This document shows positions 1-24,000 of a stretch of 24,000 nt of DNA, piece by piece. The stretch covers positions 68,935-92,934 of the forward strand of contig JAAFIS010000002.1 in NCBI GenBank assembly GCA_013298695.1, read 5' to 3'. The position numbers and the translations under genes were made by a program. The stretch comes from Betaproteobacteria bacterium (GTDB lineage: Bacteria > Pseudomonadota > Gammaproteobacteria > Burkholderiales > Casimicrobiaceae). Numbering within the stretch: the first letter of the stretch is position 1; each line of letters opens with the position of its first letter. The notes beneath the pieces were generated by a model. That model was not told where the DNA came from. It saw only the letters and a program-made list of their open reading frames with translations, and did no database searches.

Positions 1-127
1 CGAAAGCCATGAAAATAATCATGCCGTTTTTGAACACGTTATCGTTCATCGCACCTAAAAACTGCGTCCAAAAGAATGGCGCGAAGCGGCGTGTTTTAAG
101 TAAGCCGAATTGACTTTCGGATGACAT
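1..127 (-). CDS. MFS-type transporter, N-terminal fragment (LplT/Aas-like lysophospholipid transporter family); gene continues past the window start
   Basis: Too short for the ORF track. A reverse-strand ATG at 127-125 opens MSSESQFGLLKTRRFAPFFWTQFLGAMNDNVFKNGMIIFMAF. This matches the RRFxPFFxTQFLGAxNDNxFKN N-terminal signature I associate with LplT/Aas-type MFS proteins. It starts 14 nt after the stop of the upstream hydroxylase gene. Confidence 0.45.
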   Translation of the reverse strand, partial: MSSESQFGLLKTRRFAPFFWTQFLGAMNDNVFKNGMIIFMAF

Positions 128-141
128 GTGATTCCCTAAAG

Positions 142-882
142 TTATTGCTTGTGAATGTCTTTGAACGTGAGCATATCAAGCACGCGCGCTTCCCGCTTGA
201 GCTCGAAGCCGCAATCGAGCGATACTGTTGCCGGATTGCGATAAGTGCCAAACAGCATGTCCCACACTGGAAGATCCGAATAATTGTTTTGATGCACGCC
301 AAATTCGTGAAGAATGCGATGCATCTCGGGGCGCTGAATAAACCAGCCGACCCAGCGCGGCGTCGAGACGTTCATGTGGACAAAAAACTGTGAGCATGCA
401 ACGCATGCGGTGTGTGCAACAAACGCCTCAACACTTACGCCGAGAATCAAGAAACTCAGAGAAAGATTCAACAACGTATCGAGTGCGACTTCGGTCGGAT
501 GTTTGTAAAACGCCGTGATCGTTTCGATCCGCGACGGACTGTGATGAAACTGGTGTGTTGCGAGCCACCAGAAATCTCTTTCGTGACGCAGACGATGCCA
601 CCAGTAGAAGACAAATGTACTGAGCAAAAAATTTGTGCCGACTTGTACCGCGAGCGCCGATTCCGCTAAGTTGAAGAGAGGTTCCCATTCGAATATCGCA
701 TTCGCGAACCAAGCCGCGACAACAACGAGAAGCACCGTGATGAGTTCGATCACCACAAACAGCTTTGAGCGCCATCCCCAACCACGAACCGCTGGCAGCG
801 GGGTTGCAGGTCGCCGACGTTCTGCGATCAACGCGGCTGCGCCGACGATCCATGCTGAAACCACCATACGAGACCTCGTCAC
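142..882 (-). CDS. Fatty acid hydroxylase / sterol desaturase family membrane protein
   Basis: 246-aa ORF with histidine boxes HRLRHE, HQFHH and a C-terminal MHRILHEFGVH box, plus hydrophobic segments. GTG at 882; an alternative ATG at 867 is preceded by GAGG at good spacing. Confidence 0.8.
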   Translation of the reverse strand: MTRSRMVVSAWIVGAAALIAERRRPATPLPAVRGWGWRSKLFVVIELITVLLVVVAAWFANAIFEWEPLFNLAESALAVQVGTNFLLSTFVFYWWHRLRHERDFWWLATHQFHHSPSRIETITAFYKHPTEVALDTLLNLSLSFLILGVSVEAFVAHTACVACSQFFVHMNVSTPRWVGWFIQRPEMHRILHEFGVHQNNYSDLPVWDMLFGTYRNPATVSLDCGFELKREARVLDMLTFKDIHKQ

Positions 883-984
883 ACAAATTCAATGTGAATG
901 AAGCGTAAGGCAGCCACAAAAAAAGTCCCGCTTTCGCGTACGTTGTATCATCGGCTGATTCAATAAGTACCGCGAGGCGATACC

Positions 985-1719
985 ATGTCTGGCAGCTCAG
1001 AATTAATCGATGTATTAAAACGCGAACTCAAATCGGCGAATTTGACTTACGCTGATCTCGCGAAAAAAATCAAGATGAGCGAATCATCGGTGAAGCGAAT
1101 GTTTTCGCATCGCGAGATGACGCTCTCGCGGATTGATGAAATTTGTCGCGCATTGAAGATTGAATTTGCGGATCTCGCCCGCGACGTAGCCGATTCGCAA
1201 GTGCTCGTGCAAGAGCTAACGCACGATCAAGAGAAGGCACTCACTGACAATAAAACGACGTTGGTCGTGGGCATTTGTTGTTTGAGTCAATGGACGTTTG
1301 AGCAAATCGTATCGACGTACAGAATCAGCGAACCCGAATGCATCAAAGCGCTCACGCAACTTGATCGGATCGGTATCCTCGAATTGAAACCGCTGAATCG
1401 CTATCGCATGAAGCTCGCGAAAACGTTTCGCTGGCGGCCGGAAGGGCCGATCATGCAGTTCTTCCGAAAGAATGTGCTGCCCGACTATTACAGCGGCAGT
1501 TTCGCGGCGCAAGACGAAGCGCTGATGCTCGTGCACGGCAGCGTCGGCAAAGAAGCGGCGCTCAACATTCAAGAGAAATTGCAGCGCCTCGCGCATGAAT
1601 TCGCGCAGCAACATCTTGCCGATCAGCGATTGCCTGCGTCGCAGCGCGAGGGCTACACGCTCGTGCTCGCGATGCGCGAATGGGAATTTCAAGCGTTCAA
1701 AGATTTGCGCAGGAAGTAG
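985..1719 (+). CDS. XRE/Cro-type helix-turn-helix transcriptional regulator with unassigned C-terminal domain
   Basis: N-terminal LTYADLAKKIKMSESSVKRMFSHREMTLSRIDEICRAL is a typical HTH_3-like segment. The gene is divergent from the hydroxylase gene. Confidence 0.7.
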   Translation: MSGSSELIDVLKRELKSANLTYADLAKKIKMSESSVKRMFSHREMTLSRIDEICRALKIEFADLARDVADSQVLVQELTHDQEKALTDNKTTLVVGICCLSQWTFEQIVSTYRISEPECIKALTQLDRIGILELKPLNRYRMKLAKTFRWRPEGPIMQFFRKNVLPDYYSGSFAAQDEALMLVHGSVGKEAALNIQEKLQRLAHEFAQQHLADQRLPASQREGYTLVLAMREWEFQAFKDLRRK

Positions 1720-1765
1720 TTCGCTCGCGTGGCAAGCTATGGTTTTCCCATTCAGCAACACGTTA

Positions 1766-1790
1766 CATCGCCCAATTTAATCGGGCGATG
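1766..1790 (+). terminator. Putative terminator hairpin after the HTH regulator gene
   Basis: catcgccc (1766-1773) pairs with gggcgatg (1783-1790) around a 9-nt loop, followed by the T-rich cgatatttta. The T-run is weak. Confidence 0.35.
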
Positions 1791-1884
1791 CGATATTTTA
1801 GTGCGAGTATTGATTAAATATGATTTGAGTAGTTTCACCCAGACTTATCGGGCCTTAAGCATATTAGCTATATAGGATTTACAA

Positions 1885-2718
1885 TCATTTCACGGCGTTA
1901 GGAAAGAACAATTGTTCTCCGCCGATTTTGTAGCTCGCAATCGTTGATTGACCTTCCGCGCTCACCAGCCAATCGATAAACTTTTGCCCCGCCGCCGCTT
2001 TCACGTGTGAGTGCTTTTGCGGACTGACGAGCATCACACCGTATTGATTGAAAAGTTTCGCGTCACCTTCAACGATGATCTTCAAGTTTTGACGGTTTTT
2101 GAAGGAGAGCCAGGTAGCGCGATCAGCGAGGATGTACGCACTCATCGCGGCTGCCGTGTTGAGCGCAGAGCCCATGCCCGATCCTGTGTCGCGATACCAA
2201 CTCGCTTTTTCACTCGCGGGATCAAGGTTGGCTTGTTTCCAGAAACGAAGTTCAGCAGCGTGCGTGCCGCTCTTGTCGCCGCGTGAGACGAATGCGCTCT
2301 TCGCGTTGTACATTGATTTGAAAGCGGTAGTGATGTCGCGTCCACTTGCTTTCGCCGGATCATCTGCGGGGCCAATCAACACGAAATCGTTGTACATCAC
2401 GGGAATGCGTCGAACGCCGAAGCCATCGGCGACGAATTTTTCTTCTGCGGCTTGATCGTGAACGAACACGACATCTGCGTCACCGCGACGGCCGACGTCT
2501 AGCGCCTGCCCAGTGCCGAGCGCGACGATTTTTACGTCGATGCCCGTCGTTTTTTTGAACTGGGGAAGGATGTGATTGAACAGGCCGGATTGTTCGGTCG
2601 ACGTAGTGGACGCGACGACGATCGAAGCAGTTTGAGCGGACGCCGCACGCAGCGCTGTGGCAACGAAGATCACTAAGAGAAAGTGCAGAAACTTGAGTCG
2701 ATTCATTGCTGGTGTCAT
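1885..2718 (-). CDS. tupA: Tungstate/molybdate-type ABC transporter periplasmic substrate-binding protein (TupA-like)
   Basis: Has a signal peptide. The STTSTEQSGL motif resembles the TTTS...SGL anion-binding signature of TupA-type binding proteins. ATGA overlap with the upstream ATPase gene. Confidence 0.7.
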   Translation of the reverse strand: MTPAMNRLKFLHFLLVIFVATALRAASAQTASIVVASTTSTEQSGLFNHILPQFKKTTGIDVKIVALGTGQALDVGRRGDADVVFVHDQAAEEKFVADGFGVRRIPVMYNDFVLIGPADDPAKASGRDITTAFKSMYNAKSAFVSRGDKSGTHAAELRFWKQANLDPASEKASWYRDTGSGMGSALNTAAAMSAYILADRATWLSFKNRQNLKIIVEGDAKLFNQYGVMLVSPQKHSHVKAAAGQKFIDWLVSAEGQSTIASYKIGGEQLFFPNAVK

Positions 2719-3407
2719 GCTCGCTCTACGTTCAAATATTCAATCGCTTCAATCGATTTTGGGGACGCGAAGAAGTTCTCTCCATTTGCATCTTCGACGA
2801 CTCGACCTTCGTGGAGAAACAAAATGCGGGTAGCAATACGTTTTGCTTGGCCGCGATTATGCGTCGCGAATACGAGTGTTGTTCCGGAATCGCATTGTGC
2901 ACGCAAAATCGACTCCACCGCGTGAACGGCTGCGGGTGCGAGCGATGCGGTGGGCTCATCGGCGAGTAGCAGTCGCGGCGTGAGCGCCCATGCTCGGGCG
3001 AGTGCAAGTTGTTGTTGTTCGCCGCCAGAAAGGGTTCTCGCGTAGCGCTCTGCAAACGTGTCGAGGCCGCAGGCAGCAAGTACGCGACGTGCCGTTTCTT
3101 TGGCCGCAGTTTCAGCCACACCGCGCGCAACCAATGCAAAGGCTACGTTGTCAATCACGCTTCTTTTTAGCAGCACCGGGCGCTGAAAAATCATTGCTTG
3201 CGCTAAGTGCGAGAGCGTTTTCACCTCACCAGAAGTAGGCGCGAGCAAGCCATGGATCACACGCAGCAAGGTTGATTTCCCAGCACCGTTTGCGCCGAGC
3301 AACGCAATTCGTTCTCCAGCGCGCACGGAAACGTTCACATCGCGAAGCAGATCCGCGCCATTGGCGACAACGCTCACGCGTTGGAGTTGAATCAGAACAT
3401 CAGACAT
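2715..3407 (-). CDS. tupC: ABC transporter ATP-binding protein (TupC-like)
   Basis: Walker A GANGAGKST, ABC signature LSGGEQQQ, Walker B LLLADEPT, H-loop FATHN. 230 aa. Overlaps the permease gene by 8 nt. Confidence 0.8.
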   Translation of the reverse strand: MSDVLIQLQRVSVVANGADLLRDVNVSVRAGERIALLGANGAGKSTLLRVIHGLLAPTSGEVKTLSHLAQAMIFQRPVLLKRSVIDNVAFALVARGVAETAAKETARRVLAACGLDTFAERYARTLSGGEQQQLALARAWALTPRLLLADEPTASLAPAAVHAVESILRAQCDSGTTLVFATHNRGQAKRIATRILFLHEGRVVEDANGENFFASPKSIEAIEYLNVERA

Positions 3408-4104
3408 AGCGTCGCTTTAAATACGCGTTGGCGAGCTGTGCAGCGCCGCTAACGATGAGTACGATCGAAAGCAAAATGATGCCGAGCGCGAGCGCGAGCG
3501 CGAGCTCGCCTTTCGAAGTTTCAAGCGCAATCGAAGTGGTCATCACGCGCGTGTGACCGGCGATATTGCCGCCGACCATCATCACGGCGCCCACTTCCGC
3601 AATGGCGCGACCAAAGCCCGCCAGGAGGAGCACGAGCAGCGAGAAACGCGTTTCAAAGAGCAAAGTCTTCGTGCGCTGCGTGCGTGTGAGTGCGAGCGAC
3701 GTGAAGAGATCACGATACTCCGCGTTTGCGTCTTCCAGCGTTTGGCGCGCGAGGGCAGCGATGATTGGCGCAATGAGAATCGTTTGCGCGAAGATCATGC
3801 CGCTCGGTGTAAAGAGCCAACCGAGCGCGCCGAGCGGACCGCTGCGTGAGAGCAACAAGTACACGACGAGTCCGACGATCACCGGAGGCAGGGCCATCGC
3901 GGCGTTCAACAGCAAAATAATCGGTTCGCGCGCTCGCGACCGAGTTTGCGCAACCCATGCGGCGAGCGGCAATGCAATTGCGATTGCGATCAAGGTCGCT
4001 GTTCCACTCACGCGCAACGAGAGTAGAGCGATTTCAGTAAGCGTTGCGTCACTGCGCACGATCATGTCAAGCGCGGCGGAGAATGCGTCTGCAATCACGC
4101 TCAC
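3400..4104 (-). CDS. tupB: ABC transporter permease (TupB-like)
   Basis: 234-aa polytopic protein. The VGGNIAGHTRVMTTSIALETSKGELALALALG segment is characteristic of TupB-family permeases. Confidence 0.75.
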   Translation of the reverse strand: MSVIADAFSAALDMIVRSDATLTEIALLSLRVSGTATLIAIAIALPLAAWVAQTRSRAREPIILLLNAAMALPPVIVGLVVYLLLSRSGPLGALGWLFTPSGMIFAQTILIAPIIAALARQTLEDANAEYRDLFTSLALTRTQRTKTLLFETRFSLLVLLLAGFGRAIAEVGAVMMVGGNIAGHTRVMTTSIALETSKGELALALALGIILLSIVLIVSGAAQLANAYLKRRYV

Positions 4105-4991
4105 TGGGTTGCGCCGCCGTTACTGCTTGCGCTGGGTTCAGCGATAGGTTTTGTACGACTGTTTCTAGTCTTGCCTTTGCTCGATTTGCCACCAAACGGC
4201 CAATGCAGATTTTTGCCGAAGCCCTCCGCAACCAGCGCGGCACCGTAGAGCACCAACGCCCACAACACAAACGCACTCACCATGAGCACAGGAATGGCGA
4301 CGAATGCGCCGTAGAGTGATTTGAGTTGCTGCATCGTCGCGAAATGATGCGTGATCACCCAGCGCGCAAACTCGATTAAGGCCGCCACGAGCAGCGCTGC
4401 GCTCAGCGGGCTTCGCCACGAGGCGACTTGGCGCGGCACCCATTTGTAGATCAGCGTGAGCGCGGCAACGAGCGGAACACCGATGGCGAACGGATCGAAC
4501 GCAGTGTCGAAAAAACTTCGCGCGCTCGGGAACAAATTCATTAAAAATTTCTCAACGAAACGAATCACACCAAACAGCACAGCAACGACCGTCGGCACAA
4601 TGATCAGCAACACGCCCGCACCGTTCAAAAATCCCCACCACCGTCGGCGACCGCCGCTCCACAAGCGATCCACAGCGGTGGTTAACGCAAGCGCTTTTAG
4701 CACCAGATCACCCGCAAAAATAGCGACGCCCAAGATGCCCAACCCGCGCGCGTTTGAACGAAGTTTGTCCACGACGCCAACCACTTGTTTCGCAGCATCA
4801 GGAATCAAATTCGAAAACAAAAAATCGCGAAACGCCGCATCGGCGGTGCGAATGATCGTGCTCTGTTGCGAAAACCAAAACAGCACACCCAACACGGGCA
4901 ACAATGCAAGCAGCGACAAAAACGCAAGATAGCCGGAAAACACCATGCCATCGCCGCGAAAAAAGCGAACAAGCGCACGCCAGAGCGTCAC
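4101..4991 (-). CDS. YihY/BrkB (virulence factor BrkB) family membrane protein
   Basis: The N-terminus FFRGDGMVFSGYLAFLSLLALLPVL and a multi-TM body are typical of the YihY family. GTG start preceded by GGAG at 6-nt spacing. 4-nt overlap with tupB. Confidence 0.75.
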   Translation of the reverse strand: MTLWRALVRFFRGDGMVFSGYLAFLSLLALLPVLGVLFWFSQQSTIIRTADAAFRDFLFSNLIPDAAKQVVGVVDKLRSNARGLGILGVAIFAGDLVLKALALTTAVDRLWSGGRRRWWGFLNGAGVLLIIVPTVVAVLFGVIRFVEKFLMNLFPSARSFFDTAFDPFAIGVPLVAALTLIYKWVPRQVASWRSPLSAALLVAALIEFARWVITHHFATMQQLKSLYGAFVAIPVLMVSAFVLWALVLYGAALVAEGFGKNLHWPFGGKSSKGKTRNSRTKPIAEPSASSNGGATQ

Positions 4992-5214
4992 GTGATGCTC
5001 CGCTTTTCTCCGCTACCGACCCCGTGTTTACCAACCATAAATTGATATCAGCTTTATTTCCCATCGACCAACGCTATTGGGCGATCATCTCAATTTTATT
5101 AATTTTCGAAAAAGTAGTTAATCTTCGACACCGCCCACATAGATTGGACATTCATCTTATAAGTGAATATCGACTTCCATGAGACTCAAGCAGCAAAAAC
5201 GATTTGCGTAGCGA

Positions 5215-5292
5215 GCAGACGGCAGGCGAGGCGCGAGGCGACGACGTGTGCTGTTGCACACGAGAAGCCTCGCAACGAAGCATCCCGTCTGC
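5215..5292 (-). terminator. Long imperfect hairpin just downstream of the SDR stop codon (terminator or REP-like)
   Basis: gcagacgg (5215-5222) pairs with ccgtctgc (5285-5292). Inner pairs are gcgaggc/gcctcgc and gtgtgc/gcacac. On the minus strand a TTTTT run (5199-5195) follows 15 nt after the stem. Confidence 0.25.
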
Positions 5293-5303
5293 GCAGTACG
5301 AAA

Positions 5304-6080
5304 TCAAACATGTTCGCCGCCGTTGACGTGGATTTCGGCCCCGTTGACATAGCTACTCTGCGACGTACACAAAAAATAAATCAACTGCGCAACCTCGCTC
5401 GGTTTACCGAGTCTCTTCATCGGAATTTCTTTTTCAACCAATGCATCGGTGCCCGGAGACAGAATCGACGTGTCGATTTCTCCTGGCGCAATCGCATTGC
5501 AGCGCACGCCGTGCGGCCCGAAATCATGCGCCATCTCGCGAGTCAGTGCGGCGAGCGCGGCCTTGGATGTCGCGTAAGCCACGCCCGCGAACGGATGCAC
5601 TTTGCCGCCTGCGATCGAAGTGACGTTCACCACCGAGCCTTGCGCGACTTTGAGTTCATCAAACAATCCGCGCGCGAGCAAGGCAGTCGCAAACAAATTC
5701 ACATTGAAAACGTTTTGCCAGATCGCGATATCGGTATCAAGTACCCCCATCCGCGGTTTACCGTTCGCTTCAACGAGCTTCGCGCCGGTGAGTTTCGGCG
5801 AAATGCCCGCGTTGTTGACGAGCGCGGCGAGTTTGCCGCCGCTTTCGGGCTCAGCAAGTTTTGCTTTAACCCGAGCGATCACGTCATCGAAATGACTCAT
5901 CTCATTCAAATCGAGTTGAATGTGATCTTTCTCGCCTTGGGGCCACGGACAAATCTTGTCGAAAGGTTGCCGCGACACGGTGATTACGCGCCACTCTGCC
6001 GCGTGAAAATGCTTCACCGTCGCATGCCCGATGCCGCGCGATGCGCCTGTGAGCAAAAGGGTTTTCTTTAAAGTTGCCAT
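5304..6080 (-). CDS. Short-chain dehydrogenase/reductase (SDR) family oxidoreductase
   Basis: TGASRGIG cofactor motif, NNAG motif, and the catalytic YATSKAAL (YxxxK) motif. Confidence 0.9.
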   Translation of the reverse strand: MATLKKTLLLTGASRGIGHATVKHFHAAEWRVITVSRQPFDKICPWPQGEKDHIQLDLNEMSHFDDVIARVKAKLAEPESGGKLAALVNNAGISPKLTGAKLVEANGKPRMGVLDTDIAIWQNVFNVNLFATALLARGLFDELKVAQGSVVNVTSIAGGKVHPFAGVAYATSKAALAALTREMAHDFGPHGVRCNAIAPGEIDTSILSPGTDALVEKEIPMKRLGKPSEVAQLIYFLCTSQSSYVNGAEIHVNGGEHV

Positions 6081-6252
6081 GCGCCTATTCTACGAAGGGC
6101 GAGAGGCGCGGGTGCGTCTCGCCAATACGAGACGAAAAACGGGACGCGCGCCGCCCAAGAAGACGAAGCAGCGGGCGACGAGCGTAGTCCACGCAATCAG
6201 CAGACAACGCAGAGCGCGCCGTGAATGCGCAGGTGCGACGGGTCAATGCTTT

Positions 6253-8580
6253 TTACAACTTCACCTCAAACCGCAGCGCAGCCGACATGTCTGTGCGGCC
6301 ATTCGAAATCGCGAATCGACGCAACCCCTCGGAGAACGAAGTGGCCTCCGTTACCCCATCAATCGGCGCAATGTTCGAAAGCGAAAGACGAACGTTTGTT
6401 CGCGGATTGAAGCGATAAAGCGCATAGGCATCAAACACTCGTTTCGTCGAAATTTTGTTCACGCGGTTTTCGTCGAGCTGAGACGTGTATGCGGGTGTCC
6501 ACGCAAGGTTTCCGCCAAAGCTCCACGGCGTGTTGGTCACGCGATAATCGAATCCGAGATTGCCCGTCGCGTGCGGTTGCGATTCGATCGTGTTGTAGGG
6601 TCCCGGTACGGATTCAACTTTCGAATCGTAGAGATTCATGTTGAAACGCAGCGACAGCGGGATCGTGGTGTCGAAAATCTCGCGCAACTGAAACTTGGTA
6701 TCGAACTCTACGCCCGTCGCGCGCGCTTTACCAATGTTTTGCGGACGCGTGACGTAGCGCGGCTCGGTCGCCCACGCCACGGTCTCAAGCGACGTAATAT
6801 TGCGAATCACGTCTTTGATGTCACGTACGAAAAAATTCACGCTCATCACGCCGCCCGACTTGAAATAGCGCTCAAACGCAACATCGATTCCGTTCGCGCG
6901 TTCGGGCTTCAGCAGCGGATTGCCGACCGAATCCGGTGCGGAAAAGATATTGCTACCCGGAGCCGGATACGACGCGTTGATCGATGGCCGCGTTGTGAGC
7001 TGATCGGTGTTGGGCGCGCGATAGCTTTGCGTCAAACTTAAGCGAACTTGGTCGCGCGAAGGCGGTGAAAAACGCCAAACAACGTGAGCAAGCGGTGTAG
7101 TTACGCGAGAAAGATTCTTGATCGATCCCGTTGCGTCGCCAGCGCGGGTACGAATTTCTTCGTGACGCAAGCCGATATTTGCCGCAAACTGTGGGGAAAT
7201 ATCCCAGTCATCTTGCACATAGAGCGCGAGGCGTTTAGTCGACGTGTCGAAATCGGTGCCGATGTCTCCCAATTGCAATCGACCGTTCACGAGTGTTATG
7301 CCTTCCAAATTACGATCCGCAACTTCGTATTCGTAGCCCGCAGTAATCGCGTGGCCCCGATCGGCGAGATTCGCAATCAGCTTGCCGCTCATGCTCCATG
7401 AAACATCGCGCACGTCGTTGCGAGCGAATTGATTAAGCGTTCGATTATCCAAGACATCAAAAAGATTCGTGATCGTCGTGTTGTTGGACCAGAACCTGCC
7501 TGTGCCTGCGCGCAATTCGTAACGCACAGCGTCGTTGAAGCGTCTGTTCAAGTTTACGTTGACTCGCATCACATCAAAACGACCATCGAAGTTTCCAAGA
7601 CGAGTTGCGTAGGGTTGCGACGGTGCGACTCCGATTGGCTGCTCGAGCGTTGCCGTCGATTCGGATTTCACCGTGTTATGTGCCGCGAACATTTGCAAAC
7701 CGAATTGCTCGCCCTGCCCCAAACGCCATTGCGCGCGCGGACTGAAAAAATAGTTCTGCCGCAGTGCTTTGGTCTCGCTTGCGCCCCGCTGCTCTGTCAC
7801 AAGTTGGTCAGTCGCTTCATCGAAGTAGCGCGTGATTGAGCTGTCGCTCGTGAGCTGATCGGTTCGGTTGAACGAGCCCGTTAGCGTGTAAGTTCCGGTC
7901 TCGGAGAGCAAACCGTTGTAGCTCCACGAGGCATTCGGCGACGCGCGTTCACGCTCAACACTTACGCCGACTTTGACGTCATGATCGGTTTTTCGAAGCG
8001 GTTCGCGCAAGATGATGTTTATGGTCCCTGCGATGGCGCGTGCACCAGTCTCTGCCGTCGGCGCACGAAGAATTTCGATGCGTTCGACTTGATCCGGCGT
8101 GATGTCCTGAACGTTAAACCCGGGTGGAATGCGCTGCCCATCAAGCAGGATTTGTGTGAATCCGCCCCCCATCCCGCGCATTTGCGGCGCACCTGGGCGA
8201 CCGGGGCGACCCCCAGTAGTTACGCCTGGTAGACGACGCATCGCTTCGCCTAGATTGGTGTCGCCATATTGCTCCAACTCTTCGCGCGTGATGATAATTT
8301 TCGCGGCCGACGCGTTACGCCGCTCGTCTGTGGCGGTATTTCGGCCGGTCACATCAACCCGCTCAACGCGATTGGTCCGCTCACCTGCAGTAGGTTTCGG
8401 CTCAGTAGCGTTTGGCTCGGTTTTTGTTTCGCTGCTTTTGTCGCTGCTCTGCGGCTCTGGCGCTGTTGAGGGGGCAGGCGCGGGAGTTGGCGCAGGTGTT
8501 TGAGAAATAGAGAGGGGCGAAATAAGCGAGGCCGCGATCACAAAGCCCAATGATCGTGCGCGGAGAGGAGTCGGAAGCAT
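6253..8580 (-). CDS. TonB-dependent outer-membrane receptor
   Basis: 775 aa. Signal peptide, Pro/Thr-rich linker, plug-domain motifs (DTNLGEAMRRLPGVT, IEILRAPTAETGARAIAGTINII), then a long beta-barrel-like region. The substrate cannot be inferred. Confidence 0.9.
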   Translation of the reverse strand: MLPTPLRARSLGFVIAASLISPLSISQTPAPTPAPAPSTAPEPQSSDKSSETKTEPNATEPKPTAGERTNRVERVDVTGRNTATDERRNASAAKIIITREELEQYGDTNLGEAMRRLPGVTTGGRPGRPGAPQMRGMGGGFTQILLDGQRIPPGFNVQDITPDQVERIEILRAPTAETGARAIAGTINIILREPLRKTDHDVKVGVSVERERASPNASWSYNGLLSETGTYTLTGSFNRTDQLTSDSSITRYFDEATDQLVTEQRGASETKALRQNYFFSPRAQWRLGQGEQFGLQMFAAHNTVKSESTATLEQPIGVAPSQPYATRLGNFDGRFDVMRVNVNLNRRFNDAVRYELRAGTGRFWSNNTTITNLFDVLDNRTLNQFARNDVRDVSWSMSGKLIANLADRGHAITAGYEYEVADRNLEGITLVNGRLQLGDIGTDFDTSTKRLALYVQDDWDISPQFAANIGLRHEEIRTRAGDATGSIKNLSRVTTPLAHVVWRFSPPSRDQVRLSLTQSYRAPNTDQLTTRPSINASYPAPGSNIFSAPDSVGNPLLKPERANGIDVAFERYFKSGGVMSVNFFVRDIKDVIRNITSLETVAWATEPRYVTRPQNIGKARATGVEFDTKFQLREIFDTTIPLSLRFNMNLYDSKVESVPGPYNTIESQPHATGNLGFDYRVTNTPWSFGGNLAWTPAYTSQLDENRVNKISTKRVFDAYALYRFNPRTNVRLSLSNIAPIDGVTEATSFSEGLRRFAISNGRTDMSAALRFEVKL

Positions 8581-8673
8581 TGAATGAAGATCAGTTCTAG
8601 TTGTTTTGGTTCAATAGCGCGCGGGAAATAGTTCCAGCGAAAGCGGTGTCGTTGCAATCGGTAACAATTGAGA

Positions 8674-8898
8674 TCAATCGGGCGCGCCCAAAACCAAAGT
8701 AATCGTGATTGGCGACGTTGTGAAATCGTAGGCACGCTGTATTACTTTGAAAAACACGGGCGGTTCGTCCATCGTCACCCGCATCAAGTCGCCTACTTGC
8801 GGCATCGACATGCCGGGTTCAGCGTTCGTCGAGAAGGTGAACTCGCGCGCAGTAATGAGGCGCTGCGCTGTTGGCGTCAGAGTAATTTTTAGATCCAT
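8674..8898 (-). CDS. Hypothetical 74-aa protein
   Basis: The ORF has non-repetitive, protein-like composition. The overlapping plus-strand ORF is Arg-rich and antisense-like. It lies 93 nt upstream of the TonB-dependent receptor on the same strand. The Shine-Dalgarno is poor and no family is recognised. Confidence 0.4.
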   Translation of the reverse strand: MDLKITLTPTAQRLITAREFTFSTNAEPGMSMPQVGDLMRVTMDEPPVFFKVIQRAYDFTTSPITITLVLGAPD

Positions 8899-8906
8899 GC
8901 CCTAAT

Positions 8907-9119
8907 TGTAGGAGCGGCTCTGCTGCGATCGCTTGCGCTCCTCCCCCTTCAAGGGGAAGTTTGGGAGAGGGATGGGTTTCGGTATCGCTCACACCATGGA
9001 AAACCATCTCGACTCTCGCCGTCTTGCAGACCACGCTCGCGCCTGCATGCGCTCCCCGTTTCGGCGGCGGACCACATGCGATCCGAAACCCCGCCTACAC
9101 CCCCTTGAAGGGGAGGGAG
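8907..9119. repeat. Composite REP/MITE-like element: R1 mini-copy (TGTAGGAGCGG...) fused to a long R2 variant
   Basis: tgtaggagcggctctgctgcgat matches the R1 termini at 17659/17759. Next comes hairpin cctccccc-ttcaa-ggggaag. The arms gggtttcggtatcgc (8974-8988) and gcgatccgaaacccc (9078-9092) enclose about 89 nt. The element ends with ccccttgaaggggaggg. Confidence 0.8.
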
Positions 9120-9132
9120 CGTGTGCAAAGCG

Positions 9133-10545
9133 CTATGCTGATTTAAGCCACGCCGCCGTATCTTCCAACGCCTTCTCAAACCGCTTGAGCAGCTCCGCAA
9201 TCTGCACCTCGGTGATGATGAGCGGCGGCGAAAACGCGATGATGTCGCCCGCCATAACGCGCAGAATCAAACCATGTTCCTGCGCACGACGCACGAGATA
9301 CGCGCCGACTGCGCGCTTTGGATCGTATGCCTTGCGTGCTTTAACGTCTTCGGCCAACTCCACTGCGGCGATCAGTCCGATGCCGCGCACATTTCCGATC
9401 AACGGATGATTCGCAAATTTCCGCAAGCCATTTTGTAACGCTGGCGCAACGTTTCGCACATGACCAACGATATCGCGCTCTTCATAAATCTTGATCGTCT
9501 CAAGCGCAATCGCGCAACCGAGCGGGTGCCCGGAATAGGTGTACCCGTGTCCGAACACACCCACACTCGCGCTCGCATCCGCGCATGCCTGATAAATTTC
9601 TCCACTGACGTAGAGCGCAGAAAACGGCACGTACGCTGAAGTAATCATCTTCGCGGTCGTCAGCATGTCCGGCTCAAGTTTGTACGTATCGGTACCAAAC
9701 CAATTTCCGGTGCGCCCGAATCCCGTAATCACTTCATCGGCAATAAAAAGAATCTCGTATTTCTTCAAGATCGGTTGAATTTTCTCGAAGTAGGTTGGCG
9801 GCGGCACGATCACGCCGCCCGCGCCCTGCACGGGTTCGGCGATGAACGCACCAATCGTGTCCGCGCCTTCCTTCAAAATCAAAGCTTCAAGCTCGGCGGC
9901 ACAGCGCGTAGCAAATTGCTCCGGCGACTCACCTGCATTTGCAAACTGATACGGATGCGGACACGAAGTGCGCAATACGCCGTCCATGGGTAAATCAAAA
10001 TGCTGATGCATCGTAGGGATACCCGAAAGCGATGCCGCAGCGACTGTTACGCCGTGATAGCCCTTTCCCCGCGCAATGATTTTTTTCTTGAGTGGTTTGC
10101 CAATCGCGTTGTGATAGTAGCGAACCAACTTCACGGCTGTATCGTTGGCCTCCGACCCCGAATTCGCAAACACCACGCGTCCTTCGCGCAGCGAGGCGGT
10201 TGGCGCAAGCGACATCAATTTCTCGCTAACCTCCGCGACAACGTTATGCGCCTTTCCAGAAAACGAGTGGTAATACGGCAGCACATTCATCTGCTTTGCC
10301 GCCGCCTCCATCAATCGCTTTTCGCTAAACCCAAGCGACGCACACCACAAGCCCGCCATCCCCTCGATATAGCGCTTGCCTGTGTCATCAATCACTTCAA
10401 TGCCATCGCCTTCGACGATGATGAGCGGTGCATCCTTTTCAATCGCACGCAGATTCGTGTAGGGATGAAAATGATTAGCGACGTCTTTTTTGGCGAGGGC
10501 GGAGTGGGAAGTTGGGGCGTTCATGGCGTTTAAACGGGTGAGCAA
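9133..10545 (-). CDS. Class-III (omega-amino acid / putrescine:pyruvate type) PLP-dependent aminotransferase
   Basis: 470 aa. HFHPYTN...GMAGLWCASLGF resembles SpuC-like transaminases. Length and layout fit the aspartate aminotransferase family, class III. Confidence 0.85.
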   Translation of the reverse strand: MLTRLNAMNAPTSHSALAKKDVANHFHPYTNLRAIEKDAPLIIVEGDGIEVIDDTGKRYIEGMAGLWCASLGFSEKRLMEAAAKQMNVLPYYHSFSGKAHNVVAEVSEKLMSLAPTASLREGRVVFANSGSEANDTAVKLVRYYHNAIGKPLKKKIIARGKGYHGVTVAAASLSGIPTMHQHFDLPMDGVLRTSCPHPYQFANAGESPEQFATRCAAELEALILKEGADTIGAFIAEPVQGAGGVIVPPPTYFEKIQPILKKYEILFIADEVITGFGRTGNWFGTDTYKLEPDMLTTAKMITSAYVPFSALYVSGEIYQACADASASVGVFGHGYTYSGHPLGCAIALETIKIYEERDIVGHVRNVAPALQNGLRKFANHPLIGNVRGIGLIAAVELAEDVKARKAYDPKRAVGAYLVRRAQEHGLILRVMAGDIIAFSPPLIITEVQIAELLKRFEKALEDTAAWLKSA

Positions 10546-10612
10546 TATTCCTTAATTATCGTCCCAGTCTGCATCAGCACTCTCGCCCCAAAAAAGTCGT
10601 TAGCATTTAGCG

Positions 10613-11278
10613 ATGTTTTCAGGCACTGGCTCAGGCGCGCGCACAGAGGACGGTTGCTCTGTCGAGCTCTATCGGCAACTCCCTTATCTTGGCGAGCTCG
10701 ATCCTGTACGTCACCTACTTCGCGCGGGTGAATCAGTGCTCGAACTGGGTTGCGGAACAGGTCGGCTTACACGAAAGCTGATCGAATGGGGTATGGACGT
10801 GACCTGCGTCGACAACTCTGTCGAGATGCTTTCCGCATCACCCATGTCAGCAAATGCGGTACTTTCGCCAATCCAAGCGCTTTCTCTTGATCAACGGTTT
10901 GATGTGGTGTTGCTCGCAAGTTGCCTGATCAATCATCCAGTCGACGAGGTTCGAAACGTATTTGTTCATGCCGCGAAAACACACCTGAAATCGAGCGGCG
11001 CTTGCGTCATTCAACGACATGATCCCGCTTGGCTGGTGAGTGCATCCATCGGCAACTTCGGAATGATCAAAGACATTGCACTCTATCTCGATGAAGTCAG
11101 TCACAGCGAAGGCTTAACGGACATGACGCTTCGATATGTACAGGCCGAACAATCATGGACGCACACGTTTTCAGTGAAGCCCATGAGCGAGGGAGCGATT
11201 GAAACGATATTGCGCGAGCACGGCTTTAGCGACGTTCAACGTTTCGGCGAAATGCATCGTTGGCTCGTGGCGCGATAA
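10613..11278 (+). CDS. Class I SAM-dependent methyltransferase
   Basis: Motif I VLELGCGTGRLT, followed by the acidic VDNS motif II. Confidence 0.8.
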   Translation: MFSGTGSGARTEDGCSVELYRQLPYLGELDPVRHLLRAGESVLELGCGTGRLTRKLIEWGMDVTCVDNSVEMLSASPMSANAVLSPIQALSLDQRFDVVLLASCLINHPVDEVRNVFVHAAKTHLKSSGACVIQRHDPAWLVSASIGNFGMIKDIALYLDEVSHSEGLTDMTLRYVQAEQSWTHTFSVKPMSEGAIETILREHGFSDVQRFGEMHRWLVAR

Positions 11279-11584
11279 GGCGACGTTCAGCGATCTACGT
11301 CGCTGCGATCAAACCGAAAACCAACTATCACTCACATGTACAGCCTTTTCACTACCTGCCCGATTTTATGCGGCGATTGGATAGTTTTGTATATTTTTCA
11401 ATATACAAAAACTTTTATGCCATCGCCCACATAAATTGGCTTTCTGCTGGCGAAGCGAATACCTAGTTTAGCGGGCCGCATTCGCCAATGCCACCGTCGA
11501 TAGCGATCGTCGCTCGCGAAGCGCGGCTCACTGCGATCACGGCCATTGCTGCTCAGGTTTCTCGATTGATGCGAAAAAGCGGGT

Positions 11585-12049
11585 TCACTCACGCCGCGTC
11601 TCTCTTTGCGATTCCATCCGCAGTTCGCGCAACATCACATCAAACAGTCGCCACACGATGAGCGCGTTCCAAAGCGCTGCACTCATCCACACGTGCCACT
11701 GCGGCAAACGTCGTCCCGCGCTCGCGAACAGCAGTGACGCGATAACAGCGATGGCAACCAACCACCATTGCGCCCGCGCATCGCTGCCAATGCGTTTGAG
11801 CCATGCGAGAACGCGATAGCGCGACGACGCGTGCCACAGCGCCGCCCCGCCCGCGCCAAGGGGTAACGCGATGAGCAGAAACATCGCCACGAACAAACCG
11901 AAGTACACAAACGCACCAATCCCTGGAGTATTGCGATCAATCGTAAGCAAACGCATCACGAGCCCACCGCATACGACGCAGGCGAGCGAGAACCACCAGA
12001 GCGCGCGACCGGCAGAGGTTGATTGCATGGAATCAATCGTCACGTTCAT
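11585..12049 (-). CDS. Hypothetical 4-TM membrane protein translationally coupled to creD
   Basis: 154 aa with four hydrophobic segments and an Arg/Glu-rich tail. Its ATG (12049-12047) overlaps the creD TGA (12048-12046) as ATGA. Confidence 0.6.
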   Translation of the reverse strand: MNVTIDSMQSTSAGRALWWFSLACVVCGGLVMRLLTIDRNTPGIGAFVYFGLFVAMFLLIALPLGAGGAALWHASSRYRVLAWLKRIGSDARAQWWLVAIAVIASLLFASAGRRLPQWHVWMSAALWNALIVWRLFDVMLRELRMESQRETRRE

Positions 12050-13506
12050 ACACCCTCCGCCTTCATTTCACCTGCACCGTTTCCAGTGCCTTTTGTCGTT
12101 GCAATGCGCGCACCAAATGCGCTCCAATTCACGCCACGCGTAAGCAACATAACCCCTGTGAGCGCCGCAAAGATCAACAATGAACCCGCGAGCAGCGCGT
12201 GCTGTTCGGATTGAAGTACGACATACAACACCGCATAGAGCGCACCAAGCCCGCCCATGGTTGGCAACGCTCGAGACCAACCGCCGAATACCGATTTCGC
12301 GTAAACGCCGATCAAGCCTGCACAACCGAGCGCGGCGATCAGATAGGCGATCGCGAAGTTGATGTGTTCTGAGAGCGACAGTAACAATAGGAAAAACACT
12401 GCGAGCGCTGCGCCAATCATCAGGTATTGAATAGGATGTACACGAACCTCTTTAATCACTTCCAACAACACAATGCCAAGGAACGTGAGCGCAATGAAGA
12501 GAAACGCGTACTTCGTGGCGCGATCTGATAGCGACGACGGATTGATGGGATCGATGAAAGCAACGCCGAAGGACTGCATACAGCTTGCGCTCGATTTCGC
12601 AGCCTGCGTTGCATCTATAGCGCGCGCGACCGCCGTGTAAGAGTCCGAAGTTTCATTGAACATCGAGCACAACATGCCGCCGCTCGCAAGGTCTGCTCGC
12701 GCAGTCGATGCCAGCGACGACACACTCCACTTCGCAACAAATCCGTCGTCTCGTACACTGCGCTCGGTTGGAAGGAACGCACCTGCGAACGAGGGATGCG
12801 GCCAACTCGAGCTGATTTCAACCAAGTTTTCATTCGCGAGCGGAACGAAGGAAAGCGATTCAGTCCCGACAAGATCGATTTCGAGATTGAGTTGCGCAAG
12901 CTCTTTCAACGCTAGGTCGTTGACCGGAAACCTAGCTGCAAATCCGGCACGGAACGCACCGCCGTCAGTCATCGCCTCGGGTTTCAGCGCCTGCCCTGCG
13001 CTAGTGAGTTTGATCGCGCGAATACCGCGCGCGTCGGATACGCTGAATTCAGCACGTGGCGACGCACAAGCAACTGCAACGACATTGTCTTTCACCGACG
13101 GGGGTGCTAGCTCGTTCAAATCGTTCCACTCCACCAGCGCTTTCGCAGAGAGATTGAACGAGTTCACTTTGTACAGCCCGCGATAGCGGGGCTCGATGTT
13201 GCTTTGCGCGCTCCACTTGATTGATTGCGGGAGTGTGCGTAGCTTCACCGCGCGTTCAGTTTTCTCGACAGTTTTCTTCTTGTCGGTTTCGATGATTGTC
13301 TGAACAGTTTCCGTGCAGGTGCGCGTGAGCACGACCCCCGCAATCGTTTGTGACCCCGCGAGACTGCGACGAATGCTGTCGGCCGCTTGTTGTCGATACA
13401 TAGTGCGTTCGGCAGCAATATCGCCAATGCGACCAATACCTGTCATCAAAAGAATCACGACGACTGACAACGATGCAGCCTTCGTTAAGAGCGGGGGGAA
13501 CTTCAC
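12046..13506 (-). CDS. creD: Cell envelope integrity inner-membrane protein CreD
   Basis: 486 aa. N-terminal TM segment, a large periplasmic domain with SSWPHPSFAGAFLP, and a C-terminal multi-TM block. It sits downstream of creBC. Confidence 0.85.
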   Translation of the reverse strand: MKFPPLLTKAASLSVVVILLMTGIGRIGDIAAERTMYRQQAADSIRRSLAGSQTIAGVVLTRTCTETVQTIIETDKKKTVEKTERAVKLRTLPQSIKWSAQSNIEPRYRGLYKVNSFNLSAKALVEWNDLNELAPPSVKDNVVAVACASPRAEFSVSDARGIRAIKLTSAGQALKPEAMTDGGAFRAGFAARFPVNDLALKELAQLNLEIDLVGTESLSFVPLANENLVEISSSWPHPSFAGAFLPTERSVRDDGFVAKWSVSSLASTARADLASGGMLCSMFNETSDSYTAVARAIDATQAAKSSASCMQSFGVAFIDPINPSSLSDRATKYAFLFIALTFLGIVLLEVIKEVRVHPIQYLMIGAALAVFFLLLLSLSEHINFAIAYLIAALGCAGLIGVYAKSVFGGWSRALPTMGGLGALYAVLYVVLQSEQHALLAGSLLIFAALTGVMLLTRGVNWSAFGARIATTKGTGNGAGEMKAEGV

Positions 13507-13575
13507 AGATGCACCTTCGTTCGAATAAAGAATGAACGAAGTGTTTATTGTTGCTGTGAACTGTTAATGAAGTTT

Positions 13576-13591
13576 GTGAAGTGAGTGTGAA
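13576..13591 (-). promoter_or_regulatory. cre tag (CreB-binding direct repeat TTCACnnnnnnTTCAC) upstream of creD
   Basis: The minus strand reads TTCACactcacTTCAC, an exact match to the E. coli consensus. Additional phased pentamers are TTCAT (13571-13567) and TTCAC (13560-13556). Confidence 0.55.
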
Positions 13592-13627
13592 GTCGTCTTG
13601 TTCTGACTATTTACGACGATGCGCAAT

Positions 13628-13728
13628 CATCCCACCCCTCACGCGGGAGGTTTGGATGGGGATGGGTTTCGATTTAGCTTTTCAATCGACACCCATCCCC
13701 ACCCTAGCCCTCCCCTTGAAGGGGAGGG
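13628..13728. repeat. R2 REP/MITE-like element in the creC-creD spacer
   Basis: ggggatgggtttc...acccatcccc inverted repeat, followed by the perfect palindrome ccctccccttgaaggggaggg (13708-13728). The same modules occur at 8938-9119 and 22640-22744. Confidence 0.8.
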
Positions 13729-13750
13729 AACAGCGTTCGAGGGTTGAACA

Positions 13751-15163
13751 TCACAGCGGAAACGACAGCCGCACACACGTAGGCGAACGCGCGCTCACAA
13801 GCGTGAGCGTTCCCCCGTGCAGCTCCGCAACTTGCTTCGCAATCGCCAATCCCAGTCCGCTACTTTTCGGCGACCCATCCGGGCGCGGCGAAGACACAAA
13901 GCGTTCGCCGACTCTTTCAGCCGCGAAATCTGCAAAGCCAGCGCCGTTGTCGATCACATCGATATGAATCAATTCGTTTATACGTTTGATTTCACACGTC
14001 ACTGTCGCATTCTCTGGCGAAAAATCAATCGCGTTATCAATCAAATTGGTGAGCGCAAGGCGAATCGATTCAGCATCACCTCGAACCATTGCAGCGGTTT
14101 CGCCCTTGAGTTCGAGCGACACCACTGGCTCGCGCGAACGGATCACGCCGAGTACTTCTTTAGCAAGCAAGGCGATGTCAAACGACTCACGCGTCATCGG
14201 TGACGTCATACCTTCTAGTTTCGAAAGCTCCAACATACGATCAATCGTTCGCTGCATGCGCTCGCTCTGCTCGACCACACTTGAAGCGAAGCGCACTTGA
14301 TCATCGCGCGCCATCGGCTCGCGTAGCAATTCACCCGCACCGCGAATTGCGGCGAGTGGCGATTTGATCTCGTGGGTAAGTGCGCGCACGGTGTTTTCAA
14401 CATGACGTTTGCCTTCGAGGCGTTCGCGCATGCCGTTCATCGAACGTGCGAGTTTGCCAAGTTCACCAGGCAGCTCGGGCGTCGGCACTCGTTGCCCCGC
14501 CTCGACTTGATCGGCGTAGCGCGCAAGTTTTCGCACAGAAAACACAATCCAAAGCGTTACAACGACTCCGATCAATAGCGACAAACCAATCAACCACGCA
14601 CCGCTCACGAGAATTTTGCGTTCTGATCTTTCAATAAACGGACCGACGGTCGATGAGTTCTTCGCGAGGGTCAACACGCCGATTCGTTCGCCGTTGCTAA
14701 TGATCGGTGCGGCGACATAGAACACTGCGGTGCCGTCATCTCGCTCGGTATCGCGCGTCACGCGCGCGCCATACTCGCCGCGCAGTGTAAGCATCACGTC
14801 GCGCCAGCGGCTGTAGTTTTGACCGACGGCAACGTTCTCGGAATCGTAGCGAACGATGCCTTGCGCATCGGTGACGTACACGCGGAAGTCAACGCTTTGT
14901 TTGATGAGTCCGGACACCTTCGCGTTGGGTTCGCGCAGGTTGTAAGCTTTCAGGGCGGCCGCGAAGTTGCCGTTCGTGATCGTCCCGCTCGCGAGCTCGG
15001 GCGCGGCGATTTCCGCGAACGCGTTCGCCGAATCGATCATCACTTCTTCGAGCACGTCGCGAACGGAAGGTTTGATTTCGTTTACGAAGACACGCAAAAC
15101 GAAAAACGTCGCAAGCCCGAGAATCAGGAAAACAGCGAATAGGAGACGAATGCCGAGATGCAT
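13751..15163 (-). CDS. creC: Two-component sensor histidine kinase CreC
   Basis: 470 aa. The N-terminus (LRVFVNEIKPSVRDVLEEVMIDSAN) is collinear with E. coli CreC. H-box LTHEIKSPLAAIRG; ATPase G-boxes DNGAGF and GLGLAI. Confidence 0.9.
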   Translation of the reverse strand: MHLGIRLLFAVFLILGLATFFVLRVFVNEIKPSVRDVLEEVMIDSANAFAEIAAPELASGTITNGNFAAALKAYNLREPNAKVSGLIKQSVDFRVYVTDAQGIVRYDSENVAVGQNYSRWRDVMLTLRGEYGARVTRDTERDDGTAVFYVAAPIISNGERIGVLTLAKNSSTVGPFIERSERKILVSGAWLIGLSLLIGVVVTLWIVFSVRKLARYADQVEAGQRVPTPELPGELGKLARSMNGMRERLEGKRHVENTVRALTHEIKSPLAAIRGAGELLREPMARDDQVRFASSVVEQSERMQRTIDRMLELSKLEGMTSPMTRESFDIALLAKEVLGVIRSREPVVSLELKGETAAMVRGDAESIRLALTNLIDNAIDFSPENATVTCEIKRINELIHIDVIDNGAGFADFAAERVGERFVSSPRPDGSPKSSGLGLAIAKQVAELHGGTLTLVSARSPTCVRLSFPL

Positions 15164-15166
15164 TAC

Positions 15167-15859
15167 TTAAGCGACGAACTTAATGTCAATCGAATACCCC
15201 ATCCCACGATGCGTCTCAATCGGATCGAGATCGCTACGAATGGCTTTGAGTTTTGCACGCAGCGTTTTGATGTGCGTATCGACCGTGCGATCACCGCTCT
15301 CCGCGTCCATTCCCCACACGGTATCGAGCAACATTTCGCGCGAACAAATGCGACTCGGGCGTTCGAGCAGTGTCTTCAGAAGTAAGTATTCTCGCTTCGC
15401 GAGCGCGAGCGGTTGCCCAGCGAAACTGATGCGTTGCGCTTCGGTGTCGAGCTGAAAAACATTCGCGCTCTTCGTACCCGCCGAGCCACTGCGTCGCAAA
15501 ATCGTTTTCACACGAAGCGACACTTCACGTGGCGAAAACGGTTTCGCGACGTAGTCATCTGCGCCTAACTCAAGGCCGACGATGCGATCCACTTCTTCAC
15601 TGCGTGCGGTGAGCATGAGGATCGGGATTTTTGTGTTTGCATGCGCGCCTGCACGAAGCTCCCGGCACAAGTCAAAGCCAGAACCGTCGGGTAAACTTAC
15701 GTCGAGCACGATGAGCGAGGGCTGCGCCGCACGTACGGTCGCGCGTGCGTCTGCCAGCATGCGAACGTGCTTCGTTTCAAAGCCGTCAGTCGTTAGCGCG
15801 TAGGTGAGCGTTTGCGCGATGGCGTCTTCGTCTTCAACGATGAGGATGAGCGGCTTCAT
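15167..15859 (-). CDS. creB: Two-component response regulator CreB (OmpR family)
   Basis: ILIVEDE, LTARSEEVDRIVGLELGADDYVAKPFSPREV and a winged-helix C-terminus. Strong resemblance to E. coli CreB. Confidence 0.9.
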   Translation of the reverse strand: MKPLILIVEDEDAIAQTLTYALTTDGFETKHVRMLADARATVRAAQPSLIVLDVSLPDGSGFDLCRELRAGAHANTKIPILMLTARSEEVDRIVGLELGADDYVAKPFSPREVSLRVKTILRRSGSAGTKSANVFQLDTEAQRISFAGQPLALAKREYLLLKTLLERPSRICSREMLLDTVWGMDAESGDRTVDTHIKTLRAKLKAIRSDLDPIETHRGMGYSIDIKFVA

Positions 15860-15861
15860 GG

Positions 15862-16107
15862 TTCGACAAGCTCACCACGAACGGCAGTGGGGGTGAGCGC
15901 AGCCTTTAGTCCCGTGCTTGACACGGGATCACCACGAACGGCAGTGGGGGTGAGCGCAGCCTTTAGTCCGGTGTCCTGAGCACGACGAAGGAACACGGGA
16001 TCACCACGAACGGCAGTGGGGGTGAGCGTAGTCTTTAGTTCCGTGTCCTCAGCACGACGAAGGAACACGGGGTCGCCCTGAGCGGTGACGAGAGACAGCG
16101 GTGCTGA
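15862..16107. repeat. Tandem array of R4 REP-like units between the CsgG-like gene and creB
   Basis: The 41-nt core tcaccacgaacggcagtgggggtgagcgcagcctttagtcc occurs at 15872, 15929 and 16001 (third copy slightly diverged). Each copy is followed by a hairpin: cccgtg/cacggg, or ccgtgtcct...aggaacacgg. The leader ttcgacaagctcaccacgaacgg matches 16975-16997 at 21/23. Confidence 0.85.
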
Positions 16108-16111
16108 CACA

Positions 16112-16867
16112 CTACGCTTTCCGCGGCATCGCTCGCGCTTGCGCGACAAGTTTGTTATGCGCATCTAAAAACGCGGCGGCGATCACTTTGCCTTCGTTGG
16201 TGATGCCCCAACCCGCTGCGCCACCAATCACTTTTCCGATCACGAGTCCGCCAACGCCTAGATCGGTTGCGCGCGCGGAGCCGGTCGCGGCGGCCAGCTG
16301 CTCAGTCGTTTCATTATCGGTCAACAGCAACACAACTTGTGCTTCTTTGAACTTTACGCCACTCGCAACCCCTGCGTAATCGCGCAACACTGGAATCATC
16401 GAGATGATGCCCGCAATGCCGCCGCCTGCGTTATCTTCAGAAAATGTGAGCGACGGCGTAAGCGTCATTCGCGCGCCGATTCCTTCGCCTTTTTTAACAA
16501 CCGTTTCCGCTTTCAAAATGCCTTTGTCTTTCAAGTCTTGCTCTTGAATCGTGCCGCGCAAACCGGCCGCACGATCAACGACCTTGAAGCAGCCCGATTG
16601 CTGCATCATCACGCGAATCAGCGGCAACGGCGTCGGCGGCAATTGATAACTTGAAAGCACGGTGTAGCCGTGCGGGCTCTCAGCGAGCGAGATCGTACCA
16701 ATGGGTTCCGCGCAGATTACGAGTTCTTTCGCGGCGTCTTTCGCGCCCGCCGGTCCAGCGGAGCCCGACACTTTGCTGCCGCCTTCACCAAGATCAGTTT
16801 GGCGACAAGAGACAACCAAAAAACTAGCAAGTACGACTGTTACGAAACACACGCGCATAGAAAACAC
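16112..16867 (-). CDS. Lipoprotein, probable CsgG/HfaB family
   Basis: Lipobox LVVSC. The overall pattern resembles CsgG-family proteins as I recall them: a MMQQSGCFKVVDR segment, Gly-rich loops (DNAGGGIAGI, DLGVGGLVIG), and a C-terminal helix. The family call is tentative. Confidence 0.5.
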   Translation of the reverse strand: MFSMRVCFVTVVLASFLVVSCRQTDLGEGGSKVSGSAGPAGAKDAAKELVICAEPIGTISLAESPHGYTVLSSYQLPPTPLPLIRVMMQQSGCFKVVDRAAGLRGTIQEQDLKDKGILKAETVVKKGEGIGARMTLTPSLTFSEDNAGGGIAGIISMIPVLRDYAGVASGVKFKEAQVVLLLTDNETTEQLAAATGSARATDLGVGGLVIGKVIGGAAGWGITNEGKVIAAAFLDAHNKLVAQARAMPRKA

Positions 16868-16920
16868 AATTCCGAGTACGATTGCTGCAATTGTCTCCGT
16901 TCGTGGTGAAGACGTCTATG

Positions 16921-17000
16921 CTGAGTTTGTCGAAGCATCGAACCCTGAACGATCTGTCTAATTTGTGTTCATCCTTCGACAAGCTCAGGACGAACGGGAG
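16921..17000. repeat. R4 REP-like inverted pair in the divergent CsgG-like/GST spacer
   Basis: ctgagtttgtcgaag (16921-16935) pairs with cttcgacaagctcag (16974-16988) at 14/15 complementarity with a 38-nt spacer. It continues as gacgaacgg. Confidence 0.7.
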
Positions 17001-17006
17001 CTTGAA

Positions 17007-17648
17007 ATGCTGAAACTCTGGGGTCGTAACAACTCTTCTAACGTAAAAAAAGTCATCTGGACTTGCGCGGAATTAAACATTCCGTATGAACGCATCGACG
17101 CGGGCATGAATTTTGGCGTCGTCAACACCGACGAATACAAAGCGATGAATCCGATGGGATTGATTCCGGTGATCGACGATGATGGTTACGTGCTCTGGGA
17201 ATCGAACGCCATAATGCGCTATCTCGGATCGACGCATCCGAAAGTTCCGTTCTACCCCTCAGATTTGAAAGTACGCGGGCAAGCTGATCGCTGGATGGAA
17301 TGGCAAAGCACGACGTTGGGGCCCGCGCTCGGGCCTGCGTTCGTGCAAATCGTTCGCTTCGCGCCCGAGAAACGCGACATGACGATGATCGCAGCGAATA
17401 TCGAAAAGGCGGCGGGTATGTGGAAGATCGTTGATCGCCAACTCGCCGCAACGAAGTGGCTCACGGGTGAGAACTTCACCATGGGCGACGTGCCGCTCGG
17501 CATCCTCATGTACACCTGGGATCAGTTGAAACTCGAAGAGGTCGGCCTCGCGCATCATCGCGAAAAGCTACCGAATTTGTGGCGCTGGTACGATCAATTG
17601 CAAGCGATGAAAAATTACCGCGACGTCGTGATGATCGGCCTGACCTGA
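17007..17648 (+). CDS. Glutathione S-transferase family protein
   Basis: MLKLWGRNNSSNVKKVIWTCAELNIPYE...GLIPVIDDDGYVLWESNAIMRYL is a thioredoxin-like GST N-domain. The ATG at 17007 is preceded by GGGAG. The track ORF start at 16965 reads through the REP (LRQAQDER artefact). Confidence 0.85.
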   Translation: MLKLWGRNNSSNVKKVIWTCAELNIPYERIDAGMNFGVVNTDEYKAMNPMGLIPVIDDDGYVLWESNAIMRYLGSTHPKVPFYPSDLKVRGQADRWMEWQSTTLGPALGPAFVQIVRFAPEKRDMTMIAANIEKAAGMWKIVDRQLAATKWLTGENFTMGDVPLGILMYTWDQLKLEEVGLAHHREKLPNLWRWYDQLQAMKNYRDVVMIGLT

Positions 17649-17658
17649 TCTGCAATGT

Positions 17659-17759
17659 TGTAGGAGCGGTTCTTCCGCGATACGACTGCTGCGTTACGCC
17701 AATGGGTCAATGAACGTCGGCGTTTGCATAGGTGGAATCGCGGCAGAGCCGCTCCTACA
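17659..17759. repeat. R1 MITE/REP-like element with 23-bp terminal inverted repeats
   Basis: tgtaggagcggttcttccgcgat ... atcgcggcagagccgctcctaca (21/23 complementary) flank about 55 nt. It begins 10 nt after the GST stop codon. Confidence 0.85.
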
Positions 17760-17966
17760 GGTTGCGTATTCACAAAATCAACTTAATTCTGCATCGCCCG
17801 GTTAATGTGGGCTATCCGCGTTGTTGAACGTCATTTCAATAAATTGCGTATATTGCCGCTTTGCCCACAGTAATCGGCGGATCGCGCATTAAGTCGAATT
17901 GCGTTCTTATCTGTAATGGAGCCCCCAGATCGCATGCAATAAACGCGATTCACTACACTTGATCGC

Positions 17967-18860
17967 ATGAATTCCGTCGCCGAAAAATCCGCACTACTTC
18001 CCGCGCTCGAACAACCGTATCTCGATCTGCTCGCGCACGTGCGCACGCAAGGTGCGCAGAAGGGCGACCGCACTGGCACGGGCACGCTCTCAACCTTCGG
18101 AGCACAGTTGCGTTTTGATTTGCAACGCGGCTTTCCACTCATCACTACGAAGAAAGTGTTTTGGAAAGCGATCGCCTACGAATTGCTTTGGTTTTTGCGC
18201 GGCGATAGCAACGCGAAATGGCTGCAAGAACGCGGCGTCACCATTTGGGATGAATGGGCGAAGGCTGATGGCGATTTGGGGCCGGTGTATGGCGTGCAAT
18301 GGCGGAGCTGGCCGACCCCCGACGGCGGCCACGTCGATCAAATCGCCGAAGTCGTCAAACAGCTCAAAACCAATCCCAATTCGCGCCGCATCATCGTGTC
18401 CGCCTGGAACGTAAGCGAGCTATCGAAGATGGCGCTGATGCCCTGCCATGCGTTTTTTCAGTTCTACGTTTCTCCCTCTCCGTCCGGGAGAGGTCGCGAC
18501 GAAGTCGCGGGTGAGGGAAATTCGCTGCAAAAAGCAAAGCTCTCCTGCCAACTCTACCAACGCAGCGCCGACCTCTTCCTAGGCGTCCCATTCAACATCG
18601 CAAGCTACGCCCTGCTCACCCACATGCTCGCGCAGCAATGCGATCTCGACGTCGGCGACTTCATCTGGACCGGCGGCGATTGCCACATCTATTCGAACCA
18701 CTTCGAACAAGTCGATCTGCAACTTTCACGTTCACCGCTGCCACCCCCGACACTCAACATCAAACGGAAACCAGCGTCGATCCTCGATTATAAGTATGAG
18801 GATTTTGAGGTGGTGAACTACCAGTCGCATGCGGCGATTAAGGCGCCGGTGGCGGTGTAG
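17967..18860 (+). CDS. thyA: Thymidylate synthase ThyA (carries a 19-aa net insertion)
   Basis: Collinear with E. coli ThyA: [61 protein letters not shown]. 297 aa against 264 aa for the E. coli protein as I recall it. Confidence 0.95.
18471..18520. repeat. R3 palindromic element inside the thyA coding sequence
   Basis: Hairpins cctctcc-gtccg-ggagagg (18475-18493) and cgcgac-gaa-gtcgcg (18495-18509). Inverted tccctc (18473-18478) pairs with gaggga (18513-18518). The same motif set occurs in reverse orientation at 19647-19703. Confidence 0.75.
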
Positions 18861-18868
18861 GCGTTGCA

Positions 18869-19204
18869 GTGGTTGATCTTGACATCAAATCAGTGATAGC
18901 TAGCGTCAAAGAAATTTTGAACGATGCCGAACTGCGATCCGTTGAAATCAAAAATCACGCGGACCTCGGTCACGCTGAAAGCGGTGCCGCATTTTTTATC
19001 GAGGGCACATATTGTCTTACTTCAATTGGTATCTGGCCTCACGGCCTGTGTGATGTCGACTGGCTCTATATGTCGGACGCAAAAGGCGAATTCACTCACA
19101 AAGAATTCTTCGACACAAATGAAGTTGCACCGTTCGTGGCGTCTGAAATTCGAAAAGCGTTTGGACGAGAGCGTATCCAAATGCTTGCATATGGTTTCCA
19201 TTGA
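18869..19204 (+). CDS. Hypothetical 111-aa protein (visibly lower GC than neighbours)
   Basis: GTG start 8 nt after the thyA stop. The composition is non-repetitive. No motif is recognised, and it is not DHFR-like. Confidence 0.55.
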   Translation: MVDLDIKSVIASVKEILNDAELRSVEIKNHADLGHAESGAAFFIEGTYCLTSIGIWPHGLCDVDWLYMSDAKGEFTHKEFFDTNEVAPFVASEIRKAFGRERIQMLAYGFH

Positions 19205-19218
19205 CTGTTGTCCTATTT

Positions 19219-19311
19219 ACCCGGACGCTCGCATCCGGGTTCCTGTGCTCTCCTCGCGAAGCGACTAACCAGACTTCGTCTCATTGTGAAACCTGGATGC
19301 GAGCATCCGGG
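19219..19311. repeat. Pair of R5 REP-like palindromes (CCCGGATGCGAGCATCCGGG type)
   Basis: acccggacgctcgcatccgggt (19219-19240) and cctggatgcgagcatccggg (19292-19311). Each is a 9-bp stem with one mismatch. They lie between the 111-aa ORF stop and the helicase start. Confidence 0.75.
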
Positions 19312-19324
19312 CTACGATTCGGGC

Positions 19325-22015
19325 ATGCGTTTGCCTCGTTCCGAACTTGCTGAATCATTTTTCGCCTCGCGAGGTTGGACGCCGTTCGAATTTCAACGCG
19401 AAACCTGGGCGGCGCAGGCTCAGGGCAAGAGCGGATTGATTCATGCGCCGACGGGGTTTGGTAAGACGTATGCGGCGTTTTGTGGGTTGATTCCCCTCTC
19501 CCCCCGGGACCAGCCGAAGGCGCAGGACGCAGCGAAGCTGTGGTCCCGACCAACGGAAGGGATGGGCGAGAGCCCACAGAGGGTGCCCAAAGGGCGGGTG
19601 AGGGAAAGCGCTGTCGAAAACGAACTCGCTAAACCCGACTTCAAAGCTTCCCTCACCAACGCGCCGCAAGCGTCGCGCGACCTCTCCCGAGGGGAGAGGG
19701 AAGCCAGCACACCCCTCACCGTGCTCTGGATCACCCCGCTAAAAGCCCTAGCGAGCGACACTTTCTTGACGCTCAAAGAGGCCACCGCCGCGATGCAGTC
19801 TTCGTGGACTGTAGGGCTTCGCTCAGGGGATACGTCAACCTCCGAGCGAGCGAAACAGGATCGTCGATTGCCAACTGTGCTGGTGACCACGCCAGAATCG
19901 CTCGCGCTCATGCTGACGAAAGCGGATTGGAGGGAGCGTTTCTCGTCACTTCGCGCCGTGATCGTGGATGAATGGCATGAGTTGCTTTCGTCAAAACGTG
20001 GCGTATTACTTGAACTCACCCTCGCACGCTTACGCAACGCAACGCGCGCGAGCAATGCGCCGTTGATGACCTGGGGCATGAGCGCCACACTCGGCAACCT
20101 TGATGAGGCGATGCGAGTGTTGATCGGCCCCGATGCGGCGATGGAAAAACGCGGCGTGCTCATCAGCGCAGACGTTAAAAAAGACATCGTGATCGATTCG
20201 CTGCTGCCAGATTCGATGGAGCGCTTTCCGTGGGCGGGGCATTTGGGTACGAAGATGGTGCCGAAGGTCATCGAGAAAATTAACGCAGCGAAGAGCACGC
20301 TCATCTTCACCAACACACGTTCGCAAACCGAGCTTTGGTATCAGGCAATTTTGGATGCGGCACCCGAGCTTGCGGGGCAAATCGCATTGCATCATGGCTC
20401 ACTCGACAGAGACACGCGCGACTTCGTTGAACAAGGTATTCGCACGGGCTTACTCAAAGCAGTGGTGTGCACGAGTTCGTTGGATCTGGGTGTTGACTTT
20501 CGCCCCGTAGAACAAGTGCTGCAAATTGGTTCTCCAAAGGGCGTTGCGCGACTGTTGCAGCGCGCGGGGCGCAGCGGGCATCAGCCAGGCGCGAAATCGC
20601 GCGTCACGGTCGTGCCGACGCACGCTCTGGAGCTGGTTGAATCCGCCGCGGCTCGAACGGCCGCGATGGCAGGACGGATTGAAACGCGACGACCACTCGG
20701 AACACTGAATGTGGCGGGGGCAACGAGAGGCACCTGGCGCGCGCTTGACGTGCTCGCGCAACACTTGGTGAGCGCAGCGCTCGGCGGCGGCTTCGATCCC
20801 GATGCGATGCGCGAGGAAGTGGAACGCACAGCAAGCTTCATGAATTTGACCGATGAAGAATGGCAATGGACGCTTGATTTCGTCACCAAAGGCGGCGCGT
20901 CGCTTTCCGCCTATCCTGACTTTCACAAAGTGATTTGGGATGAAGAAACAAAGCGCTATGTTGTGAATGATCGACGCATCGCGCAGCGACATCGCATCAA
21001 CATCGGCACCATCGTTTCCGAAGCGTCGATCAACGTGCAATACCAAGGCGGCGCACGATTGGGGCATGTCGAAGAAGATTTCATCGCACGACTGAATCCT
21101 GGTGATGCATTTATCTTCGCCGGACGTATTGTTGAATTCATCCGCGTTCGCGAGATGACCGCATACGTGAAACGCGCAACGAAGAAGCGCAACCTCGTGC
21201 CGCGTTGGGCGGGTGGCAAGATGCCACTTTCAACGCAGCTTGCAGACGCAACGCGCGCGCTGATCGCCGAGGCGAAACGTGGTGTGTATTCAACGCCAGA
21301 AACACGGCTTTGCGCACCGATTTTCACCCTACAAAACGCGATATCCGCGTTGCCAAGCGAGAAGCAATTCCTGATTGAAACGTACAAGGATCGCGAAGGT
21401 TGGCACCTGTTTTTCTTCCCGTTCGAAGGAAGATTAGTTCATCTTGGACTCGCCACACTCTTTAGCTATCGGCTCGCAAAAGACGAAGCAAAAACGTTTT
21501 CGATTGCGATGAATGATTATGGTTTTGAACTCGTGTCGCCCACGGAACAAATACTAACGAACAAAAAGTTGCACGAACTGCTAGACACGAGAAATGTTGA
21601 AGCAGACATCTTGCACGGGCTCAACGCAGCTGAGCTAGCGAAGCGCCAGTTTCGCGAGATCGCCCGCGTCGCTGGGCTCATCGATCAAGGCTATCCCGGA
21701 CAAAACAAATCGAACAAACAATTGCAAATGAGTAGCGGCCTGCTCTTCGACGTGTTCACCAACTACGACAAAGACAACTTGCTGCTCAAGCAAGCGGTGC
21801 GCGAGGTAATGGAGCGACAGCTTGAAGCCACGCGTTTGCAAGCGGCGTTGCTGCGGCTGCGCGCGAGCGAGGCGCTGCTCAAACATTGTGATCGCTTCAC
21901 ACCGTTTTCATTTCCGCTCATGGTGGAGCGGTTGCGCGAAAAGTTATCGACAGAACAGATTGAAGATCGTGTAGCGCGGATGGTCGCCGAGATTGAAAAA
22001 GCGCAGTTGGCGTGA
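19325..22015 (+). CDS. Ligase-associated-type DEXH-box (Lhr-core-like) DNA damage response helicase
   Basis: Motif I APTGFGKT, Ia LWITPLKALA, II VIVDEWH (DExH), III MSATLGN, VI QRAGRSGH. The C-terminal region (DVLAQHLV..., INIGTIVSE...) is typical of this family. I chose the ATG at 19325 because 19208-19324 is REP sequence. Confidence 0.88.
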   Translation: MRLPRSELAESFFASRGWTPFEFQRETWAAQAQGKSGLIHAPTGFGKTYAAFCGLIPLSPRDQPKAQDAAKLWSRPTEGMGESPQRVPKGRVRESAVENELAKPDFKASLTNAPQASRDLSRGEREASTPLTVLWITPLKALASDTFLTLKEATAAMQSSWTVGLRSGDTSTSERAKQDRRLPTVLVTTPESLALMLTKADWRERFSSLRAVIVDEWHELLSSKRGVLLELTLARLRNATRASNAPLMTWGMSATLGNLDEAMRVLIGPDAAMEKRGVLISADVKKDIVIDSLLPDSMERFPWAGHLGTKMVPKVIEKINAAKSTLIFTNTRSQTELWYQAILDAAPELAGQIALHHGSLDRDTRDFVEQGIRTGLLKAVVCTSSLDLGVDFRPVEQVLQIGSPKGVARLLQRAGRSGHQPGAKSRVTVVPTHALELVESAAARTAAMAGRIETRRPLGTLNVAGATRGTWRALDVLAQHLVSAALGGGFDPDAMREEVERTASFMNLTDEEWQWTLDFVTKGGASLSAYPDFHKVIWDEETKRYVVNDRRIAQRHRINIGTIVSEASINVQYQGGARLGHVEEDFIARLNPGDAFIFAGRIVEFIRVREMTAYVKRATKKRNLVPRWAGGKMPLSTQLADATRALIAEAKRGVYSTPETRLCAPIFTLQNAISALPSEKQFLIETYKDREGWHLFFFPFEGRLVHLGLATLFSYRLAKDEAKTFSIAMNDYGFELVSPTEQILTNKKLHELLDTRNVEADILHGLNAAELAKRQFREIARVAGLIDQGYPGQNKSNKQLQMSSGLLFDVFTNYDKDNLLLKQAVREVMERQLEATRLQAALLRLRASEALLKHCDRFTPFSFPLMVERLREKLSTEQIEDRVARMVAEIEKAQLA
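19491..19607. repeat. Long R3-related element inside the helicase coding sequence
   Basis: It starts ttcccctctcc and ends gggtgagggaaa, the same termini as the thyA copy. Internal 8-bp stem: cgggacca (19505-19512) pairs with tggtcccg (19541-19548). Confidence 0.6.
19647..19703. repeat. Short R3 element (inverted orientation) inside the helicase coding sequence
   Basis: Outer 8-bp stem cttccctc (19647-19654) / gagggaag (19696-19703). Inner hairpin cctctccc-gag-gggagagg. Its reverse complement aligns with the thyA copy (tccctctcc...cgggagaggtcgcg...ggtgagggaa). Confidence 0.75.
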
Positions 22016-22184
22016 ATCGCTTAAGTCAAAGAACATTGGGCGATCCTTGAATTTTTTCAATTTATCGAAAGACTCGCATCATCGCACGATAGCCCAATGT
22101 GATTGGCGTTTGCGCGGTAGAGCTGATCGCGCGATTCATCGGATCAAGTCGTCTCTGCGTTGACGCTCGTAAGCGCGATTCGCA

Positions 22185-22604
22185 CTACTGGATTCGCGAC
22201 AACGCAGTGCGAATATCCTGTGGAATCGTCGCGCTTGTGTTGCTTGCTTTGTCGACGAATACATGAACGAAATATGCGGTGGCGCGCGGCTCATGATCGT
22301 TTTTTCCGAAGCAGGCAAGTTCATAACGAACGGAGCTGTTGCCGAGTTTCGACACACGAATCCCAACGTGCACTTCTTCCGGAAACACAAAACCTTTTTT
22401 ATAGGTGCATTGCGATTCCACGCAGTAGGCAACGATTGGATCACGATGAATATCAAGATCGCCGTATTCAATCAAATAACTATTGATCGCGGTATCAAAC
22501 CAACTGTAATAAACGACGTTGTTTACGTGGCCGTAAATGTCGTTATCCATCCAGCGGGTGTGGAGGGTATGGAAGTGAGCAAAGCTTTCGCGGGTGATGG
22601 CCAT
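22185..22604 (-). CDS. Acyl-CoA thioesterase, hotdog fold (YbgC/4HBT family)
   Basis: 139 aa. The N-terminal HTRWMDNDIYGHVNNVVYYSWFDTA segment is the characteristic 4HBT/YbgC active-site region. Confidence 0.85.
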   Translation of the reverse strand: MAITRESFAHFHTLHTRWMDNDIYGHVNNVVYYSWFDTAINSYLIEYGDLDIHRDPIVAYCVESQCTYKKGFVFPEEVHVGIRVSKLGNSSVRYELACFGKNDHEPRATAYFVHVFVDKASNTSATIPQDIRTALSRIQ

Positions 22605-22618
22605 GATGATCTACGACT

Positions 22619-22744
22619 TGTAGGAGCGCTGCGATTCGTCTCCTCCCCCTTCAAGGGGGAGGCCGGGAGCGGGATGGGTTTCAGCGGCGTTGGAAGCGAG
22701 GGAAACCCATCCCCACCCCAACCCTCCCCTTGAAGGGGAGGGAG
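22619..22744. repeat. Composite R1-mini + R2 element filling the whole glcF-thioesterase spacer
   Basis: tgtaggagcg..., then hairpin cctccccc-ttcaa-gggggagg. Next, gggatgggtttc...gaaacccatccc, and finally the palindrome ccctccccttgaaggggaggg (22722-22742). It ends 2 nt before the glcF stop codon and starts 14 nt from the thioesterase ATG. Confidence 0.85.
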
Positions 22745-23965
22745 TCAACTGAGTCGTTCGTCAAGCAACTCAATCCAATGCTTCACCGGAAGTGTAGTCC
22801 CGCTTTGTAAATGTGTCATGCATCCGATGTTGGACGTCGCGATTTGGCTCGGCTCGCCTGCAGTAAGAGTCTTGAGTTTTCTGGTTTTGAGCTCTTCGCT
22901 GATCGTGGGCTGCAATACCGAATAGGTGCCCGCCGAGCCGCAGCACAAGTGCGAATCGGCAACCGCGGCGAGGGTGAATCCCATATCGCGCAGCAATTGC
23001 TCTACGCCACCTTTGAGTTTCATACCGTGCTGCAAGGTGCATGGCGGGTGGTACGAAATCGTTTCATGGCGCGGTTTTACTTTCGCTTTGAGCGATGGCC
23101 ATTCCGCGGCAATCACTTCTGAAATATCCTTCGAGATCGAAGCGATCCTCGCCGCCTTTGCCGCATATACCGCGTCCTGCTGCATAAAGTGACCGTAGTC
23201 TTTGAGCATGACCGAACAGCCTGAAGCGGTGCCAACGACGGCCTCCGCACCCGCTTCGATATGCGGCCACCACGCATCAATGTTCGCTTTCACTCTTTGC
23301 ACCGCTTCGTCATGCGCGTTCAAGTGGTGCGAGAGCGCGCCGCAACAGCCGCCTGCGGAAATCGCCTTGAGCGTGATCCCCGCGTGATCGAGCACGCGCG
23401 CAGCGGCGAAATCAATCGAGGGAGCCATCGAATTTTGCACACAGCTATCCAGCAACAGCACGGTACGCGCATGCTGCGTTTGTGGCCACGCACCAGCGTC
23501 GCGCATGGGTTGCACTTTCGCTTTGAGCGCCGCAGGCATCAGCGGACGCAGCGCGCGACCGAGCTTCATCGCGTTATGAAATAGCGGCTTGTTGAGCAAG
23601 CTTTTGCGCAAACTGGTTCTCGCCAGCTTCTCAGTGAACGTACGACCGACTTTTTCCTCAACGACGCTGCGACCGATATCCACTAGCCGACCATATTGCA
23701 CACCACTAGGGCAGGTACTTTCGCAATTGCGACAAGTCAAGCAGCGATCCAAATGCTGCTGCGTTTTCTTGGTCGGCTCAACGCCTTCTAGCACCTGCTT
23801 GATGAGATAGATGCGACCACGCGGCCCATCGAGTTCGTCACCGAGCACCTGATACGTCGGGCAGGTCGCTGTGCAAAACCCACAATGAACGCAGGAGCGC
23901 AAAATCGCATCGGCTTCTTTGCCCTGCGGGGTGTCTTTGATGAAGTCGGCTAGGTTGGTTTGCAT
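22745..23965 (-). CDS. glcF: Glycolate oxidase iron-sulfur subunit GlcF
   Basis: Two 4Fe-4S cluster motifs (CVHCGFCTATCP, CLTCRNCESTCP) and CCG-domain cysteines. Near full-length resemblance to E. coli GlcF (DELDGPRGRIYLIKQVLEG). Confidence 0.9.
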   Translation of the reverse strand: MQTNLADFIKDTPQGKEADAILRSCVHCGFCTATCPTYQVLGDELDGPRGRIYLIKQVLEGVEPTKKTQQHLDRCLTCRNCESTCPSGVQYGRLVDIGRSVVEEKVGRTFTEKLARTSLRKSLLNKPLFHNAMKLGRALRPLMPAALKAKVQPMRDAGAWPQTQHARTVLLLDSCVQNSMAPSIDFAAARVLDHAGITLKAISAGGCCGALSHHLNAHDEAVQRVKANIDAWWPHIEAGAEAVVGTASGCSVMLKDYGHFMQQDAVYAAKAARIASISKDISEVIAAEWPSLKAKVKPRHETISYHPPCTLQHGMKLKGGVEQLLRDMGFTLAAVADSHLCCGSAGTYSVLQPTISEELKTRKLKTLTAGEPSQIATSNIGCMTHLQSGTTLPVKHWIELLDERLS

Positions 23966-24000
23966 AGTTGCGCCTAACGCGCGATCGCTAACCCTCTCCC

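Follow-up and report, generated by a model that had tools for sequence, protein, structure and literature searches.

Short palindromic repeats are usually regarded as intergenic furniture. One class of them, known under the names BoxC, PIT and TM_ECO, was reportedly the subject of earlier work by Hoyne and Maher in the years 2000–2002. TM_ECO, for which BoxC and PIT are the earlier names, has been described as a G/C-rich “intrastrand triplex motif” of the pattern CCCTCNCCC-N3-6-GGGNGAGGG-N3-GGGNGAGGG (Holder et al., 2015; PMC4666352), with 3610 copies counted across the genomes of 262 Proteobacteria. The 23 copies in E. coli K-12 are “always intergenic” and often form inverted pairs, TM_ECO has no tie to transposons, the DNA around its copies is unusually rearranged among E. 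coli strains, and PIT elements have neither promoter nor terminator activity in E. coli (PMC4666352). Whereas this class is described as strictly intergenic in E. coli, repeats assignable to it lie inside the reading frames of an essential enzyme, ThyA, and of a putative DNA-repair helicase in the 24-kb stretch of DNA analysed here (the window).

That selfish repeats are tolerated inside essential genes is already known from the RPEs of Rickettsia and from intragenic REPs. As far as the accounts of Ogata et al. (2000) in PMC10969869 and PMC3733652 go, RPEs are about 100–150 bp long and occur in Rickettsia only. Like the repeats studied here, they are described there as palindromic repeats found both between and within genes, in the latter case in frame in housekeeping genes, read through and located at fold-compatible places. 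In contrast to the single stable insertion per site given for RPEs in these accounts, at least seven states exist among ten alleles at the thyA codon, and the present units, found in a betaproteobacterium, are only 40–60 nt long and belong to a cross-phylum family. Being an in-frame insertion with an open frame in a gene under purifying selection, at a low-pLDDT turn between two strands, the thyA insert behaves like an RPE, the likeness being one of behaviour and not one of membership in the families RPE-1 to RPE-10.

Intragenic GTAG/CGTC REPs (Di Nocera, De Gregorio and Rocco, 2013; PMC3733652) are likewise short singlets or dimers contributing 7–30 residues to known host proteins, many of them replication and repair enzymes including helicases. 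Since in-frame palindromic repeats are on record for uvrA, uvrB, hrpA and others (PMC3733652), an earlier note on the present DNA, which had called such an insertion unusual in a core enzyme, overstated the case. However, thyA is absent from the targets listed in that study and the thyA unit lacks the conserved GTAG or CGTC tag: neither tag is present at the ends of 18 aligned units, and the CGTC at 18481–18484 is a non-conserved part of the hairpin-1 loop. GTAG-type REPs do occur in the window as separate, intergenic elements (17659–17759 and 8907–8929). REPINs of the REPIN-RAYT system (Bertels and Rainey, 2011; PMC3116915) resemble the present family in being vertically inherited, intergenic inverted doublets of short palindromes with singlets alongside, but the thyA copy is a singlet, no RAYT gene was seen in the window, and the triplex-motif block logic found here is not required by REPINs.

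A Repeat Unit in Place of the ThyA Turn

BLASTP alignment of E. coli ThyA with the protein encoded at 17967–18857 (64% identity, E 4e-141) shows a single 19-residue gap, which opens right after FYV. This bears out the collinearity with the E. coli enzyme claimed in the earlier note, with 22 residues replacing three and a net gain of 57 nt, as well as its observation that the frame stays open across the insert (ORF 17967–18860). A protein identical to the window ThyA is present in NCBI (P0001), its cluster comprises four member sequences, and Pfam domain PF00303 was found on every ThyA homologue. Residues C160, H161, R199, S200, D202, N210, H240, Y242 and R140/R141, among other catalytic ones, are invariant across the aligned ThyAs. 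Values of dN/dS between 0.03 and 0.07 for the thyA cores of the window clade, at dS of 0.5–0.95, are indicative of an enzyme under strong purifying selection.

The core of the inserted DNA consists of two hairpins and a third block (Table 1), the second hairpin being located where BoxC/TM_ECO has its 3-nt second loop. Two forms of the unit are distinguished by their pyrimidine block, type A (CCTCTCC), to which the thyA copy belongs, and type B (CCTCCCC...GGGGATGG), which is frequent in the window spacers. Within the third block, GGTGAGG is triad-compatible in antiparallel orientation with GGAGAGG at 7 of 7 positions (G·G, T·A, A·A), a result equalled by 2 of 200 shuffles. As DNA, the 51-nt element folds into two adjacent hairpins (–13.5 kcal/mol, z –3.05, 1 of 200 shuffles equal) and as RNA it reaches –23.2 kcal/mol (z –2.2), whereas the fold signal of the wider 86-nt stretch around the insert is weaker (z –1.7). 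The structure had previously been read as a nested palindrome. Both inner palindromes are indeed present, but they stand side by side, and the supposed outer pairing of tccctc with gaggga competes with hairpin 1 and is better read as the triplex-motif third block. When single-stranded, DNA of the thyA unit may form an intrastrand hairpin or triplex in vivo. In type A, type B and E. coli units alike, all reading frames but one of the six are free of stops, and an Rfam search of the window gave no match.

Table 1. Positions of thyA, the helicase gene and the repeat units in the window, and state of the thyA turn in the ten alleles compared. Bit scores and E values refer to covariance model R1.
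Feature	Position (nt)	Strand	Remarks
thyA coding sequence	17967–18860	+	297 aa + stop; 64% identity to E. coli ThyA
22 codons (residues 169–190)	18471–18536	+	in place of the 3-codon turn A-D-G; net +57 nt
Type A triplex-motif element (core unit of the repeat)	18471–18521	+	60.7 bits, E 6e-14
Hairpin 1	18475–18493	+	pyrimidine block CCTCTCC (18475–18481), loop GTCCG, purine block GGAGAGG (18487–18493)
Hairpin 2	18495–18509	+	CGCGAC (18495–18500)-GAA-GTCGCG (18504–18509)
Third block	18510–18519	+	GGTGAGGGAA; contains GGTGAGG (18511–18517)
Lhr-type DEXH helicase gene	19325–22015	+	DEAD, Helicase_C, WHD_Lhr and DEAD_assoc in orthologues
Helicase gene, further in-frame unit of type A	19491–19607	+	split between its blocks by a nested insert of ~68 nt; 22 bits, E 1e-3
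Helicase gene, in-frame unit of type A in inverted orientation	19646–19703	–	51.5 bits, E 2e-11
Intergenic type B unit	8937–8975	+	17.5 bits, E 0.015
Further hairpin near this unit	9098–9116		
Intergenic inverted doublet, type B	13635–13731		CCTCCCC / GGGGAGG / GGGTGGG...GGGGATGGG; R1 at 13691–13731, 33.7 bits
Intergenic inverted doublet, type B	22639–22745		between thioesterase and Fer4/CCG genes; R1 at 22639–22677 and 22705–22745
thyA turn, L083			empty: GTG GCG CAC GGC AAG CTC (V-A-H-G-K, then L codon)
thyA turn, window and L100			type A singlet
thyA turn, L081 and L104			type B singlet
thyA turn, L103			A + truncated B + B
thyA turn, L105			truncated B + B
thyA turn, L106			A + degenerate A
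thyA turn, L107			B + inverted B; loop longer by 47 residues
thyA turn, L108			“type C” repeat, unrelated (CTCATCCTGAGCTTGTCGAAGGATC)

An AlphaFold2 model of the monomer, mediocre overall (43-sequence alignment, mean pLDDT 76.9), places the insert between strands 162–169 and 191–202, at a long distance along the strand from catalytic residue Cys160, with pLDDT below 50 for residues 174–186 and low values also for residues 147–160. This low-confidence loop between two strands agrees with the beta-hairpin turn assigned beforehand from the letters. In all likelihood, translation of the insert yields a disordered 22-residue loop rich in Pro, Gly, Glu and Arg. The turn is predicted to lie at the surface, and the translated loop is presumably harmless to ThyA. 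None of the bacterial TS chains from a PDB search that were aligned at residue level, a set without the longer chain 7ta9_A, has an insert at this turn.

A Dispersed Family Related to BoxC/TM_ECO

Eighteen units from the window, its relatives and other phyla were aligned, and a covariance model (R1) was built from units of the clade plus a small number from other phyla. In the alignment, both hairpins are paired in 98.3% of the cells, with compensatory changes at five pairs, and hairpin 1, made of the C-rich block and its Watson-Crick complementary purine block, is paired in 97.9%. With R1, seven copies were detected in the window (24 kb), and 157 kb of DNA from relatives yielded about 50 matches of full length (E < 0.01). 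In contrast, R1 has no match in the 466 kb around thyA on 80 contigs of other Burkholderiales, taken from the metagenome matches listed. The hairpin-1 motif, allowing up to three mismatches, is matched nine times in the window compared with 0.07 expected. The thyA insert is a copy of a dispersed repeat, which rules against native coding sequence. The earlier note had come to the same view, pointing to an inverted copy in the helicase gene at 19647–19703, and R1, the motif count and a 26-nt inverted repeat between 18473–18498 and 19676–19701 (88% complementary) all support it. Its term “REP/MITE-like”, however, holds only as far as the dispersed repeat is concerned, the element being neither a GTAG-type REP nor a MITE with demonstrable target-site duplications. 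As a MITE candidate, TCCCTC...GAGGGA could pass as short TIRs, but a duplicated target was not found on comparing the empty L083 with the filled alleles, and the assignment was rejected.

Copies between genes are mostly inverted doublets, some of which keep spacer and type across several relatives; the doublet at 22639–22745 has kept its position in L081 and L104. R1 also retrieves two BoxC/TM_ECO units of E. coli K-12 (E 6e-10 and 6e-8), which lie between hrpB and mrcB and are listed as nos. 1 and 2 in Table 1 of PMC4666352; the model aligns both units with hairpin 2 missing. At the clade loci, a third block with perfect 7/7 triad compatibility comes after 36 of the Py/Pu hairpins, which number about 48. 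Moreover, this block covaries with the hairpin, GGAGAGG being combined with GGTGAGG, GGGGAGG with GGTGGGG or GGAGGGG, and GGGAGGG with GGGTGGG. The strict pattern CCCTCTCCNNNNGGGAGAGGTCGCG is matched 18 times among representative genomes (Chloroflexi, Gamma-, Delta-, Alpha-, and Betaproteobacteria); almost every match runs on into a GC hairpin plus GGTGAGGG.

With BoxC/PIT/TM_ECO, the present units have in common the three blocks CCCTCTCC(C) / GGGAGAGG(G) / GGGTGAGGG and the triad logic (G·G:C, T·A:T, A·A:T), the occurrence in multiple copies and often as inverted pairs in many Proteobacteria without a known transposase (in the window seven copies, with doublets at 13635–13731 and 22639–22745), and carrier loci that differ between close strains. 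In contrast to the 3-nt second loop of these elements, a GC hairpin of 14–22 nt is present here, along with an extra block variant, type B (CCTCCCC / GGGGAGG / GGTGGGG...GATGG). A further difference is that E. coli copies are described as always intergenic, whereas here copies are found in frame in thyA and the Lhr-type helicase, and within genes for an acyl-CoA dehydrogenase and an ABC-F ATPase in related MAGs. The thyA copy matches in its blocks but has a 16-nt hairpin at 18494–18509 where the strict motif has its 3-nt second loop. Since this loop is a hairpin, the unit is a structural variant of BoxC/TM_ECO and not a strict match; by its block structure, we class it as a BoxC/TM-type unit whose 3-nt second loop is replaced by a 6-bp hairpin.

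The thyA Turn in Relatives

Ten syntenic alleles (GST-thyA-...-helicase) with thyA cores of 83–94% identity were compared, from the window and nine relatives. ThyA homologues at 74–94% identity comprise 275–336 residues, and their length varies solely at the insert turn. In the alignment of orthologues that the earlier note had proposed, the insert is absent from L083 and from outgroup ThyAs; as the latter read VADGK at the turn, the empty state is ancestral. Among metagenome relatives at 70–77% identity, none of the matches listed has an insert, and these relatives provided the negative control for R1 as well as the proteins surveyed for +0 and +7 loops. The filled alleles carry inserts of 57, 54, 60, 135, 57, 84, 105, 141, and 30 nt, all nine being multiples of 3 and stop-free. 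The chance of this is about 5e-5 if length is free, a figure inflated by ascertainment, and the in-frame state of all inserts is itself partly due to ascertainment because the retrieved database proteins were all intact. In every filled allele, the first unit has a common strand and begins directly after the Val codon. Two further stretches of the window, 15862–16064 and 16920–16989, are relatives of the type C repeat that occupies the turn in L108.

At the identical codon position, the type A element is also present in L100, an independent MAG assembly, and the units of window and L100 are identical at 48 of 50 positions (dS 0.75). The flanks, however, show only 0–5 differences per 45 nt between the two, and since they are equally conserved, the element is not demonstrably more constrained than its surroundings; the idea that it is more conserved than neutral was dropped for this reason.

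The allele type does not track thyA core similarity. L106 and L108, with cores 94% identical, carry A + A' and type C, respectively, and L100 and L105, with cores 91% identical, carry type A and the type B group. Type A alleles are of two kinds, distinguished by 2 additional nt before hairpin 1 and one base pair fewer in hairpin 2, so that hairpin 1 is read in different frames (SPSPSGRG... versus SPPLPLGE...). Interconversion of the two by single steps would proceed via frameshifts, and these intermediates would inactivate thyA. The composite of truncated B + B, moreover, is also found as an intergenic unit (L106). Incongruent alleles, frame offsets and this intergenic composite together favour several arrivals or one-step replacements over drift in place. 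Recombination between lineages, whose cores are about equally distant (83–94%), could instead of new insertions have shuffled some of the alleles. By this allele comparison, the thyA turn is a permissive hotspot for several repeat families and arrays.

A Second Hotspot in the Helicase Gene and Other Hosts

Between motif I (GFGKT) and motif Ia (TPLKAL), the window helicase is longer by about 75 residues. These are encoded by a split type A unit, a spacer and a type A unit in inverted orientation, and the region 19480–19720 folds as one long hairpin (z –4.8). In the split unit, R1 model positions 1–49 are spread across 117 nt, with a matching structure in L092 and L106. The same site holds a composite like that of the window in L092 and L106, another composite in L081 and L108, a type B doublet in L100, a single hairpin in L083 and an unrelated palindrome in L103. 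As judged from these alleles, the Lhr-type helicase holds a second in-frame repeat hotspot. Besides, matches to the strict pattern in related MAGs include two in-frame doublets in an acyl-CoA dehydrogenase gene (L088) and one unit in an ABC-F ATPase gene (L094), while a host-protein survey with a 54-aa concatenate of the repeat-encoded peptide gave no candidates.

Origin of the Insert

In our view, the thyA turn quite probably contains a BoxC/PIT/TM_ECO-class copy that is in frame and read as a loop, at a site that has repeatedly been refilled or remodelled. A BoxC/TM-type repeat would have been copied into the codons of the beta-hairpin turn, where it could be read through because its length preserves the frame and stops are absent from five of the six frames, and would be translated as a flexible loop without harm to the enzyme. 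Purifying selection may purge insertions into essential genes except those in frame at permissive loops. As the lineage is loaded with repeats, only in-frame, stop-free arrivals at permissive loops would survive, and the loops spared by selection would become visible “landing pads”. Filled loops might then be remodelled quickly, which would fit the instability reported for triplex-motif repeats (PMC4666352), and the thyA codon would have been filled, re-filled or remodelled many times among close relatives. The diversity of the site probably reflects mostly repeated insertion or one-step replacement by family members, helped by local instability. The window ORFs tested have no transposase domains, and as neither a transposase nor a RAYT was found in the window, nor a target-site duplication at the thyA alleles, we infer repeat mobility only from the distribution of copies. 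More tentatively, the ThyA turn and the Lhr linker between motifs I and Ia might be true targets of at least three repeat families or, otherwise, sites of exceptionally fast in-frame remodelling, which is possible, albeit somewhat doubtful.

What is new compared with known intragenic repeats is the repeat class involved, the hairpin variant of loop 2, and multi-family, multi-allelic hotspots in thyA and lhr, with different repeat cargo at the thyA codon in nearly every close relative. For annotators and phylogeneticists, this is a warning that such loops may represent repeat DNA and not homologous characters, and a ThyA loop tolerating between 0 and 47 extra residues may be of use for protein engineering. 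As thyA can be selected both positively and negatively, mobility and instability of triplex-motif repeats would be directly measurable. If these hotspots are true targets or sites of fast remodelling, the clade would offer a naturally occurring series of alleles, in a gene open to selection, that could reveal how BoxC/triplex-motif repeats move, a question dating from their description in the 1990s, and the repeats would build hypervariable protein loops.

Alternatively, one ancestral insertion might have given rise to all alleles by slippage, duplication, partial deletion and loss in place. This is a serious though rather unlikely explanation, in line with the unusual rearrangement of TM_ECO loci among E. 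coli strains (PMC4666352), the likeness of L106 to a tandem duplication (A + degenerate A), the uniform strand and start of the first unit directly after the Val codon in all filled alleles, and the hairpin 2 and architecture that types A and B have in common. However, L108 carries the unrelated type C despite its close core similarity to L106, the type A alleles are separated by offsetting frame-shifting indels with intermediates that would inactivate thyA, truncated B + B already occurs between genes elsewhere, and the helicase, as an independent hotspot, shows a like mix of families. Improbable is also a recruited function, whether of an mRNA or DNA structure that tunes the expression of thyA or of a peptide at the protein surface that is under selection to diversify. 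Orthologous intergenic copies do keep place and type despite thyA dS of 0.5–0.95, the thyA unit is nearly identical in window and L100, and the RNA hairpins are stable (–23 kcal/mol). On the other hand, close relatives have no insert or an unrelated sequence at this place, a conserved peptide is not seen and pLDDT is low, and PIT elements acted neither as promoters nor as terminators in E. coli (PMC4666352).

Only the oddity of the segment speaks for an insert that does not end up in the protein, be it an assembly artefact, a lesion of a pseudogene, an intron or intein, or a segment skipped by the ribosome, the bypassing of GC-rich palindromic inserts by ribosomes being known from yeast mitochondria. 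Such a state is hardly credible in view of the same insert in the independent MAG L100, the protein cluster of four, the nine inserts that are all multiples of 3 and stop-free, to which ascertainment contributes, and the low dN/dS. Intron, intein and ribosomal bypass were rejected because Rfam gave no match, the frame is strictly conserved, and 57 nt is much too short for an intein or a self-splicing intron. Equally implausible would be an ordinary, lineage-specific native loop that is palindromic by accident, as copies are found in the helicase gene, in intergenic DNA, in the acyl-CoA dehydrogenase and ABC-F ATPase genes of related MAGs and in E. coli, and the hairpin-1 motif far exceeds expectation. 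The point in favour of a native loop is that loop length varies naturally, 58 of 78 other Burkholderiales ThyAs carrying a +7 aa loop of fixed length at the turn (among the matches listed). Among the matches listed, these loops are invariant in length and have no R1 match, for which reason they were also rejected as decayed repeats; their presence in 58 of the 78 proteins indicates that the thyA turn tolerates extension.

Triplex-motif repeats in relatives and in other genes

Doublets of triplex-motif units (BoxC/PIT/TM_ECO), the repeat inserted in frame into thyA, also occupy intergenic positions in the window and in the relatives L081, L104 and L103, where they are found in the same spacers and are of the same type. 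As this agreement in spacer and type is kept despite a thyA dS of 0.5–0.95 between the relatives, it is a hint of conservation or homogenisation of the repeats as opposed to neutral decay. The ~68-nt insert nested in the type A (CCTCTCC) unit of the Lhr-type helicase gene forms a hairpin of its own and is kept in two relatives (L092 and L106).

The best matches of R1, the covariance model built on triplex-motif units, were taken as those of at least 46 bits, and all of them possess hairpin 2, the additional second-loop hairpin. In this sample, which is biased towards thyA loci, 19 of the 19 lie within long stop-free stretches, among them the acyl-CoA dehydrogenase and ABC-F ATPase genes of two related MAGs; one of the 19, in L101, is probably located upstream of the true start of its gene. 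The BoxC/TM_ECO pair that E. coli K-12 has between hrpB and mrcB is not marked as a repeat feature in the RefSeq annotation of NC_000913.3 164300-164900 (L109).

Repeats, inserts and ORF in the window and in related loci
Feature	Location	Context	Remarks
Intergenic triplex-motif doublets	window 22605-22747, 23966-24000
Intergenic triplex-motif doublets	L081 16522-16691, 17910-17997
Intergenic triplex-motif doublets	L104 7949-8094, 9325-9467
Intergenic triplex-motif doublet	L103 10826-10917
Two in-frame triplex-motif doublets	L088 3069-5114	acyl-CoA dehydrogenase	related betaproteobacterial MAG
One triplex-motif unit	L094 3361-5334	ABC-F ATPase	related betaproteobacterial MAG
Nested insert, ~68 nt, GGGACCAGCCGAAGGCGCAGGACGCAGCGAAGCTGTGGTCCC...	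window 19510-19595	within helicase insert	interrupts (+) type A unit
72-nt unit, three in tandem (related to type C)	window 15864-16064	between the genes for a response regulator and a CsgG-like protein
TTCGACAAGCTCAGG cores (type C family)	window 16920-16934, 16975-16989	adjoin GST gene start
GTAG-headed REP inverted doublet	window 17659-17759	immediately upstream of thyA	28-nt arms, 86% complementary
GTAG-headed REP singlet	window 8907-8929
111-aa ORF	window 18869-19204	downstream of thyA

The thyA turn, other repeat families and neighbouring genes

Among the thyA loci of other Burkholderiales (L001-L080), the turn has two lengths only, +0 in 20 loci (reading VADGK/VAEGR) versus a fixed +7 aa in 58 loci (VAPxxxPGGKGK-like loops), and repeat matches were detected in neither state. 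A structural precedent for an extended loop may be the solved thymidylate synthase 7ta9_A (PDB), spanning 278 residues compared to 262 in the E. coli enzyme, i.e., 16 extra. In the relative L108, the turn is filled by the type C family, a repeat unrelated to the triplex motif, in reverse orientation and encoding the peptide AHPELVEGS. The classical GTAG-headed REPs of the window, following the pattern GTAGGAGCGG...CCGCGA, are a repeat family distinct from the thyA insert.

The 111-aa ORF has no Pfam match, and gene content of the thyA-helicase spacer varies among relatives (DUF465, DUF7684-like, YcxB-like and Rce1-like genes). The called length of the upstream GST gene also differs between relatives, at 213–262 aa.

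Follow-up and report, generated by a model that had tools for sequence, protein, structure and literature searches.

The window (the whole stretch of 24,000 nt that was analysed, from a member of the Casimicrobiaceae) carries on its plus strand, at positions 19325 to 22015, an intact gene for a Lhr-like, ligase-associated DNA damage response DEXH-box helicase of 896 aa. The protein scores 1061 bits against TIGR04121 (cut-off 850), is 100% identical to the database protein P0001, and its frame is not interrupted anywhere. Its neighbours are thyA, a GST gene and glcF; a search of the called genes of the syntenic loci for the TIGR04121 neighbourhood (ATP-dependent ligase and exonuclease genes) found no ligase. 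The helicase motifs are intact, with GKT and DEWH as invariant columns. Motif I, or Walker A (APTGFGKT, residues 41 to 48, positions 19445 to 19468 of the plus strand), was located in the translation and has invariant columns at G44, G46, K47 and T48 (alignment A1). Motif Ia (TPLKALA, residues 137 to 143, positions 19733 to 19753, same strand), located in the same way, is invariant at T137, P138, L139, A141, L142 and A143, and in the AF2 model a strand (residues 133 to 136) lies just before it.

As a sequence-only reading of this DNA had counted, 85 residues separate GKT from LWITPLKALA (88 from GFGKT to TPLKAL), and a repeat pair at 19491-19703 lies in frame within this linker. That reading took the extra length for an insertion, a claim that equally long linkers in the orthologues would contradict. 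Linkers elsewhere in the family are short: 27 residues in nearly all of the best 120 homologues outside the closest clade. Of 52 diverse relatives from metagenomes, mostly of 44-60% identity and with just one insert-bearing locus among them, 50 have linkers of 25 to 36 residues. The TIGR04121 profile match is interrupted at the repeat pair, and the M. smegmatis Lhr structure 5V9X has ~5 residues opposite ~66 residues of the query. The helicase insert is called an insertion from its comparative absence in relatives. Neither a transposase nor a target-site duplication nor a donor copy was found for it; the ancestral residues at the site have been replaced and the junctions are unreadable for a target-site duplication.

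The left arm of the pair (19491 to 19607, plus strand), recognised as a BoxC/TM-type unit, begins with ttcccctctcc and ends with gggtgagggaaa, coordinates and termini being exactly those first proposed. Its three blocks are CCCCTCTCCCC, GGGA|GAGGG and GGGTGAGGGAAA, with a loop-2 hairpin GTGCCCAAAGGGC. The second block is split by a nested insertion of 69 nt, or 23 codons (19510 to 19578, plus strand). The long block of 117 nt is therefore not a longer family member but a normal unit of ~45 nt divided by the nested piece, and the orthologous left arm of the related locus L003 has no such interruption. The same type of left arm is also present in intergenic doublets. The nested piece is built of small hairpins (CGCAGC-GAA-GCTGTG and GGGC-GAGA-GCCC) and occurs in L001 (92.5% identity) and L057 while missing from L003. 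BLAST against the window and L001-L056 returned only the orthologue, and a 25-mer scan of the metagenome contigs gave 0 matches.

The right arm (19647 to 19703, minus strand) is a BoxC/TM-type unit in inverted orientation, assigned by its sequence, its fit to a strict pattern and its alignment to TMECO. On the minus strand it reads CCCTCTCCC-CTC-GGGAGAGG-TCGCGCGACGCTTGCGGCGCG-TT-GGTGAGGGAAG. On the plus strand it starts with cttccctc and ends with gagggaag, forming the perfect 8-bp outer stem already recognised in this block. The spacer or central loop between the arms (19608 to 19646, plus strand) is not conserved, 27 of 36 columns differing across three orthologues, and the spacers of other doublets (16-45 nt) show no relation to one another. 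The two blocks are the arms of a single inverted doublet rather than two elements, because the composite of left arm, spacer and right arm recurs between genes (L001:21056-21164, L033, L021 and L055) and within another gene (L016).

Since the two units face each other across the spacer, one strand would fold into one long hairpin. Positions 19482-19509 pair with 19685-19712, and the fold z-score is -4.6 for the 226-nt region and -4.0 for the short block alone. The uninterrupted orthologous doublet of L003 folds into one hairpin with z = -9.0, and an intergenic doublet copy reaches z = -6.2. The core CCTCTCC-N5-GGAGAGG is found twice in the window (18475 in thyA, 19681 in the helicase gene) versus 0.00 expected from 100 shuffles. 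Positions 19676-19701 of the right arm are moreover complementary (88%) to 18473-18498, in thyA.

The gene thyA (thymidylate synthase, 297 aa; 17967 to 18860, plus strand; 459 bits against NF002497) is the second host of this repeat family, here called R3. Its product aligns to E. coli TS (1QQQ) end to end (residues 17-297) with a single gap of 19 residues at FYVAD|GK, in agreement with the earlier claim that the same family had independently entered thyA, 1.2 kb upstream. This in-frame insertion of 57 nt or 19 codons (18471 to 18527, plus strand) occupies the beta-hairpin turn after the catalytic Cys and is made up of one BoxC/TM-type unit (18471-18521) and a further 6 nt. The corresponding site is empty in L003 (FYVANGKLSCQ). 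AF2 models the insert as a loop (170-190; pLDDT 56-67) between strands 160-169 and 191-202. Comparison of the filled site with the empty L003 site showed no clear target-site duplication; a similarity beside the insert, GCAAA(A/C)(A/G)GCAAA, was set aside because it would need a frame offset of 1 nt. The start of a further unit (aaccctctccc, 23990 to 24000, plus strand) lies in the glcF-glcE spacer and is cut by the window end; its orthologue is the intergenic doublet at L001:21056-21164.

BoxC/PIT/TM repeats, on record since the 1990s, have no agreed function. R3 has the three-block design of these intrastrand-triplex repeats, CCCTCTCC…GGGAGAGG…GGGTGAGGG, but its loop 2 has grown into a separate hairpin. 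Each block of TMECO no. 1 finds its counterpart in an alignment with the thyA unit, the helicase right arm and the left arm of the orthologue, and the R3 blocks are identical to those of E. coli TMECO/BoxC, the loops alone differing (Table 1 of PMC4666352). Both families carry the blocks CCCTCTCCC, GGGAGAGGG and GGGTGAGGG in the same order, frequently form inverted pairs, are spread over many phyla, occupy loci that are unusually variable between relatives, and have no known transposon association. The ITxF definition allows loops of 1-6 nt, and E. coli loops measure 3-4 nt (Holder et al. 2015, PMC4666352). R3 has a loop 1 of 3-5 nt, whereas its loop 2 is a self-pairing hairpin of 13-25 nt instead of the 3-4 nt of E. 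coli BoxC/TM, and the triplex of this long-loop variant is putative; canonical short-loop copies exist in relatives (L002:16193 and L004:14893). The location also differs: all 23 TM copies of E. coli MG1655 are intergenic (PMC4666352), as are BoxC elements in E. coli, whereas 3 of the 4 R3 units of the window lie in frame in coding sequence. R3 is not a GTAG/CGTC REP: its unit termini are TTCCCTC…GAGGGAA and carry no such tag, on which ground membership in that class was rejected.

The repeat DNA is in frame between motifs I and Ia, as proposed. The ORF is unbroken in the window, in L001-L005 and in L057, and all insert alleles examined keep the frame, none with a stop. Across the six insert-bearing genomes sampled, the 43 codons upstream of the insert (FFASRGW…AAFCG, residues 12-54, including Walker A) have pN/pS values of 0.02-0.33. 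Outside the insert omega is 0.065-0.09 (N- and C-terminal flanks pooled), compared with 1.1-1.8 inside, and amino-acid identity is 86-88% elsewhere versus 50-62% in the insert. Purifying selection on the rest of the helicase is therefore strong, and the enzyme presumably works, while the insert, which is probably translated given its continuous frame, would be selectively near-neutral for the protein. In the AF2 helicase model (pTM 0.81) residues 61-121 form a coil or disordered loop with a pLDDT of 31-53. The reading frame of the R3 unit moreover differs between thyA and the helicase gene, which favours passive read-through over a peptide module.

At the nucleotide level the insert is more conserved than its flanks: dS is 0.2-0.4 in the insert and 1.0-1.7 in the flanks, that is 3-8 times lower. 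The variation is confined largely to unpaired positions, with 11% of paired versus 48% of unpaired columns varying (Fisher p = 2e-9), a contrast counted on the same three sequences that gave the consensus fold. Instead of selection, concerted evolution with other copies could be the reason why dS is low in the arms.

The sequences compared are MAGs and metagenome assemblies throughout. In close relatives, this helicase loop and this thyA hairpin turn are occupied by different repeat families, which makes both sites recurrent hot spots. The helicase site in particular is a lineage-wide hot spot and not a one-off. It is empty in many close relatives (11 proteins with a 27-aa linker). Within the window's own clade no member keeps the ancestral 27-aa linker, so that the number of independent events there is uncertain. 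The hot spot would result from survival of insertions in permissive loops only, together with local instability of the repeats.

Copies of the repeat are not restricted to these two genes. A strict pattern of 30 bases, to which the window's right arm fits, matches across phyla, with 11 copies in one related MAG and 6 in another. In Casimicrobium-like MAGs, 9 of 20 strict copies are in frame within Pfam-supported genes; the genes with in-frame copies are the helicase, thyA, an acyl-CoA dehydrogenase (two sites), an ABC-F ATPase and MnmG. Inverted doublets occur at the helicase site, at L001:21056 and in L033, L021, L016, L037 and L055. Long ORFs spanning the motif outside Casimicrobium (Bradyrhizobium, Microvirga, a Planctomycetota MAG and others) are Arg-rich and look antisense or spurious; these were not counted.

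We consider it likely that one inverted BoxC/TM-type doublet inserted into the DNA of a helicase loop and is read through as disordered, unconstrained protein. The doublet would have entered the DNA encoding the surface loop between the post-Walker A helix and the motif Ia strand, in an ancestor common to the window, L057, L001 and L003, and the 69-nt piece would have landed in the left arm later. With an added length divisible by three and no stop codon in the frame used, the insert would be read straight through by the ribosome. The resulting enzyme would thus carry ~61-66 extra residues that are disordered and unconstrained as protein.

Part of the conservation described above could also be explained if the selected feature were the hairpin or triplex-forming DNA, or the mRNA hairpin itself, with the peptide as a by-product. 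Such a structure might make replication or translation pause, lend stability to the transcript, or generate variation through local DNA instability. The stems are kept while loops and spacer vary, synonymous divergence is low in spite of an omega of ~1, and the content of the site is hypervariable among close relatives; Holder et al. report an unusual degree of rearrangement at TM loci when E. coli strains are compared (PMC4666352). However, the same pattern is expected from copy homogenisation or from the repeat's own propagation needs, many close relatives function with an empty site (the short-linker helicases, and thyA in L003), and the window's left arm is already broken by the nested piece. 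In E. coli, moreover, no triplex was seen in vivo, and PIT elements showed neither promoter nor terminator activity (PMC4666352). Selection on the DNA or RNA structure is therefore regarded as unlikely. Still less probable is that the insert has been exapted as a functional helicase segment, such as a charged, flexible tether or a loop that binds a partner. An identical length of 300 nt from GFGKT through TPLKALA is kept in three diverged genomes, and intragenic REPs are in excess in replication and repair genes (PMC3733652), both of which would fit such a role. Against it stand the elevated omega and the low-confidence coil predicted for the insert, the reading of the R3 unit in other frames elsewhere, and the sister lineages that have unrelated repeat families or nothing at the site.

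The two remaining explanations concern the gene and its assembly. The helicase might not be one protein, the gene being split, decaying or started internally downstream of the insert, and the called starts of P0012, P0030 and P0031 indeed coincide with the insert or lie beyond it. Two of these loci are nevertheless one continuous frame from the conserved N-terminus at the DNA level, so that their starts are mis-called, an artefact of the gene callers. A product starting after the insert would be without Walker A, the upstream codons are under purifying selection, and the insert alleles are in frame and free of stops. The split gene or internal restart that the sequence-only reading had named as a ground for refutation is thus very improbable. 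That repeat reads were wrongly joined into the gene during assembly or binning hardly deserves credence: although short repeats are hard for assemblers and all the data come from MAGs and metagenomes, orthologous inserts are present in independent NCBI and JGI assemblies (window, L001, L003 and L057), the junctions are conserved, and the insert lengths are multiples of three.

Read-through of a palindromic doublet has precedents, and in-frame palindromic repeats as such are already known from Rickettsia RPEs and intragenic REPs. RPEs (Ogata et al. 2000, 2002, as summarised in PMC10969869 and PMC3733652) are palindromic repeats of ~100-150 bp that sit in frame in a wide range of unrelated housekeeping genes; the protein fold is thought to tolerate them, and they are translated as additional segments. 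R3 likewise lies in frame within diverse ORFs but presumably belongs to another sequence family than RPE-1 to RPE-10, and its host is unrelated, a free-living betaproteobacterium from sludge or soil, whereas the host of RPEs is obligate intracellular. R3 encodes no conserved peptide, because at least two forward frames and two reverse frames are used to read its unit. A further difference from RPEs is that several repeat families have used one and the same loop in different lineages. Intragenic REPs, tagged by GTAG/CGTC, occur as units and dimers in ORFs, where they encode ~20-82 aa, and two Xanthomonas species carry different REPs at about the same recB site (Di Nocera et al. 2013, PMC3733652). 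R3 resembles them in its single units and dimers inside ORFs and in its repair gene host, but it differs by the lack of the terminal tag, and by the three-block triplex design, and it is not known to be linked to a RAYT.

REPINs are REP doublets that form hairpins and are mobilised by RAYTs. R3 shares with them the short imperfect palindrome and the inverted units with a spacer, giving one long hairpin. However, a REPIN moves as one unit, whereas the spacers of R3 copies are unrelated in sequence and length. No RAYT or Y1-transposase domain was found among the window proteins scanned. Of the features of a MITE, the R3 arms act as terminal inverted repeats, but the thyA site shows no clear target-site duplication. 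The literature search found no paper on Casimicrobium repeats and none on BoxC/TM repeats within coding sequences.

Casimicrobium is a free-living lineage with a cultivable type species. A repeat of BoxC/TM design would, on these comparisons, be routinely read through as protein in its essential or housekeeping enzymes: thymidylate synthase beside the catalytic cysteine, the helicase between Walker A and motif Ia, acyl-CoA dehydrogenase, the ABC-F ATPase and MnmG. This would provide, beside Rickettsia, a second independent natural system in which selfish or structure-forming repeats create protein insertions, the repeats marking loops of these enzymes that tolerate 20-60 extra residues. The conserved stems set against an omega of ~1 offer a clean test case of DNA-level versus protein-level constraint in a coding region. 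Such genes are also an annotation trap, because gene callers truncate insert-bearing genes at the insert.

A further-reaching possibility, which we put forward only tentatively, is that BoxC/TM-type triplex repeats actively colonise coding DNA in the Casimicrobium lineage and that a colonised loop becomes a self-perpetuating hypervariable cassette, the cause being targeting of structure-prone DNA or repeat-induced instability and not merely a selection filter. Under the same proposal, and with equal reserve, at least four repeat families may, on many occasions, have hit or rewritten the thyA turn and the helicase linker. If colonisation of this kind is true, the repeats would be a natural engine of indel variation in protein loops of free-living bacteria.

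No Rfam family matched anywhere in the window. A separate GTAG-type REP family is present at 17659-17759.

The helicase gene (19325-22015, +) is an open frame whose 896-aa product matches TIGR04121, the ligase-associated DNA damage response DEXH-box helicase, with 1061 bits in a profile search (cut-off 850 bits). The match splits in two precisely between Walker A and motif Ia. The intervening segment (19491-19703) is made of a left arm (19491-19607), a spacer (19608-19646) and a right arm on the opposite strand (19647-19703). The block termini given in the sequence-only reading proved right to the base when the sequence was re-read, and its proposal of an insertion between motifs I and Ia is borne out by this broken match and by the linker lengths. 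GFGKT and TPLKAL are 88 residues apart in this helicase versus 27 residues (GxGKT-TPLxAL) in nearly all members of the 120 best homologues below ~62% identity and in 11 sister-clade members of 69-78% identity. In 52 diverse metagenomic relatives the linker measures 25-36 residues, with two exceptions. Residues 35-84 and 90-304 of M. smegmatis Lhr (5V9X) align to helicase residues 7-56 and 123-336, so that ~66 helicase residues correspond to ~5 in Lhr. In the AlphaFold2 model (pTM 0.81, 76-sequence alignment) the extra residues 61-121 are predicted as coil (pLDDT 31-53) between helix 47-53 and strand 133-136.

A single stop-free frame joins motif I to motif Ia in the window and in six relatives. 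In six insert-bearing genomes pN/pS for the 43 codons preceding the insert is 0.02-0.33, and omega outside the insert is 0.065-0.09. In-frame read-through, as first proposed, is thus upheld, and we infer that the insert is translated. Three database proteins (P0012 = L004:10001, P0030 = L005:10001, and P0031) have called starts that fall within the repeat insert or shortly after it, and public gene calls of this kind drop the Walker A segment. A split gene or internal start was rejected, as the DNA of two of the three reads as one unbroken ORF beginning at the conserved N-terminus, which identifies mis-called starts; a product restarted after the insert would moreover lack Walker A. Repeat inserts appear to mislead start prediction.

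The two arms are complementary to each other and together make up one inverted doublet. The window has two copies of the hairpin core CCTCTCC-N5-GGAGAGG, one in thyA and one in the helicase gene (0.00 expected from shuffles). Synteny is kept in close relatives (GST, thyA, a variable stretch, helicase, then glcF). The orthologous insert of one relative, L003, is shorter than that of the window and reads (CCTCTCCC-CCT-GGGAGAGG-GTGCCCGAAGGGC-GGGTGAGGGAAA), spacer, (TTTCCCTCACCC-GCGCTGCGCGCGA-CCTCTCCC-AGG-GGGAGAGG); this insert folds into one long hairpin (z = -9.0). The same composite lies between glcF and glcE in the related locus L001 (fold z = -6.2) and at several more intergenic and genic sites in related MAGs, with spacers of 16-45 nt that are unrelated to one another at every site. 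Compared with L003, the window left arm carries an extra nested piece of 69 nt (23 codons) which splits block 2 and is common to the window, L001 and L057. No further copies of it were found in the window, in the loci L001-L056 or in a metagenome scan with a 25-mer.

The repeat unit has neither a GTAG nor a CGTC tag. Block for block, the units of the window align with TMECO, the E. coli form of the G/C-rich intrastrand triplex motif of Holder et al. 2015, CCCTCTCCC-loop-GGGAGAGGG-loop-GGGTGAGGG, formerly called BoxC and PIT (PMC4666352). The loops alone differ, loop 2 being enlarged in the window to a 13-25-nt hairpin; relatives also hold canonical short-loop copies. The motif is known from more than 260 genomes and forms a triplex in vitro but was not seen to do so in vivo. 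E. coli MG1655 has 23 copies, all intergenic, with inverted pairs at five sites; the motif has no link to transposons, and strains differ to an unusual degree at the loci that carry it (PMC4666352). This wide distribution explains why our strict 30-base pattern also matches Planctomycetota (a MAG with 9 copies), Vampirovibrionales, Anaerolineae, Bradyrhizobium, Microvirga and Ancylobacter (L007-L056). Across phyla the three blocks are constant and the loop-2 hairpin is peculiar to each genome. Unlike the inverted doublets, the units of L053:5227-5989 (Gammaproteobacteria MAG MFD09964; at least six units) and L015:2177-2579 form tandem arrays with a regular 120-nt period.

The insert has an omega of 1.1-1.8 and an amino-acid identity of 50-62%, compared with 86-88% in the rest of the helicase, and is therefore free of constraint at the protein level. 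At the nucleotide level it has still diverged little (dS 0.2-0.4 versus 1.0-1.7 in the flanks). The window, L057 and L001 orthologues are equal in length (300 nt from GFGKT through TPLKALA) and their differences gather in the hairpin loops and the spacer, where 27/36 columns vary. Among paired positions 11% vary, as against 48% of those left unpaired (Fisher p = 2e-9, with the fold derived from the same three sequences). The low divergence may reflect structural selection or homogenisation by other copies; the present data fit both and cannot tell them apart.

The pattern extends across the lineage, with two hot spots, the helicase linker and a turn in thyA. In close relatives the linker is occupied by other elements: L004 has a family-A palindrome (CCTCCCCTTCAAGGGGAGG…GGGGATGGGG), L002 and L005 have other three-block doublets, P0009 has a VRPELVEG/GSTSSPRT-type repeat, and several more types enter at slightly different residues. 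A neighbour-joining tree shows an insert of one kind or another in each of the 12 members of the window's clade. The sister clade includes 11 members that keep the 27-aa linker and at least four separate insert types.

The thyA gene (17967-18860, +) holds the second hot spot. Its single unit (18471-18521) fills a four-residue hairpin turn in the window and in L004; the turn is empty in L003 (ANGK; ADGK in E. coli). Over its full length the product aligns with E. coli TS, interrupted by a single 19-residue gap, confirming the suggested thyA insertion of the same repeat family, and AlphaFold2 predicts an extended hairpin loop. In ~35 related ThyA proteins the turn holds other families, or arrays with as many as three units (13-54 aa). 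L057, the closest relative at the DNA level among the loci compared, has two units in direct tandem (L057:1634-1807, SPPLPLGEVARSAGEGN-SRLPMEDVAQSAGEGK) versus one in the window, the second partly degenerate. A sister clade of ThyA homologues (P0136, P0141, P0159-P0163 and others; L005:8765-8896, L006:5461-5592) has at the same turn a conserved 25-residue loop, ADPVSARDRARAKEEGLADTLPKPR, which resembles none of the repeats described; it may be an insertion that is old, domesticated or decayed.

The best reading of the insert is as a passenger that is translated yet neutral for the protein. A pair of inverted BoxC/TM-type repeats, forming one doublet, would have lodged in a permissive surface loop, selection would remove insertions elsewhere in these highly conserved enzymes, and the occupied site would then turn over, as such repeats are documented to be locally unstable. 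Selection elsewhere and local instability most simply explain the recurrence at the same loops. Active targeting of the helicase and thyA sites is possible; no transposase or target duplication was seen. In-frame palindromic repeats are already established for Rickettsia RPEs and GTAG/CGTC REPs, including over-representation in repair genes and a single reported instance of one recB site occupied by different REPs (PMC10969869, PMC3733652). BoxC/TM-type repeats inside coding sequence are apparently new: the literature searched held no report of them, nor of such repeats in Casimicrobium.

In four Casimicrobium-like MAGs, 9/20 strict-pattern copies lie in frame inside Pfam-supported genes (helicase, thyA, acyl-CoA dehydrogenase at two sites, ABC-F ATPase and MnmG). 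An 843-aa MnmG/GidA ORF (L036:529-3057, -, contig JAAFJA010000003.1) encloses an entire DUF559 endonuclease-like domain (residues 598-705), in frame within the MnmG C-terminal helical region and bracketed by units of this repeat at residues ~569-584 and ~709-724. The arrangement suggests that a small gene was carried as a whole, between repeats, into a housekeeping gene.

The thyA-helicase interval differs in gene content in every relative (window, L001-L006, L057) and the whole of it is thus a variable region: a 111-aa ORF of no family in the window (18869-19204, +), an RCC1/WD40 protein of ~1000 aa with DUF465 in L001 and L004, and a glyoxalase in L005 and L006. Nearly all intergenic spacers of the window contain palindromic repeats that belong to other families (8907-9119, 13635-13730, 15864-16071, 16897-17000, 17659-17759, 19221-19317 and 22620-22744). 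They include the three-block family A (CCCCTTCAAGGGG…GGGATGGG), a 72-nt tandem repeat in 2-3 copies with a CACCACGAACGG motif, a GTAG-type REP pair (TGTAGGAGCGG…) and, immediately before the start of the helicase gene, a CCGGATGCGAGC pair.
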